Shown here piece by piece: positions 1-64,000 of a stretch of 64,000 bases of DNA. Position 1 is the first letter of the stretch. Every line of letters begins with the position of its first letter. The position numbers were made by a program, and so were the translations under genes. Origin of the DNA: Myxococcota bacterium (lineage in GTDB: Bacteria > Myxococcota_A > SURF-8); contig CAXXQS010000001.1 of NCBI GenBank assembly GCA_963674735.2, forward strand, positions 832,001 to 896,000. Direction: 5' to 3'. Below the pieces are notes generated by a model, which saw only the letters and a program-made list of their open reading frames with translations, had not been told where the DNA came from and made no database searches.

Positions 1-1697
1 CGGTTTGCTCCGTCATAATAGAGTGACCACCCATCGCTGCAGGCACCCGTATCCGGGTCGCAAAAGAAACCGTCTTCACAGTCGGGGCCGGACTCCCATT
101 CGCCTTGACTGTTGCATTGTTCGGTGCCCAGTAGATCTTCCGTACAACGTGTGTCGCCGGGAGAGCAGCTGGAACAGACTCCGTCCGCACAATTGGGCGT
201 TTCAGCCGGACAGGGGCCTTGGAGATCCCAGCCATTGACGATCAGCGCGCCGCTCGACCCGTCGCGGGTGCAGATGTAGATATCGTTGATGTCTTCACCG
301 GCGCTTTCATCACCACAGCGTGTGTCACCGATCAGGCAGGCGACGCAATAGCCGTCTGCGCAATACGGGGTATCGGCCGGGCAAGGTTGCAGTTGCCATT
401 CTCCGGCGGCATTGCAAACCAAGTGAGCCAGTCCGTCGCAGCGGCTGGACCCGGGGGCGCATTCCAAGCACACATACGAGGTTCCGCCATCCAAACTTGC
501 GCAAGTCGGGGTATCTCCGGAGCAGTCTTCCTCCAAAATCCATTCGCCGCCTTGGCACTCATAGATTCCCCAATCGTCGTCGCCGGGATGGCCGCACCAC
601 AGATCACCATCGGAACAGGGGGAGCATACACCGGATGAGCAGGCCGGTTCCGGTCCGAGGCAATATTCGCGAACCCAGTCTCCCGCCTCATTACAGGTTA
701 CGGCCTCGCGGCCCTCGCAGAAGGCCGTTCCGGTATTGCAGGTGACGCAGCCATCCAGACGGCAGACGGGCGTGTCGTTTTGGCAGGTTTCTTGGGTTTG
801 CCAGGCTCCTGTGATGTCGCATTGCTGTCGTTCAGACCCCAGACAACGCCATTCATCGGGTGTGCAGCCGCCGGAAGTACAACCATTGATCGGGTCGCAG
901 TATTCGTGCAGCGCGCAAGCGTTGTCGTCGGGAACATTTCGACAACCCGTCGGTTCCGAGCAATCGTCATAGGTGCAGTCTACTTCGTCGTCGCAGTCGT
1001 CTAGCGATCCGTTGCAAACCCCGTCCGTGCAAGCGTCGTTGAGGGTGCAAGTCAGCGAGTCGTCGCAGATCCGGCCGTTCTCCACATTGCTGTACCGATC
1101 ATCCGCAACATCGGGCCGACAGGCTTTGCAGCTATTCTCTTGCTGGACGGTCCCTTCGTCTATGCAGGTCTCGTCGATCAGACAATAGCCGCTTTTTAGC
1201 GTGAATTCACAATCCGTACCGTCAAACAGGTCTTCGGTGCAGTGCAGATAATCTTCACAACGGACATTGTGATCCGCGTCGCCATCCGCTGTTGCGTCGC
1301 CATCGATCACGGGACTTTCGTCGTCTCCATCGGTCCCGTCTCCGTCCGGGGTGTCGCCATCCGGTGCATCGCCGTCGGCCGGTTCATCGTCCGGAACACA
1401 AATTCCCGAGTCTTGGTCGCAAATCCAACCTGGATCGCAGTCGATATCCTCGCGGCACTCCACGTCAGCGACATAGGGATAGCAATAGCCCTTGTTTTCA
1501 TCACAATACATCCCGGCCGGGCAATCGCCGTCTCCCTCGCAGGGCGGGCAGTCGAAACCGGTGGGACAATCGGGAGCGCCGGTCGTCCCGGACGGTGCCT
1601 GGTCTCCATCGGTAGGGACGGTATTTCCAGAGTCACCGCAGGCCGTCAATGCGAATAGCAATGCGGTAAATGTCAGTGATAAAGTGAGATGTCTCAT
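1..1697 (-). CDS. Cys-rich secreted lipoprotein with DGD acidic linker (partial; runs off the left edge)
   Basis: ATG at 1697 after an AAGGA RBS. Hand translation gives MRHLTLSLTFTALLFALTAC (lipobox), then DGD repeats and Cys-rich modules. Spot-checked segments are open down to base 1. Absent from the ORF track, consistent with no stop inside the window. Confidence 0.8.
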   Translation of the reverse strand, partial: MRHLTLSLTFTALLFALTACGDSGNTVPTDGDQAPSGTTGAPDCPTGFDCPPCEGDGDCPAGMYCDENKGYCYPYVADVECREDIDCDPGWICDQDSGICVPDDEPADGDAPDGDTPDGDGTDGDDESPVIDGDATADGDADHNVRCEDYLHCTEDLFDGTDCEFTLKSGYCLIDETCIDEGTVQQENSCKACRPDVADDRYSNVENGRICDDSLTCTLNDACTDGVCNGSLDDCDDEVDCTYDDCSEPTGCRNVPDDNACALHEYCDPINGCTSGGCTPDEWRCLGSERQQCDITGAWQTQETCQNDTPVCRLDGCVTCNTGTAFCEGREAVTCNEAGDWVREYCLGPEPACSSGVCSPCSDGDLWCGHPGDDDWGIYECQGGEWILEEDCSGDTPTCASLDGGTSYVCLECAPGSSRCDGLAHLVCNAAGEWQLQPCPADTPYCADGYCVACLIGDTRCGDESAGEDINDIYICTRDGSSGALIVNGWDLQGPCPAETPNCADGVCSSCSPGDTRCTEDLLGTEQCNSQGEWESGPDCEDGFFCDPDTGACSDGWSLYYDGAN

Positions 1698-1847
1698 GGT
1701 TTTGTCCTTGTTGTGCGTGTCGGCAAGCCCAGAGAGTATACCCGAATTGTACAACTTCGCCAAGCGGATCGTATTTACAAATCATGAGCTTTTTGCTAGT
1801 GTGCTGACTGTGTGACGGGATTGTTACAACTAGACGAGGAGTGGATC

Positions 1848-2456
1848 ATGAGTAGCCAGAAAGTGGATGCGCGTGGCAAAACCTGCCCTGTGCCGCTGGT
1901 AATGACCAAGAAAGTGTTTGATGCTCTGGCCGAGGGGCAAAAGATGCAGGTTGTTGTCGATAACGATACTTCGGCGAAAAACATCGAAACATTCGTCTGT
2001 GAGTCGGGCGGCAAGGCCGTTTTGCTCAAAGATGGTGTCGAAACGACCCTGACGCTGACGAAGGGTGAGCAGGCTGTGTCAGGTGAAGCCGAGGTTTATT
2101 GTTCAAGCGGGATTGCCGCTGCGCATGTAATCTACGTTTCGTCCGATCGTGTCAGTGAAGGTGAGAACCAAGATCTCGGACTGGCGCTGATGCAGACTTT
2201 TCTGCAAACTATCAAGGATATTCGCCCTTTGCCGTCGCACGTCATTTTCATGCATCGGGGGGTGACTTTACTCAAAGAGGGGACGAAAACGGCCGAAGCC
2301 GCTTGCGAGCTGAAAGAACTGGGAGTCGGCATCATTGCTTGCGGAACCTGCCTGGATTATTTTAAGGTGATGGATCAGCGAGCGTGTGGCAAGGTTTCCA
2401 ACATGTATGATATCCTCTCGCTTATGACGACTGCCGGGAAAATCATCAAACCGTAG
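1848..2456 (+). CDS. yedF: Selenium metabolism sulfurtransferase-like protein (TusA/SirA + DsrE domains)
   Basis: N-terminal VDARGKTCPVP (TusA CPxP), C-terminal ACGTCLDYF and VSNMYDI. GAGGAG RBS. Directly upstream of selD. Confidence 0.85.
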   Translation: MSSQKVDARGKTCPVPLVMTKKVFDALAEGQKMQVVVDNDTSAKNIETFVCESGGKAVLLKDGVETTLTLTKGEQAVSGEAEVYCSSGIAAAHVIYVSSDRVSEGENQDLGLALMQTFLQTIKDIRPLPSHVIFMHRGVTLLKEGTKTAEAACELKELGVGIIACGTCLDYFKVMDQRACGKVSNMYDILSLMTTAGKIIKP

Positions 2457-2469
2457 TAAGAGAGGTCTT

Positions 2470-3537
2470 ATGAACGATCTACCCCCCCAAAGCGGGTCTA
2501 TACCGGTGCGACTGGCTAACACGGTCGAAGCCGGGGGGTGCTCGGCCAAGCTTGGTCCCAAACAACTGGGGGAGATTCTCGCCCAAGTGCCGCTCATGCA
2601 GCATGCGGATATTATCGTGGGGGCCGAATCGCACGACGATGCGGGGGTGTTACGCCTCGCGGATGGTCAATACCTTATCGCCACCACCGATTTCTTTCCT
2701 CCCATGGTGGACGATCCGTATGAATTCGGACAAGTGGCCGCCGCAAACGCTCTTTCGGATGTGTATGCCATGGGTGGCAAGCCGCTGTATGCGTTGAGCC
2801 TGGTCATGTTTCCTTCCAAGCAATTCGACGATGAGGTTCTGGTTGCCATGTTGAAGGGGGGAGCTGACAAGGCTCGTGAGGCCGGTTGCCTGATTTTGGG
2901 GGGGCACACCATCGACGACGCCCCCATCAAGTACGGCTTGGCCATTACCGGCATCGTCACTCCCGAGCTGCTCGTAACCAACGCCGGGGCACGTCCGGGT
3001 GATGTTTTGGTGCTGACCAAACCACTCGGGACGTCCATCCTGGCCGGGGCGCGCAAGGCGGATCTCATCGATGAAGCGGGGATGCATCCGGCCATCGTTT
3101 CGATGACGACGCTCAACGATATCGGTGCGCGTCACATGAATCGAGTAGCCGCCCATGGTGCCACCGACATCACCGGGTTTGGTTTGTTGGGCCATGCTTT
3201 TCGTTTTGCCGATGCAAGCAAGGTGACCTTTCGTATCGAGTCGTCCCGGTTGCCGGTGTTACCCGGCGCTCTCGATCTTGTGAGCATGGGTGTGATTCCG
3301 GGTGGATGTATGCGAAATTTGGAGTTCATACGTGAGCATACGGTTTTTCTTCCGTCACTTACAGCCGAACGCAAGTGGTTGTGTCTCGATCCTCAGACCT
3401 CCGGAGGCTTGCTGATTGCGGTTGCTCCCGACCGGGCCGACACGCTGGTTGCTGGTCTCAAAAACGATGGTATGCTTGAAAGCCGAATTGTTGGAGAGGT
3501 TCACCCGCCGGGTGAAAAACGGCTTCTACTCGCCTAA
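2470..3537 (+). CDS. selD: Selenide, water dikinase (Cys form)
   Basis: Motifs GGCSAK, DDAGV, TTDFFPP, AAANALSDVYAMGG, GGHTIDD, TDITGFGLLGH and DPQTSGGLL. Confidence 0.96.
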   Translation: MNDLPPQSGSIPVRLANTVEAGGCSAKLGPKQLGEILAQVPLMQHADIIVGAESHDDAGVLRLADGQYLIATTDFFPPMVDDPYEFGQVAAANALSDVYAMGGKPLYALSLVMFPSKQFDDEVLVAMLKGGADKAREAGCLILGGHTIDDAPIKYGLAITGIVTPELLVTNAGARPGDVLVLTKPLGTSILAGARKADLIDEAGMHPAIVSMTTLNDIGARHMNRVAAHGATDITGFGLLGHAFRFADASKVTFRIESSRLPVLPGALDLVSMGVIPGGCMRNLEFIREHTVFLPSLTAERKWLCLDPQTSGGLLIAVAPDRADTLVAGLKNDGMLESRIVGEVHPPGEKRLLLA

Positions 3538-3578
3538 TCACTCATCATATTTTATTCGGATTTGATGAAAGGACGTTC

Positions 3579-4556
3579 ATGCGAATCGCCATTACGGGTG
3601 CAACCGGTCATCTGGGCGCCAACCTGGTTCGGGCTCTTGTTGCTCGTGGTGAAAAGCCGCGTGTGCTGATTCACCGCGATACCCGCGCCATCGATGGTTT
3701 GCCTGTGGAGATCGTTCGCGGCGACATCTTGGACTCGGAATCTCTCGTTACCGCTTTTAAGGGCATCGATCGGGTGTATCACTTGGCCGCGCAGGTCGGT
3801 TCCGCCGGAGGGTCCGACGAGGTCATGCAGCGCATGAATGTGGAGGGCACAGCCAACGTCATTGCCGCTTGTCGCGCCTGCAAGGTGAAGCGCCTTTTAC
3901 ATTGCAGTTCGATCCGCAGCCTCAATGCAAAACCTTACAGCGAACCTCTTGATGAAAGTCGCTCTCTGGTTCCCGAAGACTTCGATATGGCCTATGACCG
4001 CACCAAAGCCCAGGCCGAGCGCCTCGTTCTCGCTGCCGTGGAAGAAGGGCTTGATGCCGTGATCGTCAATCCTACCGGTGTTTTTGGGCCTTTCGATTTT
4101 CGCCCGTCCATGCTGGGTGGTTTGTTTATCAGCTATCATCGGCGACGACTTCCGGGGCTGGTCAATGGCGGGTTCGATTGGGTGGATGTGCGTGATGTCG
4201 TCGATGGGATTTTGCGGGCGGCGGACAAAGGCCGCAGCGGCGAGCGCTACATTTTGGGTGGATATTTCCTCACTATGCCCGATCTGGCACAGCTGATGCG
4301 CGCCGCCAGTGGCGTCAAGGCTCCTTTGCTGGTCATCCCTATGCCGTTGGCCATGGCCATCGGGTCGATCACCCCGCCTTTAGCGCGTCTTACCGGTCGG
4401 CGTGCCATCTTCACACGGCAGTCATTGCGGGTTATTCAGGGTAATCCCGATACGCGACACGAGAAAGCAGCTCGGGAACTCGGTTATTCCCCGCGTCCCA
4501 TCGACGAGTCGGTGAGCGATACGTTTACCTGGTTTGCCGAAGCAGGTATGCTTTAA
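3579..4556 (+). CDS. NAD-dependent epimerase/dehydratase, extended SDR (HpnA/3beta-HSD-like)
   Basis: TGATGHLG Rossmann motif, YxxxK (YDRTK), NPTGVFGP. Paralog of 18607-19629. Confidence 0.88.
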
Positions 4557-4736
4557 TGGACGATTGAAATTCGCAATGGGATAGTTGTCCCCCAATCGAA
4601 TTCTCCGAGAGTAAGGGCAATTGCTTTTTCGATTCGTTTCGCTCTCAGAATGCACGGCAACAGAACGCGACAGAAAAAGGAAGGCGATCCGTCGAAGCCG
4701 GCATGCGCCACATGTGGAAACCAGGAATTCTTCCTT

Positions 4737-5030
<294 letters not shown>

Positions 5031-5170
5031 ATCCGGTTCACTGTTTCGGTCACGGCAATTCTGATCACCTGTACCAACAGGAACAATGCAAAAAAAACGT
5101 CTTCGCCGTCAGGTGCGTAATGCCAATCAGGTTCTTTTTTTAGGACCTGCCGAACAGCCGGCGTTTTGGC

Positions 5171-5222
5171 TTGACAATGGCGGCTGTTGCGGATAAGGTC
5201 TTAGGTAGTAATGATTCCAAAT
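5171..5222 (+). promoter_or_regulatory. Sigma70 promoter with a putative PerR/Fur operator upstream of perR-katA
   Basis: TTGACA-N17-TAAGGT (5171-5199), then GTAGTAATGATTCCAAAT (5205-5222), an imperfect AGTAA-N3-TTACT dyad just before the RBS. Confidence 0.55.
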
Positions 5223-5233
5223 AAGGGGAGAGC

Positions 5234-5743
5234 ATGTCTTTATCCAAGCAGGATATCGCTCGACGTCTGAGTCACTTTCATGCGGTCGCCAAGGCGGCGG
5301 GCATCAAGCTGACGCACCAGCGCCTGGAGATCTTCCGGGAAATCGCGTCCAGTATCGAGCATCCCTCCGCCGAAATTCTATTCAACGCCCTCAAGCTGCG
5401 GTTGCCCACGCTTTCTCTGGATACGGTGTATCGTAGCCTGTGGTTGCTGAACGATCTCGGGCTCATCATGACGCTGGGTGCGCGACGTGAAAGCCTGCGA
5501 TTCGACGCCAATCTGGAGCATCATCACCATTTCGTCTGCACCCGTTGCGGACGCATCCGCGATTTTACGAGCCCTCAGCTAACGGATCTACCTATCCCCG
5601 ATGCTGTGAAAGAATTAGGCCATATCGATAGTACGCATGTCGAGGTCCGTGGGATTTGTACAACGTGTTCGAAGGACCCGGTCGAAGATTCGGCCCCCAG
5701 GAACCCCAAACAGCCGAAAGGCGAGAAAAGGAGTCGATCATGA
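5234..5743 (+). CDS. perR: Fur-family peroxide-sensing repressor
   Basis: [27 protein letters not shown] and GICTTC motifs. ATGA overlap with the catalase gene. Confidence 0.85.
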
Positions 5744-7200
5744 CGGACAAGAAAAAATTGACGAATAACGCCGGTGCGCCGGTTGCCGACAACCAGAACG
5801 TAATGACCGCCGGACCGCGCGGTCCGATGCTGCTTCAGGATGCCTGGTTTCTGGAGAAGCTGGCCCACTTCGACCGGGAGGTCATTCCCGAGCGTCGCAT
5901 GCATGCCAAGGGTTCCGGAGCCTACGGAACCTTCACCGTAACGCACGATATCACGGCCTATACCAAAGCCAAGATCTTCTCGGAAGTCGGCAAGAAAACC
6001 GACTGCTTTCTGCGCTTCTCCACCGTGGCGGGCGAGCGCGGAGCGGCGGACGCCGAGCGCGACATCCGGGGCGTGGCCATGAAATTTTATACCGAGGAAG
6101 GCAACTGGGATCTGGTGGGCAACAACACGCCGGTGTTCTTTTTGAAAGACCCGCTCAAGTTTCCCGACCTCAATCACGCCGTCAAGCGCGATCCCAAGAC
6201 CAATCTGCGCAGCGCGCGCAACAACTGGGACTTCTGGACCTCGCTGCCCGAATCGCTGCATCAGGTGACCATCACCATGAGCGATCGCGGTATTCCGCTA
6301 TCCTATCGTCACATGAATGCCTATGGCAGCCATACCTTCAGCCTGATCAATGCCGCCAACGAACGGTACTGGGTCAAGTTTCACTTCAAGACCCAACAAG
6401 GCATCAAAAACCTGACGGACGCCGAAGCCGAGGCGGTGATCGGGAAGTGTCGCGAAAGCCACCAGCGCGACCTATTCGACGCGATCGAAAAGGGCGATTT
6501 CCCTAAGTGGAAGCTGAAGATTCAGGTGGTACCCGAGAAAGAAGCGGCTAACTTCCCATTCAATCCCTTCGATCTGACCAAGGTCTGGCCGCACAAGGAC
6601 TACCCGTTGATCGATGTCGGTGTGTTGGAGTTGAACCGCAACCCCGAAAACTACTTTGCCGAAGTGGAGCAATCCGCCTTCAATCCGGCCAACATCGTGC
6701 CGGGCATCGGCTTCTCGCCCGACAAAATGCTGCAGGGGCGGTTGTTCTCTTACGGCGACGCCCAGCGCTATCGGCTCGGCGTCAACCACCACCTCATTCC
6801 GGTCAATGCTTCCCGTTGTCCCTTCCACAATTACCATCGTGACGGTGCGATGCGCGTGGACGGCAACCATGGCGGCACGCTCGGCTACGAACCCAATAGT
6901 TACGGCGAGTGGCAGGAGCAACCCGATTTTAGCGAGCCGCCGCTGGCCCTCGACGGTCCGGCCGATCACTGGAATCATCGCGAGGACGACGACGATTACT
7001 ACACCCAGCCGGGCAACCTGTTCCGCGCTATGAGCCCCGAGCAGAAAAAGGCGTTATTCGAGAATACCGCCCGCGCCATGGGCGATGCGCCGAAGGAAAT
7101 CAAGCTTCGCCACATCGGCAACTGCGCCAAAGCCGATCCCGCTTATGGCGAAGGCGTGGCCAGTATGTTGGAGATTTCCATGCGTGAGGTGTCGAAGTAA
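5740..7200 (+). CDS. katA: Monofunctional heme catalase (small-subunit clade)
   Basis: [24 protein letters not shown] and [12 protein letters not shown]. True start is MTDKKKLT at 5740. Confidence 0.97.
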
Positions 7201-7256
7201 GGCGTTTCGGAATCAATTGCTCCGATCGTATGCGCGTGGCGTAAAAGAGAATAGAG

Positions 7257-7289
7257 CGGGTGGCGGGTCTGACTGCCACCCGTTTTTTT
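7257..7289 (+). terminator. Rho-independent terminator of katA
   Basis: CGGGTGGC...GCCACCCG stem followed by T7. Confidence 0.8.
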
Positions 7290-7379
7290 ATTGCTTGACA
7301 TATCAAAATAAGATTCCTAATAAATAATAATTACAGGGGCAATTTTTTGTGTATTTTCACAAAGGAAAGGGGTGGAGAA

Positions 7380-8003
7380 ATGAAAACGTTAAAGGGAAAT
7401 TGGATTTTTATATTAATTGGAATTCTGGTTTTAGGTTTGGCGCTGGTTTCATGCCTCGACATAGGCGAGGATGATGACGAAGAGAATGACGGAAAAAGCG
7501 ACCGAGAGTTGTGTGAAGATGCCTGCGATGATCTGATGGATCTTTGTGAAGACATCGATGATGAAGACGAATGTGTGGATGAATGTAGGGATGAAATCAA
7601 AGATTTGGATGACGACGAAAAAGATGACGCGCTCGATTGCATCGGTGACGCCGACAGTTGCGCCGAGGCCATCGCTTGCAAAGAGGGTGGCCACCATAAT
7701 GACGGCGACGTGAATGACGGCGACGTGAATGACGGCGATGTGTATGATGGCGATGTGTACGATGGCGATGTGTATGACGGCGATGTGTATGACGGAGATG
7801 TGAACGACGCGATTTGCGAGGCGGCCTGCTTCACGCTGATGCAACTGTGTGACGAACTCGACGACCTGTCGGATTGCCTCATGGAATGCGAGGATACCAT
7901 TTACGGATTGACGGAAGCGGAAATCCAGGCCGCACTTAATTGCATCAACAGTGCTTACAGTTGTGAAGAAGCCATGGAATGCGGATGGGAGGATTATTAT
8001 TAA
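7380..8003 (+). CDS. Acidic Cys-rich lipoprotein with (DGDVN/Y) tandem repeats
   Basis: Signal peptide with LVSC lipobox. Two 6-Cys modules separated by 15-bp tandem repeats (about 7700-7805). Own TTGACA promoter at 7295. Confidence 0.8.
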   Translation: MKTLKGNWIFILIGILVLGLALVSCLDIGEDDDEENDGKSDRELCEDACDDLMDLCEDIDDEDECVDECRDEIKDLDDDEKDDALDCIGDADSCAEAIACKEGGHHNDGDVNDGDVNDGDVYDGDVYDGDVYDGDVYDGDVNDAICEAACFTLMQLCDELDDLSDCLMECEDTIYGLTEAEIQAALNCINSAYSCEEAMECGWEDYY

Positions 8004-8096
8004 GCCGCTGAAGGTTTCATGTTGCTTTCCGATTCTGGAGGTGTCCGGCTATCCTCCTCCCGTTTCAGTTTAGTCACCCGTTAAAGTGCGGGTTTC

Positions 8097-8131
8097 GGGG
8101 CAGGACGATTTCCTGCCCCCTTTTGTTTTTT
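8097..8131 (+). terminator. Rho-independent terminator
   Basis: GGGGCAGGA-CGATT-TCCTGCCCC followed by T-rich tract. Confidence 0.7.
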
Positions 8132-9094
8132 GACTTCTCGGAATCAGTGCTCAGTGAGGTGCCGAAGTAAGTCGTTTCGGACTCCATCTTTGCGATCGGC
8201 TGTGCATGGCGTAGAAACGAAACATAGAGCGGGTGGCGGTTTCGACTGCCGCCTGCTTTTCTTTGCGCCCGGCCAAGGAAAATTCCAAGCGCAAATCCCT
8301 CAGACGAAACGCGCCGGACGGCGGGAATTATTGCGGTATAAATACGCCAAGGTCGGCCGTGAAGGCGGAGGGCAGGGCGGTCTCGGAGGGTACTGGGAAT
8401 CACATGTTATTTGCAGGCGTGCTCTTTGCAACAGTCCGATATTACAGGGTATATTTCCGCATTTGCCCCGCTTTTCCGTTCGTATTTCGACGCTATTTAG
8501 CCAAAATCGAAAAAAGTGTGTGATAACAACGGGCTAGGGATTCGTCTTCTAAATGTAGCCAGAATAGTATATTCAATATAACAAAATGGCCGGTTGGTTT
8601 TGCGTCAGTTGGCGGTTTTCGTCCGGGATGGATTCGAGATTGGGACAGAGGACAACGGCGGCTAACAAGATGTAATCAGGGCGAAAACGCGTATTGCGAA
8701 ACCGTCGGGCTCCGCTGCGATCCCGATCGAACGGGATGGGTCGGCCTTCATTCGGTCGGTGGGCGTGTGACGTATTACGGCAATCCCGGTAATCCGATCG
8801 GAATAAGACTTGGCCCCTCGAAATGAAGGCGAAAACGTCAATGATTTCAACAAAAGCAAAAAAGGCCTCCGTCAAACGGCGCAGTGAGCGCATCGAACGC
8901 ATCGAGGACGGACGCGGCAAAGCGGCCAATTTAGGGGGTGTGCGACGCTTTTTGCATATACGACAATTTTCGCGTGTCGCGGCGAAAAAGCGAAAGGGCG
9001 CAGCGGGCGAAAACCGGACGTTTCGCTCTGCGGAAATCGCGTGCCGTTTGTTTAGACTGCAAGCCGCGCGAAAGGCAACGACAGGCGAGGGCGG

Positions 9095-11182
9095 TCAGCC
9101 GGGAATGCGGCCTTGCATGTCTTTGGGTAGAAGTGGTGACGGCTCGCGCCAACAGAACAGCCAGAGTTGGTGAATGGCGCGGGATGCGCCCACATGCAGC
9201 ATGTGGCGGCTCAAGATGTTGTCGGGGAAGGTCTGGCGGTCGACATGCAGCAGAATGACGTAATCGAATTCGAGCCCCTTGGTTTGGGCGATATCCGTAA
9301 TTTCAATGCCGGGACCGAAGGAGAATTCCTGGTCGTGAATGCGCGCCAGGTTGGGCAGGCCGGTGTGTTGCAGGGCGCGGTAGACCTCATCCGCCTGACC
9401 CGCATGGCGACACAAAAGCGCCACGCCCGCATTGGGTTCGCGCTCCATCAGATCGGACAGCGATTCCGCCAGAAACGTCATGGCCTCGCCGATCCCGCCG
9501 CAACGGAACAGTTCCACCGGCTGTCCGCTGCGCTGCGCCTTGGGGGCGACTTCCGGCGCGAGCGAGCCGAGGACGTGCTGGGAGAAGGCCATGATTTCGG
9601 CGGTCGAGCGATAGCTGATTTCCAAAACGCCGGAGCTGATGTTTTTCGGTTTCAGGATGTCGAGCACCTCGCGCCAGTCGCTGAACTCGTGTTGCTCCAT
9701 GACCTGCTGTGCGCGGTCGCCCGCCAGCGTCACCGACTCGTTGCGGGCGGTCTGCAACAGCACCAGCAGTTCGATGGGGCTGAAATCCTGCACCTCATCG
9801 ATCATGAGGTGGTCGTAGCGGAGCGGCTGCTGGGGATTGATGTGCAGTTGGCCGCGCGTCAATTGATACAAGCGCAGCAGGATCATGTCGTCTTCGCGGT
9901 CGTAGGTGGGCCAGTCTTCGTCGTTCGGTCCTCCGCCTTCGACGCGCCAGAAATGGCGGTCGCTGCACCAGCGGTGAATCATATCGAGTTCGTTGGATGA
10001 AAACGCGCCGGGCGCGTGGCGTTCCACTCCGGCTTGCATCCACGAGCGGTCGGTGAGCAGTTCGTCGAACAGGTCTTCGACTTTCATCTCTCGGTGACGG
10101 GCGGCCGCCTCTTCCAGCATGGGGATCAAGCAGCGGTGTGTCTTGAAGCGGATCACCGGGGTGGGGGTGTCGTCGCTGTACTGGGTGACCAGCCCCGGCA
10201 GAAGCCGCCGCCGCATGAACGCGGCCCAGTCCTGCAAGGTGCGCACTTGCACGCCGCGAATGCCGAGCGCCGGCAACACGCGCGAGATGTAACGCGAGAG
10301 GGCGCGGCTGAACATCAGAATCAGGATTTGGTGCGGGCGGTAACGTTTGCGATTGAGGAAATTGAGGTAGGCGATGCGATGCAAAGCCACCGTCGTTTTG
10401 CCCGATCCGGCGCTGCCTTCGACGATCACGATGCCGCTGTCGGGCTGGGTAATCAATTCGAACTGCTCGCGGTCGAGTAAACCGGCGATATCCATCAAGT
10501 ATTTGTCGCCGCGCAGCTCGCGGCCGTCGCGCCCGTGGCCCAGCGACAACCCGGTGGTGTCGGGACGATCGGCCGTTCCTTCGCCGCCTTGCAGCAGCGT
10601 TTCGGCTTGCGGGGTATGGCTCCAGCCGTCGGAACCTCGGAAAAAGACGCCCTGCGGCGAGGCGACGCGCATCAGGCGGCCATCGAGAATGGTGAGGTTG
10701 CGACGCGATTCGATGACACCGCTCATTTCGCGGTCGGCGATCCATTCATCGAATTCGTCGTTTTCGCGCCAGTGGTAAAACACGCGTGATATCGGGGCGT
10801 TGCGCCAATCGACGATGCGGACTTTGCCCTCGATGAAGGTGGATTTACCGATCATGATGTCGCGCGGGCGGCCGTCTTCCGGGCGATAGCGCATGTGCGC
10901 GAAATAGGGGTTGTCGATGTCGATTTCTTGGGTGTTGAAACGGTTTTGACGGGCTCGCAGCGCCTCGACGCGTTCCATTTCATCCATCAGAACGGCCTGG
11001 TCGTCGAGCTGTTTTTCTTCGGCCATTTCGTCGCGCAGGCGCATCAACTCCTGTTCGTAATTCTTCACGAATCGCCGCTGACTGGTGCGCGCCAAGGTTT
11101 CCTGTACGCTTTCGAGCAGGGTTTCCTCTTCCGCAATAACCGGATGATCGGCGTAGTTGTTTTTCCTGATCTTAGAGGACAT
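9095..11182 (-). CDS. SF1 UvrD/HelD-like ATPase
   Basis: PYFAH, IVDWRNAP (HelD N-terminal signature), GSAGSGKTTVALHRIAYL, IDEVQD, GDRAQQ, SYRST, KGLEFD, SRA. Likely start MSSKIR. Confidence 0.88.
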   Translation of the reverse strand: MSSKIRKNNYADHPVIAEEETLLESVQETLARTSQRRFVKNYEQELMRLRDEMAEEKQLDDQAVLMDEMERVEALRARQNRFNTQEIDIDNPYFAHMRYRPEDGRPRDIMIGKSTFIEGKVRIVDWRNAPISRVFYHWRENDEFDEWIADREMSGVIESRRNLTILDGRLMRVASPQGVFFRGSDGWSHTPQAETLLQGGEGTADRPDTTGLSLGHGRDGRELRGDKYLMDIAGLLDREQFELITQPDSGIVIVEGSAGSGKTTVALHRIAYLNFLNRKRYRPHQILILMFSRALSRYISRVLPALGIRGVQVRTLQDWAAFMRRRLLPGLVTQYSDDTPTPVIRFKTHRCLIPMLEEAAARHREMKVEDLFDELLTDRSWMQAGVERHAPGAFSSNELDMIHRWCSDRHFWRVEGGGPNDEDWPTYDREDDMILLRLYQLTRGQLHINPQQPLRYDHLMIDEVQDFSPIELLVLLQTARNESVTLAGDRAQQVMEQHEFSDWREVLDILKPKNISSGVLEISYRSTAEIMAFSQHVLGSLAPEVAPKAQRSGQPVELFRCGGIGEAMTFLAESLSDLMEREPNAGVALLCRHAGQADEVYRALQHTGLPNLARIHDQEFSFGPGIEITDIAQTKGLEFDYVILLHVDRQTFPDNILSRHMLHVGASRAIHQLWLFCWREPSPLLPKDMQGRIPG

Positions 11183-11269
11183 CAAAGCAGCTCCACAGCA
11201 AACAAAGCCAGAATCTATACACCATCGCGGAGGCGATTTCCATAGCAAAAGTCGGGTTGCCGCGCTTTT

Positions 11270-12103
11270 TCATCGTTTTTCACCCGCGGGCGGTCTTTCT
11301 TCCATCGGCGGCGACGCGGGAAGCAAAACGGCGTGGGGCGACGCGAGCGACGCCTCCAGATGCGCGACGCGATAATGGGTTTGCTGCGCCAGTTCGCGGA
11401 TGTCGGATTCCGAAAAAAGATGAATCAAGCCCAGGTAAGGATCGTAAAAAACCGGCTCCCGTTTCATATACGGCCGAAACGGCTCCAGCCGATGGCGCAG
11501 CGCCTTGCGTTCGCGGCCCAGTTCCGGTTGGCTGAGCCAGCTTAGCAGAACCGGACCGCGCGGGCAGAGTTCCCGTAGTTTTTCCAGCAGCTTGCGGTGG
11601 GTGGCGGCGTCGGCGACATGCGCCAGGCTGCCCCAGCCCAGAATGACCGCATCGTAGGGCGCAAAGGCCGAAAGGGAGGCGGGGTTTGCAATCAGACCCG
11701 CGTAATCGCAGATTTCATAGCCGAGCAGCCGCTCGGTCGGAACATGCTGCGGGATGGTCTGCGCCAGTTCCCGCGCGGGATCGAATCCGGCAACCTCGTA
11801 GCCTGCGTTGGCGAGCGCCACCATTTCACGTCCCCCGCCCGCGCCGCCGACCAGCACGCGCCCCGGCGGTTTCGGAAAAAACGCGTGAATGGCGGCCTTT
11901 TCCCAGTCGAACAGCTCCAGATTGTGGGCGTCGGAGGCGAAAATGGGAGTGCGCCGATAGGCGTGCACGGTGATTTCCGGCCAGTCGCATGAGCGGACCA
12001 ACTGCGGGACGCCTTCCAGCCAGGCCGCGCGCAGCCAAAGTTGCGCTTTGGGCAGGCGGTCGAGCACCAGCCGGTCGATCCATGTCATCCACTGTCGGGC
12101 CAC
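11270..12103 (-). CDS. Class I SAM-dependent methyltransferase
   Basis: VLVGGAGGGRE glycine motif, VAGFDP and YDAVILGWGS. Confidence 0.75.
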   Translation of the reverse strand: MARQWMTWIDRLVLDRLPKAQLWLRAAWLEGVPQLVRSCDWPEITVHAYRRTPIFASDAHNLELFDWEKAAIHAFFPKPPGRVLVGGAGGGREMVALANAGYEVAGFDPARELAQTIPQHVPTERLLGYEICDYAGLIANPASLSAFAPYDAVILGWGSLAHVADAATHRKLLEKLRELCPRGPVLLSWLSQPELGRERKALRHRLEPFRPYMKREPVFYDPYLGLIHLFSESDIRELAQQTHYRVAHLEASLASPHAVLLPASPPMEERPPAGEKR

Positions 12104-12250
12104 GTATTATCTCCCTCCAAAATCGCCAAGCCAGATATATTAGCATGAGATGTGGGCGTTGTCATCGTTGTTGTGGGCTTGGTTTTGCTTGCGTTGCCCG
12201 ACCTTTTCGGCTAGAGTGCATGGCCGTTCGGATCGGCGGAAGAAGGTAAA

Positions 12251-13423
12251 ATGTCTGAAAATCAAACGAAATTCTTTGTTTCCTGTCCCATCGGATGCGA
12301 GCCCTACCTGACCGATGAACTCAACGCCCTGGGTTGCGATGTGGTCACACCCGAGCGCAACGGCGTCACATTCGAGGGTGGGCCGGACCAAGCGCGCCAG
12401 GTGTGTATGTGGTCGCGCGTCGCCTCGCGCGTGCTTCAGCCCATCGCCGAAGTGCAGGCCGGGACGGCGGATATTCTGTACAAAGAATGCTACAAGATCG
12501 CCTGGGAAGAGTATCTCAGCGCCACCTCCACCTTCGCCATCCACGGTATCGGCATCTCGCAGCAGATTCGCCACTCGGGTTTTCTGGCGCTCAAGATAAA
12601 AGACGCCGTGGCCGATCACATGCGTCGCACCATCGGACGGCGTCCGGATGTGGATAAAAGCGATCCCGACGTGCGTTTCGTGGCCCGTCTGGACGGCGAC
12701 CGCTGCCTGCTCTTGCTCGACTGGAGCGGGATCAGCCTGCATAAACGCGGCTATCGTCTGCACGCCACCGAAGCGCCGATGAAGGAAAACCTTGCGGCGA
12801 CCTTGCTGATGGCGTTGGGCTATGACGGCGGGCAGCCTTTGTACGACCCCATGTGCGGCTCGGGAACGATCCTGATCGAAGCGGCGGAGATGGCGGCCGG
12901 TCTGGCTCCGGGACGGCGGGCCGCTTTCGGGTTTGAGCGTTGGCCGCGTTGGACGCGTGGCGAGAAGAATGCTTTTCGCGAGTGGAAAGCCGATATCGCG
13001 CAGCGCACATCGAGCAAAGGCGCCGTGATTTTCGGAGCGGACTGCGACTCGGCGGCGGTACGCGTGGCCAAGGAGCACGTTTCCTGGGCCGGGATGGAAA
13101 AGTCTGTGCGGGTCGAAAAACGCGATATCAGTAAGTTCCCGGACGGCTTCGAGGGGATGATCCTCACCAACCCGCCTTATGGGGAACGTTTAAGTCCCAA
13201 TGATAACGAGACGTTGCTTAGCTTGTACAGCCGCATGGGGGACATGTGGCGCGACTTGCCGAGCGCTAAAATCGGGGTTTTCTGCGCGCATAAGGAATTC
13301 AAGAAATCCTTCCATTTGAAGCCGCAAGAACAAGTCCGGCTGTTCAACGGTCCGCTGGCGACCGTTCTGTACATCTACGAAGTTGGACGCCTCTACGAAC
13401 GAAAGCTGAAAAAAGAAAGCTGA
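12251..13423 (+). CDS. rlmL: THUMP-domain rRNA m2G methyltransferase (RlmL-like, single MTase)
   Basis: SLHKRGYR, APMKENLAA, DPMCGSGT and NPPYGERL. Confidence 0.85.
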   Translation: MSENQTKFFVSCPIGCEPYLTDELNALGCDVVTPERNGVTFEGGPDQARQVCMWSRVASRVLQPIAEVQAGTADILYKECYKIAWEEYLSATSTFAIHGIGISQQIRHSGFLALKIKDAVADHMRRTIGRRPDVDKSDPDVRFVARLDGDRCLLLLDWSGISLHKRGYRLHATEAPMKENLAATLLMALGYDGGQPLYDPMCGSGTILIEAAEMAAGLAPGRRAAFGFERWPRWTRGEKNAFREWKADIAQRTSSKGAVIFGADCDSAAVRVAKEHVSWAGMEKSVRVEKRDISKFPDGFEGMILTNPPYGERLSPNDNETLLSLYSRMGDMWRDLPSAKIGVFCAHKEFKKSFHLKPQEQVRLFNGPLATVLYIYEVGRLYERKLKKES

Positions 13424-13504
13424 AACCGGCGGCGTACCTTGCCCGGCGCGTTGGCGGATGCTAGTCTGGGCGTTTATTTCAATGCCTTTAGGAGCGATTC
13501 GCCT

Positions 13505-14650
13505 ATGACGCAATGGAGTTACGACGTCGGTCCGATTCGGCCGCCTTCCGAGGCCATGAGCCTGCTGGTGCGCCTCACGCGCAACTGTCCCTGGAACCGC
13601 TGCCGCTTCTGCGTTACCTACAAGGGATTCGATTTCGCGGTGCGTCCGCTCGACGAAGTTTGCGGGGACATCGACGCCATGGCGCGCATCGCCCGTCTGC
13701 TGTTCGATGTCACGCGCGAGCGAGGCGCGGAAGGGCGTCTGACGCAGGGCGCATTGGAACAGGTGGCCGAGATGGGCGTGCCCATCGAATACGCGCACCA
13801 GGTGGCGCTGTTTCTCAGCCGGGGCGGCCAAAACGTGTTCCTGCAAGACGGCAACAGCCTGGAGGCCCCGACGGAGATCGTCACCGCCGTTCTGCAGCAT
13901 GTATACGAGCGATTTCCGAGTGTGACGCGCGTGACGACCTACGCGCGCTCGATGACGCTGGCCAAACTGGGAGCCGAGAAGCTCGCTGCGGTTCGGCAGG
14001 CCGGTCTGACCCGCGTGCATGTCGGGCTGGAATCGGGCTGCGACGCCGTTCTCAAGCTCATCCGCAAAGGCGTGCTGGCCAAGCACCATATCGCCGGTGG
14101 ACGCGCCGCCATCGAGGCCGGGCTCGAATTGTCGGAGTATGTGATGCCCGGCGTGGGGGGCCGCGAATGGAGCGCCGCACACGCCCGCGATACCGCCGCC
14201 ACGCTCAACGCCATCGACCCGCACTTCATTCGCCTGCGCAGCTTCTATCCGATTCCCGGTTGCGGCCTGGACGAGGATCTGGAGGCCGGAACGTTCAGCC
14301 TGATGGATGAAGATGAAATCGTTCGGGAGATTCGCTCGATCGTGGACGGCTTGGAAGGAATCGGCAGCTATTTCGTCAGCGACCACGACCGCAATTTGTT
14401 GATGGATGTGGAAGGGCGGCTCCCCGACGACAAAGCGGCGATGTTGGCCGTGATCGACCGCTATCTCGGTTTGCCCGACGACGAGCGGCAGTTGTTTCGT
14501 ATCGGGCGACGCTTGGGCTATTTTGTGCATCTGGACGACCTGGAATCCCCGCTGCAACGTCCCCCGGCCAAACAGGCCCAAACGGAACTGGCGCAACGTT
14601 TCGGCGATGCCGACGAAGGCCTGCGGCAGGTGGCGCAGGTGCGCTTGTAG
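13505..14650 (+). CDS. Radical SAM protein (RPPSEA family, function unknown)
   Basis: IRPPSEAMSLL, CPWNRCRFC cluster motif, VGLESG, SDH. Likely start MTQWSY. Confidence 0.85.
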   Translation: MTQWSYDVGPIRPPSEAMSLLVRLTRNCPWNRCRFCVTYKGFDFAVRPLDEVCGDIDAMARIARLLFDVTRERGAEGRLTQGALEQVAEMGVPIEYAHQVALFLSRGGQNVFLQDGNSLEAPTEIVTAVLQHVYERFPSVTRVTTYARSMTLAKLGAEKLAAVRQAGLTRVHVGLESGCDAVLKLIRKGVLAKHHIAGGRAAIEAGLELSEYVMPGVGGREWSAAHARDTAATLNAIDPHFIRLRSFYPIPGCGLDEDLEAGTFSLMDEDEIVREIRSIVDGLEGIGSYFVSDHDRNLLMDVEGRLPDDKAAMLAVIDRYLGLPDDERQLFRIGRRLGYFVHLDDLESPLQRPPAKQAQTELAQRFGDADEGLRQVAQVRL

Positions 14651-15120
14651 GCGCGGCTTTGTGCCGGGATGCATCGCTGAAGCCGCTGGAGCCCACCGGA
14701 GACGCTTCAACACAAGAAATTCACGAAAAACAACCAAAATGTGATTTGTACGGCACCGAAGCGGCAAGTTCAGTTCTCGTTGGACCGCTTAAACGCAAGC
14801 GAGCGAATTTTACGGTCCATCGAACGCGGTTCAATGGGTTTGTAAGTATTATAAATAATTATTAATGCTAAATTATACTTGACATGCCTCGCCCGTGCTC
14901 TGATCATATGTAGGAAGGCTTGAAATCGCTGAGCCATGATGGCGTTTGGGGAGAAATGTGCGGTGGCCGCATCGGTGGCGGTTATGTATGCAATGTTGTT
15001 TTCTAAAAGTCCTTCAAAAAACCGGATTTCGATTGGCTATACGGAATGGGCCGAAGACGTTACAACGAAAAAGCGGATGACGAGGAACCTAGTATCAACA
15101 TCTGGAAAGGAGTGTTTGCC

Positions 15121-15708
15121 ATGTCGAATAAAATTTGTTTTTTTCTGATGGCGATCGCTTTTATCATGTCGGCTTGCAACTCCGATACGCCCGATGTAGG
15201 CAACACGAAAGAACTGCCGAGCTCCAACGGTGAAGCCGACGAAACGGGCGAGATCGGTTCCGGCACCTGCGCCGACATCGCCATCTTCGAGGCGTCATGT
15301 CCGATTGGCTGTCCGCTGGGCTACGCCCGAGACGCGAACAACTGCCGCCTGTGCGAATGCAATGAGAGCGGTCCTTTCCTCAATGACTGCCAGCCCCTGA
15401 CCTGCCCCGAGCGTTGTGAGGACTACATGCTCGATCCGAACGGCTGCTTCACCTGCAATTGCGGGAGGGCGGACGGCGACGGCGAAGGTGCCCCGGAAAA
15501 CCCCTGCGCCGACATCGCCATCTTCGAGGCGTCATGTCCGATTGGCTGTCCGCTGGGCTACGCCCGAGACGCGAACAACTGCCGCCTGTGCGAATGCAAT
15601 GAGAGCGGTCCTTTCCTCAATGACTGCCAGCCTCTGACCTGCCCCGAGCGCTGTGAGGACTACATGCTCGATCCGAACGGCTGCTTCACCTGCAATTGCG
15701 GGAGGTGA
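15121..15708 (+). CDS. Lipoprotein with four antistasin-like Cys modules
   Basis: AAAGGAG RBS and MSAC lipobox. CPIGCPLGYARDANNCRLCEC and CPERCEDYMLDPNGCFTCNC each occur twice. Confidence 0.75.
   Translation: MSNKICFFLMAIAFIMSACNSDTPDVGNTKELPSSNGEADETGEIGSGTCADIAIFEASCPIGCPLGYARDANNCRLCECNESGPFLNDCQPLTCPERCEDYMLDPNGCFTCNCGRADGDGEGAPENPCADIAIFEASCPIGCPLGYARDANNCRLCECNESGPFLNDCQPLTCPERCEDYMLDPNGCFTCNCGR
15266..15705 (+). repeat. 203-bp near-identical intragenic direct repeat (15266-15468 / 15503-15705)
   Basis: Offset 237 bp; two synonymous mismatches seen. Confidence 0.9.
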
Positions 15709-15944
15709 GGAAAACGACGTATCGGGGGAGCCTTCGATAAAATTTCGCTTCCCCAGGTTGGAGCGCGTCTCCGACGGGCTCCGGCTCGATCTGCGGCAGG
15801 GGCCGTGACAACCCCTGATCGATACAAACAGAATGGGTGGCATGGGCTAAGCGATCGCTTGCCCATGTGCAAGCTCTTCGAACACGGGCAAGCTCCATTC
15901 CATTTCGCTTGGCCCGTGGCACGCACCCGTTGGAATGCCGCTCT

Positions 15945-16721
15945 TTAAACGAGGCGGATGGCTTTTCCCTTTGTCGTCTCGGCGGTTTCGTTTTCGACCT
16001 TGAATCGTTCCAGGATCTCTCCGCGAATGCCGATCTTAACCGCTTCCACCGGAAAATCGGTGTTGGCGAGCGTCTGCGCCTTCCGGATGATATGCAGCAA
16101 GCCGTTGCAGCAGGGAACTTCCATAATAGCGACTTGAATTCCGGCGATGGGATTCATCAAAATTTCCGCCAGCTTGGCGATCGATTCCTGGACGTTGTCG
16201 AGCTTGGGGCAGGTCATGACAACCGTATGACCCTTGATCAAGTCCTGATGCAGGGCCGGGAAGGCGGGCGCGACACAGTCGGCCAGCAGCAGCAGGGATT
16301 TGTTGTCGTAGAGCGGACCGACCGTTGGCAGCAGGCGCAGCTGGACTGGCCATTGGGTGAGTTGCGAAACGGGAGCCGCTTGTCCGGACGCGGCGGCGAT
16401 CGGTTGCGGGGCGTCGAACATGCGCTCCATCGAACTCGGGCAGCCGCAGGCCATGGTTTCGCCGCTGGATTCACCGCTTTGCTGCTTCAGATGCGTTTCC
16501 ACCGCGCTTTCGTCGAAAGCAGGCGCTTCGCGTTCGATCAGGGTGAGGGCGTCTTCCGGGCAGGCGCCGATACAGGCACCCAAGCCATCGCAGAAGATCT
16601 CGTTGACCACCTTTGCCTTGCCGTCGATGATGGCCAGGGCTCCTTCGGCGCAGTCCACCACGCAGGCTCCACAGCCGGTGCATTTTTCTTCGTCGATCTG
16701 GATGATTTTTCTAAGCGGCAT
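15945..16721 (-). CDS. 2x[4Fe-4S] ferredoxin-domain protein (FrdX-like, typical of hcp regulons)
   Basis: MPLRKIIQIDEEKCTGCGACVVDC, CDGLGACIGACP, ACGCPSS, QWPVQL, ADC, CPKLD, MEVPCC. Confidence 0.88.
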   Translation of the reverse strand: MPLRKIIQIDEEKCTGCGACVVDCAEGALAIIDGKAKVVNEIFCDGLGACIGACPEDALTLIEREAPAFDESAVETHLKQQSGESSGETMACGCPSSMERMFDAPQPIAAASGQAAPVSQLTQWPVQLRLLPTVGPLYDNKSLLLLADCVAPAFPALHQDLIKGHTVVMTCPKLDNVQESIAKLAEILMNPIAGIQVAIMEVPCCNGLLHIIRKAQTLANTDFPVEAVKIGIRGEILERFKVENETAETTKGKAIRLV

Positions 16722-16741
16722 CGGGGTCTCCTTCTTTCGGC

Positions 16742-16993
16742 TCAACCGGCGTTTTCTTCGGCATCTTTCATTTGTTCGAGGAATTCCCGGTAGCGCGTTT
16801 CTCCCAGGCATTCCTTGGCGGCGCTGCACCAGGCGGCGCAGTTGGGCACCGATTCTTTCTCCACCACCGTTCCGCAGGCGGGACAGCGGCGGCGGAATTC
16901 GTCGGAAAAAATCTCCACCTCCGCTTGACAGCTCGGGCAACGATAATAGGCGGCTTTCAGCTTGCGCATGTCTTGTCCGGGGCAGCTCGGCAT
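16742..16993 (-). CDS. Small Cys-rich zinc-ribbon/Fe-S protein
   Basis: CPGQD, CPSC, EIFSDE, CPAC, CAAWC..AKECLG. AAAGGAG RBS. Confidence 0.75.
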   Translation of the reverse strand: MPSCPGQDMRKLKAAYYRCPSCQAEVEIFSDEFRRRCPACGTVVEKESVPNCAAWCSAAKECLGETRYREFLEQMKDAEENAG

Positions 16994-17050
16994 CACGAAC
17001 TCCTTTCTTCCTCATCCACGATCAGGATACCAAGACCCGTTTCGAGCCGC

Positions 17051-17066
17051 CTTGACTTTGGTCAAG
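17051..17066. promoter_or_regulatory. Crp/Fnr (HcpR-type) binding site
   Basis: Perfect dyad CTTGAC-N4-GTCAAG between the Crp/Fnr gene and the downstream Fe-S genes. Confidence 0.75.
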
Positions 17067-17079
17067 TTAACAGCGTTTT

Positions 17080-17784
17080 TTATTCGGCGGTTTCGCTGAA
17101 GGGATAGGCGCGTCGCCACATCGCATCGGCGTCCACAATGACGATTTCCTTGCCGTTGCGCTTGAGCATGCCTTCCTTTTCCAGGCGGGCGAAACTGCGC
17201 GAGAGGGTTTCGGGGACCGTCCCGATGATGTTGGCGATGGTGGCCTTCGTGAGCTCGGGCGTGAAGACCGCGCCGTCGATGAAGGCGAGGCGGCTTTGCT
17301 GGATCTGTTCGATCAGATAACGCGACAGACGGGCCGCGACGTCATCGAGAACCAAAAGGGACGTGCGGTCGACCAGCGTGCGGATCCATTTGGCTTGTCC
17401 GGCCAGCATGGTGCGCGCCACATCCGGGTTGGCGTCGATCAGGCGATTGAAAGGACCGCGTGGGATGGCGATGAGCAGGGTCGGGCTCAAGGTTTGGGCG
17501 CTGGCGGGGTAGAGGGGCATGGCCAGAACCGCCACTTCGGCAAAGCTTTCACCTTCTCCGACCACATGCAAAATCTGCTCGCGCCCTTCGGCGGAAGGCT
17601 GGAAGACCTTCACCCGGCCCGCCTCGACCAGATAAAACGCTTCGGCATCCTCCCCGGCGGAAAACAGCAACGTTCCGGCCGGATGGCGCATGGCGTTGCA
17701 ACGGGCAGACAGGTCGGACAGCTTGTTTTCCGGGACTCCGTTAAAAAGGGGAAAACGGCGCAAGCGCGCGGATAAAAGTGGCAT
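17080..17784 (-). CDS. Crp/Fnr family transcriptional regulator (HcpR/Dnr-like)
   Basis: cNMP-binding fold (GRVKV..GREQIL..GESFAE..YPASA) and HTH IGTVPETLSR. Confidence 0.9.
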   Translation of the reverse strand: MPLLSARLRRFPLFNGVPENKLSDLSARCNAMRHPAGTLLFSAGEDAEAFYLVEAGRVKVFQPSAEGREQILHVVGEGESFAEVAVLAMPLYPASAQTLSPTLLIAIPRGPFNRLIDANPDVARTMLAGQAKWIRTLVDRTSLLVLDDVAARLSRYLIEQIQQSRLAFIDGAVFTPELTKATIANIIGTVPETLSRSFARLEKEGMLKRNGKEIVIVDADAMWRRAYPFSETAE

Positions 17785-17852
17785 GAACCCATCCTCTACA
17801 AGTGTGGATATGCCGTAGCTTAGCGCATTTGCCGAAAGATGCCAATGTCATC

Positions 17853-18614
17853 TTAAAAGACGAATGGAATCAATGCTTTCCGATCCTTCGGGTAGTCCTC
17901 GAAGGTATCGAGGTACCACTGATGGTTGGAGCGGGCGCGCGGAGCCAGGTTGGCGGCGGTCCAAATGGCGAAGGCCAGTCCGGGCAAGGACCAGGTGGCG
18001 ATGGCCCAACCGATCCACTCCAGAATCTCCCCGAAGTAATTGGGGGCCGACAACCAGCGGTAGAAGCCGCCATGCGGGATCTTGTAGCCGGTTTCGCCGG
18101 GCTTGCGCAGATTGAAAAGGATCTGGTCCGACTGCTGATTGATGGCGAAGCCGGCGAGGAAAAGCAGCGCGCCGCCAATGAAACGCGGGTCGCTGAGCCA
18201 GGAGGCGTCGTAGTCGGGGCCCAGCCCGAAGAGCCAGCCGCCCTGCAGATAGCCGTTGATCAAGTTGAACAGTACGGCTGAGAGGGCGATCATCAGCGGC
18301 ATGGGTTTTTGCCCGCCTTTGCGCCGGAACGGGAAGATCAGCGAACGGTTGACATAATGCAGGTTCCACATGCCGTACAGCACGAAAACCGCGATACCGC
18401 CGCTGCGGTCGCCGAACAGGAAGAACAGGCCCACCACGATCACCGCCGGGATTTCCATGAGCACCCAGCCCAAGGTGGAATTGATTTGCGGGCCCCAGCC
18501 TTTTCGGGTGTGGCGGCCATAGGGAGCCGTGACGAAGAAAAGGAACGGGAACACCAGCGCGGCAACGGCCAGAAAGCCATAGACGACGTCGCGATACATT
18601 TCAGGATCAAACAT
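17853..18614 (-). CDS. Steroid 5-alpha-reductase (3-oxo-5alpha-steroid 4-dehydrogenase) family membrane enzyme
   Basis: APYGRH, GWVLMEIP, HYVNRS, YKIPHGG, PNYFGEILEW, NLAPRA..HQWY and RKALIPF, matching SRD5A/DET2 motifs. Confidence 0.9.
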   Translation of the reverse strand: MFDPEMYRDVVYGFLAVAALVFPFLFFVTAPYGRHTRKGWGPQINSTLGWVLMEIPAVIVVGLFFLFGDRSGGIAVFVLYGMWNLHYVNRSLIFPFRRKGGQKPMPLMIALSAVLFNLINGYLQGGWLFGLGPDYDASWLSDPRFIGGALLFLAGFAINQQSDQILFNLRKPGETGYKIPHGGFYRWLSAPNYFGEILEWIGWAIATWSLPGLAFAIWTAANLAPRARSNHQWYLDTFEDYPKDRKALIPFVF

Positions 18615-19629
18615 GGACGGCCGACTCCTTTGCATTGGCCGGAACGGTCGCTTCCAGTTTGCCTTGCTCGATCCACCAGTCGTGGATGTCGCGAATACTT
18701 TCGCTCAAGGGGCGTGGCTGGTAGTTCAGGTCGCGGGCGGCTTTTTCATGGGATATTTTCGTGTTGGCGCGCAACGCTCGCAGAGATTCGCCCGTAAACA
18801 GGGGTTCCTTGTCGAACAGTTTGGCGAAGGCTTCGGCGAAGGGGGCGCTGGCACGAGCCATCCACTGCGGACAGGTAAACCAGGGCAATTTCTCGCCGCT
18901 GAGTTCGGATACCAGCTCGTAGTATTGCGTGACTGTTGCGTAGTTGCCTGAAATCAGGTAGTTTTCGCCCGTTCGACCCTGATTTTCGGCCGCGAGGGCG
19001 GCTTGGCACACATCCCGGGCGTCCACCCAATCGAAGCCCCCTTCGATCAACGATGGGAGCTTTCCCTGCGCCATGTCGAGAAAGACCTGCCCCATGCGCG
19101 AGGGCTTGTAATCGTGGGGGCCGATGACGCCGGTGGGGTTGAGAATGACGGCATCGAGGCCGCGTTCGACGGCGGCTAAAATCTGCCGTTGGCCCAACGC
19201 TTTCGAACGATCATAGGCGAGTTCGTTCTTTCCAAGCGAGAATTCCCATGTTTCATCAAGGGGTTCGCGGTTCGGGTCTTGGTGATAGGCGTGCACCGAG
19301 CTGAAATGCACCAGGCGTTTGACGCCACAGGCCAGGCAGGCTTCGGCCACGTTGGCCGGTCCCTGGATATTGATTTCTTCGACCAATCCTCCCATGGAAC
19401 CCACGATGGAAATCTGGGCGGCCAGATGAAAAACCGTTTCGGCACCCTTGAAGGCTTCGATGAGGCTGGCGACGTCGCGGACGTCCCCCTGGACAACTTC
19501 GATATCCAGACCTTCGATAGCGCGGGTGTCGTTTTTGATCATCGCGCGGACCGACCGCTTTTGTTTCAGTAAGGCCCGAACGAGGTTTCCCCCGATGTGT
19601 CCGGCGGCTCCCGTTACCACAACTGTCAT
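18607..19629 (-). CDS. NAD-dependent epimerase/3beta-hydroxysteroid dehydrogenase-like extended SDR
   Basis: TGAAGHIG and YDRSK. Stop overlaps the start of the 5alpha-reductase gene. Confidence 0.88.
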   Translation of the reverse strand: MTVVVTGAAGHIGGNLVRALLKQKRSVRAMIKNDTRAIEGLDIEVVQGDVRDVASLIEAFKGAETVFHLAAQISIVGSMGGLVEEINIQGPANVAEACLACGVKRLVHFSSVHAYHQDPNREPLDETWEFSLGKNELAYDRSKALGQRQILAAVERGLDAVILNPTGVIGPHDYKPSRMGQVFLDMAQGKLPSLIEGGFDWVDARDVCQAALAAENQGRTGENYLISGNYATVTQYYELVSELSGEKLPWFTCPQWMARASAPFAEAFAKLFDKEPLFTGESLRALRANTKISHEKAARDLNYQPRPLSESIRDIHDWWIEQGKLEATVPANAKESAVHV

Positions 19630-19692
19630 GTAAGTCCTCAACTTTCCAAGTAAATCCAGCTCAACTGTACGCGGACCGAACAGAAGATAAGC

Positions 19693-19740
19693 AACTAGAC
19701 TGACATGTCATTATATAAACTAGAATGACGTGTCAGTCAA
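19693..19740. promoter_or_regulatory. Tandem palindromic operator (TetR-like) upstream of the SDR/5alpha-reductase operon
   Basis: AACTAGACTGACATGTCA and AACTAGAATGACGTGTCA. GACTGACATGTCATT and AATGACGTGTCAGTC are mutually inverted with 1 mismatch. Confidence 0.6.
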
Positions 19741-19750
19741 TAGGGAATCG

Positions 19751-19780
19751 AAAATAAAAAAGCCCTCCCGAAGGAGGGCA
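19751..19780 (-). terminator. Rho-independent terminator
   Basis: Minus-strand GCCCTCC-TTCG-GGAGGGC stem followed by a T-rich tract. Confidence 0.8.
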
Positions 19781-19969
19781 AATGGGCTTGCGATTCAGAT
19801 TTGTTAGATTGACTTGGACTGGCGTCGGCGGCGCGCCAGAAGCAGAGGAAGCAGGAGGAAGGGAGTTCCGATGAGCGATTCGAGATCGATGGAACGACAT
19901 CCGCAGGTTAAGCGGTCGGGCGAGGAGACCTATACCACTGTGGATATCCAGTACTCCCGCTAGCTCTAT

Positions 19970-20632
19970 CTACTCCCACTCACGCACGCAGCGGATGTAT
20001 AAATCGGGCCAGTCATCCTGACAGTCGATACAGTCATTTGGAGTTGGGAAGGTTGCGACAACTCCGTTACGATAATCTACGTAGTAGTAACAGAGGTATT
20101 TATTCAAATGTAAATAACGGTCGGAAGCGGCGTAGCGATCACACGGACCCTCTAACACGTTCGGCCAATAGCAATGCCCGGCCCCGATTTCCTCGCAACC
20201 TGAGCAGGCGTCGTCGCGGCACTCGAAATAATCGAGACACTCGTCCGTAATGCCACACTCGCCACCCAGCTTCGTCGTCGGGCAACCCACAATCAGGGTA
20301 CGTAACTCGGAGATGGTCGGTAAACGCCAGTCGTCATAGCCCCCGAGAGCGTACGTATCGCAGTAATCTGCATGCATATCAAAATCCGGGTAGACTTCAA
20401 TATCGTTATCATCAGCTTCAGGATTGGCCCAAAGCAAGCCGGTTTCCTCATCCAACCAGGTGTCGGCGGGTGTTTCGATTCCGGCTTCCTCATCAACGTT
20501 GCTTTCGCTTCTTTCGTTCTCGCTCGCGACGTCGCTATCGCCGTCGATGCCGTTACTGTCCTCCTCGGTGCAGGCGATCAGAATAAAGAATAGCGATGCG
20601 AAGCCCAAGATTATGGAAATAGGCGTGTTCAT
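19970..20632 (-). CDS. DUF1566 (Lcl C-terminal) lipoprotein, copy B2
   Basis: LIAC lipobox, DEETGLLW, YDDWRLPTISEL, IRCVREWE. GGAGG RBS. Confidence 0.85.
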   Translation of the reverse strand: MNTPISIILGFASLFFILIACTEEDSNGIDGDSDVASENERSESNVDEEAGIETPADTWLDEETGLLWANPEADDNDIEVYPDFDMHADYCDTYALGGYDDWRLPTISELRTLIVGCPTTKLGGECGITDECLDYFECRDDACSGCEEIGAGHCYWPNVLEGPCDRYAASDRYLHLNKYLCYYYVDYRNGVVATFPTPNDCIDCQDDWPDLYIRCVREWE

Positions 20633-20654
20633 TTCGGCCTCCATTTTCGCCCCG

Positions 20655-21239
20655 CTACTCCCACTCGCGCACGCAGCGGATGACAATCGTTGGAGGGTCA
20701 TCCTGGCAGCCGAATTCAAAGCATCCTTCAGGGTTTCGATAGATCGAAACACTCCCTGAATAAAAATACACAAAATAGTTGCATTCGTAGGTGTCCAAAT
20801 GCATATAGCTGTTTGATGTGGCGTATCCATAGCAGGGGCCATTCAATTCGCTTCGCAAGTAGCAATGCCCGGCCCCGATTTCCTCGCAACCTGAGCAAGC
20901 GTCGTTATGACACTCAAAGTAATCAAGGCACTCGTCCGTAGTAGTGCACGCTCCACCCGGCTCCGTCGCTGGACAGTCGACAACTAGCGTGCGTAGCTCG
21001 GAAATGGTCGGCAAGCGCCAATCGTCGTATCCCGCCAATGTGTATGTGTCGCAAAAGTCCCAATGGCTAGAAAAATCGGGGTAAGTATCGAAGACATTCT
21101 CTCCCGGTTCAGGATTGGCCCAAAGCAGACCGGTTTCCTCATCCAGCCAGGTATCGGCGGGTGGATTCGAATCGCTGCAGGCGATCAGAATAAAGAATAG
21201 CGATGCGAAGCCCAAGATTATGGAAATAGGCGTGTTCAT
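20655..21239 (-). CDS. DUF1566 lipoprotein, copy A2
   Basis: Same motifs; lacks the acidic linker. Confidence 0.85.
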   Translation of the reverse strand: MNTPISIILGFASLFFILIACSDSNPPADTWLDEETGLLWANPEPGENVFDTYPDFSSHWDFCDTYTLAGYDDWRLPTISELRTLVVDCPATEPGGACTTTDECLDYFECHNDACSGCEEIGAGHCYLRSELNGPCYGYATSNSYMHLDTYECNYFVYFYSGSVSIYRNPEGCFEFGCQDDPPTIVIRCVREWE

Positions 21240-21259
21240 GTCGACCTCCATTCGCCCCG

Positions 21260-21922
21260 CTACTCCCACTCACGTACGCAGCGGATGTATAAATCGGGCC
21301 AGTCATCCTGACAGTCGATACAGTCATTTGGAGTTGGGAAGGTTGCGACAACTCCGTTACGATAATCTACGTAGTAGTAACAGAGGTATTTATTCAAATG
21401 TAAATAACGGTCGGAAGCGGCGTAGCGATCACACGGACCCTCTAACACGTTCGGCCAATAGCAATGCCCGGCCTCGATTTCATCGCAACCTGAGCAGGTA
21501 TCGTCGCGGCACTCGAAATAATCGAGACACTCGTCCGTAATACCACACTCGCCACCCAGCTTCGTCGTCGGGCAACCCACAATCAGGGTACGCAACTCGG
21601 AGATGGTCGGTAAACGCCAGTCGTCATAGCCCCCGAGAGCGTACGTATCGCAGTAATCTGCATGCATATCAAAATCCGGGTAGGCATCGTTATCATTCTC
21701 TCCCGACTCAGGATTGGCCCAAAGTAGACCGGTTTCCTCATCCAGCCAGGTATCGGCGGGTGTTTCGATTCCGATTTCGTCGTCGCTTTCGCTGCTTTCG
21801 TTCTCGCCCGCTACATCGCTATCGCTATCGCCGTCGATGCCGTGACTGTCTTCCTCGGTGCAGGCGATCAGAATAAAGAATAGCGATACGAAGCCCAAGA
21901 TTATGGAAATAGGCGTGTTCAT
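21260..21922 (-). CDS. DUF1566 lipoprotein, copy B1
   Basis: Same motifs; C-terminus identical to B2. Confidence 0.85.
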   Translation of the reverse strand: MNTPISIILGFVSLFFILIACTEEDSHGIDGDSDSDVAGENESSESDDEIGIETPADTWLDEETGLLWANPESGENDNDAYPDFDMHADYCDTYALGGYDDWRLPTISELRTLIVGCPTTKLGGECGITDECLDYFECRDDTCSGCDEIEAGHCYWPNVLEGPCDRYAASDRYLHLNKYLCYYYVDYRNGVVATFPTPNDCIDCQDDWPDLYIRCVREWE

Positions 21923-21944
21923 TTCGGCCTCCATTTTCGCCCCG

Positions 21945-22631
21945 CTACTCCCACTCGCGCACGCAGCGGATGGCAGTCGGCGGAAGGTGGTCCTGGCATT
22001 CGAATTCAAAACATCCACCGGGGTTTCGGAAAATCGAAACGCTCCCGAGATAGAAATTTACATAGTAGTTACATTCGTAGGTATCCATATGCATGTAGCT
22101 GTTTGATGTGGCGTACCAATAGCAGGGACCATTCAATCCGCTCCGCAAGTAGCAATGCCCGGCCCCGATTTCCTCGCAACCTGAGCAGGCGTCGTCGCGG
22201 CACTCGAAATAATCGAGACACTCGTCCGTAATGGTGCACGCACCGCCCGGCTCCGTCGTTGGACAGTCGGTAATCAGGCTGCGTAATTCAGAGATAGTCG
22301 GCAAACGCCAGTCGTCGAAACCTGCCAGTGTGTATGTCTTGCAATGATTGGCATGCGTATCAAAATCCGGGTAGACTTCAATATCGTTATCATCAGCTTC
22401 GGGATTGGCCCAGAGCAGGCCGGTTTCCTCATCCAGCCAGGTTTCGGCAGGGGTTTCAATTCCATTTTCTGCGTCGTCGTCGGTTTCGCTGCTTTCGTTC
22501 TCACCCGATACGTCGCTATCTCCATCGGTGCCGCTATTATGCTCGTCGCTGCAGGCGAAGAAGAATCGGAACAGAAGCAAACAGGCGAACGCGCATATAT
22601 AGCCTGAACGGGGAAACGAGAGCGTCATCAC
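21945..22631 (-). CDS. DUF1566 lipoprotein, copy A1
   Basis: FFAC lipobox, FDDWRLPTISEL, IRCVREWE. GGAGG RBS. Confidence 0.85.
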   Translation of the reverse strand: MMTLSFPRSGYICAFACLLLFRFFFACSDEHNSGTDGDSDVSGENESSETDDDAENGIETPAETWLDEETGLLWANPEADDNDIEVYPDFDTHANHCKTYTLAGFDDWRLPTISELRSLITDCPTTEPGGACTITDECLDYFECRDDACSGCEEIGAGHCYLRSGLNGPCYWYATSNSYMHMDTYECNYYVNFYLGSVSIFRNPGGCFEFECQDHLPPTAIRCVREWE

Positions 22632-22940
22632 ACAGCCTCCGCAATTTACTTACACGCCTGCATCATGATGCATGTTTACCCACGATTTTGCAAGTGAAAG
22701 AATCGGCATTCGACTTAACGGCTCTGGTTGAGCTTGCCGGAACGCGGCTTCTGATGTGTACGCCAATCTGTTTTGCATCCTTTGGAGTCGAGCCAAGAGC
22801 GATTTTCCACGCTTTCCGAGAAATTCCAAGCGCCGTTTTACAGACAGCCTGCAAGTGAAAACCCCGCCTCGAAAGACGGGGTTTATCGGCAGCCTGAAGC
22901 CCTCCCGAAGGAGGGCAAATGGGCTTGCGATTCAGATTGG

Positions 22941-25900
22941 TTAGATTGACTTGGACTGGCGACGGCGACGCGCCAGAAGCAGAGGAAGCAGGAGGAAGGG
23001 ATATCCGATGAGCGATTCGAGATCGATGGAACGACATCCGCCACCGCCACCGCCGTTATCATCGCCATCGGTCGGATCGTCACCGTCGGTCGGATCATCG
23101 CCATCGGCCGGATCGTCGCCATCGGCCGGATCGTCGCCGTCGGCCGGATTGTCGCCATCGGTCGGATCGTCGCCATCGGTCGGATCGTCGCCATCGGTCG
23201 GATCGTCGCCATCGGTCGGATCGTCGCCGTCGGTCGGAACGTCGCCGTCGGTATCGCCGTCGGTATCGCCGTCGGTATCGCCGTCGGTATCGCCGTCGGT
23301 TTCAGCTTCGGCATCTCCGTCGATTTCGCCGTCATCGTCGCCGTCGACGACCGGAACCTCGGTCAGTTCGATGGTGAATGACGCGGACAGGCGGCTCTCG
23401 GAAAGACCGATCACCTGTGCGACCAAGCCGCTTTCGCCACTGACTTCCGCCATCTCCGCCACACCGGCCCCGGCTTCATCGGCGGCATCCATGCAGGAGG
23501 TGGCTTCGCATTGCGGTTTCAACACGAGGGCCACATCCAGCCCGCTATCCGGCGTCACCGTGACGCGGTACTGTTTTTCGGTATCGAGCGTGGCGTTGAA
23601 GAACAGGTCCGGGCCGCTCCATTCGCCGCTGTCCAGACAAGGCGCGCCGACCGCTTGGAAGGCGTGCATGCCGTCGAAGGATTTGGTAAGCGGAGAATCG
23701 AGTTGCATCGAGAAAAGGCTTTCGCATTGGTCGCCGGTGGGCGTTGCTTCGCAGGTTCCCGCAAAGCAGGACCAGGGCGGATCCGCCTGATCGTCGCAGA
23801 CGGTCCAATCGGCCAGCGCGTCGTTGACGCAGCCGCTTTGCGCATCGCAGCTATCGGCGGTACAGACGTTGCTGTCGTCACAGTCGGCATCTTGCGGGGT
23901 GTGGGAGCAATCGCCGGTTTGCGATTCGCAGCCGTCAAGAGTGCAGTCTATCTGGTCGTTGCAGTCCTTGGCGCTCCAGGCATCGCTGGCGCTATCGGAA
24001 GCGCAGACCTGGCAGAGATCCGCCGAGCTGGCGGCTTCTTCTGCGTAGCAGGCGGCATCGATCAGGCAGGTATCCTGAACCATGGTGTAGGTGCAGCCTC
24101 CCTGGCCGTTGCACCAGTCGCGTGTGCATTCCAGGCTGTCGTCGCAATCGTAGGCATCGCCCGCGCAGGTGCCCGCCTGACAGCGGTCGTTGGAGGTGCA
24201 GGCCAAGCCGTCGTTGCAGGTAGCGCTTTCGGGTTTGTTGGCCCATCCGGCCAAGGCCCAGCTGATGTCGCAATGCTGACAGCTGTTTTCGGGGTTGTCC
24301 GCGCCGTTGGCGATGCAGGTGTCGTCGATGAGACAATGGCTGCCGTCCAGGGACGTCAGGCATCCTCCGTCACCCGTGCAGGAGTCGATGGTACAATCCT
24401 TGCCGTCGTCGCAGGTGTAGCTATCACCCGCGCAAACGCCCGACTGGCAGCGGTCGGCTTGCGTGCATAATTGGCCGTCATTGCAGGTTTCGGTGCTGGG
24501 TTTGTCGCTCCAAGCCTGCTGGTCGCCGGTGGAGGCGCACCATTGGCATTCGTTGGCCGGGTTGTTACTGCCGTTGACGTAGCAAACGCCCCCGATCAGG
24601 CAGCTCCCGCTCACGATGTCGTGGTCGCAGGTGCCGTCGCCGTTGCAGGTGTCGGCGGTACAGGCGATGTCGTCGTTGCAAGTGTAGGCATCACCCGCGC
24701 AGACGCCGGCTTGGCAGCGGTCGTTTTGCGTGCAGGCCTGACCGTCGTTGCAGGTGACCGTGCTCGGGAAATTGTTCCAGGCGGTATGGCTGACACCGAT
24801 GCCGCAAACCTGACAGGAGTTCGAGGGGTTGATGTCGCCGTTCTGGTAGCATTGACCGTCGATCAGGCAGTAACTCGCTTCGATATCGAAGGTGCAGGTG
24901 CCGTCGCCGTTGCAACTGTCGGCGGTGCAATCGATATCGTCGTTGCAGACGTAGCTATCGCCGGTGCAGGCGCCGGAATCGCAGTGGTCGTTTTGCGTAC
25001 AGGCCTGGCTGTCATCGCAGGTGGCCGACGAGGGCTTGTCTGTCCAGGTCAGTTGATTCGTGCCCGCTTCACACCACTGACAATCGTTTTCGGGATTGGC
25101 GGCTTCATTTGCGTAGCAGGTTTCAGCGATCAGGCACGATCCGGCCTGGACGCCATAGTGGCAGGTGCCGTCGCCGTTGCAGGTGTCGGTGGTGCAGCTA
25201 TAGCCATCGTCACAACTATAGGCGACGCCGGTACAGACCGTATTCTCGCAGTAATCCTCTTTCGTGCAGGCGTCGTCGTCGTCGCAGACGCCCGCGGCGT
25301 TGTTGGACCAGCTTGTGACGGATTGCGAAACATCGCACTTCGCACAACTGTTTTCGGGATCGACTGTGCCGTCGTCGTAGATTTCGCCCTCGATGTAGCA
25401 GCAATCCACACAACCGAAGCGGGCCTGGGCGCGCGTGACGCCGTACTCTTCGTTGGTGTAAGCCACCAGCATCTTACCGGCGTCGTTGAACGAGACCGCC
25501 GGAGCCATTTCGTCTAAGGCGTTGGTGGAGACGGGGAAGGGACTGGCGGACATCGTCGTGCCGTTCATGAAGGTACCGAAGATATCCGTGCCGGCGTTGC
25601 GTCCGTCTTCCCAGACGACCACGAAGTCTCCATTGTGTTCGGCAATGCGCGGAGCCTGCCGCGTGGCGCTGTCATCGGCCAGCAGGATGGGGCTGGTATC
25701 GACGAGCGTTCCGTTGTTGAAAACGCGTTTCAGGTAGATGCCGCCATCTTCGAAACCGGAGTCGCTGCGCTGGTAGACGATCCAGAAAACGCCGTTGCCG
25801 TTGTAGGCGATGTCGGGGGTGGCTTTGTAGGCCGAGGTGATATCCACCTCGATCTGGGCACTGATATCCATCGGACCGCCGTTGGTCGCATCGACGCGGG

Positions 25901-28520
25901 CGGCATAGATATGGGTGTAGGTGTCGGTGCGTTGGTTGGAGGTGTAGGCGAGCATCCAATAGCTGTCGGAAACCGCGAGGCGCGGTTTATCCTGAACATA
26001 CAGATTGTTGACGATGATGCTGTCGTAGGGATTTTCCAAGCGTGCGCCGCTGGCGTCGATGCGCACGCCGAGGATGTTGCCGACATCGTAATAGGTGTCT
26101 TTCCAGACAACCAGATAGGCATCGCTGCCGTTCCAGCAGACATCCGGGCTGGTCTCTTCGCCGCCGGTGTTGTCGTTGATACGGAAGTCGCCGGATGTGT
26201 CCGGTACGCCCGCTGCACTGACGAAGCGTCCGCGAATTTCGGTGCGGATGACGGCTTTTGCCGTGCCCGAGTTATCTTCGTAGACTACCAGGTAGTTACT
26301 GCCGTCGAAGTCAACCGCCGGATTCTGCTGGTGGTTATGTCCGTCGGCAATGGCGAACGACGATGAAACCGTACCGTCGGCTTCGATGATCGCGCCATAG
26401 ACATCATTGTTCACGCCGTTGCGGGTGTCGTGCCAGACGGCCAGGAAATCGCTGCCGTCGCTGGCCATATCCAGGTTCGACTGGGAGTTGACGGAAGTGG
26501 CCACCAGCGTTCCGTTGGCGGGAGCGGCAACCGGGGTTCCGGCATTCAGAGTGATACGTGCTCCGTAGATGTCGTCGGTGACGTTGCGCTGATCCTGCCA
26601 GGCGGTGAACCAGCTTCCCGGCACGGCGGTCGTTTCGGGGCTGAGTTGCAGGTCGGTGTCATTTGTCAGAGATGCGGCGCTGCCAAGGGCGGTACCCACG
26701 CTATCGAGGGCGATTGCGCCGATTTCACGATCGTCCGAATAGCTCGGCCAATCTTGGTAGGTGACCAGATAAGCGCTGCCGTTCCAGGCGATCGAGGGAC
26801 GTTGCAGGCGGTAGGCGCTGCTGTGGATCTCAAAACCCGCGGCATCGCCGAGGGCTGTTCCGGCTGTGGAGACGAAGCGGCCATAGATGTCTTCGACGAA
26901 CGAGGTATCGTGGCCGTTGCGGTTGTCGGACCAGACGACCAGGAAATTCGTGCCGTTGAACGCGATGGCGGGGGTTTCCTGATGTTGGCCGTAATTGCAG
27001 ATGGGGAAGCCGTTGACGGGATCGGAAGCATGGACCGCAGCGGCTTGAGTGACGCGCACGCCGTAGATGTCTTTGTAGCCCGAACGCCAGTCGTCCCAGA
27101 CGACCAGGTAGTTTGTGCCGTCAAAGGCGATGGCGGGTGCGCCGACGTAGACCGTCGGATTGGCCACGACAAACGGCGTGGTGGAGACGCTGCCGGTCTG
27201 GTGATTGAACATGCTGGCGTGTAATCCGTAGTAGCTGCCGATCAGCTCGGCCCAAACCAATAAACAGCCCGTGCTGCTGCAGGAAATCGCATGGTCGGTA
27301 TCGCCGTAGGGCGTTTCGGAGACGGAAATCGCCGTGGTATCGACCAGAGCACCGGCCGCAGTCACGCGCGCCAGTTTCGTGTAATTGCCGTTATGTTGCC
27401 AGGCGACGACGTAATAGGGAGTCGTTCCGGGGGCATAGGCGACCGTCGGGTTTTGCTGCGAGGTGTTTTCCGCCGCAATCGCGATGCCGTAAGGATCGAG
27501 AATTTCACCGGTTGCGGCGTTGATGCGGGTTCCGTACACGTGATCGTAGCCGGAGCGGCTGTCCTGCCAGACGGCAAAGTAGGTGTCGCTGCCGTTGGAG
27601 GTGACGCTCGGCGATATCTGATCGTCCTCGACGGCTCCGGCGATGGGATCGTCGATTTCGAATTCGGCGAAAACCACCGGATCGATGGCCAAGGGATAAC
27701 TGGCCTGAGCCAACGCCTTTTCTTCCAGCGTGTAGGTCAAGCGTCCGTCGCGATAGCGGCTACTGAGGGGCCAACGACGGTGTTGGCTGTCGATGGCAAT
27801 CGCCGGTCCGACGGCCACGAGCCGGTGCTGGGCCGGGTTTCCGAAGTGGTGTCCGCCCGGCGTCCGGGCCAGATAGGGGAGGCCTTCGACTTCGAGGGTG
27901 ATGTGCAGGTCGCCGCTCAATGTGGGTTTTTCGTTGAGAATCCAGGTTAGTTCCAAGCCATCCGGCCGGGCTTCGCTGTGCGCGACCAATCGCGTTTCGT
28001 CGTTCAAAAGTTGCTGGACCGTATTGCTTAGAATCGTGGGGGCGTCTCCCATTTCGGGGTCGGCGAGCAGGGAATGTCCGGCGACGGCGATATCGCTCAA
28101 ACGCAGGGAAAGAGCCGATGTTGCCGTATCCGACGCCGCCGGGCTGAACTGAATCGCGTCATGGCTCACCGTCGCGGAATACGTGGGACCGTAAGCGGTC
28201 GGGAGACCGTTTTCCAACTCGAAGCGGTGACGCACGCGCGTCATGACGGCATTGAGGGCGAAGGTCGGCGCCATCAACGGGCTTTGGTCAGCAACCCGGA
28301 CGTCGGCATCCTGGGGGGCCGGTTGCACCTGCCAAAACGCAGCCTCCGGCGTATACGTCCAATCCGCTGTCGAATCGGAGGGAGAAGTCTGAGTCGACGG
28401 GGATGGCGCGGTTGCCACGGATGGATTCGAGTCGAATCCCGAATCGGGTGAGCAGGCGGCGAAGGTGGCTAGAATGACAAGCAAAATCCACATTCCAATG
28501 GCGTTACGGACTCGCATCAT
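22941..28520 (-). CDS. 1859-aa surface protein: beta-repeat domain, CxDxxxCTxDxC Cys repeats, TDGDDP linker, MYXO-CTERM-like anchor
   Basis: N-terminal FAAC lipobox, repeated FDGTNYLVVWxDxR blades, Dictyostelium-type CTxDxC repeats. Ends GGGGGGC + hydrophobic stretch + RRRR. Confidence 0.88.
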   Translation of the reverse strand: MMRVRNAIGMWILLVILATFAACSPDSGFDSNPSVATAPSPSTQTSPSDSTADWTYTPEAAFWQVQPAPQDADVRVADQSPLMAPTFALNAVMTRVRHRFELENGLPTAYGPTYSATVSHDAIQFSPAASDTATSALSLRLSDIAVAGHSLLADPEMGDAPTILSNTVQQLLNDETRLVAHSEARPDGLELTWILNEKPTLSGDLHITLEVEGLPYLARTPGGHHFGNPAQHRLVAVGPAIAIDSQHRRWPLSSRYRDGRLTYTLEEKALAQASYPLAIDPVVFAEFEIDDPIAGAVEDDQISPSVTSNGSDTYFAVWQDSRSGYDHVYGTRINAATGEILDPYGIAIAAENTSQQNPTVAYAPGTTPYYVVAWQHNGNYTKLARVTAAGALVDTTAISVSETPYGDTDHAISCSSTGCLLVWAELIGSYYGLHASMFNHQTGSVSTTPFVVANPTVYVGAPAIAFDGTNYLVVWDDWRSGYKDIYGVRVTQAAAVHASDPVNGFPICNYGQHQETPAIAFNGTNFLVVWSDNRNGHDTSFVEDIYGRFVSTAGTALGDAAGFEIHSSAYRLQRPSIAWNGSAYLVTYQDWPSYSDDREIGAIALDSVGTALGSAASLTNDTDLQLSPETTAVPGSWFTAWQDQRNVTDDIYGARITLNAGTPVAAPANGTLVATSVNSQSNLDMASDGSDFLAVWHDTRNGVNNDVYGAIIEADGTVSSSFAIADGHNHQQNPAVDFDGSNYLVVYEDNSGTAKAVIRTEIRGRFVSAAGVPDTSGDFRINDNTGGEETSPDVCWNGSDAYLVVWKDTYYDVGNILGVRIDASGARLENPYDSIIVNNLYVQDKPRLAVSDSYWMLAYTSNQRTDTYTHIYAARVDATNGGPMDISAQIEVDITSAYKATPDIAYNGNGVFWIVYQRSDSGFEDGGIYLKRVFNNGTLVDTSPILLADDSATRQAPRIAEHNGDFVVVWEDGRNAGTDIFGTFMNGTTMSASPFPVSTNALDEMAPAVSFNDAGKMLVAYTNEEYGVTRAQARFGCVDCCYIEGEIYDDGTVDPENSCAKCDVSQSVTSWSNNAAGVCDDDDACTKEDYCENTVCTGVAYSCDDGYSCTTDTCNGDGTCHYGVQAGSCLIAETCYANEAANPENDCQWCEAGTNQLTWTDKPSSATCDDSQACTQNDHCDSGACTGDSYVCNDDIDCTADSCNGDGTCTFDIEASYCLIDGQCYQNGDINPSNSCQVCGIGVSHTAWNNFPSTVTCNDGQACTQNDRCQAGVCAGDAYTCNDDIACTADTCNGDGTCDHDIVSGSCLIGGVCYVNGSNNPANECQWCASTGDQQAWSDKPSTETCNDGQLCTQADRCQSGVCAGDSYTCDDGKDCTIDSCTGDGGCLTSLDGSHCLIDDTCIANGADNPENSCQHCDISWALAGWANKPESATCNDGLACTSNDRCQAGTCAGDAYDCDDSLECTRDWCNGQGGCTYTMVQDTCLIDAACYAEEAASSADLCQVCASDSASDAWSAKDCNDQIDCTLDGCESQTGDCSHTPQDADCDDSNVCTADSCDAQSGCVNDALADWTVCDDQADPPWSCFAGTCEATPTGDQCESLFSMQLDSPLTKSFDGMHAFQAVGAPCLDSGEWSGPDLFFNATLDTEKQYRVTVTPDSGLDVALVLKPQCEATSCMDAADEAGAGVAEMAEVSGESGLVAQVIGLSESRLSASFTIELTEVPVVDGDDDGEIDGDAEAETDGDTDGDTDGDTDGDTDGDVPTDGDDPTDGDDPTDGDDPTDGDDPTDGDNPADGDDPADGDDPADGDDPTDGDDPTDGDDNGGGGGGCRSIDLESLIGYPFLLLPLLLARRRRQSKSI

Positions 28521-28839
28521 GCCGATTCATCCTCTCAAAATAGGTTTTATAATGACTACATTACGCTTTTTAAACAATCGGACAGATGCCTGAAGTCTTT
28601 AGAGAAAAAAATGGATTATTGTGTGGAAATACACAGTGTTATAAGCGCTTATCATTACTGAGATAATTGCTTGTCGGTTCGACTTTTCATCCAGACGGAA
28701 TCACGGGGCGTTTGCTTGGCCAATGCGATTGACGTTACCATTCTTGCATGTTAGAAATGGGGCGGGAAATAGAGCCGTTCAATATCCATTATTCGAGTTT
28801 CAAACAGAACGAGTCAAACGTTATAAAACGGGTGTAGCC

Positions 28840-30966
28840 ATGAAACGTAAAACGTGGAATATCGTTGTTGCTATCCTGCTGGCGACTTGTGTGGGCCTGC
28901 TTGTCGCGTGTACCGGGACGACGGAAGTGTTCGATAACGATGAGCCGGACGGCGACGAGCCGGAATGCGAGTCGAATGACGATTGCGATGAGGATGAAAC
29001 CTGCCGGGATGGGAAATGCCTCAAGCGCTGCACGTCGGATGAGGACTGCGTGTTCGGCTTCGTCTGTTTCGACGGTTCCTGCGTGCTCGAAGGTCTCGTT
29101 CCCGGTGATGGCGATGCCGCCGATGGCGACACGCCCGATGGGGATAATCAAAGCGATGGCGACAACTCCGACGGCGACACGCCCGACGGCGATCGTGTCG
29201 ACGGGGATGATCCGGACGGCGATACGCCCGACGGCGACGCTCCCGCCTGCACGAATTCCGGCGATTGCGAGCTGGGGCAGGTTTGCATCGACGGGCACTG
29301 TGTGGCGGGTTGTTTGAACGACCGAGACTGCACGAACGGCCTGCACTGCAAAACGGACCAGCCGCCGCATGGGGCATGTGTGGCGTGTTTGACTACCGCC
29401 GATTGTCCGAGCAATCATGAATGCCGCCAAAATGAATGCCTGTTGACCTGCGCCAACAATGAGGACTGCGCAGGGGTAAGCGGTAAACCCATCTGCGATC
29501 CGACCTCGGGCGTTTGCGTGGCCTGCCTCACCGATGCCGATTGTTCGATCGGCCGGATTTGTTTCGAACATGCCTGTGCCGATGGTTGCCGCAGCGACCG
29601 CGATTGTCCGAACGAACTGGTGTGCGACGTTCGTGTCGAGCCGCACGGCGGCTGTTTCGACTGCATCGGCGACGAACAATGTGACGGAAACGATGTGTGC
29701 ACCGACCATGTCTGCGGGGTTGATTGCAGCCAGATCCAGTGTCCGGCCGAAAGTCCGTACTGCCGACCCGTCGACGGAGAATGCGTCGAATGCCTGGAAA
29801 AAGCGCATTGCGGAAGCGGCAAAATCTGCGAGCAGAATCTGTGTATTTCGGGCTGCGAGGTCAATGAAGACTGCTCCGGCGGGCAGTATTGTCTCGATCT
29901 CGGAGCGGGATCGTGTGTGGACTGCATCATCGACGCTCATTGCAGCGGCAGCGAGAAATGCATCAACGGCACGTGTTTAGATGCGGAATGCGTCGACGAC
30001 GGCGATTGCGGACAGAATCAGTACTGTCATCCCAACCTGGCGGAATGTTACGACTATCCGGCGTCGTCCTGTGCGGAAGATGCGGATTGCGCGCTCTTCC
30101 CGCTCAACCTGGAAATGTGCGATCCGCTGACCCATACCTGCATTGCCTCGTGCTTATACGAGCTTCTCTGTCTCTTCAGCGGGGACCGCTTCTACTGCGT
30201 CAACGGCGGCTGCTACGAATGCCTGGACGACAGCTACTGCCAGGGGACGGCTTGCGATCCCTTCGACTACCTCTGCGAGGATTGCAGCACGGACGCCGAT
30301 TGCGTCGATTCAAGCTGGCATTGTTCCGAATCCAGCGGCGGCTGCTACGAATGTCTACAAGACGGGCATTGCGCGAACGGCGACCGCTGTCACCCGGACG
30401 ACAACGAATGCGTGGAATGCCTGGACGATCAGGATTGCACCACCAGCGCCAAACCGGAGTGCAGCAAGAGCCATGTGTGCATCCCGCCCTGCAGCCACGA
30501 GTGCAACGAAGATCAGATGATCTGCAACCCGGACGACAACGAGAAACCCATCAGCTATCTCCGTTGCGGCGATTACGACGACGATTCCTGCCGCGAATAC
30601 AGCAGTGCGTACTCCTGTCCCTCCGGGCAGACCTGCCGTGACGACGCCTGCGTCTGCGATCACGAATGCGAGGTCAGCGATAACTACTGCGATACGGAAG
30701 ACCCCTACGTCATCCATCAATGCGTGGAAGACTACAACGGTTGCCGCTACTGGAGCAGCAGTTACTGCGACAGCTCGCTGATCTGTTCCGCAGGCGCCTG
30801 CGAATGCGAAGTGAGTTGCAGCCAGAATGCCAAACGCTGTATCGCGGACGATCCGGACCACTTCGAGGTGTGCCTGCCCAACTCTTTCACCGGCTGCAAC
30901 TACTGGGCGTATCGAACCTGCGGGGAAGGCACGCAGTGCATCGGCACCGACGTGTGCCCCTACTAA
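28840..30966 (+). CDS. Very Cys-rich lipoprotein (CxxDxDCxxGxxC repeats) with PDGD linker
   Basis: MKRKTWN...LVAC lipobox followed by many short Cys modules. Confidence 0.85.
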   Translation: MKRKTWNIVVAILLATCVGLLVACTGTTEVFDNDEPDGDEPECESNDDCDEDETCRDGKCLKRCTSDEDCVFGFVCFDGSCVLEGLVPGDGDAADGDTPDGDNQSDGDNSDGDTPDGDRVDGDDPDGDTPDGDAPACTNSGDCELGQVCIDGHCVAGCLNDRDCTNGLHCKTDQPPHGACVACLTTADCPSNHECRQNECLLTCANNEDCAGVSGKPICDPTSGVCVACLTDADCSIGRICFEHACADGCRSDRDCPNELVCDVRVEPHGGCFDCIGDEQCDGNDVCTDHVCGVDCSQIQCPAESPYCRPVDGECVECLEKAHCGSGKICEQNLCISGCEVNEDCSGGQYCLDLGAGSCVDCIIDAHCSGSEKCINGTCLDAECVDDGDCGQNQYCHPNLAECYDYPASSCAEDADCALFPLNLEMCDPLTHTCIASCLYELLCLFSGDRFYCVNGGCYECLDDSYCQGTACDPFDYLCEDCSTDADCVDSSWHCSESSGGCYECLQDGHCANGDRCHPDDNECVECLDDQDCTTSAKPECSKSHVCIPPCSHECNEDQMICNPDDNEKPISYLRCGDYDDDSCREYSSAYSCPSGQTCRDDACVCDHECEVSDNYCDTEDPYVIHQCVEDYNGCRYWSSSYCDSSLICSAGACECEVSCSQNAKRCIADDPDHFEVCLPNSFTGCNYWAYRTCGEGTQCIGTDVCPY

Positions 30967-31037
30967 AGCAGGTGGCATATTTGTATTGAAACGGGCGGGG
31001 AGGGGTGTTGCGGTATTTTCCAGACGGAAGCCCTGGT

Positions 31038-31179
31038 GTTGGTTCAGGTCTCCCGACCACAGCTGTCCGGTTAACTTTGCGCAGAATCCATGTAACCTGG
31101 TGTTGGTTCGGGTCTCCCGACCTGAACCGCAATGTTTTCCGATGAACCATATGGAGCCCGTCGGGAGACGCGCTCCAAC
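31038..31179 (+). repeat. REP-like palindromic element(s) containing an orphan IS4 end (31058-31097)
   Basis: GTTGGTTCRGGTCTCCCGACCTGAACC...GTCGGGAGAC..TCCAAC. A second copy is split by the IS (31884-31903 + 33208-33275). 31058-31097 is the reverse complement of 33168-33207. Confidence 0.85.
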
Positions 31180-31263
31180 ATAAGGGAAATCAGAATATTG
31201 ACGTGTTCATTGAATACAGACAACCAACCTATAGTTCACCTTGAGTAGAATGGAGATTTAACC

Positions 31264-31845
31264 ATGATAGATAAATACCGAATATGGTCGAAGTGGTGCT
31301 TGGTTGGTTTTGGCGTATTGATATTTGTCATAAGTACCAGATCCATAGGATATTCTGAGGAAAGAGAGGAAATTGTTGTTAAAAAAGGAGAGCTTGGAAA
31401 AGGAGGAGTGGAGTTTCATCTGATCGAAAAGAGCTTTGACCCTAAAAAGCATAAGGTCGAACGTTGTGTGGCAGGCCCCAAAAGCGATCCTTGGAAAGGT
31501 GTTTGTATTATTGATGACCAAATACCTTTTGGAAATGACTATGAAATGCCCAAGAGTTATACCGCCGAGGCATTCTTACTTACTGGGAAAAAGAAAATCC
31601 CCCTTCAAGTGACAGGGATGTTCAATCCATGGGGTGGATATGTTACCATTGAAGGAGAGGGGAATTCGTGGACAATACAGGGCATTTTCTCAGATGGAGC
31701 AGGTGCGTATTTTGTTCAGTGGTCTGTTAGAGAGGGTAGATCGATTCGAACAATCATCACAGATAATGATAGCATTTGGGCGTTATACCCAGAAACAACA
31801 AAACCGAAACAGAAAAGGGATAAACAACCTAGTAAGTCAGAATAG
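31264..31845 (+). CDS. Hypothetical exported protein, AT-rich
   Basis: GGAG RBS, N-terminal hydrophobic segment, FSDGAG motif. Visibly lower GC than its neighbours. Confidence 0.7.
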   Translation: MIDKYRIWSKWCLVGFGVLIFVISTRSIGYSEEREEIVVKKGELGKGGVEFHLIEKSFDPKKHKVERCVAGPKSDPWKGVCIIDDQIPFGNDYEMPKSYTAEAFLLTGKKKIPLQVTGMFNPWGGYVTIEGEGNSWTIQGIFSDGAGAYFVQWSVREGRSIRTIITDNDSIWALYPETTKPKQKRDKQPSKSE

Positions 31846-31903
31846 ATTATGATCCGACATCCAAACCATAGCCCATCCCCCAGGTTGGTTCAGGTCTCCC
31901 GAC

Positions 31904-33207
31904 CACAACTGTCCGGTTAACTGTTGAATAATTCCAGCTGGTTAGTGAAAGGGGCGTATTTCGCTGGGTCGCCGTTTGCGTTTAGCGCCTGTAAAATGGG
32001 GCTTTCCTCGAAAAGCGTGACGCTCAAAATCTGTAGAATCGTCATCAAACTGTGATCGAGATTCAGATCCTTTTTCAAAATCGCCACCAAAAGATAAACC
32101 GTGATCGAAATCCAGATTTGCGTTTTCACTGCATTGACGCTGGTCCCGTAAAACGCCTTGATGCGCAGATTCTGTTTGATCCATTTGAAAAAGACTTCGA
32201 TACTCCAACGCAACCGGTAGAGTTCCGGGATTGTTTCCGATGACAGATCGAAGTTGTTGGTGAGCCAGACGAAACGCGTTTTCGACTCCGGATCGGTGTA
32301 ATTGATGCGTCGCAGATGATCTGGATAGCGTTTTCTCGAATAATAATCGACAAGTGTGACGGTTTGATCCGATGTTAAGCCTAGACTTCTATCGATCTTG
32401 CGAGAATAAATGCGCTTGGTGCGGGTGTCTTTCCGCCCTCTGAGAATGAAGAACGCCCCTGCCTGATGGATTCGATATATGCGCCTGTAATCGAGGTATC
32501 CGCGATCCATAATGTAGAACGCTCCTGCTTCAAACGGCAGGATATCCAGCAGGCGTTTGTCGTGACTTTTGCCGTCCGTGATGGAAATGAACGTGGGAAT
32601 CCGTCCGCGTAAATCCATTTGAGTATGCAACCGAAGCGATCCGTATTGGCGCGTAAACTTGGCCCAGGGAAAGAGCGACAAGCTCAAGTCAATCGCGGTG
32701 GTGTCGAGCGCGTAGGCCGTGGCGTCCAGTTCGACCGCCAGTTTTTCGTCGGCGTATAGCGCGCGGGCCCGTCGAATAAGGGGCTGAGCGAGATCCGCAT
32801 AGATACGCCAGTCGCGGTGTTCGTTGGCGTCGGCGAGTGTACTGCGTGATATCTTTCCCCGGATGCCCATGCGGTAGAGCTTCGGCCCCAACGCACGCAA
32901 GGTGGCTTCAATATCCCGCAGGCTTTCACGGTAAGATAACTGCGCGAAAGCCATACAGATGAATTGATCCATGCATGAGAAGGTGTGTACACGCTTGTCT
33001 CCCTGATAGCGTTTGACACAACGCCGGAAATGACGATCCGGCAGATAATCAAGCGCCTGAGAAAAAACAGTCCGTGGCATGACGATCTCCTACATCCTGA
33101 AGAAAGGTGATGCGGAAAATCTATCGCGGACAGCCGCCAACGCACAATTATATATGTGATATTATGGGGTTACATGGATTCTGCGCAAAGTTAACCGGAC
33201 AGCTGTG
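31904..33207 (-). mobile_element. IS4-family insertion sequence (1304 bp)
   Basis: TIRs CACAACTGTCCGGTTAAC / GTTAACCGGACAGCTGTG; 10-bp TSD GTCTCCCGAC at 31894-31903 and 33208-33217. Confidence 0.93.
31917..33080 (-). CDS. IS4-family DDE transposase (DUF4372 N-terminus)
   Basis: AFAQL..RESLRDI, DTT, DRGY and YRLRWSIEVFFKWIKQ (YREK motif). Confidence 0.95.
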   Translation of the reverse strand: MPRTVFSQALDYLPDRHFRRCVKRYQGDKRVHTFSCMDQFICMAFAQLSYRESLRDIEATLRALGPKLYRMGIRGKISRSTLADANEHRDWRIYADLAQPLIRRARALYADEKLAVELDATAYALDTTAIDLSLSLFPWAKFTRQYGSLRLHTQMDLRGRIPTFISITDGKSHDKRLLDILPFEAGAFYIMDRGYLDYRRIYRIHQAGAFFILRGRKDTRTKRIYSRKIDRSLGLTSDQTVTLVDYYSRKRYPDHLRRINYTDPESKTRFVWLTNNFDLSSETIPELYRLRWSIEVFFKWIKQNLRIKAFYGTSVNAVKTQIWISITVYLLVAILKKDLNLDHSLMTILQILSVTLFEESPILQALNANGDPAKYAPFTNQLELFNS

Positions 33208-33349
33208 GTCTCCCGACCTGAACCGCAATGTTTTCCGATGAACCATATGGAGCCCGTCGGGAGACCGATTCCAACATAAGAAACATTTCAACCTGGAGTG
33301 ACGGACGGCCTCAAAGGAGTAAACGATGCATCCCATTCAAAAAGTGGTG

Positions 33350-34153
33350 CTAGCGCTTCTCAAGCGTGATGGCCGGGATGGGCATGTGTTGCTTGGCAAT
33401 GCTGAGGCAGGTAGAGGCCCCGAGCTGGTCGAGGGTCAGACGCATGTTTTCCGCCGCCGCTTCGGGCGTGTTGTTCTTCTCCGACAGATGAGCCAGCACC
33501 AGGTGGCGCAGGCCCGGATGCATCAAGCGTTCGACCAGCTTGGATGTCTGGCGATTGGATAAATGCCCAAGGTCCGATCCGACGCGTTTTTTGAGCATCC
33601 ACGGATAAGGACCGGTCCACAGCATGCGTTCGTCGTGGTTGGACTCCAACACCAGCAGATCCGATCCCGAAAGCGCGTTTTCCACCGACTCGGTGACGAT
33701 CCCCAGATCGGTGGCCAGACCCACTTTGAGCCCTGCAATTTCGAAGGTAAACGCCACCGGGTCGCAGGTGTCGTGGGAAATCCGAAAAGGGCTGACGCAA
33801 ATGCCGTGCAGATCGAAGGCTTGCGCGGGATCGAAGGGCGTGATGGGGTAGGGGCGCGCTTCACGGGCCAAAAGCGCCGCGCCGGTTCGCTGGGCGGCGT
33901 AAACCGGTGTGCCGTAGCGCCGCGCAAACACCGACACGCCCCGGATGTGGTCCGAATGTTCGTGCGTAATCAGCAGCGCGTCGATTTTAGCGGGGTCGAG
34001 TGCCGCATAGCGCAGCCGTTTCTCCAATTCCTTGCACGATAACCCGGCGTCCACCAAAAGGCGTACCGAGCCGGTATCGAGCACAAGCGCGTTGCCTTTG
34101 CTGCCCGAGGCGAGGATTTGGATGCGCAAGTCGGCGTTTGAGGCGTGTGTCAC
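33350..34153 (-). CDS. MBL-fold metallo-hydrolase (YycJ/WalJ-like exonuclease)
   Basis: LASGSKGN, THEHSDH, SHD, TDLG, LESNHD, GPYPW, GHLSN, HLSEKNN. Confidence 0.9.
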   Translation of the reverse strand: MTHASNADLRIQILASGSKGNALVLDTGSVRLLVDAGLSCKELEKRLRYAALDPAKIDALLITHEHSDHIRGVSVFARRYGTPVYAAQRTGAALLAREARPYPITPFDPAQAFDLHGICVSPFRISHDTCDPVAFTFEIAGLKVGLATDLGIVTESVENALSGSDLLVLESNHDERMLWTGPYPWMLKKRVGSDLGHLSNRQTSKLVERLMHPGLRHLVLAHLSEKNNTPEAAAENMRLTLDQLGASTCLSIAKQHMPIPAITLEKR

Positions 34154-34686
34154 TGGATATAAGCGGATTGAAGCGACTTGAGATAGCGGTTCAACTCCTC
34201 ATCCGTGTTTTGGTCGAGGTTCTTCAAGTTGCTGAAAAGAGAGATATAATTCTTCGATAAGGCGTCGAGTTGGGAATAGGCCGTGATCAACTCCCGTTCG
34301 TATTTGTTTTGTGTGGCGGTTTGGCTCAGAAATTTATAATGGGCTTTGTAGGTGCGGAAGTCCTTGCGCCAGTCTTTCATCCAGCGTCCCCACATTTCCA
34401 TCGAAACTTTGGGATCTTGCCGATATCGCTTGAGCAGGCGATCGACATTGAAACGTAGTTCGCGGTTGAAGTGACGAATGCCCTCCAGGCAGATCAGGGC
34501 CTCGGCGGAATCGTTGACGTGTTCGTATTCCTGTTGCGGGATGATGTTGCGGCGTCCGGCTTCCCAGAAAATGCTGTAACCGACGGAGCCGGCGACGCTG
34601 ATAATGATCCAGCCGAGTGTAATCCCGATAGACAGGTATACAAACAGCCGTGAATACGGATAAATCTTCTTCTGCGGCTCAGCCAC
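34150..34686 (-). CDS. Hypothetical membrane-anchored protein
   Basis: GTG start after AAGGAGG, one N-terminal TM segment, GTGA coupling to the MBL gene. Confidence 0.7.
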   Translation of the reverse strand: MAEPQKKIYPYSRLFVYLSIGITLGWIIISVAGSVGYSIFWEAGRRNIIPQQEYEHVNDSAEALICLEGIRHFNRELRFNVDRLLKRYRQDPKVSMEMWGRWMKDWRKDFRTYKAHYKFLSQTATQNKYERELITAYSQLDALSKNYISLFSNLKNLDQNTDEELNRYLKSLQSAYIQ

Positions 34687-34751
34687 CGTCGCCTCCTTCA
34701 ATACCGGAATCGCTGCTGCGCAGGGTAGCAAGCGTCAGGGGCAAAGTCAAG

Positions 34752-35249
34752 CTAGCGAAAATCGCGAAAAACGACTACGCTGCCCGGTACGATTCCGTGG
34801 CGTGCCACGTCGCCGGCGTTGACCTCCAGTCCGTAATGGGCGGGTTTGTCGATGAACAACGAGGTGGTGTCGTGTGGGCGGGCATTTTCGACGGCGCCCA
34901 CCACGTGCAAATCGGCGCTGATGAACAGGATGTCGAGCGGGATGTAGGTATCCTTCATCCAGAAGCGCTGATAGGTTTCGGATGGGAAGAGAAACAGCAT
35001 GCCCGCATCCGGTGCCAGCTCACGACGATGCATGAGTCCGACCGCCCGCTCGGCCTGCGTGGCCGCCACCTCGACCCGATACACGATGCGTCGTCCCTCG
35101 GGGTTGAGGATTTCAACGGTCGGTACGGGTGACGGAGCGTCGGCGAGAGCGGTGGGGTCGCCGTCGGGATCGGTGTCGGGGGAGGAACGGCAGGCCGTTA
35201 GAACGAACAGGCCGAACACGAAAACAGTGAGTAAGCGAAAATGAATCAC
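34752..35249 (-). CDS. DUF192 family lipoprotein
   Basis: LTAC lipobox, VEVA..GLMHR..GMLFLF..FWMKDTYIPLDILF, LEVNAG. Confidence 0.9.
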   Translation of the reverse strand: MIHFRLLTVFVFGLFVLTACRSSPDTDPDGDPTALADAPSPVPTVEILNPEGRRIVYRVEVAATQAERAVGLMHRRELAPDAGMLFLFPSETYQRFWMKDTYIPLDILFISADLHVVGAVENARPHDTTSLFIDKPAHYGLEVNAGDVARHGIVPGSVVVFRDFR

Positions 35250-35383
35250 GGCAGGTTCCCGGTCGTTATGTCTTTACGGATTTTATAACGGATATAGGCG
35301 GCGGCTGCAATCCCGATGTCTGAAAACAATGATGGAATGCGAATGCTTGCAGCTTTCACCCCCAAGCCCATCCCCGCCGCTTG

Positions 35384-36565
35384 TCAGGGGCCGCTCAAGA
35401 CGGCGGCTCGGACGGAAATCGTCTCGTATTCGCCATTCGGGCGCGGGGCGGCCAAGCTGACGATAATGGACAATTCGTCTTGGATCTTGTCTGCAATCGA
35501 TTCAAAGCGCAAGCTGCCGCTTCGGAAAGCCCCGGACTTCAATGTGAGGGTCACTTCCTTGCTTTCCAAAACGCGGTTGCCGTCCGCCACCAGACTGGCC
35601 AGCAGCTTGATTTCGGCGTCGTTGTTTTCAGGCGCGGCCAGGCGATAGCGCAGACGCGGGTTGGATCCGGCCCATTCGGCCAGCCAATAGATGAGATGCG
35701 GCTCTTTGGGCTGCTGAATCCGCTCTGAACGGGCGTATTTAAGGTTTTTCATCGCTTCGGTCGTGAGCGTCTTCAGGTAGTCGTCGGCGGCCAAAAAGGC
35801 GCGTGCACCGGGATGCTCGGGCGAATTTTTCAGAACCTCCAGCATCGCTTCCTTGGCTTTTTCCTTGTGACCCATTTCATGGTAAGCCAGAGCTTTGAAG
35901 TAAATCGCTTTGATGAACAGGGGATCGAGTTTAATGGCTTGATCGTAGTCCTCGATCGCCTTGATGAAATCCTTGTCTTTCTGGGCCTTCAACGCTCCTT
36001 GAAGAAAGCGCAGACCGACGCTGTCGGGGTTCAGCGCCTTCACCAGCATGACCTGATCGGTGGCCTGCTCGAAATCGCCCATGACGCGGTAATAATCGGC
36101 CAGGACGCGGTGGGTGATGTATTCTTTGGGGTAATAGCGGCGCAGGGTGTTGGACAGGCGGCGGGCGCTTTCGAGGACTTCGTCGAGTTGTACGAGCCGG
36201 TAGTTGACCATATTGGAGAGGGCGGCCAGTTCTTTTTCGTTGTCGGCCGCTCTGAGCGCCGCCATTTTCAGGCGCATGAAATCGACTTCGCTTTTAAGCT
36301 GTTCGGCCCAGCAGATGTAAAGTTGAGCCAACCAGCCGGAAAGCTGCACGTCTTCGGTTTTGAAAACACGCAAGGCCAAAAACTGAAACTCGGCCCGGTC
36401 GAATTCGCGGAAGTTATCCATGCGAACCATGTGTTTGGCCGAGGATAAAAGCTTGTCGGAGGAGTAATGCTGAACGTCCGCCGAGCGTTTCCCGGCGCAG
36501 CCGCCCAAAACAGACAGAGCCAACCCGAAAGCCGCTATCAGTGCGAGATAACCAAGGTGGTGCAT
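35384..36565 (-). CDS. TPR-repeat lipoprotein
   Basis: LGGC lipobox and AIEDYDQAIKLDP TPR. Start uncertain (ORF open to 36712). Confidence 0.75.
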   Translation of the reverse strand: MHHLGYLALIAAFGLALSVLGGCAGKRSADVQHYSSDKLLSSAKHMVRMDNFREFDRAEFQFLALRVFKTEDVQLSGWLAQLYICWAEQLKSEVDFMRLKMAALRAADNEKELAALSNMVNYRLVQLDEVLESARRLSNTLRRYYPKEYITHRVLADYYRVMGDFEQATDQVMLVKALNPDSVGLRFLQGALKAQKDKDFIKAIEDYDQAIKLDPLFIKAIYFKALAYHEMGHKEKAKEAMLEVLKNSPEHPGARAFLAADDYLKTLTTEAMKNLKYARSERIQQPKEPHLIYWLAEWAGSNPRLRYRLAAPENNDAEIKLLASLVADGNRVLESKEVTLTLKSGAFRSGSLRFESIADKIQDELSIIVSLAAPRPNGEYETISVRAAVLSGP

Positions 36566-36861
36566 CCATCCATTTGCATGCCGAGATTGTAGCCGGTCCA
36601 CTTCGTCCTCCTGACTGCTTACGAAAGCGATTCCTGTCATTTTCCGGTCTTGCGTCCGGTCATCCCCTCGAATGTGGTGTTCGCGGCTGCAGTATACCTC
36701 AACCGTGGCCACCTCAACAAGTATGATCGGCGAAAAGACACAAAGGTTTATGTTTCAGAGATGAAAATACGGAAGATGTGTGTTGCGTGGTTGCAGGTGA
36801 GGCCATCCATCGCTACAATACGCGGCACCCGATGAAATTTCGGGATTGAGAGGAGGCCGTC

Positions 36862-37620
36862 ATGGCATTGGTGGACACCCATTGCCACTTGGATTTTCCG
36901 CCTTTGTCGGAAGACCGGGATGGCGTGATCGCGCGCGCCCGGGCGCGGGGAGTGACGCGCATCGTGCATCCCGCCTACGATCGCGCATCCTGGAATCATA
37001 TCGAGCATCTGGCGCGGCGTCCCGAGGTGTTTCCGGCCTTCGGCTGGCACCCGTGGGTGGTCGATGAGAAGGTGGATCGGGAGGAGTTGACGAACTGGTG
37101 TCGTCGCTGTGGGGCGGTTGCCATCGGCGAAATCGGCTTGGATTTCAAGGTGCCCGATGCCGACCGGGAACGCCAGATCGAGGTGTTTCGGATGCAGCTC
37201 GCTGTGGCGGTCGAATTGGACCTGCCAGTGTTGTTACACAATCGAGGGGCATTTGAAGAAATGCTAGATATAATAGGCGAATACAATGGAATAGTTAAAG
37301 GAATCCTTCACGCTTATTCGCGTGGCCCGGAGTTGGCTTCACGCTTTTTGGACCTCGGCTTGTACCTGGCTTTCGGTGGGGCACTGACGCGCTCCAATGC
37401 CAAGCGCGCCCATCGTTCGGCGCGGATGGTTCCTCCCGAGCGCCTGCTGCTCGAAACCGACGCTCCGGCCATTGCGCTGGAAGGGGTTCCCGCCGAGAAG
37501 GTGGAGCCGGGACATGTGCGGGATATTCTGAGCTGTCTGGCGGAGTTGCGCGATGAATCGGAAGCGCAGCTTGAAGAAATCACGACGCGAAATGCGCGGC
37601 ATTTATTGAATTTGGAGTAG
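36862..37620 (+). CDS. tatD: TatD family nuclease
   Basis: DTHCHL, GWHP, IGEIGLDF, LH, LLLETDAP. Confidence 0.92.
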   Translation: MALVDTHCHLDFPPLSEDRDGVIARARARGVTRIVHPAYDRASWNHIEHLARRPEVFPAFGWHPWVVDEKVDREELTNWCRRCGAVAIGEIGLDFKVPDADRERQIEVFRMQLAVAVELDLPVLLHNRGAFEEMLDIIGEYNGIVKGILHAYSRGPELASRFLDLGLYLAFGGALTRSNAKRAHRSARMVPPERLLLETDAPAIALEGVPAEKVEPGHVRDILSCLAELRDESEAQLEEITTRNARHLLNLE

Positions 37621-37625
37621 AGGGA

Positions 37626-38492
37626 ATGACCTCATTCGAACGGAAACCGAAGACGGACGGCGAAAGCTCAGACAAAGCCGGACTCGATGCGTTATCCGAG
37701 ATCCCGCCGAATCACGCGGCCATGTTCAACCGTGTGGTGGATTTCGTGGGAAGTGCGGGGTTGGCGAAATTGCAGGACTCTTTCGTCGTGGTGGTGGGTC
37801 TGGGCGGTGTGGGCAGTCATGCCGCGATGGCCCTGGCGCGTAGCGGCGTGGGACGGATGCGGGTGATCGACAGCGACCGCGTGACGCCATCGAGTTTGAA
37901 TCGGAATGCGGTGGCCTCCTGGACGGATGTGGACAAATCCAAGGTGGAAGTGATGGCTCGCCATCTGCGGGCGGTCAATCCGCTGATACAAGTAGAGGCG
38001 GTGGAAGCCTTTTTCGCCGAGGAAAGGGCTAATGAACTGTTGGCCGGAGAACCGGATTTCGTCGTGGATGCCATCGACAGTCTTCACCCGAAGGTGACGC
38101 TTCTTCGTTATTGTGTCGAGCGGGAAATACGGGTCGTCAGCAGTATGGGGGCATCGTCTCATTGCGACCCCAGTTTCATGGAGATCGACGACATCGGGCG
38201 GACGCGCATGTGTCCGCTGGCGCGGGCGGTACGGCGGCGTTTGTCACGGTTGGGGATTCACTCAGGAATTACAGCCATTTACTCGACGGAACCAGCCGGA
38301 CGGACCTTGCCGCCCGACGAGACGGATCCGGACAAGGAAAACTGGCGTGGACGAGAGCGGCGACGCTTGCCCAGTTTAGCTGTGGTTCCGGGTATTTTCG
38401 GCTATGCCGCCGCTGGGGTGGCGCTTATGGAACTGGCGGGTTACGATCCGGCGAATCCGCCGACGGATGATAGTTGTTCTGCGGTCGAGTGA
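37626..38492 (+). CDS. tcdA: tRNA threonylcarbamoyladenosine dehydratase (ThiF family)
   Basis: GLGGVGS, LARSGVG, SSLNR, VVDAIDS, SSMGA, CPLARAVR, YSTE. Confidence 0.85.
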   Translation: MTSFERKPKTDGESSDKAGLDALSEIPPNHAAMFNRVVDFVGSAGLAKLQDSFVVVVGLGGVGSHAAMALARSGVGRMRVIDSDRVTPSSLNRNAVASWTDVDKSKVEVMARHLRAVNPLIQVEAVEAFFAEERANELLAGEPDFVVDAIDSLHPKVTLLRYCVEREIRVVSSMGASSHCDPSFMEIDDIGRTRMCPLARAVRRRLSRLGIHSGITAIYSTEPAGRTLPPDETDPDKENWRGRERRRLPSLAVVPGIFGYAAAGVALMELAGYDPANPPTDDSCSAVE

Positions 38493-38563
38493 CGTCCTTT
38501 GCAACTGCGTTCGACTGTGCTAAGTTACGATGTTCCTGATCTCTGGCTTGGAAAGGATCGTCC

Positions 38564-40444
38564 ATGAAGGTTTCGAAATCTGCAGTTTGCATGTGGGTCG
38601 TTTTGGTTGCTTTTCTGCTGGTTGCCTGCGGCGAGACGGGAGAAGATGATGCGGTCGATGGAGACCAACCCGATGGGGATATCCCCGATGGCGACGATCC
38701 CGATGGCGACGATCCCGACGGTGACGAGACCGACGGTGACGATCTCGATGGCGACGAGCCCGACGGTGACGAGCCCGATGGCGACGAGCCGGATGGGGAT
38801 GATCCCGCTCCACTCGATTTCGAAGCGGGATTTGTTGAACTTGAACCGGTCGATTTTGCTTTTCTCCGCAACAGCTATCGCCTGGAACTGACGTCGTCGC
38901 CCGCGCGCATGTGGTACGCCTTTCATCCGGCGGATGAAGCACCCGAAGATAAACCGCTGATGATCTTCTTCAACGGTGGACCGGGATCGTCGACGGGCAT
39001 CCTGTTCGGATTCAACACGGCGAAATACACCTTGGATCCGGTGTTCAGCGGTGGGGATCCGGTGGGGGAAAATCCGCATTCCTGGACGGAATTGGCCAAT
39101 CTGCTGTACGTCGATGCGCGCCAGACCGGTTTTTCGTACACGATGACGGAGAACGTGGAAGACGAAGAAACGCGAGTGGACGAATTTACCGCCAAGAATT
39201 TCAATTGCCTGCTTGATGGCGCGGATTTCGTGCGCGTGCTGCTGCGCTTCGTGGCTCGGCACCCGGCCTTGCAGGACAACAAACTGATTCTGGTCGGCGA
39301 AAGCTACGGCGGTATTCGAGCGACGGTGATGCTGAACCTGCTGTTGAAGTACACTGATTACGCTGGGGTTAATGTTTATGAAGATTTGGCCCTGGTGGAC
39401 GAAATCCAGACGCATTACGATGCTGTTTTTCCCGAGTATGCCGGGCAGCAGGTGCCACCGCAAGTCGTGGCCGAGCAGTTCAGCCATCAAGTGTTGGTGC
39501 AGCCGCTTTTAAGCGGTGAGTATCAGGATTATCAAGCGGGCCAACTGTGGGATGCGCCGGGGTCGCCGATGTACGATATCGCGACCGAAGAGGGGTTGAC
39601 CTTTATTCCCTGCTCCGATCTGGGGTCCGATTGCAATCCTTACAATAACGGCCTGGAGTTTGCCTGGTACACAGCCGAACGCGACGCTTACAATTACAGC
39701 AAGCCGGATGGCTGGATGGACGATGTGATCGACGCCAGTCTGCCGAATATCGTAAAGGTACAACATCTAGCAGATATCACGGGCTACGATGTCACGCAAA
39801 TCGAGGAAATGTATGCGGAAAATCGTGAGGACGCCTATCGCTACGGCCGCACCGATGGTCCTGTCAATTTCTCGTTATCGCCCGAAAAAACATGGGCGGC
39901 GCTTCCGCTGATGGAACGGATGCATCGCGAAAAACGCGCGCAGCGGCCGAATTTCAAAGCCGATTACCGGGGAGACATGGCGGATACATTCGGGGCGGTC
40001 AAAGCCTGGGATCGCTATTACCTGTCGCTAAATGAAGTGGTCAACCGGACTTTTTACCTCAACGAAGCGCTGAGTTTCGATATCGATCCGTTTCAAATGC
40101 GCTATGGCGAAATGTTCCTTGAAAACCTCGTCTATGTCGAAAGTTTCATCACGCATGCGGCATATGATCTGGTGATCTATGGACCGGCGATTCCACCGGC
40201 TTTGGCGATGCACGACGATTTGGTGGTGAGCACCGAACACGAGACCACGGCCCGTGACGGTGTCGAGCGGCCCGGCTGGTTTACCGTCCACTACAAGGAA
40301 GACGCCTTTAGCGGACTCGACGGCGCTGAAAGCCGGACGGTGCGCTTCCCGCTCTATACGGATAGCTGCCACGCTGTGGAAATCACCGAGCCCGAAGCCC
40401 TTCTGGATGACGTGCGCGAGTGGCTGTCGCAGACGGACGAGTAG
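38564..40444 (+). CDS. Peptidase S10 (serine carboxypeptidase) lipoprotein with DGD linker
   Basis: LVAC lipobox, FFNGGPGSS, NPHSW..ANLLYVD..TGFSY, GESYGG nucleophile elbow, C-terminal His. Confidence 0.88.
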   Translation: MKVSKSAVCMWVVLVAFLLVACGETGEDDAVDGDQPDGDIPDGDDPDGDDPDGDETDGDDLDGDEPDGDEPDGDEPDGDDPAPLDFEAGFVELEPVDFAFLRNSYRLELTSSPARMWYAFHPADEAPEDKPLMIFFNGGPGSSTGILFGFNTAKYTLDPVFSGGDPVGENPHSWTELANLLYVDARQTGFSYTMTENVEDEETRVDEFTAKNFNCLLDGADFVRVLLRFVARHPALQDNKLILVGESYGGIRATVMLNLLLKYTDYAGVNVYEDLALVDEIQTHYDAVFPEYAGQQVPPQVVAEQFSHQVLVQPLLSGEYQDYQAGQLWDAPGSPMYDIATEEGLTFIPCSDLGSDCNPYNNGLEFAWYTAERDAYNYSKPDGWMDDVIDASLPNIVKVQHLADITGYDVTQIEEMYAENREDAYRYGRTDGPVNFSLSPEKTWAALPLMERMHREKRAQRPNFKADYRGDMADTFGAVKAWDRYYLSLNEVVNRTFYLNEALSFDIDPFQMRYGEMFLENLVYVESFITHAAYDLVIYGPAIPPALAMHDDLVVSTEHETTARDGVERPGWFTVHYKEDAFSGLDGAESRTVRFPLYTDSCHAVEITEPEALLDDVREWLSQTDE

Positions 40445-41339
40445 AAATCTGCGCCGATCCTGAAAAATCCGCTCCAAGGTCCGGTGGCTTGCCGGGACTT
40501 CTTGGCTGTGCCTGAAATACGGATTGGTTTCCGCACGATGTGATTGGATTCACTCGACTATTTATTGCAAAAGCCTCCCTTGTCGATCGCGTTGGCGACT
40601 TTACTTCTTCTAACCGAATTTTAAATACACGTTGGGGCTGGATTCGTGTATGATACTTCGCCAAAATGACGATCTGGCGGGGAGGGAGTGTCTACCGAAA
40701 CGAAAGGCGCGGATTTTCGCGAATGTTTGCAATAACCCCCATGTTTTCTTCGACGGATAAACAAGAACGGCCGATCACCGATCGGCAGTGACAAAAATCC
40801 TTGTGAGCGGTGTTGATTCTCAGAAGGTATCATGTGAAGGATGTGGGAAATGAGCCAGATGGAGAATGATCGCAAAAATCGTCCCGACTCCCTTGAGGCA
40901 GTCCGGGGAAGCGTGGCCGACAAAGAAAATGAAAAGGTTCGGAGCGTTGGGCAACTGCCGTTCGGACGATTTTTCACGGCGATGATTTCGGAGAGTCGGT
41001 CAGGTACCGAAAAAAATGGAGAATCATCCGTGAATATGCGCAACGACAGGCTTCCGGCGGTTGAAACTTCGGATGCCGAATCCGAGGCTGAGTCAGAATG
41101 TGCTATCTCATTTCAACACAAAAGCGAAAAAAACAAGTGAATTCCGTTCATTAAGATTCTCAGTATACCAAAATGGTAAAAATAAGTTGTCTCTTTTCAG
41201 TAAAAGCAGCTATCCGCTAAAGGCTCATAACTGCATGAAAATAAAGGATAATAATTGTTTTAAACGAGTTGGCGCGAACTTTGCTATATGACAGAGCCCG
41301 TAGCGAGACGACACGGAAGTAGAGAACCTGGAGGAAGTG

Positions 41340-42410
41340 ATGAAACATCTTGGTGCACTAATCATAAATATCGTGATTATTTCATTAATGGCGATGGGGA
41401 CGAGTTCGTGTACGTCTCATGCCGATGCTTCTCTGGATAACAGGGCGGCAGACAGCGGTGCCGCGATTGTCGCGCCGGTCAACGTTAAAACCGAGGCGGT
41501 GGAATTCGGTCGTTTAACCGAATCCTTGCATGCCAGCGGTCAGACGATTGCCGATCGCGACGTTCTTCTGTCTGCCGAGACCGCCGGTCGCATCGAGCAT
41601 ATGGACGCCAAGCTGGGACAGCCGGTAAAAAAAGGGCAGGTGCTGGTGCGCATCGATTATGCCATGCTGAAAGCCCAGCGCGACCAAGCTCAGGCCAGCT
41701 TCAACCTGACGGAGAAAACCTTCAATCGTTTGAACCAGTTGCGCTCGGAGGAACTGGTCAGCCAGCAGAGCATCGATGAGGCCGAGTCCTCCATGATTCA
41801 AGCCAAAGCGATGCTGAAAATCGCCCAGGTCAACTTGAATCGCAGTGTTGTGCGTGCTACAACCGATGGTGTTATTACCGAAAAGCATGTCGAGAAGGGC
41901 GAATATGTCGGTCCTGGAACTCCACTGTTCCGCGTCGTGGACATCCGGCACATTGTCGTCACGGCGGATATTCCCGAAAGTAAAGTCGGGGCCATCAAGC
42001 CCGGGGCACCGGTTTCGGTACGACTCGACGCGCTCGGCCGTACGATCGAGAGTCGGGTGCAGGTTGTGCTTCCGGCCGCCCATCCGGCCAGCCGAACCTA
42101 TCAAATGCGCGTTCAGCTCGACAACTCCGACGGTCGCATCCTGGTGGGGATGGCGGCCAACCTCTCCATCACGCTCAAAACATATGAAGACGTGGTGGTG
42201 GCTTCTCAGGATGTGGTGCTCGAAGAAGAAAACGGACGTTCCGTTTTCGTGCGCGATGGCGACGTGGCCCGCAAGCGGGCGGTCTCTTTGGGGGCCGTGG
42301 ACGGCGATCGTGTGGTTCTGGTTGATGGCGTCGAGCAAGGCGACGAACTCATCGTCGTCGGCATGCGCGACTTGGTGGATGGCCAGCCGGTTCGTCTCGT
42401 TACCAATTAA
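41340..42410 (+). CDS. RND efflux periplasmic adaptor subunit
   Basis: Lipoyl halves (GRIE..GQPVKKGQVL; DGVITEKHVEKGEYV) around a helical hairpin. Confidence 0.92.
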   Translation: MKHLGALIINIVIISLMAMGTSSCTSHADASLDNRAADSGAAIVAPVNVKTEAVEFGRLTESLHASGQTIADRDVLLSAETAGRIEHMDAKLGQPVKKGQVLVRIDYAMLKAQRDQAQASFNLTEKTFNRLNQLRSEELVSQQSIDEAESSMIQAKAMLKIAQVNLNRSVVRATTDGVITEKHVEKGEYVGPGTPLFRVVDIRHIVVTADIPESKVGAIKPGAPVSVRLDALGRTIESRVQVVLPAAHPASRTYQMRVQLDNSDGRILVGMAANLSITLKTYEDVVVASQDVVLEEENGRSVFVRDGDVARKRAVSLGAVDGDRVVLVDGVEQGDELIVVGMRDLVDGQPVRLVTN

Positions 42411-42485
42411 AAAAAATTCCCGCCGATTTGGAAGGGGTTAGTGTATGCCCGGCCTCAAAGCCGGGCTTTTTAGGAGAATTCTCCC

Positions 42486-45400
42486 ATGAATATTACCGAG
42501 TTCGCTCTCCGGTTTCGCACCACGGTTTACGTCCTGATTTTGATGATCGTGATTGTCGGTGTGAATTCCTACCGCAGCATGCCGCTCGAAGACAATCCGG
42601 ACGTACAGATTCCCATCATTCTGGTGCAGACGATTTATCCCGGTGTCGCGCCCGAAGATATGGAAAAACTGGTTACCAACGTCACGGAACGAGAGCTCAA
42701 AGACCTTAAAGACGTGAAGAAAATGACGTCCACCAGCGCCGAATCGGTCTCGGTGGTGCAGATCGAGTTCGAAACCGGCGTGGACATGGACGATGCCTAT
42801 CAGAAGGTGCGCGACAAGGTGGATAAGGCGAAGCCCGATCTGCCCGACGACGCCGAAGATCCGATGCTGATCGAGATCAATATTTCCGAATTCCCCATTA
42901 TGCTGGTCAACGTTTCGGGTAATTACGGGTTGGTCAAGCTGAAGAAAGTCGCCGAAACGATTCAAGACCGCATCGAACAGATTCCGGGCGTATTGGGCGC
43001 GGATCTGACCGGCGGCGAAGAACGCGAAATCCAGATTTACCTGGACCCCAATCGTTTGCAGCATTACGAAGTCGGGATCGGGCAAGTGATCGGTCGCATC
43101 CAGGAGGAGCACCTCACGACGCCTGCCGGAAACATCGAGCTGGGCGGCAGCAAATATTCGGTGCGCATTCCCGGCGAATATTCCGATGTTTCCCTGATGG
43201 AAGATATCGTCGTGAAAGCGCCGGAAGGCAATCCCATCAAACTACGCGATATTGGAAGGGTCGTGGACGGATTCAAGGAGCGGCAGACCATTTCGCGCGC
43301 CAACGGGGCTGAATGTGTCACGCTGCGAGTGAAAAAACGCTCGGGCGAAAATGTGGTGCGTATTGCCGATTCGGTACGGGAAATCTTGAAGGATATGGAA
43401 TCGAGCTTACCTGCGGGCACCTCCTACACCATTCGGCAGGACAACAGCGAGGTGATTCGCAACACGGTGAACGACCTGGAAAACAACATCATCAGCGGCC
43501 TTCTGCTGGTTCTGATCGTCTTGTTCTTCGCCATGGGGCTGCGCAATGCTTCGTTTGTGGCGGTGGCCATTCCGCTTTCGATGCTCATCACGTTCATCGC
43601 GCTGCGCCTCATGGGTGTCACGCTCAATATGGTTGTGTTGTTCTCACTGATTCTCGCCTTGGGTATGTTGGTGGATAACTCGATTGTGGTTATCGAAAAT
43701 ATATACCGGCATGTTTCGGAAGGACGTCCGCGTTCGGTGGCGGCGCTTTTGGCCACCAAGGAGGTGGCCTGGCCCATCATCGCTTCGACGGCCACAACCG
43801 TTCTGGCCTTCGCTCCGATGCTTTTCTGGCCGGGGATCATGGGTGAATTCATGAGTTACCTACCCATGACGGTTATCACGGCGCTTCTAGCCTCTCTGTT
43901 TGTGGCGATGGTCATCAATCCGGTTGTCGCCTCCAATTTTCTTAAACCGGGCGGCAAGCGTTTGTTCGACGATTCCGGTGAAGTGAGCGGTCCCATTATT
44001 TCACGCTATAAACGTGTACTCATCTGGAGCCTCGACCACCCCAAAACCTTGATAGGGATAAGTAATGTCGTTTTGGTGGTGGTTATCATGGCTTACGGAA
44101 CGTTCGGGGCCGGGATCGAATTGTTCCCGACCACCACGCCGGAGCGGGCCCAGATCACCATCGAAGCGCCGCAAGGAACCGCGATCGAGCGTACCGACAG
44201 CTACATGCGCAAAGTCGAACAGATCGCCATGAGCGAGGACGGAACCGACGAGACTGTCGCGAACGTGGGCTATGCCGGTGGGATGCAGCTTTCAAGCGGC
44301 GGCAGCAATCCGCATCTGGCGGTGGCGGATATTGAGTTCAAGGATCGACACGAACGGACCCACAGTAGCTGGGATACCATCAAATCCATCCGCAAGGAAC
44401 TCGAAAAGCTGGCCGGTGCCGACTATAAAGTGGAGGTTCTAAAAGAGGGACCGCCCACCGGAGAACCGGTTTCGGTGGAAATCTCGGGACCGGATTTCAA
44501 CGTCGCCAACACGATCGCCCGCCAGGTCAAAGAACTGATTGCCACCATTCCCGGTGTTACCGACATCCAAGACGATTTCGAAGGTGGCAAGCCGGAAATC
44601 AAGATCGAGGTGGACCGCGAGCAGGCGATGTTGCGCAAGGTCAACACCATGACCATCTCCAACGCGGTGCGGGCCGCCATCAATGGCGTTGAGGCCAGCG
44701 TGCTGCGTGAAGGCGATGAGGAGTATGATATCGTCGTGCGCTACGACGAGCCATTCCGGAAGTCGATCAACGATATCCTCGATATTCGTGTGATGGGAAA
44801 AGACGACGTTCAGATTCCCCTGCGCGATGTGGCGAAGGTCAGCACCACGGGCGGATTGGGTTCGGTCAAGCATATCGATCAGAAACGCACGATCCTGGTC
44901 AGTGGCGATGTGATGGAACGCAGCTCGGCGGAAGTCATGATGGACGTCGAGAAACTGCTGAACGAGAAACTGACGTTGCCGCCGGGATATGTATTCCATT
45001 TCAGCGGAGAGAGTGAGGAACAGGAAAAAGCGGCTTCGTTTTTAGCTGAAGCTTTCGGAATCGGGATCATGCTGATGTTCATGGTGCTGATTACCCAGTT
45101 CAACTCGGTTCTGCGCCCCGCCATCATTCTCGGATCGGTTATTATGTCCATGATCGGCGTGCTGCTGGGCTTGATGATTACGCAGAACAAATTCGGGATC
45201 ATCATGACCGGAATGGGGGTGATTTCGCTTGCGGGAGTTGTCGTGAACAACGCGATCGTCCTGATCGACTACACCAATCTGCTGTGTACGCGTGATGGTT
45301 TGAGTTTACGCGATGCGCTTGTCCGAGCCGGTCTAGTACGCTTTCGCCCGGTTCTGCTGACTGCGATCACCACTATTCTGGGTATGTCACCCATGGCGCT

Positions 45401-45638
45401 CGGGGTCTCAATCGACTTCAAGAACTTCACCATCGATACGGGCGCTGTTTCCATGGAATACTGGGGACCCATGGCGCAGGCGGTGATCTTCGGTTTGAGC
45501 TTTGCGACCATCCTCACCCTGGTTATGGTGCCGGTGATGTATCTGACGCAGGAAAATTTCAGCAACTGGATCATAAAGCGACTTGGACTGAGCGAGCCGG
45601 ATGCGTTGCCTGCTGCGTCCGAGATGCACGAAGGATAA
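42486..45638 (+). CDS. RND efflux permease (AcrB/HAE1-like)
   Basis: 1050 aa; ALGMLVDNSIVVIENI, GVVVNNAIVL and RFRPVLLTA. Confidence 0.95.
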   Translation: MNITEFALRFRTTVYVLILMIVIVGVNSYRSMPLEDNPDVQIPIILVQTIYPGVAPEDMEKLVTNVTERELKDLKDVKKMTSTSAESVSVVQIEFETGVDMDDAYQKVRDKVDKAKPDLPDDAEDPMLIEINISEFPIMLVNVSGNYGLVKLKKVAETIQDRIEQIPGVLGADLTGGEEREIQIYLDPNRLQHYEVGIGQVIGRIQEEHLTTPAGNIELGGSKYSVRIPGEYSDVSLMEDIVVKAPEGNPIKLRDIGRVVDGFKERQTISRANGAECVTLRVKKRSGENVVRIADSVREILKDMESSLPAGTSYTIRQDNSEVIRNTVNDLENNIISGLLLVLIVLFFAMGLRNASFVAVAIPLSMLITFIALRLMGVTLNMVVLFSLILALGMLVDNSIVVIENIYRHVSEGRPRSVAALLATKEVAWPIIASTATTVLAFAPMLFWPGIMGEFMSYLPMTVITALLASLFVAMVINPVVASNFLKPGGKRLFDDSGEVSGPIISRYKRVLIWSLDHPKTLIGISNVVLVVVIMAYGTFGAGIELFPTTTPERAQITIEAPQGTAIERTDSYMRKVEQIAMSEDGTDETVANVGYAGGMQLSSGGSNPHLAVADIEFKDRHERTHSSWDTIKSIRKELEKLAGADYKVEVLKEGPPTGEPVSVEISGPDFNVANTIARQVKELIATIPGVTDIQDDFEGGKPEIKIEVDREQAMLRKVNTMTISNAVRAAINGVEASVLREGDEEYDIVVRYDEPFRKSINDILDIRVMGKDDVQIPLRDVAKVSTTGGLGSVKHIDQKRTILVSGDVMERSSAEVMMDVEKLLNEKLTLPPGYVFHFSGESEEQEKAASFLAEAFGIGIMLMFMVLITQFNSVLRPAIILGSVIMSMIGVLLGLMITQNKFGIIMTGMGVISLAGVVVNNAIVLIDYTNLLCTRDGLSLRDALVRAGLVRFRPVLLTAITTILGMSPMALGVSIDFKNFTIDTGAVSMEYWGPMAQAVIFGLSFATILTLVMVPVMYLTQENFSNWIIKRLGLSEPDALPAASEMHEG

Positions 45639-45642
45639 TAAG

Positions 45643-47004
45643 ATGAAAAGAAGAGAAACGAGCATGTGGAAACAACTGATTGTGGCGCTGGCAGTCGGAG
45701 CGGTGCTGATCGGGAATGCGGTCGCGGCCGAAAATGCCGAGGGAGATGTGGTGACGCTGGAGCAGGCCCAGCGTCTGGCTTTGGAACGCAACCCCTCGAT
45801 GAAAAATATCGGCGAGACCGTCTATCAGGCCAACGTGCTGATCTACCGAGCCTGGGCGATTTTGCTTCCCAATCTGAGTGCGTCGGGGTCCATCACGCGC
45901 AACAGCAGCGAGGCGGTATTGGCGTTTCCCGATTTCGAAGCTCAGCCCGATGCCAACGGCGACCTCCCCATGATTGAGACGGTGATGATGGAGAAATGGG
46001 CGAAGACCTTCGGGTTTACGGCCAACATGACGCTGTTCAACGCGCGTTCCATTCCCCTGCTCATGAATGCTTACGACAATGTGGATTACAGTAAAATGAG
46101 CGGTCGGCAATCGCGCAACGATCTGCTGTTGGCGGTGGCGGCGGCCTATTTTCAAGGGTATTCCGCGGAAGAAGCATTGGATGTGGCCCGGCGAAATCTG
46201 GAAAATGACGAGGAGTTTTTAAAACTTGCGCAAGCAAAAAAAGAGGTGGGGCAGGGGACCAAGATCGATGTTCTGCGAGCCGAAACGGCTTTGATGGATG
46301 CGGAAAAAGAGTTGAAAAACGCCGAGGATGCCGTCGAATTGTCCAAGACGGCGTTGGGTTACCTGATCGGCATTGAAGACGCTTTCACCATCACGAAACC
46401 TGAACCGGTCGAGCCGGTGGGAGGTGGGCTGGATGCCGTGGTCAGCAAGGCGATACGGGATCGCGAGGATTTGAAAGCGGCGCGTCTGGCGCGCACGATG
46501 GCCGAGCGCGACCGCATGGAGACCTGGACCAAGTGGGTTCCCAGTTTGGATGTCACATACAAGTGGGATTGGAACTCGGCGGCGGGTTTTTCCGGCGAGA
46601 AGGATAACTGGATGCTGATTTTCGGGGCCAACTGGAGCATCCTGGAGGGTGGTGGACGGATTGCCGAACTCTACGAACGGAAGTCCAAGGAGCGCATGGC
46701 GGGTAACAGCGCCGACCAGCTTGAACTGGATATCAAGGAATCGGTCGAAACGAATATGCTGGAAATGCAGAAAAGGCGCCGTAACGTGGAGTTGGCCGAC
46801 AAGCAGATCGCCTTGGCGGAAGAAACCCATCGGCTGATCACCCGCCAGTATGAGCTGGGCATGGCCACCAGCCTGGATGTCACCAACGCCTCGAACGATC
46901 TCTCCAACGTGCGTCGGGCGCGTATCCTGGAGCAGCTCCAGCTCGACATGGCGGCATTAATGCTCAATAAAGCGGCCGGTGAATACTACGAGATGTCTCG
47001 TTAG
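45643..47004 (+). CDS. TolC-family outer membrane efflux protein
   Basis: Signal peptide, TLEQAQRLALERNP, duplicated OEP repeats; third gene of the RND operon. Confidence 0.9.
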   Translation: MKRRETSMWKQLIVALAVGAVLIGNAVAAENAEGDVVTLEQAQRLALERNPSMKNIGETVYQANVLIYRAWAILLPNLSASGSITRNSSEAVLAFPDFEAQPDANGDLPMIETVMMEKWAKTFGFTANMTLFNARSIPLLMNAYDNVDYSKMSGRQSRNDLLLAVAAAYFQGYSAEEALDVARRNLENDEEFLKLAQAKKEVGQGTKIDVLRAETALMDAEKELKNAEDAVELSKTALGYLIGIEDAFTITKPEPVEPVGGGLDAVVSKAIRDREDLKAARLARTMAERDRMETWTKWVPSLDVTYKWDWNSAAGFSGEKDNWMLIFGANWSILEGGGRIAELYERKSKERMAGNSADQLELDIKESVETNMLEMQKRRRNVELADKQIALAEETHRLITRQYELGMATSLDVTNASNDLSNVRRARILEQLQLDMAALMLNKAAGEYYEMSR

Positions 47005-47235
47005 GCAAAAAGCGCAAGCAAACTGAAGCGGTCGGAAGGGTGTCCCCGTAACTTTGCGGGGACAACAGACTCGACCCGCTATGATGTTCCGGTCAGGCTA
47101 ATCCTTGAACGGTCCTGTGGCCGACTATCTTTCATTTCGATTACCCCCCCTTTTTTTTTCGGTTCACGTCAAGCCTTGTTGTGAGTGCAGTTATTGCGCA
47201 CAGCAAGGAAGGGGAAAAAAGTCAAAAAAACGAGA

Positions 47236-47264
47236 TTGACTAGTCCGTCCGTTTGGGTTAGGCT
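47236..47264 (+). promoter_or_regulatory. Putative sigma70 promoter of the TetR-GRE unit
   Basis: TTGACT-N17-TAGGCT. Confidence 0.45.
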
Positions 47265-47310
47265 TAAGTTAGGCTGGTAAGACGAACACCGGCAAGTCAG
47301 GAGCAACGAC

Positions 47311-47934
47311 ATGGTTTCGACGCTAAGGAAACAGCGAGATCTCGACCGCAAGGAAAACACACGGCAGGATTTGCTCAACGCGGCCGTCGAGGTCTTTTGC
47401 GACAAGGGCTATCACAGCACCCTTATCTCCGACATTGTGGCGCAAGCGGGCGTAGGGCAGGGCACTTTCTATCGCTATTTCAACAGCAAACGTCACCTCA
47501 TCGATAACGTGATGGACCAGTTCGGTCAGTTGTTGCTCGATCAATTCGAGTCGATGACCATCAACCTACCCGGCAATGTCGATGAATACCGGGAAGCCAG
47601 CAAAAAAGCGCTGCTGGCGGTTGCCATGCTGGTTGAGAAAAATCGTAAACTCGCCCTGTTGCTGTTGCGCGAAGCCCCGACCGTCGATCGCGACTTCGAA
47701 CAGAGAATCAACGAGTTATACGACCAGTTCGCCAGCTTGGCCGCCTTTTACCTGGAATACGCGGTGACCGCTAAAATCGTCAGGGAATGCAATACCGCCA
47801 TGGTGTCCCAAGCCATCGTGGGAATGGGGCTGCGGCATGTGACCTTGTGGCTGAGTGCCGATCCTGAAACCACGGATATTCACGAATTGATTAACGAGTT
47901 GGTGGATTTTGCCTTTTCCGGCCTGGGTGCATAG
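47311..47934 (+). CDS. TetR/AcrR family regulator
   Basis: LLNAAVEVFCDKGY..ISDIVAQAGVGQGTFYRYFNSK. Confidence 0.93.
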   Translation: MVSTLRKQRDLDRKENTRQDLLNAAVEVFCDKGYHSTLISDIVAQAGVGQGTFYRYFNSKRHLIDNVMDQFGQLLLDQFESMTINLPGNVDEYREASKKALLAVAMLVEKNRKLALLLLREAPTVDRDFEQRINELYDQFASLAAFYLEYAVTAKIVRECNTAMVSQAIVGMGLRHVTLWLSADPETTDIHELINELVDFAFSGLGA

Positions 47935-48072
47935 GGACGGATTGGAGCATTTTGCATGTTGGAAAGCCTGGATGTAACGAAATAAGACGGAGCCAGCAAG
48001 ATGACTGAGTTAAGCCAGTATCCCTTAGGACGACCTGATCTGAGTTTGTCGATCAATTCGAGACAAGGCATC

Positions 48073-51000
48073 ATGGAGAAACCCAGCATCCTCAAGGTTC
48101 AACGCACCTGCGTGCATGACGGTCCCGGCATCCGAACGACCATCTTTTTCCAGGGCTGCAATCTGTGCTGCGCTTGGTGCCAGAATCCCGAAGGTCTTTC
48201 GATCAAACCCGATAGGGAACCCGAAAACGACTATTCGATTTCCGATCTGGTGGAAATCGTACTGCGAGATAAGGACTATTATTCCCAAACCGGTGGGGGA
48301 GTGACGTTGAGCGGTGGCGACCCCCTGTTGCAGAGGCCGGACTGCCTGATTCCGTTCTTGCAAGTATTGAGAGAGGAGAATATCCACATCGCGGTCGAGA
48401 CCGCACTTCACGTCCCCACGACGCATGTCGAGAAACTGGCCCCGTATGTTTCCCTGTTTCTTGTCGACCTGAAAGTGGTGGGAGACGATGAACGCCACAA
48501 GAGACTGACACAACAAAGCAGCCGCTTGATCCATCGGAACATTAGAAAATTGATGGCTCTCAACGCGAATGTCAAATTCCGTATGGTGATGGTGCCGGGC
48601 CACAACGATGAAGATACCGACATCAAAGCGGCCGCCGAATTTCTGAAATCGGTCGGGCATGATTCGATCGAGTTATTGAAATACCACAATATGTACGAGG
48701 AAAAGGCCAAACGATTGGGATTGGAGCGGGAACCGCTGCAGATCACCAACGAGCAGGCTCTCGCATCGGTTCGACGGGCGGTCAAGCTGTTCGACACTTT
48801 GGCTATCAAAGCCGAATGCTTCGATTTGGATGCCTCACGGCATCAAGCCGTTTTTACGCAACGGGTCCACGACATCCAAAATGCCATCAGGGAAAGCGAT
48901 TTCCACCTGTGTTTCGAAGTGTCGCGATTGAAGACGGCTTTCTACAAGAAAAACGGTTTCGAACAACCGAGCCATATTCATCGCGCAAAACGCCTGAATC
49001 ATGTGCTGGCCAACAAGGAAATCATCGTTTATCCCGACGAGCTGCTGGTCGGCAATTTTACCTCGAAACGGCGTGGCTGTCAGGTGTGGGAAGAGCATCA
49101 CGGTGTTCTTTTGGCTTCGATCTTTCATCAGATCGATCATCAGGAACCGATCCCGTTCAAATGTTCCTGGAAGGACCGAATTCATTTCTATCGCGAAATC
49201 ATGCCGTTTTGGCTCAAGCATAGCCTTTTGAGGAAAGTTAATCCCAAGCTGAAAGACTTCATCATGTTGTTCGCGCGCAGTTCCGAGATGAATACCGGGT
49301 TCAATAACAACATGGCCTCGATCGCGCATTTTATCGTGAATTACGAACGCCTGCTTGAACTCGGAACGGTGGGTATCATCGAGGAAATCGAAACCAAGCG
49401 CAGAGAAAACCCGGAAAACAACCAGGCTTTTTACGATGGAGTGATTATCGCGCTGAAGGGGTTGGAGAGATTTGCCGAACGCTATGCCGACCGTTTAGCG
49501 AGTCTGAGCCGTGAGGAATCGAACGAGCATCGCCGCCGGGAGTTGCAGGAGATGGCCGACATCTGTCGCCATGTTCCCAAGTACCCGGCCCGCACGTATC
49601 ACGAAGCGTTACAGAGCATGATGCTTCTCCATATCGCGCTTTGTATCGAGTCTTTCGAAAACGCCGTCTCGCCCGGTCGCCTCGACCAGATTCTTTATCC
49701 GTATTACAAACGCGATAAAGAAGCCGGGATCATCGACTATGAAAAGGCCAAAGAACTTCTGGCGTTGTTCATTCTCAAGATGGATGAAGCTCTTTTAGTC
49801 AACGATGGCAATACCTATCTGCGAATCGGACGGCTTTTCGAAACCATGTCGACGGACCAGACCGTTACCGCAGGTGGTCTTGGAAAAGACGGAAAGGACG
49901 CGACCAATGAGTTGACTTACGCGTTGCTGGATATCTGCGAGTTGCAACCTTACGCCGTAAACATGACGGCGCGTATTCACCCGGATAGCCCGGTGGAATA
50001 CCTGGACAGACTCGCGGAAGTCTACATAAACGGCTCGCCCATGCCCGCTTTGTACAACGATGAGCTTTACATCGAAACGCTTCGGAAGCATTACGATACC
50101 AGTGTGGAAGATGCCCGGAATTATGCCATCGTGGGATGCGTGGAACCCAACGCCTCAGACGATCATTACGGCAATACCGATTGCGCCAACATGAATGTGG
50201 TCCTACCGTTTTTGCAGGCTCTGAAAGGCGAAGAAGATGAGCTGTGGAACGTCGATGCTCCGGACCAAGTGGAAAAAATCACCAGCAAGTTTGTCGAGTA
50301 CAATTTCAGTGGCGATGGCAAGGCCGCTCGCCTCATTTCTTCCGGCTATGGGAAAGCGCGTAACCTGTATAAACGAATGCGGACATCCAAACCCAATCCG
50401 CCTGCGAACATGGATCAACTGCTGGAACGTTTTCAGCGGCGTTTGAACAGTCTGGCCAACTCGATTTTGGGCGATCATCAAAAAATCGAAAAAGCGATCC
50501 GAGAGAACTTCGCAACTCCTTTGGCATCCTCGCTTTCAAGAGGATCCATCGAAAGCGGTAAAGACGTCAACGAGGGCGGGGCGACTTTCAACAGCAGCGG
50601 CATTCAGGCGGTGGGAATCACGGATGTTGCGGATTCTCTACATGCCATCCACGAGGTTGTCTACCAGCGAAGGCTGTATTCGATTCAGGACATCATCGAC
50701 GCCATCGAGCATGATTTCGTCGGAGACGATTACGAGGCGATTAGAGACGTTTTGCTGGCCGTGCCGAAATTCGGTCAGGATGAATCGCAGGAGGCTGTCG
50801 ATTGGGTGAATCGAACCTTGCAGATCTACGTGAACGCCCTTGCGCAGGTTCCGAATTGTCCGAGAAACGGTATTTACACCGCTGGTTATTATGCTTTGAA
50901 TGTGAATGATGTTTACGGAAAGAAAACACCGGCGCTACCTTCCGGGAGACTGAAAGGCACCCCTTTGGCCAACAGCGTCGCTCCCCATTACGGGATGCAA

Positions 51001-51336
51001 GTCGCGGATCTGCTCTCGTCGCTGAACGCCGTCGCCGGAGTCGATTTTGCGAAATACGCTCCCAACGGCACGACGGTCACCTTCACGATCGACTCGGCCT
51101 TGTTCCAGGGGAAGGCCGGGGTTCGCAATCTTTCGAGCATCTTCAGCACGTTTTTCAAAAAAGGCGGCATGCAGTTTCAACCCAACGTCATTAGTCGGGA
51201 AATTTTGCTGGATGCTTACAACAATCCTGAAAAACATCCCTATCTGCTCGTGCGGGTTGCCGGCTATTGTGCGTATTTCAATCATCTCTCCGATGACTTG
51301 AAGAAAATCATCATAAACCGCACCTGTTACTGCTGA
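48073..51336 (+). CDS. Fused glycyl-radical activating enzyme (radical SAM) + glycyl radical enzyme
   Basis: N-terminal HDGPGIRTTIFFQGCNLCCAWCQNPE and GGVTLSGGD. Then ELLVGN, SPGRLDQ, IVGCVEP and LLVRVAGY in the same frame. Alternative start 48001. Confidence 0.9.
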   Translation: MEKPSILKVQRTCVHDGPGIRTTIFFQGCNLCCAWCQNPEGLSIKPDREPENDYSISDLVEIVLRDKDYYSQTGGGVTLSGGDPLLQRPDCLIPFLQVLREENIHIAVETALHVPTTHVEKLAPYVSLFLVDLKVVGDDERHKRLTQQSSRLIHRNIRKLMALNANVKFRMVMVPGHNDEDTDIKAAAEFLKSVGHDSIELLKYHNMYEEKAKRLGLEREPLQITNEQALASVRRAVKLFDTLAIKAECFDLDASRHQAVFTQRVHDIQNAIRESDFHLCFEVSRLKTAFYKKNGFEQPSHIHRAKRLNHVLANKEIIVYPDELLVGNFTSKRRGCQVWEEHHGVLLASIFHQIDHQEPIPFKCSWKDRIHFYREIMPFWLKHSLLRKVNPKLKDFIMLFARSSEMNTGFNNNMASIAHFIVNYERLLELGTVGIIEEIETKRRENPENNQAFYDGVIIALKGLERFAERYADRLASLSREESNEHRRRELQEMADICRHVPKYPARTYHEALQSMMLLHIALCIESFENAVSPGRLDQILYPYYKRDKEAGIIDYEKAKELLALFILKMDEALLVNDGNTYLRIGRLFETMSTDQTVTAGGLGKDGKDATNELTYALLDICELQPYAVNMTARIHPDSPVEYLDRLAEVYINGSPMPALYNDELYIETLRKHYDTSVEDARNYAIVGCVEPNASDDHYGNTDCANMNVVLPFLQALKGEEDELWNVDAPDQVEKITSKFVEYNFSGDGKAARLISSGYGKARNLYKRMRTSKPNPPANMDQLLERFQRRLNSLANSILGDHQKIEKAIRENFATPLASSLSRGSIESGKDVNEGGATFNSSGIQAVGITDVADSLHAIHEVVYQRRLYSIQDIIDAIEHDFVGDDYEAIRDVLLAVPKFGQDESQEAVDWVNRTLQIYVNALAQVPNCPRNGIYTAGYYALNVNDVYGKKTPALPSGRLKGTPLANSVAPHYGMQVADLLSSLNAVAGVDFAKYAPNGTTVTFTIDSALFQGKAGVRNLSSIFSTFFKKGGMQFQPNVISREILLDAYNNPEKHPYLLVRVAGYCAYFNHLSDDLKKIIINRTCYC

Positions 51337-51492
51337 GCTTCTCGTTTCAAGTTCCTTGCTCAAGCTTGCGAGGCTCCCGAAAGTCGGATTCATGCTGAAA
51401 GGACTTGATTTTTGGGTGACATTCGGAGATGCTTCCCGGGCGTTTTGATGTCCAGGAATGATGAAGAGTGTCGTCTCAGCGAGGAATAAACC

Positions 51493-52908
51493 ATGAAAAA
51501 CCGCCCCATCACGTTGACTGTTCTCTTGCCCGTTGCCGCTTTGATTTTATTTGCGGTTGGTTGCAACTCGGACGACGACGGCTCGGATGATGGCCCCGCT
51601 ACCGATGGGGACGTCGAATTCGATGGGGACATCGATAACGACGTGGATGGTGATAGGGAAGCGGAAGTGGAAGTCGAGGCGGAAACAGAAGCGGAAATCG
51701 TTTGTCGCGATTCGGTGGCGCCTCGCGAACTGGAGTATATGCCCGACGAGACGTTCGATCTCGGTCCCTACCTCATGCAACCGCAACAGACCAGCATCGT
51801 GGTCATGTGGCGCAGCGAAGAAGAAGAGGACGGGACCGTCTTCTATGGCCTGGACGACACACTCGATCTGTCGGTTTCGCAGGACGGCGTTTTCAATATC
51901 CACGAAATCAAGCTGGAAGGGCTTACGGCGAACACGCGCTATCACTATCGGGTTCAGTCGGGCTCGCGCAGTTCCGAAGTCCATCATTTCATTACCGCTC
52001 CCGATTCCGAACAGGGGTTCAATATCACCATCTGGGGCGACAGCCAGAGCAATCCGGACACCTTTTCGCAGTTGGTCGATCACATGGTGGGTTTGAATCC
52101 TTATTTTGCGTTGGGCGTGGGTGATCACGTTTCAGAAGGGGGAGAATTTCCCCAATGGAAAGAACGTTTGTTCGGACCGGCGCGTGGTCTTTTCCACGAA
52201 GTCGGTTTTTATGCCGCCATCGGAAATCACGCTCGCAACCATCAAAATTGGTATGATTTGATGTCTTACCCGCACCCGGAGGACAATCCGCAGCATGAGT
52301 CGTTTTACAGCTTTACCTACGGTAACGCTTTCTTCTTGGTAATCGATACGGACAAGCCGTATTTCTCCATCGGTCCCGCCGAGACGGAGATTTCCACTTT
52401 CATCAAAGAGCAGGTGGCGTCACCTGAAGCGCAGGCAGCGAAATGGCGTTTCGCGATCAGTCATGTACCGGGTTATGCCGAAGCCTGGGGTGATGCTGTT
52501 TGTGAAAGCTATGGGGGCGATCTGGCTATTAGAGGTTGGCTGTATCCGATGTTGAACGAATATGGGTTCCACGCCCATTTCTCCGGTCATATGCACGGCT
52601 ACGAACGTGGCAAAAGCGATAACCTGGTGACGCTGATCACGGGTGGTGGAGGTGGTGGACTGGATGCCTGGTGTGTGGATCTGCCGGAAGTCTCGGTGGT
52701 GCAATACGTCCACCACCACCTGCACATGGAAGTCGGTTGCGATACAGTTCGGATTTCGGCCTACGACTTGGACGGGACGCTGTTCGATTGGGTGGAAATC
52801 ACGGCGGACGATTACGGCCAAATAATCGATGAGGGTCCGATGGAAAACCTGCCCGATCCGCCGATCGATCCCAATTCCCCGTCGGCTCCCGATACGGCGA
52901 AACTCTAA
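51493..52908 (+). CDS. Purple acid phosphatase-like metallophosphoesterase lipoprotein (FN3 + calcineurin-like)
   Basis: AVGC lipobox, GPYL, GD, GD, GNH, H and SGHMH metal motifs. Confidence 0.9.
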   Translation: MKNRPITLTVLLPVAALILFAVGCNSDDDGSDDGPATDGDVEFDGDIDNDVDGDREAEVEVEAETEAEIVCRDSVAPRELEYMPDETFDLGPYLMQPQQTSIVVMWRSEEEEDGTVFYGLDDTLDLSVSQDGVFNIHEIKLEGLTANTRYHYRVQSGSRSSEVHHFITAPDSEQGFNITIWGDSQSNPDTFSQLVDHMVGLNPYFALGVGDHVSEGGEFPQWKERLFGPARGLFHEVGFYAAIGNHARNHQNWYDLMSYPHPEDNPQHESFYSFTYGNAFFLVIDTDKPYFSIGPAETEISTFIKEQVASPEAQAAKWRFAISHVPGYAEAWGDAVCESYGGDLAIRGWLYPMLNEYGFHAHFSGHMHGYERGKSDNLVTLITGGGGGGLDAWCVDLPEVSVVQYVHHHLHMEVGCDTVRISAYDLDGTLFDWVEITADDYGQIIDEGPMENLPDPPIDPNSPSAPDTAKL

Positions 52909-53002
52909 CCTCCTGTTAAAGGGTTAGAAATACGACGCTGGATGCTGAAGTCCGGTATGCTTCTCCTCACGATCCAGCGGTGGTTTGGGCGGCTGGAGTA
53001 GC

Positions 53003-53329
53003 TTACTGATCGACGGAAAACAGATAACCGATGCTACGAACCGATTTGATGCGACGAGGAAAACGACCGCTGTCGTTTAATATTTTGCGAAGCTGGCAAA
53101 TTCTGAGGTCGATGGAACGGTCGTAGCCATTGTAGTTAATCCCACGAACTTCTTGGTACAATTGGTCCCGGCTGAGTACGCATCCCGCATTTTTAGCTAA
53201 ATATGACAAGAGATCGAATTGCCCGGAGGTCAACTCCAGTTGGACTTCGTTTAGTGTCGCAGTCCGACTATGAAAGGAAATGTGGAGCCCTCCGAGCGTG
53301 AGGTTCTGGTCTTTCATGAGATCCTGCAT
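53003..53329 (-). CDS. Stand-alone OmpR/PhoB winged-helix DNA-binding domain (RstA-like), no receiver
   Basis: LTSGQFDLL..LSRDQL..RGINYNGYDRSIDLRI..IKSVRSIGYLF. Confidence 0.7.
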   Translation of the reverse strand: MQDLMKDQNLTLGGLHISFHSRTATLNEVQLELTSGQFDLLSYLAKNAGCVLSRDQLYQEVRGINYNGYDRSIDLRICQLRKILNDSGRFPRRIKSVRSIGYLFSVDQ

Positions 53330-53563
53330 ATTTCTTCTCTTGCGTCTACATCTGTAAATCGATTTCCAATTGAAAGGCTAGCAAATTAGGAGCAGCCATT
53401 TTCCGAAATGATAGGGAAACGGCTACCTATTCACAAAGACGCATTCCTGGTGGAAGTGTTACAGAAAATCGGAAAATTAGTCTGAAAAGCTCTAAGAATA
53501 GATCCATCAAGAGAAACCGCTCAGTGCGAAATTGCAGAACACACTGATTTCAAACGACTTTCA

Positions 53564-53591
53564 TACAAACCCTTACACTCTCTATACAAAC
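53564..53591. promoter_or_regulatory. Three phased TACA half-sites (RstA-box-like)
   Basis: TACA at 53564, 53574 and 53585 (TACA-N6-TACA-N7-TACA). Confidence 0.5.
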
Positions 53592-53685
53592 ATTCTCGCT
53601 AACCAGCCGAATAGGCAGAATGAAGGGATTCTCGTTTTGAAGGCGCAAGGAAGGATGTCTTGTAACTTTCAGTAAGGAGGTCGCG

Positions 53686-54261
53686 ATGGCAATTGGTGCG
53701 ATTGACAGCAGCATGGCGAACATGCAACAAATGGTGCAGATGAGTCAGGCCAGCCGGGCGCAGCGGTTCGAAAGAGCGGACAGCAATGGAGATGGGGGGA
53801 TCGACAAAACCGAGTTGTCTGGCGTAACGGTTCACATTGAAGAAATGTCGGGGCAATCTATCGATGTAGAGGCGCTTATCAGCGAGAATGATGCCGACAA
53901 TGATGGACTGCTCAATGAGGACGAGATGGAACAGGCGATGACCAGTCTTCGTGAGAGCATGCCGGAACCTTCTTTCAGTGGTGCGCCGTCGATGGGCGGT
54001 GCTCCACCGATGGGCGGTGGCCCGCCGATGGGAGGTGCTCCACCGATGGGAGAAGAATCGGGCGCGGCGTCCGGAGTCGAGAGTGACGAGGAAGACAGCT
54101 ATTCCCTCCTGGATATCTATGCCAGCTTGACTGAGGAAGCGGAAGAGAGCGAAAGCTCGATTGTGGATCTTCTCTACAATTCCAATGCGTTGGCCAGCTA
54201 TTCCTCAGTCGAAAACGCCATGGTTCAGATCTGGGGAACGAAGCTGGATTTAGAAAGCTGA
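53686..54261 (+). CDS. EF-hand calcium-binding protein with GG(A/G)PPM repeats
   Basis: DSNGDGGIDKTE and DADNDGLLNEDE loops; AAGGAGG RBS. Confidence 0.85.
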   Translation: MAIGAIDSSMANMQQMVQMSQASRAQRFERADSNGDGGIDKTELSGVTVHIEEMSGQSIDVEALISENDADNDGLLNEDEMEQAMTSLRESMPEPSFSGAPSMGGAPPMGGGPPMGGAPPMGEESGAASGVESDEEDSYSLLDIYASLTEEAEESESSIVDLLYNSNALASYSSVENAMVQIWGTKLDLES

Positions 54262-54281
54262 TCGAATCCGACACTCATTTT

Positions 54282-54315
54282 GACCGATCCGATCATCGTC
54301 TCGGATCGGTCTTTT
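54282..54315 (+). terminator. Rho-independent terminator
   Basis: GACCGATCCGA...TCGGATCGGTC-TTTT. Confidence 0.75.
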
Positions 54316-54388
54316 CGTTTATGTCTGTATGAGCTTGCGTGATTCGCGATTGGCCGGGATTATCATTTCATGAATCAGTCGGCGCTTT

Positions 54389-57300
54389 TCAACGGACGGA
54401 TACATAAAAAGCGGGACTTCTCGGAGTCCCATTGATCAGCAAATGTTTGGATTTGGCCGACTTCGTTTCCTTCAGATGCTCCACCAATAGCGGTTTTAAC
54501 GTCGTTTCGCGATACTCGTTTTCAACATCGATACACGCAACACCGGTGTGCAGCTTGGTCCGATTGCGGCCATCCGGATCGTAGATCCACACCTCGCCGC
54601 CGGTCATTCCCGATCCGACACAGGGTCCGCACGGCCCCAGAACCACGCCGATACCGCCCGTCATATACTCGAATGCATATTTGCCAACGCCTTCGCATAC
54701 CAGAACGCCGCCGGAGAAACGCACGCCGAAGCGCTGCCCGGCGCTGCCGGAGACGAAGAGACGCCCCCCGGTTGCCCCGTAGGCTGCCGTATTGCCGATC
54801 AGGTGCGCCGTGCCGGTTGCTGAAGAGCGGATGGGTTCGGATACCACCACCTTCGCAGTTCCGCTCATCCCTTCCGCGACTGAATCGTTTGCATAGCCAT
54901 CGAGTCGCAAGGTCATGCCGTTGGTGGCGGCGAAACCGAATCCCTGACCGGCATAGCCTTGTGCGCGGATGACGATTTCACGTTCCGGAGGCAAGTGTGG
55001 GCGTCTTGCCAGTTCGCCCGCCAGCGTCGCCCCGACGGCTTGATCCTCGTTGGTTAGTGTAAGATCGACTTCCAGCCTTGTGTCGCGGCCTTCCAGCAGG
55101 TCGTGGGCGTGTTTCATGATTTCCCGGTTGGCGCGACCGATGGCTTGTCCCGAATCGACAACGTGTGCACCACTGGCGAAACCATCACTGCGGTAATCAA
55201 GCAAAAGCTCCGATAAGTCCATCAAATCCCAGCGCGTTTGGCCGGTAGGTTTTTGCTTGAGCAGGTCTACGCGACCCACCAGTTCGCGTGGATGACGCAA
55301 GCCCAGGCTGGCCAGGATGCGGCGCAGGTGCTCGGCCAGACACTCCAAATAACGGATCACGCCATCGCGGGCTTCCTCGTAACGTTGTCGGTTCGACACC
55401 TCGCGCATATCGATATTCTCATAGCGGCGACGCATGAAACGCTGGTTTTGAATTTCTTCGTCCTGAGTGGCGATGCCGACTGGGCATTTCCCCTTGTTGC
55501 AGCCACGGCAGAAAATACAACATTCCGCGACCAAAAGGGGTGTACCGATCGAGACCTCATCCGCTCCGAGGGCCATTATCTTCGCGATATCCATACCCGA
55601 CTTGATCCCGCCGTCGGCCCGCAAGCGAACTCCCGAGCGGATGCCGTTTACGACGAGATATTGATGGACTTCGCTTACGCCGCGTTCCAGCGGGAGTCCC
55701 GCATGCGAGATGCTGCTCGAACTGGCCGCCCCCGTGCCTCCTTCGAAGCCGCTGATGGTGATAACATCCGCACCGGCTTTGACGACGCCGACGGCAATGG
55801 TGCCGAGGTCGGTGATGCTGGGTACTTTGATCGAGATACGCGCAATCGGGTTGAGCTGTCGCAGATTGCCGATCAACTGGGCGAGATCTTCGATGCTGTA
55901 AATATCATGATGGGGGGGCGGACTGATGAGCGGGACGCCCTCCTGCGTTTTTCGGATGGCGGCGATTTCCGCCGTAACTTTTTGTCCCGGCAGATGTCCC
56001 CCTTCACCGGGTTTCGCTCCTTGGCCGATCTTGATTTCGATCTCATCCGCGCCGGAAAGATAGGTCGCGTCTACTCCGAAGCGTCCCGATGCGATCTGAC
56101 GGATCAAGCTTCGGTCGGACTCATATTCGCCACCCGGATTTCGCCGTTCATCTTCTCCGCCTTCTCCGCAATTCGACATCGAATGGAAGTGGTTGAATGC
56201 CGCCGCGATTGCCCGGTGGGCGGTTGCGTTGATGGCGCCATGGGACATGGCTGCTCCGCGAATCGTACCGGCAATGATGTCATCGGCGGATGCGACTTCC
56301 GTGATGGCAATACGCCGGGGCGGGGCGGTGAAATCCAACAGATCGCGCAGGTACACCGGCGGTTTGTCGCTTAAAAGCTGCACCAGTCGATCGTAATCTC
56401 CCTGGCTGTTGCCGTGGCGCGCCACGAATTGCAGGCTGTCGGTGACGGGTTTGTCGAAAACAACCACATTGCGATTGCTGACGAGGGCGTCGTCCTGTTG
56501 GTTTTTACGTGCGACGATATCCTGATAGATTTCCTCGACGCGAATGCCGCCCAGACAACAGAACGTGTCTGGAATGAAGTATTCCACCACATTCGGCGAG
56601 AGACCGATAGCCTCGAACAGCGCACTGCCACGATATCCCGAAAGAGTCGTGATACCCATTTTCGACATCACCCGGCGCAAGGTGCTTTCCAAGGTTTTGA
56701 CGATATTCGCCGTGGCTTTTTCTGCGTCGTTTTTCGATTCATCGCGCGCCACATGGAACATGGCGTACGGATTCAGAGCCGTCGCGCCGTAGGCCAGCAA
56801 AACCGCAGCGTCGTGACCTTCATGTACTTCCGCCGTTTCGACCACCAGGCTGACTTCGCGGCGCAGACCTTTGGCGGCCAGAGCTTGGTGCATGGCACTG
56901 ACCACTAAAAGCATGGGGAGCGGTAGACGCTTGCTGTGGGTTGCTTCGAAATCGGAAACCACCAGAATCGAGGTGTCGTTTTTGTGCACGGTTTCGATGG
57001 CTTGCTCGGTCAGGTTGTGTATCCGGCGCACCAGTTCACGTGATTCTCCGGTATCTTCAAAAGTTGCGTCCAGCACGGTTGCCGACAGTCCCGGGCTGTC
57101 GGAAGCTAGAATTTCTTCAAGGGCTTCGTTGGTCAGGAAGGGGTGTGGCAACACATACTGCGGGTAAACTTCATACTTGCTTTTCTTGGTCAGACGCGGC
57201 GAGCGCCCGAGAAAAACGGAGGTATTGATTGCGCCGCCCTCCCGAATCGGATCGATGGGTGGGTTCGTGACCACGGCAACGATCTGATGCAGGAAGCTGT

Positions 57301-58777
57301 ACAAGCGAGAATGGTTCTCGCTGAAAACGGCCAGGGGACTATCGTTGCCCATACTGAATATCGGTTCGCGGCCTTCTGCCGCCATCTGGCGGATTTGGCG
57401 GGCTTTTTCACGAGTCCAGCCGAAGGCGTTCAAAGCTTGAACTTCAAGTCGTTTGGAGCGTTTTCCGGCCTGGATCGGACGCAGATCGACCGTCGACAGG
57501 TTTTCGAAGTTCAGGCCGGTTTGTTTGAGGATATGTTCGGTGCTGCGTTCCGGGTGCAAGAACTCGCCGTTTCGCAAATCGGCCAAAATCATACTGCCGG
57601 GCTCCAATTGGCCATCTTCGAGAATTTCCTCGTTTGGAACGGGACAGGCTCCAACCTCACTCGACACGATCAAACGTTTCTCGGTTGTCAGCACATAACG
57701 GAGGGGGCGCAAGCCCATGCGGTCGAGAATCGCCGTGAGGTATTGGCCATCGGTTGCCACCAAGGCGATGGGACCTTCCCAGGCTCCCAGCGTGCCCAGT
57801 GCGCGTTCGTTACCTTCGAAAAATCGACGAGCCCGTTCGTCGGTTATGTCTTCGCGCCAGGCCGGAGGGATCATGCGCCGCAACGCTTCATGGATGCCGT
57901 TCATTCCGTGGGTGGCCATCATTTCGGCGACGCGGTCGAGTTGAGCGGAATCGCTGCCGTGAATCATCAGATTGCTGCCCAGTTTGATGGCGCTCTGGGC
58001 ATCGGAGACCGCTCGACAGTTGGCGGTAATGGTGTTGATTTCACCGTTGTGGGCGATATGCCGGAAAGGCTGGGCCAGATTCCAGTTGGAAAAAGTGTTG
58101 GTCGAGAAACGCCGATGCGCGATCACCACATTTGTTTTCATGGCGGGATCCGTCAGATCCGGGTAAAAATCACGCAGTTGCCGGGCGGTGGCCAACGCTT
58201 TATAAACGGTCGTGTAAGGTGCCAGCGAAACGACATTGACGACGCCTCCGGAGGATTCTTCGATGGTGATCTTTGCCTGGTGCGTCGCCTCGAACAACTG
58301 ATCTTCCAGCCGATGTCCTTTGCCGACGAAAACTTGGAAAATGATCGGGACATCGACACTGGCCCGACGACCGAGAGCCGCCGGATTGACGGGCACTTTT
58401 CGCCAACCCAGCGGAGCGAGCCCGACCCGTCGTAAAATGGCCGATATTTCACGTTTCAGGTCGTGAATGTTGCGTTCGCCATGGAGAAAGAACAAGGTGC
58501 CGACCATTAAGGGTTCGGTTGGGCTCGGTAAATTTCGACCGGGGGTCAGATAGCGCTCGAAACAGCTGCGGTCCGGCGAAAAGAGGAGACCGGCTCCATC
58601 TCCCATATCATCCAAGGCACCTCCCCGGTGCTCCATCCGCTGCAGACCGTCCAAAGCCATGTCGATGGGCGTTCGTGAGGGCGGGGATTGCAGGTCGGCA
58701 ACGGCCAGGATTCCGCATCCTCCTCGACCCGCTTTGGTGGTAATCTCTGACAATCGTTTTTGTTTCAGGCGTGTCAT
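54389..58777 (-). CDS. gltB: Glutamate synthase large subunit
   Basis: CG N-terminal nucleophile, HRGG..GDGAG, RFSTNT, HNGEINT, GEGGE, QIASGRFGV, KIGQGAKPGEGG, CPVGIATQ, GXGXG beta-helix. Confidence 0.96.
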   Translation of the reverse strand: MTRLKQKRLSEITTKAGRGGCGILAVADLQSPPSRTPIDMALDGLQRMEHRGGALDDMGDGAGLLFSPDRSCFERYLTPGRNLPSPTEPLMVGTLFFLHGERNIHDLKREISAILRRVGLAPLGWRKVPVNPAALGRRASVDVPIIFQVFVGKGHRLEDQLFEATHQAKITIEESSGGVVNVVSLAPYTTVYKALATARQLRDFYPDLTDPAMKTNVVIAHRRFSTNTFSNWNLAQPFRHIAHNGEINTITANCRAVSDAQSAIKLGSNLMIHGSDSAQLDRVAEMMATHGMNGIHEALRRMIPPAWREDITDERARRFFEGNERALGTLGAWEGPIALVATDGQYLTAILDRMGLRPLRYVLTTEKRLIVSSEVGACPVPNEEILEDGQLEPGSMILADLRNGEFLHPERSTEHILKQTGLNFENLSTVDLRPIQAGKRSKRLEVQALNAFGWTREKARQIRQMAAEGREPIFSMGNDSPLAVFSENHSRLYSFLHQIVAVVTNPPIDPIREGGAINTSVFLGRSPRLTKKSKYEVYPQYVLPHPFLTNEALEEILASDSPGLSATVLDATFEDTGESRELVRRIHNLTEQAIETVHKNDTSILVVSDFEATHSKRLPLPMLLVVSAMHQALAAKGLRREVSLVVETAEVHEGHDAAVLLAYGATALNPYAMFHVARDESKNDAEKATANIVKTLESTLRRVMSKMGITTLSGYRGSALFEAIGLSPNVVEYFIPDTFCCLGGIRVEEIYQDIVARKNQQDDALVSNRNVVVFDKPVTDSLQFVARHGNSQGDYDRLVQLLSDKPPVYLRDLLDFTAPPRRIAITEVASADDIIAGTIRGAAMSHGAINATAHRAIAAAFNHFHSMSNCGEGGEDERRNPGGEYESDRSLIRQIASGRFGVDATYLSGADEIEIKIGQGAKPGEGGHLPGQKVTAEIAAIRKTQEGVPLISPPPHHDIYSIEDLAQLIGNLRQLNPIARISIKVPSITDLGTIAVGVVKAGADVITISGFEGGTGAASSSSISHAGLPLERGVSEVHQYLVVNGIRSGVRLRADGGIKSGMDIAKIMALGADEVSIGTPLLVAECCIFCRGCNKGKCPVGIATQDEEIQNQRFMRRRYENIDMREVSNRQRYEEARDGVIRYLECLAEHLRRILASLGLRHPRELVGRVDLLKQKPTGQTRWDLMDLSELLLDYRSDGFASGAHVVDSGQAIGRANREIMKHAHDLLEGRDTRLEVDLTLTNEDQAVGATLAGELARRPHLPPEREIVIRAQGYAGQGFGFAATNGMTLRLDGYANDSVAEGMSGTAKVVVSEPIRSSATGTAHLIGNTAAYGATGGRLFVSGSAGQRFGVRFSGGVLVCEGVGKYAFEYMTGGIGVVLGPCGPCVGSGMTGGEVWIYDPDGRNRTKLHTGVACIDVENEYRETTLKPLLVEHLKETKSAKSKHLLINGTPRSPAFYVSVR

Positions 58778-59187
58778 TCAAACCTCTCTGCGACGCTTGC
58801 AATAAAAATCACGACAAACCCGCTCTTTGCCGCAGGCCGTTCTTGGAATCCCCCATAAACATGTGTCGCAAGCATGAAAGCTAACGGAAATTTACACGAT
58901 TGTGCCCCGAATGACGCGGCATGTCAAGTGGGGATGTGGGATGTTACTATGGGTAAGAAAGCGGTGAAGGGAATTCAGGCTCGAAGAATGATTCATTCCA
59001 GCATGTGCGCTTCCAAAAGTCCTTGGATTATACAAGGAAAAGGTGAGTGAATAACACTAAAAGTACCGAACCTCGGAAGTCTGTCGCAATCTACCACGCT
59101 AAAAAAAACAAGCACCTACAATTTCTTGCAGATGCCTGGATTTATATATTCGAAGACGGATTACTCTGAGCTTGCCCAGGGGAACTT

Positions 59188-60036
59188 TCATTTACCGCCA
59201 GTATATTCATGAAGTTGCATGCGGAATAGACCCTGATCGCTGGGAGCGTATTCCGCTGCCGCAATGTCAACTACGAAATAGTAGGTTGTACCTGAAGTGG
59301 CGGAAAAATTGATCCATTCTGCAGTGTCAGCACCATGTGAGTCACTTCCGTATTGGCAGTTTGCCTGGGCTTGAGTTCCATCTATACAAGTACTGAGCAT
59401 ATACAAGCCACCGTCCCAGCCATTGGAAGTCATTGAAACAGTCAGTTCAATATTTGAAGTGGCGGTATAGGAAAATACTTTGTCCCAGCCGACATTGGAA
59501 TAGCCCGTGCAGGATTCGCCGCTGTTGGCGAAATCAATGTCATTGACAAAGTTTGCGATAGCATTGGATGCGTTGTTGTATGGAATTGCATCGATAACGA
59601 TAGGGTTTGTACAATTTTCACCAGGGGCCACAACGACTTCGGAGTCATTTTCGATCTCCCCTTCGACATCGCCATCGGTTGTATCTTCGTCAACATCCCC
59701 ATCGACTGCATCACTCTCTACATCTCCATCGGTATCCCCATCGACGTCTCCATCGGTATCCCCATCGACGTCTCCATCGGTATCCCCATCGATGTCTCCA
59801 TCGGGGGTGTCACCATCGGGCGTATCGCCATCGGGGGTATCACCATCGGGCGTATCGCCATCGGGGATATCACCATCGGGCGTATCGCCATCGGGGGTAT
59901 CACCATCGGGCGTATCGCCATCGGGGGTGTCGCCATCGGTGTCGTCGCCATCGGTGTCGTCACTACTGTCACAGCCAACTACAAAAGTTAGAGAAAGGAT
60001 TGCAAACATCAATAGCAACATCAGCTTACGAGCCAT
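59188..60036 (-). CDS. Lipoprotein with long PDGDT/DGDV repeats and a C-terminal beta-sandwich domain
   Basis: GAGGAGG RBS, VVGC lipobox, 15-bp and 12-bp tandem repeats at about 59700-59960. Confidence 0.82.
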   Translation of the reverse strand: MARKLMLLLMFAILSLTFVVGCDSSDDTDGDDTDGDTPDGDTPDGDTPDGDTPDGDIPDGDTPDGDTPDGDTPDGDTPDGDIDGDTDGDVDGDTDGDVDGDTDGDVESDAVDGDVDEDTTDGDVEGEIENDSEVVVAPGENCTNPIVIDAIPYNNASNAIANFVNDIDFANSGESCTGYSNVGWDKVFSYTATSNIELTVSMTSNGWDGGLYMLSTCIDGTQAQANCQYGSDSHGADTAEWINFSATSGTTYYFVVDIAAAEYAPSDQGLFRMQLHEYTGGK

Positions 60037-60138
60037 GGACTTTTCCTCCTCAGAGATACAATTGAATGTCTATTCTTAAAATGTTTTGTCGTCATTATAG
60101 TCATAATGAAAACGATTTCAAGTGAAAGTGGCGTAGCT

Positions 60139-61312
60139 TAGGGCGTTTCAGTTCTGTTTCTTGGAATTAATAGGCGTGTCCTTTCCTCTACCTGGATATC
60201 GAGTTCTCTTGATTGGAAGGAAGATCATGAATCAGAGTGACATCGGAGATTTTCTTTTTCGCCTTCACGAAATCGTCATCGGCTACAGGGCATAGTCGCG
60301 GGCAGGGGCGGCGTTATCAGTTAGACGCTCTTCTTCTGCTGCTGGTGCTCGGATTTCTGCGGAATCTGACGACGATACAGGAGATTCTCCAGCGGACCTC
60401 CTACGACCGGGATCTGTTGGAATTTCTGGGCTGGAAACGGATTCCGGCCCAGGGCACCTACACGAATCTGTTTCAGCAGATGGACCTGTTGCCGGTGAAT
60501 GATCTTTTGCGCCAGGTCGGCGTGGAGTTGGCCTGGTCCGATACGCAGGTGGCGGTGGACGGCAAGACGATCAAGGGCAGTCTGCACCGGGACAAGCGCC
60601 TGCATGTGGTGAACGTCGCCACGCCGAAAGGCATTGCGCTGTCCCAGGCGTCCTCCGAGCCGGCCGGAGGCGAAATCAAGAGCGCCTTGAAGCAATTGAA
60701 GCAACTCGATCTTCAGGGCAAGGTGGTCAGCGGCGACGCGATGTTTTCGCAGAGAGAACTTTGCGAAACGATTGAAGAAAAAGGGGGCACTGGTTATTCA
60801 AACTGAAGGATAACCAGCACGAGCTCCATACCGAACTCTCCCGCCTGTGGCGCTATCGTGGGGGCAAGCGTCCCGCCCGTGAGACCACGACCTTGATTTC
60901 GGGCCGCATCGAAACGCGGCGTCTGTATGTCTTCCCCCAAATGAAAAGCTACTGGGACTGGCCGGGGCTTTCGATGGGCCTGGCCGTCCATTGCGAAAGC
61001 ATCGACAAACGGACGGGGGACATCCGCAAGGGCGTACGTTTCGCCATCACCGACTTGCCTCCGGATACGCCCTCTGAAACCTTACTGAAACATTTCCGGG
61101 ATCACTGGGGTATCGAAAACCGCCTGCATTACGTGCTGGATGTGTCGATGGGTGAAGATCGCTGCCGGGTGACGAGCAACCCCGGTCTGCTGTCGGCCTT
61201 ACGCAAAATCGCGCTGGCTCTGCTGCAATCCGTGAAAGGGAAACGATCCGTCAAAGCCACCATGCGTGATATGTGGAAACCGGGAATCCTATTCCAGAAT
61301 TGAAACACCCTA
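60139..61312 (+). mobile_element. ISAs1-family insertion sequence
   Basis: TIRs TAGGGCGTTTCAGTTCTG / CAGAATTGAAACACCCTA; transposase motifs inside. Confidence 0.85.
60227..61303 (+). pseudogene. ISAs1 transposase, frameshifted
   Basis: VDGKTIKGS, GGEI, GDAMF, -1 shift at A5G5 (60778-60787) giving KGGHWLFKLKDNQ, GRIETR, HWGIENRLHYVLDV. A second apparent shift lies near 60280. Confidence 0.75.
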
Positions 61313-61353
61313 GCGGTCCCGACGCTCGTTGCAGCGTCGGGACCGCTTCCACG

Positions 61354-61725
61354 ATTGACCATCCGTTCCGGTCCGGGTACAACTCCAACGAGGAGGACCC
61401 CATTGCCGATGTCATCAAACAAATCCGCAAAAACACCCGTCGCAAGTTTTCCGCCGACGAGAAGATCCGCATTGTCGTCGAATCGCTGCGCGGCGAGATT
61501 TCCATCAGCGAGCTCTGCCGCCGGGAAGGCATCCAGCCCAGCCTGTTCTATCGCTGGTCCAAACAGTTTCTCGAAGCCGGCAAAAATGGCCTGACACGCG
61601 AGACGAAGCGCGACGCCAGTGATGACGAGGTGTGTGAGCTGAAATCGGAGAACGAGCAGCTCAAGATCGCCCTGGCCGAGGCGCATCTGACTGTCTTGCG
61701 ATATAAAAAAAGCCTAGGCTCGTAA
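61354..61725 (+). CDS. IS3-family transposase OrfA (start uncertain)
   Basis: RRKFSADEKIRIV..SISELCRREGI..FYRW HTH followed by a leucine zipper. Confidence 0.8.
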   Translation: MDHPFRSGYNSNEEDPIADVIKQIRKNTRRKFSADEKIRIVVESLRGEISISELCRREGIQPSLFYRWSKQFLEAGKNGLTRETKRDASDDEVCELKSENEQLKIALAEAHLTVLRYKKSLGS

Positions 61726-61742
61726 GCGTCCGGTACAAGCGG

Positions 61743-62750
61743 ATGCAAGCCGAAATGAAACGGGCGGTGCTCGATGCCGTGGCGCGTTCGCCGTTTTCGG
61801 TGCGCAAGACTCTGCATGATCTCGATGTGCCGCCATCAACCTATTACCGTTGGAAGAAGGCCTATGCGTCGAGTGGTGAAGCGGCGCTTGTGGACAAGAG
61901 CCCGTACAGGGGCCGGGTGTGGAACCAACTGCTCGATGTCGAGCGATCGGAGATTTTGCGTCTGGCGGCCGAGTTCCCGGAGAAGTCCTCGCGGGAACTG
62001 GCCGTGCATCTCACGGATCACGGCGCCTTCGCCGTATCCGAGTCGACGGTCTATCGTGCGCTCAAACGAGCCGGGCTGGTCTTTCCGCGTCCGGTGAAAA
62101 CCTTTCCGGCGTCAGCGGAGTACCGCTACAAGCCGAAGCGGGTCAACGAGCAGTGGCAGACCGACGCCAGTTATTTCAAGGCCGTATCCTGGGGCTGGTA
62201 TTACCTGATTTCGGTTTTGGACGACAACAGCCGCAAGATCCTGGCCTGGCGGCTGCAGCCCACCATGCGGGCGCCGGATTTCTCCGAGGTGATCGAGGCG
62301 GCCTGCGAGTTTGCCGGTGTGAGCGACATGCCGGACGATATGAAACCGCGCATCCTGTCGGATCGCGGCAGCGCGCTCATCAGCGGCGAACTGGCGGAAT
62401 ACCTGGATATCAAAGGCATTCACCACATTTTCGCCGCCCCGTACCACCCACAGACCAACGGCAAGATCGAGCGCTATCACCGCAGCCTGAAAGAGCGTGT
62501 GAATCAGAACGTGCACGAAACGCCGATTCAGATCGAAAGCGAGATCCGGGCCTTCATCGACTGGTACAACAGCCGCCGTTACCACGAAGCCCTTGGCAAC
62601 GTCACGCCGGATGACGTATACTTTGGCAGAAAGGAGGCAATCCTAAAAAGACGAGCCGAATTGCAGCGAAGAACCCTTGAAAACCGAAAGATCAGGAACC
62701 TAAACCACCCGGACAGGAACGAACAACAAATGGCTCAACCTCTCCCTTAA
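61743..62750 (+). CDS. IS3-family transposase OrfB (rve integrase core)
   Basis: WQTD, LSDRGS and HPQTNGKIERYH. Confidence 0.9.
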   Translation: MQAEMKRAVLDAVARSPFSVRKTLHDLDVPPSTYYRWKKAYASSGEAALVDKSPYRGRVWNQLLDVERSEILRLAAEFPEKSSRELAVHLTDHGAFAVSESTVYRALKRAGLVFPRPVKTFPASAEYRYKPKRVNEQWQTDASYFKAVSWGWYYLISVLDDNSRKILAWRLQPTMRAPDFSEVIEAACEFAGVSDMPDDMKPRILSDRGSALISGELAEYLDIKGIHHIFAAPYHPQTNGKIERYHRSLKERVNQNVHETPIQIESEIRAFIDWYNSRRYHEALGNVTPDDVYFGRKEAILKRRAELQRRTLENRKIRNLNHPDRNEQQMAQPLP

Positions 62751-63037
62751 TTCTCCCTAACCAACTATCCCAAACTCGCTGACGGTGGACATGTTGAGTT
62801 GTTGAAGGAGGCCAGTTCGTAGGGAACCGCAAAGTTCCCAGAAATGGCCAAAGGTCGTCTTCTCGGTATAATGGAAGTGCTCAAACAACCACATTTCGAA
62901 AGGAAAGGGTCATGACCGCCACAGAAACACCCCATGAAGTCGGTTGATTGTCAAAGCCAAAGGGAATCCATCGTTTTTGAATCAGTTTTACATGCATGGC
63001 AAAAATAACTTCAATATTTGAAAATCAAAAAATTACC

Positions 63038-63066
63038 TTGACAAATAACCGAAAACGCCTTAAAAA
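63038..63066 (+). promoter_or_regulatory. Putative sigma70 promoter of tRNA-Asn
   Basis: TTGACA-N17-TAAAAA with an AT-rich upstream element. Confidence 0.55.
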
Positions 63067-63126
63067 GGCTGCCCTATGTTGGGATTGTTGATCGTCTCAA
63101 ATTGGTTGATCTTTTCAAAATCCTAT

Positions 63127-63202
63127 TCCCCAGTAGCTCAATCGGTAGAGCGGGTGGCTGTTAACCACTAGGTCGGCGGTTCGAGTCCGTCCTGGGGAGC
63201 CA
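63127..63202 (+). tRNA. tRNA-Asn(GTT)
   Basis: TCCCCAG/CTGGGGA acceptor stem, TAGCTCAATCGGTAGAGC D-arm, CTGTTAA anticodon loop, GGTTCGAGTCC T-arm, encoded CCA. Confidence 0.97.
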
Positions 63203-64000
63203 GTCCTTACAGTCCGACGCACCATCGTTAACCAGTGCGTCGGGCTTTTTCGTTTTATGCTCTGATTCCACTGGGTTGGCGTGTTCGTACAAATGGACCC
63301 GCATCGTGCCCTTGTTCTTGTCCTTTTCGTCCCAATGCCACTCGATGAGCTCAATGTACTGCTGGAGGATGGCTCGGAGACGCTTCCACTTACCCTGCTT
63401 GACCAGGCCATCAACGATGTCCGGAACGTTCTTGTAAGACTCCGTGATGACCTCCGCCGAGAGAAGTTTCTCCTCGGTGGCCACCTTCTTCTCCTGCAAT
63501 CTCTCCAACTCGGCCTTCTGCTGTTTCTCGTCCTCGGATAAGTCGCGCAGTCGATCCCTGAGCGGCCCCACATCGGCGCCATTCTCTATGGCCTGGACAA
63601 TGGGAGTAATCTTGGCTTTGATGTCCTGGAGAGCCTTTCTCGTGCGGCTGATGTCCCTGTCCAGGGTCTTCAGGGTCTTGCTGCGAAGCTTGTTGGCCTT
63701 CTTGACCACACGCTGCATCTCTTCTTCGTCCAGCACCGCTTGCTTCAGGAGATCGATGACGAACTCTTCGGCGGCAATGGCGGGAACATACCGGGCATCG
63801 CAGTCGTACCCGGCGGAGACGTTCTGCTTGGTGCAGTTGTAGTAGTGGTGCAGGCCGTTACGACCGGTGCTGGACCGCGGGGTCATCATCGAGCCACATT
63901 GGCCGCAGCGTATCAACCCCTGGAGAAGATACTCGTGCTTTCGCTCTTCCGGTGCGATGGGCGGTCGGAGACGATTCTTGCCGAGGATGTCCTGAACCTG
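63161..64000 (-). CDS. Large serine recombinase/integrase (C-terminal part; continues beyond the window)
   Basis: YLLQGLIRCGQCGSMM..YYNC zinc ribbon and coiled coil. The C-terminus WLPRTDSNRRPSG* is encoded antisense to the tRNA. Confidence 0.88.
   Translation of the reverse strand, partial: QVQDILGKNRLRPPIAPEERKHEYLLQGLIRCGQCGSMMTPRSSTGRNGLHHYYNCTKQNVSAGYDCDARYVPAIAAEEFVIDLLKQAVLDEEEMQRVVKKANKLRSKTLKTLDRDISRTRKALQDIKAKITPIVQAIENGADVGPLRDRLRDLSEDEKQQKAELERLQEKKVATEEKLLSAEVITESYKNVPDIVDGLVKQGKWKRLRAILQQYIELIEWHWDEKDKNKGTMRVHLYEHANPVESEHKTKKPDALVNDGASDCKDWLPRTDSNRRPSG

Follow-up and report, generated by a model that had tools for sequence, protein, structure and literature searches.

A glycyl radical enzyme fused to an activase without a ferredoxin insert in a single reading frame from uncultured anaerobes

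The glycyl radical enzymes (GREs) are activated when the buried Gly loop swings out into a separate activase (activating enzyme, AE), and the GRE-activase complex is hard to study, being transient and with the activase sub-stoichiometric. The activases of the B12-independent diol dehydratases are likewise separate proteins. To our knowledge, the AE-GRE complex is still without a structure, except for that of a peptide-bound activase. In 2014 the structure of the PFL/PFL-AE complex was recorded as unknown (PMC4034769). In a 2026 review of GREs, AEs are treated as separate enzymes, and the words 'fused' and 'fusion' do not occur (PMC13450708). The same review ascribes to the 'vast majority' of GRE-AEs a ferredoxin-like insert with eight Cys, whose role it calls unknown, and states that PFL-AE and RNR-AE function without the ferredoxin domain. 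In most GRE activases this insert is about 60 residues long.

A precedent for the fusion of a GRE with its activase is provided by NrdD-NrdG: eukaryotic class III RNRs were reported as such fusions by Lundin et al. (2010, PMC3019208), who explain the fusion as having helped a transferred operon to become fixed. Here we present a fused gene of another GRE type, found in a 64,000-nucleotide stretch of a Myxococcota bacterium genome that is referred to below as the window.

Architecture of the fused gene

In the preliminary description of this locus the gene was given as a single uninterrupted ORF of about 1090 aa, and the translation bears this out: no internal stop occurs over the 1087 aa read from the internal ATG at 48073, and each of the motifs quoted at that time (HDGPG, CNLCCAWC, GGVTLSGGD, GCVEP, and RVAGY) is present. 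Residues of the fused protein are counted from this ATG. Either 48001 or 48073 may be the start, since the stretch ahead of the first conserved residues is variable, both in sequence and in length, across 18 relatives. A scan for promoters and terminators gave counts not exceeding the shuffled expectation.

Table 1. Features of the fused gene and its regulator in the window.
Feature	Position	Strand	Basis or remark
TetR-family regulator	47311..47934	+	Pfam TetR_N 1e-15; 66 nt ahead of ATG 48001
Fused activase-GRE ORF	48001..51336	+	1111 aa from ATG 48001, 1087 aa from ATG 48073; stop codon 51334-51336
Activase (radical SAM) domain, residues 1-245	48073..48807	+	Pfam, NCBIfam, alignment with PFL-AE
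CX3CX2C motif (C29, C33, C36)	48157..48180	+	radical-SAM [4Fe-4S] cluster ligands
Short loop at usual ferredoxin-insert site, residues 41-52	48193..48228	+	profile gap, Cys count
Linker of fixed length (17 residues), residues 246-262	48808..48858	+	alignment of 74 members, AF2 model
GRE domain, residues 263-1087	48859..51333	+	Pfam PFL-like and Gly_radical, Foldseek
Cys loop GCVEP (C689 thiyl site, E691)	50134..50148	+	at least 98% conserved in 74 members
Clade-specific insertion past Cys loop, about residues 711-775	50203..50397	+	two predicted helices, 729-744 and 750-770
Gly loop RVAGY (G1064, predicted radical site)	51253..51267	+	G1064 invariant; Pfam Gly_radical

The N-terminal part is matched by Pfam Radical_SAM (residues 24-181, 1.4e-17) and Fer4_12 (16-143), and passes the NCBIfam GRE-activase model TIGR02494 with 211.6 bits against a cutoff of 174.35. 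It falls below the cutoffs of the models for PFL-AE proper (TIGR02493, 154.8 bits vs 231.75; PRK11145, 106 vs 375) and for NrdG (45-51 bits vs 126-131). The three Cys of the cluster motif are invariant in all 74 full-length family members, as well as in the 40-row alignment A1 that includes two distant fusions, and the DGxGxR and GGxTxSGG motifs of the activase are invariant or at least 98% conserved among the 74; the window protein has GGD where the family consensus has GGE. The activase had also been described as devoid of the ferredoxin insert, which is confirmed in two ways. The TIGR02494 match consists of two stretches that skip profile positions of about 41-103, i.e. the ferredoxin-like insert, and the CX3CX2C motif is followed by only 0-2 further Cys in all 22 sampled members of the insert-less clade vs eight in ferredoxin-bearing forms. 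Residues 46-50 of the short loop at this site have a pLDDT below 50 in the AF2 model.

The linker is without indels in the 74 full-length members, with gap counts of 0-1 over residues 225-275; its conservation is moderate, F261 is invariant, and its pLDDT is 76-91. The model of the fused chain as a whole reaches a pLDDT of 89.8 and a pTM of 0.89. As this pTM is above the value of about 0.76 obtainable from the GRE domain alone (825 of the 1087 residues), we infer that in the predicted structure the AE domain is set confidently against the GRE body.

The remainder of the protein is matched by Pfam PFL-like from residue 263 (3.8e-138) and by Gly_radical at 966-1070 (3.9e-20), and Foldseek relates it to solved GREs with a probability of 1.00 (target-normalised TM 0.86-0.93 to 5i2g, 9rco, 2f3o, and 1r8w). 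Apart from the loops listed in Table 1, H419 and T702/D703 are conserved in the 74 members. Pyruvate formate-lyase has two adjacent catalytic Cys; the GCVEP loop has one, and the pyruvate formate-lyase model TIGR01255 is matched with 129.5 bits vs a cutoff of 994.2. None of the equivalog models for characterised eliminases and decarboxylases is matched above its cutoff either (HpfG, 348 vs 1000; HpsG, 344 vs 1000; PflD, PRK09983, 343 vs 1109; HypD, 337 vs 1100; CutC, 303 vs 1050), and the subfamily model TIGR01774 falls short too (507 vs 678). The domain belongs to the PFL2/1,2-eliminase (dehydratase/lyase) branch and presumably carries out eliminase chemistry. The stretch bounded by residues 708 and 780 counts 63-79 aa in every one of the 22 insert-less fusions; the corresponding stretch counts 28-30 aa in the three ferredoxin-bearing fusions, and for 41 of 42 split GREs the range is 21-46 aa. 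This GRE insertion of 35-40 residues co-occurs with the loss of the ferredoxin insert in the AE.

Distribution and descent of the fusion

The junction of the two domains is crossed by one stop-free alignment in 79 of 80 related loci, the 80th being cut by a contig end; by label, 75 of these loci are from Bacteria and five from Archaea. A search for proteins combining Radical_SAM, PFL-like, and Gly_radical had been suggested with the preliminary description, and all 120 relatives among the matches listed (69-100% identity) carry PF04055, PF02901, and PF01228 together, i.e. these close homologs are fused and not split. The best full-length non-fused representatives show at most 38% identity. Averaged over the alignment columns of the 74 full-length members, identity amounts to 0.73 in the AE and to 0.77-0.79 in the GRE. 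The family occurs in MAGs of Syntrophia, Spirochaetota, Clostridia, and Asgard archaea. Verification of the sequence across the junction revealed neither a stop nor an indel: two Logan contigs, X1 (21,056 bases, covering 47900-51400) and X2 (12,216 bases, covering 47900-50913), match the window with no differences, both coming from one sample, possibly the window's own source, and being the only contigs that bridge the junction. X3, from another study, covers 49145-51400 only, and the X4 pieces (48594-48823 and 48849-49077) stop short of each other. Among the runs listed as containing the stretch there is no RNA run, which speaks neither for nor against expression. Judging by the loci compared, the fusion is a genuine and ancient one, with a wide distribution among uncultured anaerobes.

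In the GRE tree (both trees come from a quick search with LG+G4 only) all 22 insert-less fusions sampled group in a single clade with an SH-aLRT support of 100. They come together again in the AE tree, joined there by one stand-alone protein (SH-aLRT 99), and show the same two subclades as in the GRE tree. These phylogenies show a single origin of the insert-less fusion clade, with both domains having co-diverged. Closest to the insert-less clade in the GRE tree stand the fusions keeping the ferredoxin insert (P0123, P0127, and L101), within a 26-row clade with a support of 99. In the AE tree the fused AE domain sits among ferredoxin-bearing GRE-AEs, and from this position the insert was probably lost in the lineage of the fused activase.

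Unfused forms were sought by comparing shorter proteins with residues 1-258, and 16 of them were inspected among the 120 matches listed. Most of those at 55% identity or more carry partial GRE or out-of-family tails, which points to fragments or frameshifts. P0306 (264 aa, 50%) and P0364 (246 aa, 43%) have the appearance of genuine insert-less activases that stand alone; P0306 nests within the fused AE clade, so that this type of activase can exist unfused. One split row, P0130, lies inside the fused GRE clade.

The neighbours of the related loci were surveyed at 60 of 62 upstream positions (the two longest ORFs, L032 and L064, being omitted) and at all 65 downstream ones. Regulators of the GntR/FCD (18) and TetR (five) families were found among the 60 upstream neighbours by Pfam. 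Neither the Pfam censuses nor the clustering of 1546 neighbour ORFs by BLAST revealed conserved partners beyond these regulators, no downstream family recurred in more than three of the 65 neighbours, and no separate activase adjoined the fused gene on either side. Neighbours assigned to Metallophos, GDPD, SDR, Fe-ADH, and MFS_2 are scattered and too few to name a substrate.

Activation of the fused enzyme

The locus is likely to encode a genuine, anciently fused, single-polypeptide GRE system whose competent activase acts on G1064 of its own or the partner chain. The N-terminal PFL-AE-like activase, carrying a single [4Fe-4S] cluster and lacking a ferredoxin domain, would cleave SAM and abstract the G1064 hydrogen of its own chain or that of the dimer partner. 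The gene would then be independent of any separately encoded activase. It travels on its own, in many cases preceded by a GntR/FCD or TetR regulator belonging to it, and has passed between phyla and domains. Self-activation appears to be the best reading of the fusion because the activase motifs are invariant, the two domains co-diverge, and GREs and activases occur in a 1:1 ratio in five of five further genomes. Each of these (G029, G010, G248, G173, and G021) has exactly two Gly_radical matches and two activase genes above the TIGR02494 cutoff, namely a split GRE adjoining a stand-alone AE, plus the fusion. The radical is thus presumed to be installed by the fused domain. Each of the 11 host genomes that were examined (G000-G005 and the five above) has at least one stand-alone GRE activase, which makes activation by another AE possible, and in none of the 11 is the fusion the sole GRE or the sole AE.

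A further elaboration of self-activation, conceivable but less likely than not, is that the activase stays permanently docked, one per catalytic subunit, and re-installs the radical in cis upon quenching, and that the GRE insertion arose when the ferredoxin domain was lost, as a docking or electron-entry surface. If this were true, the protein would be a self-priming, self-repairing radical enzyme and an AE-GRE activation complex that is tethered by nature and stoichiometric.

The fused activase might instead be mainly a general trans activase for orphan GREs, the attached GRE being one client or being activated by another AE. The window's genome has five GREs and three adjacent stand-alone AEs, and its GRE at C3:104208-105686 is without an AE match on contig C3, so that the fused AE might serve in trans too; in G001, matches at about eight GRE loci stand against two stand-alone AEs and the fusion. 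The five further genomes, however, have no orphan GRE, one pair being adjacent and the other fused, and the domains co-diverge with matching subclades across a linker of fixed length, which makes a mainly trans role unlikely. A catalytically dead activase domain, retained as a structural remnant while a stand-alone AE installs the radical, would agree with the stand-alone AEs of the 11 hosts and with the lack of the ferredoxin-like domain of most GRE-AEs. Such a remnant would hardly be expected to keep the cluster Cys and both activase motifs at the conservation given above, or an overall conservation near that of the GRE, and PFL-AE and RNR-AE manage without that domain (PMC13450708); this reading is very improbable. 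Post-translational cleavage or an internal start yielding two separate proteins in the cell is just as hard to credit, if not slightly more so: the linker, fixed in length, moderately conserved, and well modelled, has no in-frame ATG, GTG, or TTG among codons 246-262. An artefact of assembly or sequencing, in which a lost stop or a frameshift joined two adjacent genes, could be suspected from the frameshift-like, out-of-family tails of some short family entries in other assemblies, but is rejected as virtually impossible on account of the 79 independent stop-free loci, the 120 fused relatives listed, and the X1 and X2 contigs.

Significance and comparison with known systems

The fusion of an activase with a GRE had been put forward as new. 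Its conserved architecture stands, but many such proteins are already public, and both ferredoxin-bearing and NrdD-NrdG fusions exist; some relatives even bear the JGI pipeline name 'pyruvate-formate lyase/pyruvate-formate lyase-activating enzyme'. A natural PFL-type AE-GRE fusion was not found reported in the open-access article texts covered. As a natural fusion under selection in many lineages, the protein, with its activase tethered 1:1, lends itself to cryo-EM and to cis/trans kinetics, and would provide a single-gene GRE for heterologous use. An eliminase-branch activase without the ferredoxin domain, if functional, bears on the role of that domain, and so does the coincidence of its loss with a new GRE insertion. 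The presence of the GRE clade in Syntrophia, Spirochaetota, Clostridia, and Asgard MAGs would attach a further anaerobic reaction to it.

The activase part is colinear with E. coli PFL-AE (3c8f/3cb8, 8fo0), residues 14-219 of the fused protein corresponding to 14-216; the CX3CX2C and DGPGIR motifs are shared and the ferredoxin domain is absent in both. The E. coli enzyme is a stand-alone protein of 245 aa, whereas the fused AE passes TIGR02494 and fails TIGR02493.

Among the GREs, 1,2-propanediol dehydratase (5i2a/5i2g, 9rco) and glycerol dehydratase (1r8w) are, with A. fulgidus PFL2, the structures nearest to the fused domain, at 309-337 bits and a target-normalised TM of 0.86-0.91 for the dehydratases. 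C438/E440, H166, and D452 of 5i2a correspond to C689/E691, H419, and D703 of the fusion; this Cys, the Glu two residues on, the His, and the Asp we take to be the active-site residues of diol dehydratases. The identity is only about 26-29%, the 35-40-residue insertion past the Cys loop is lacking in these enzymes, and the pair H283/S284 of 5i2a, which presumably contacts the diol as part of its ESSGHS segment, is replaced by N530/A531, N530 being invariant and A531 at least 90% conserved in the family. These changed substrate-contact positions suggest that the substrate differs from those of the characterised enzymes. Archaeoglobus fulgidus PFL2 (2f3o; 331.6 bits, target-normalised TM 0.93) shares a Glu-x-Ala-type segment in place of the Gly-His-Ser of diol dehydratases, but at about 30% identity it has neither a fused activase nor the insertion.

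The ferredoxin-bearing fusions P0123, P0127, and L101 have the same AE-then-GRE domain order as the window protein and differ from it in their 31-40% identity, the eight-Cys AE insert, the lack of the insertion past the Cys loop, and their rarer occurrence. The eukaryotic NrdD-NrdG fusions (PMC3019208) likewise unite a GRE and a radical-SAM activase in a single ORF; they are, however, of the RNR class and of eukaryotic distribution, and, as the name NrdDG implies, their domains stand in the reverse order, whereas the GRE described here is of the PFL2 type.

Domain organisation of the fused protein

The gene joining a radical-SAM activase to a glycyl radical enzyme (GRE) has an uninterrupted frame of 1087 aa when read from the internal ATG at 48073, the start adopted in the preliminary description; the start codon is ambiguous (48001 or 48073), the segment ahead of the first conserved residues differing in length and sequence among 18 relatives. 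The single open frame claimed there is confirmed, as are every motif quoted and Pfam domains of both parts. The N-terminal part belongs to the GRE-activase family TIGR02494 (NCBIfam, 211.6 bits versus a cutoff of 174.35), with the match split in two and profile positions ~41-103 skipped, which bears out the reported absence of the ferredoxin-like insert, an eight-cysteine segment of ~60 residues. Residues 14-219 are colinear with residues 14-216 of the solved E. coli PFL-AE. The nearest NCBIfam model for the C-terminal part is the PFL2/glycerol-dehydratase subfamily TIGR01774, at 507, below its cutoff of 678, and the scores fall far short of the cutoffs for all NCBIfam equivalog models of characterised GREs. 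Over the codons of the cluster motif, 41 nt (48118-48158) are matched at 90-95% by contigs from other organisms, in three runs; this is a DNA word conserved among radical-SAM genes rather than a genomic repeat.

Features of the fused gene, its product (residues numbered from the ATG at 48073) and its neighbours
Feature	Position	Strand	Source or remark
HlyD-type membrane-fusion protein	41337-42407	+	RND efflux set
AcrB-type pump	42486-45635	+	RND efflux set
Outer-membrane factor	45601-47001	+	RND efflux set
Fused activase-GRE ORF	48001..51336	+	1111 aa
HDGPG motif	residues 15-19	+	translation of fused ORF
CX3CX2C motif	C29/C33/C36	+	translation of fused ORF
GGVTLSGGD motif	activase part	+	translation of fused ORF
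Cys loop GCVEP	C689	+	translation of fused ORF
Gly loop RVAGY	G1064	+	translation of fused ORF
Radical_SAM	residues 24-181	+	Pfam
Fer4_12	residues 16-143	+	Pfam
PFL-like	from residue 263	+	Pfam
Gly_radical	residues 966-1070	+	Pfam
Purple-acid-phosphatase-like metallophosphoesterase	51493-52908	+	downstream gene; hydrophobic N-terminus, acidic D/E-rich stretch
107-aa ORF, OmpR-type DNA-binding domain only, no receiver domain	53003-53329	-	next to EF-hand protein
Bacterial EF-hand protein	53686-54261	+	next to 107-aa OmpR-type ORF

Distribution and history of the fusion

The fusion is genuine. Among the matches listed from a collection of 5.8 billion proteins, all 120 relatives combine radical-SAM, PFL-like and Gly_radical domains, so that the close homologues are fused rather than split; these fused relatives, at least 120 among the matches listed, are 1040-1139 aa long and 69-100% identical. 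Scanning one genome for each prokaryote species yielded 124 relatives, of which 80 loci were kept (54-81% identity); in 79 of these, one tblastn alignment without a stop runs across the junction, and the remaining one, L080, starts at residue 311, where its contig ends. All 80 come from MAGs, labelled as Bacteria (75) or Archaea (5): Thermodesulfobacteriota (24), Bacillota (14), Myxococcota (13), Spirochaetota (11), Bdellovibrionota (3), Promethearchaeota (2), Sigynarchaeota, Hadarchaeota, Bacteroidota and Pseudomonadota (one each), with nine lacking a phylum label. Two Logan contigs, X1 (21 kb, covering 47900-51400) and X2 (12 kb, 47900-50913), span the junction with no differences or indels, a weak support for continuity because both stem from one sample, possibly the source of the window itself. 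An Asgard MAG labelled Sigynarchaeum (G002, the genome of locus L072) carries two copies, on contigs C205 and C265, in frames of 1129 and 1117 aa.

Among 301 genomes of the window's phylum, a junction-spanning query (residues 150-400) matches in 15, the window's own included, and in four of the five genomes of its family; in two further families identity drops to 31-48%, and the complete matches sit in open frames of 1092-1349 aa. Nine of these genes were fetched; among them L097-L100 and L102 are insert-less fusions, and L101 is a fusion with the eight-cysteine insert. Clustering at 50% leaves one full-length representative of the close family, P0015; the next full-length fused proteins, P0123 (40% identity) and P0127 (35%), have activases that retain the dicluster ferredoxin insert. 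Seven other long GREs checked lack a radical-SAM domain. The G+C content of the fused gene (0.49-0.53 over 48000-51500) is lower than that of the upstream genes (0.55-0.57 over 44000-47000), which is compatible with acquisition by transfer.

In the GRE-domain tree (67 rows) a single clade (SH-aLRT 100), borne on a long stem (0.68), unites the 22 insert-less fusions; closest to it lie three insert-bearing fusions and the apparently split P0130, all within a 26-row clade with support of 99. The activase-domain tree (52 rows) groups the same 22 with the stand-alone activase P0306 (support 99) and recovers the same two subclades; the two domains have therefore co-evolved since a single fusion event. 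The simplest history would begin with fusion to an insert-bearing activase, followed by loss of the insert and rare later splits, an order that we infer, since both trees are unrooted and come from a quick search. Behind the Cys loop, the segment at residues 708-780 measures 63-79 aa in all 22 insert-less fusions and 28-30 aa in the three insert-bearing ones; of 42 split GREs, 41 have 21-46 aa there, the exception being P0142 with 96 aa. The branch on which the ferredoxin domain was lost thus also gained an insertion of 35-40 residues, predicted as two helices (729-744 and 750-770).

Two other GRE variants were met. L001, a paralog in the window's genome (G000:C2:121759-126708, open frame of 1013 aa), clusters with the ~1000-aa GREs P0178, P0161 and P0165, whose first ~210-240 residues have no Pfam match; this is another N-terminally extended clade, and its extension is not an activase. 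P0141, a GRE of 939 aa, bears an N-terminal SCP2 sterol-transfer-like domain, suggesting a lipid-like substrate or carrier.

Predicted structure, chemistry and gene neighbourhood

AlphaFold2 with a 40-sequence alignment gave a mean pLDDT of 89.8 and a pTM of 0.89, with low confidence only at the last three residues and at residues 46-50, where the insert is missing. The GRE domain (825 of 1087 residues) could by itself contribute a pTM of ~0.76 at most, so the position of the activase against the body of the GRE appears to be modelled with confidence. By Foldseek the closest structures are those of 1,2-propanediol dehydratase (5i2g, 9rco), A. fulgidus PFL2 (2f3o) and glycerol dehydratase (1r8w), at TM values, normalised to the target, of 0.86-0.93. 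C438/E440, H166 and D452 of 5i2a, which we take to be the thiyl site, general base and substrate-binding residues of diol dehydratases, align with C689/E691, H419 and D703, whereas the His-Ser pair H283/S284 is replaced by N530/A531, both positions being conserved in the fused family. On these matches and this replacement, the fused GRE is read as of the 1,2-eliminase type, probably acting on a substrate unlike that of any characterised GRE.

The neighbourhood does not identify this substrate. The one neighbour that recurs is a regulator, upstream and on the same strand: of 60 upstream neighbours scanned, 18 are GntR/FCD and 5 are TetR. No family occurs in more than three of 65 downstream neighbours, and no separate activase lies beside the fused gene. 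In the window the upstream regulator is TetR, and directly upstream of it and the fused gene, all on one strand, lies a complete tripartite RND efflux set (41337-47004, +), so that TetR may go with the pump and not with the GRE. Metallophosphoesterases recur near the fused gene at a small number of other loci, as 3 of the 60 upstream neighbours and as one BLAST cluster of five loci.

Activation and relation to known systems

The preliminary description proposed a self-activating GRE, and of this proposal the architecture stands. The fused protein probably does activate itself, be it in cis or across a dimer, judging from the GREs and activases that host genomes encode. Cross-activation between the fusion and other GREs or activases, in either direction, is nevertheless conceivable, because at least one other activase is encoded in all 11 host genomes examined, GREs outnumber activases in G001, and the five GREs of the window's genome are accompanied by three adjacent stand-alone activases, one GRE, on contig C3, having no activase on its contig. 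Five genomes (G029, G010, G248, G173 and G021) speak against it: in each, Gly_radical matches number exactly two, as do the activases scoring above the TIGR02494 cutoff, a canonical GRE adjoining a stand-alone insert-bearing activase and the other pair being the fusion, the pattern expected if every GRE is served by an activase of its own.

Conservation across 74 full-length family members argues against an activase domain that is dead or decaying: the cluster cysteines, DGxGxR, GGxTxSGG, GCVEP, H419, T702/D703 and G1064 either do not vary or reach at least 98% conservation, residues 225-275, linker included, show 0-1 gaps, and mean column identity is 0.73 in the activase, 0.61 in the linker, 0.77 and 0.79 in the two GRE parts and 0.60 in the clade-specific insertion.

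A full-text literature search found no natural PFL-type activase-GRE fusion, although subscription papers or supplements may mention one, and the words 'fused' and 'fusion' are absent from the 2026 GRE review (PMC13450708). Some fused relatives among the matches listed are automatically annotated 'pyruvate-formate lyase/pyruvate-formate lyase-activating enzyme', so the architecture is already visible in databases. The domains of the fused gene are known ones; their arrangement is unstudied, conserved and widely transferred. The same review describes a ferredoxin-like domain of unknown function on the vast majority of GRE-AEs, with PFL-AE and RNR-AE as exceptions (PMC13450708); an eliminase-branch activase without this domain, and the co-occurring GRE insertion, are the points added here. 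Engineered PFL fusions in the literature link PFL with other proteins, not with its own activase (PMC9850924), and the precedent is the single NrdD-NrdG ORF of eukaryotic class III RNRs (PMC3019208).
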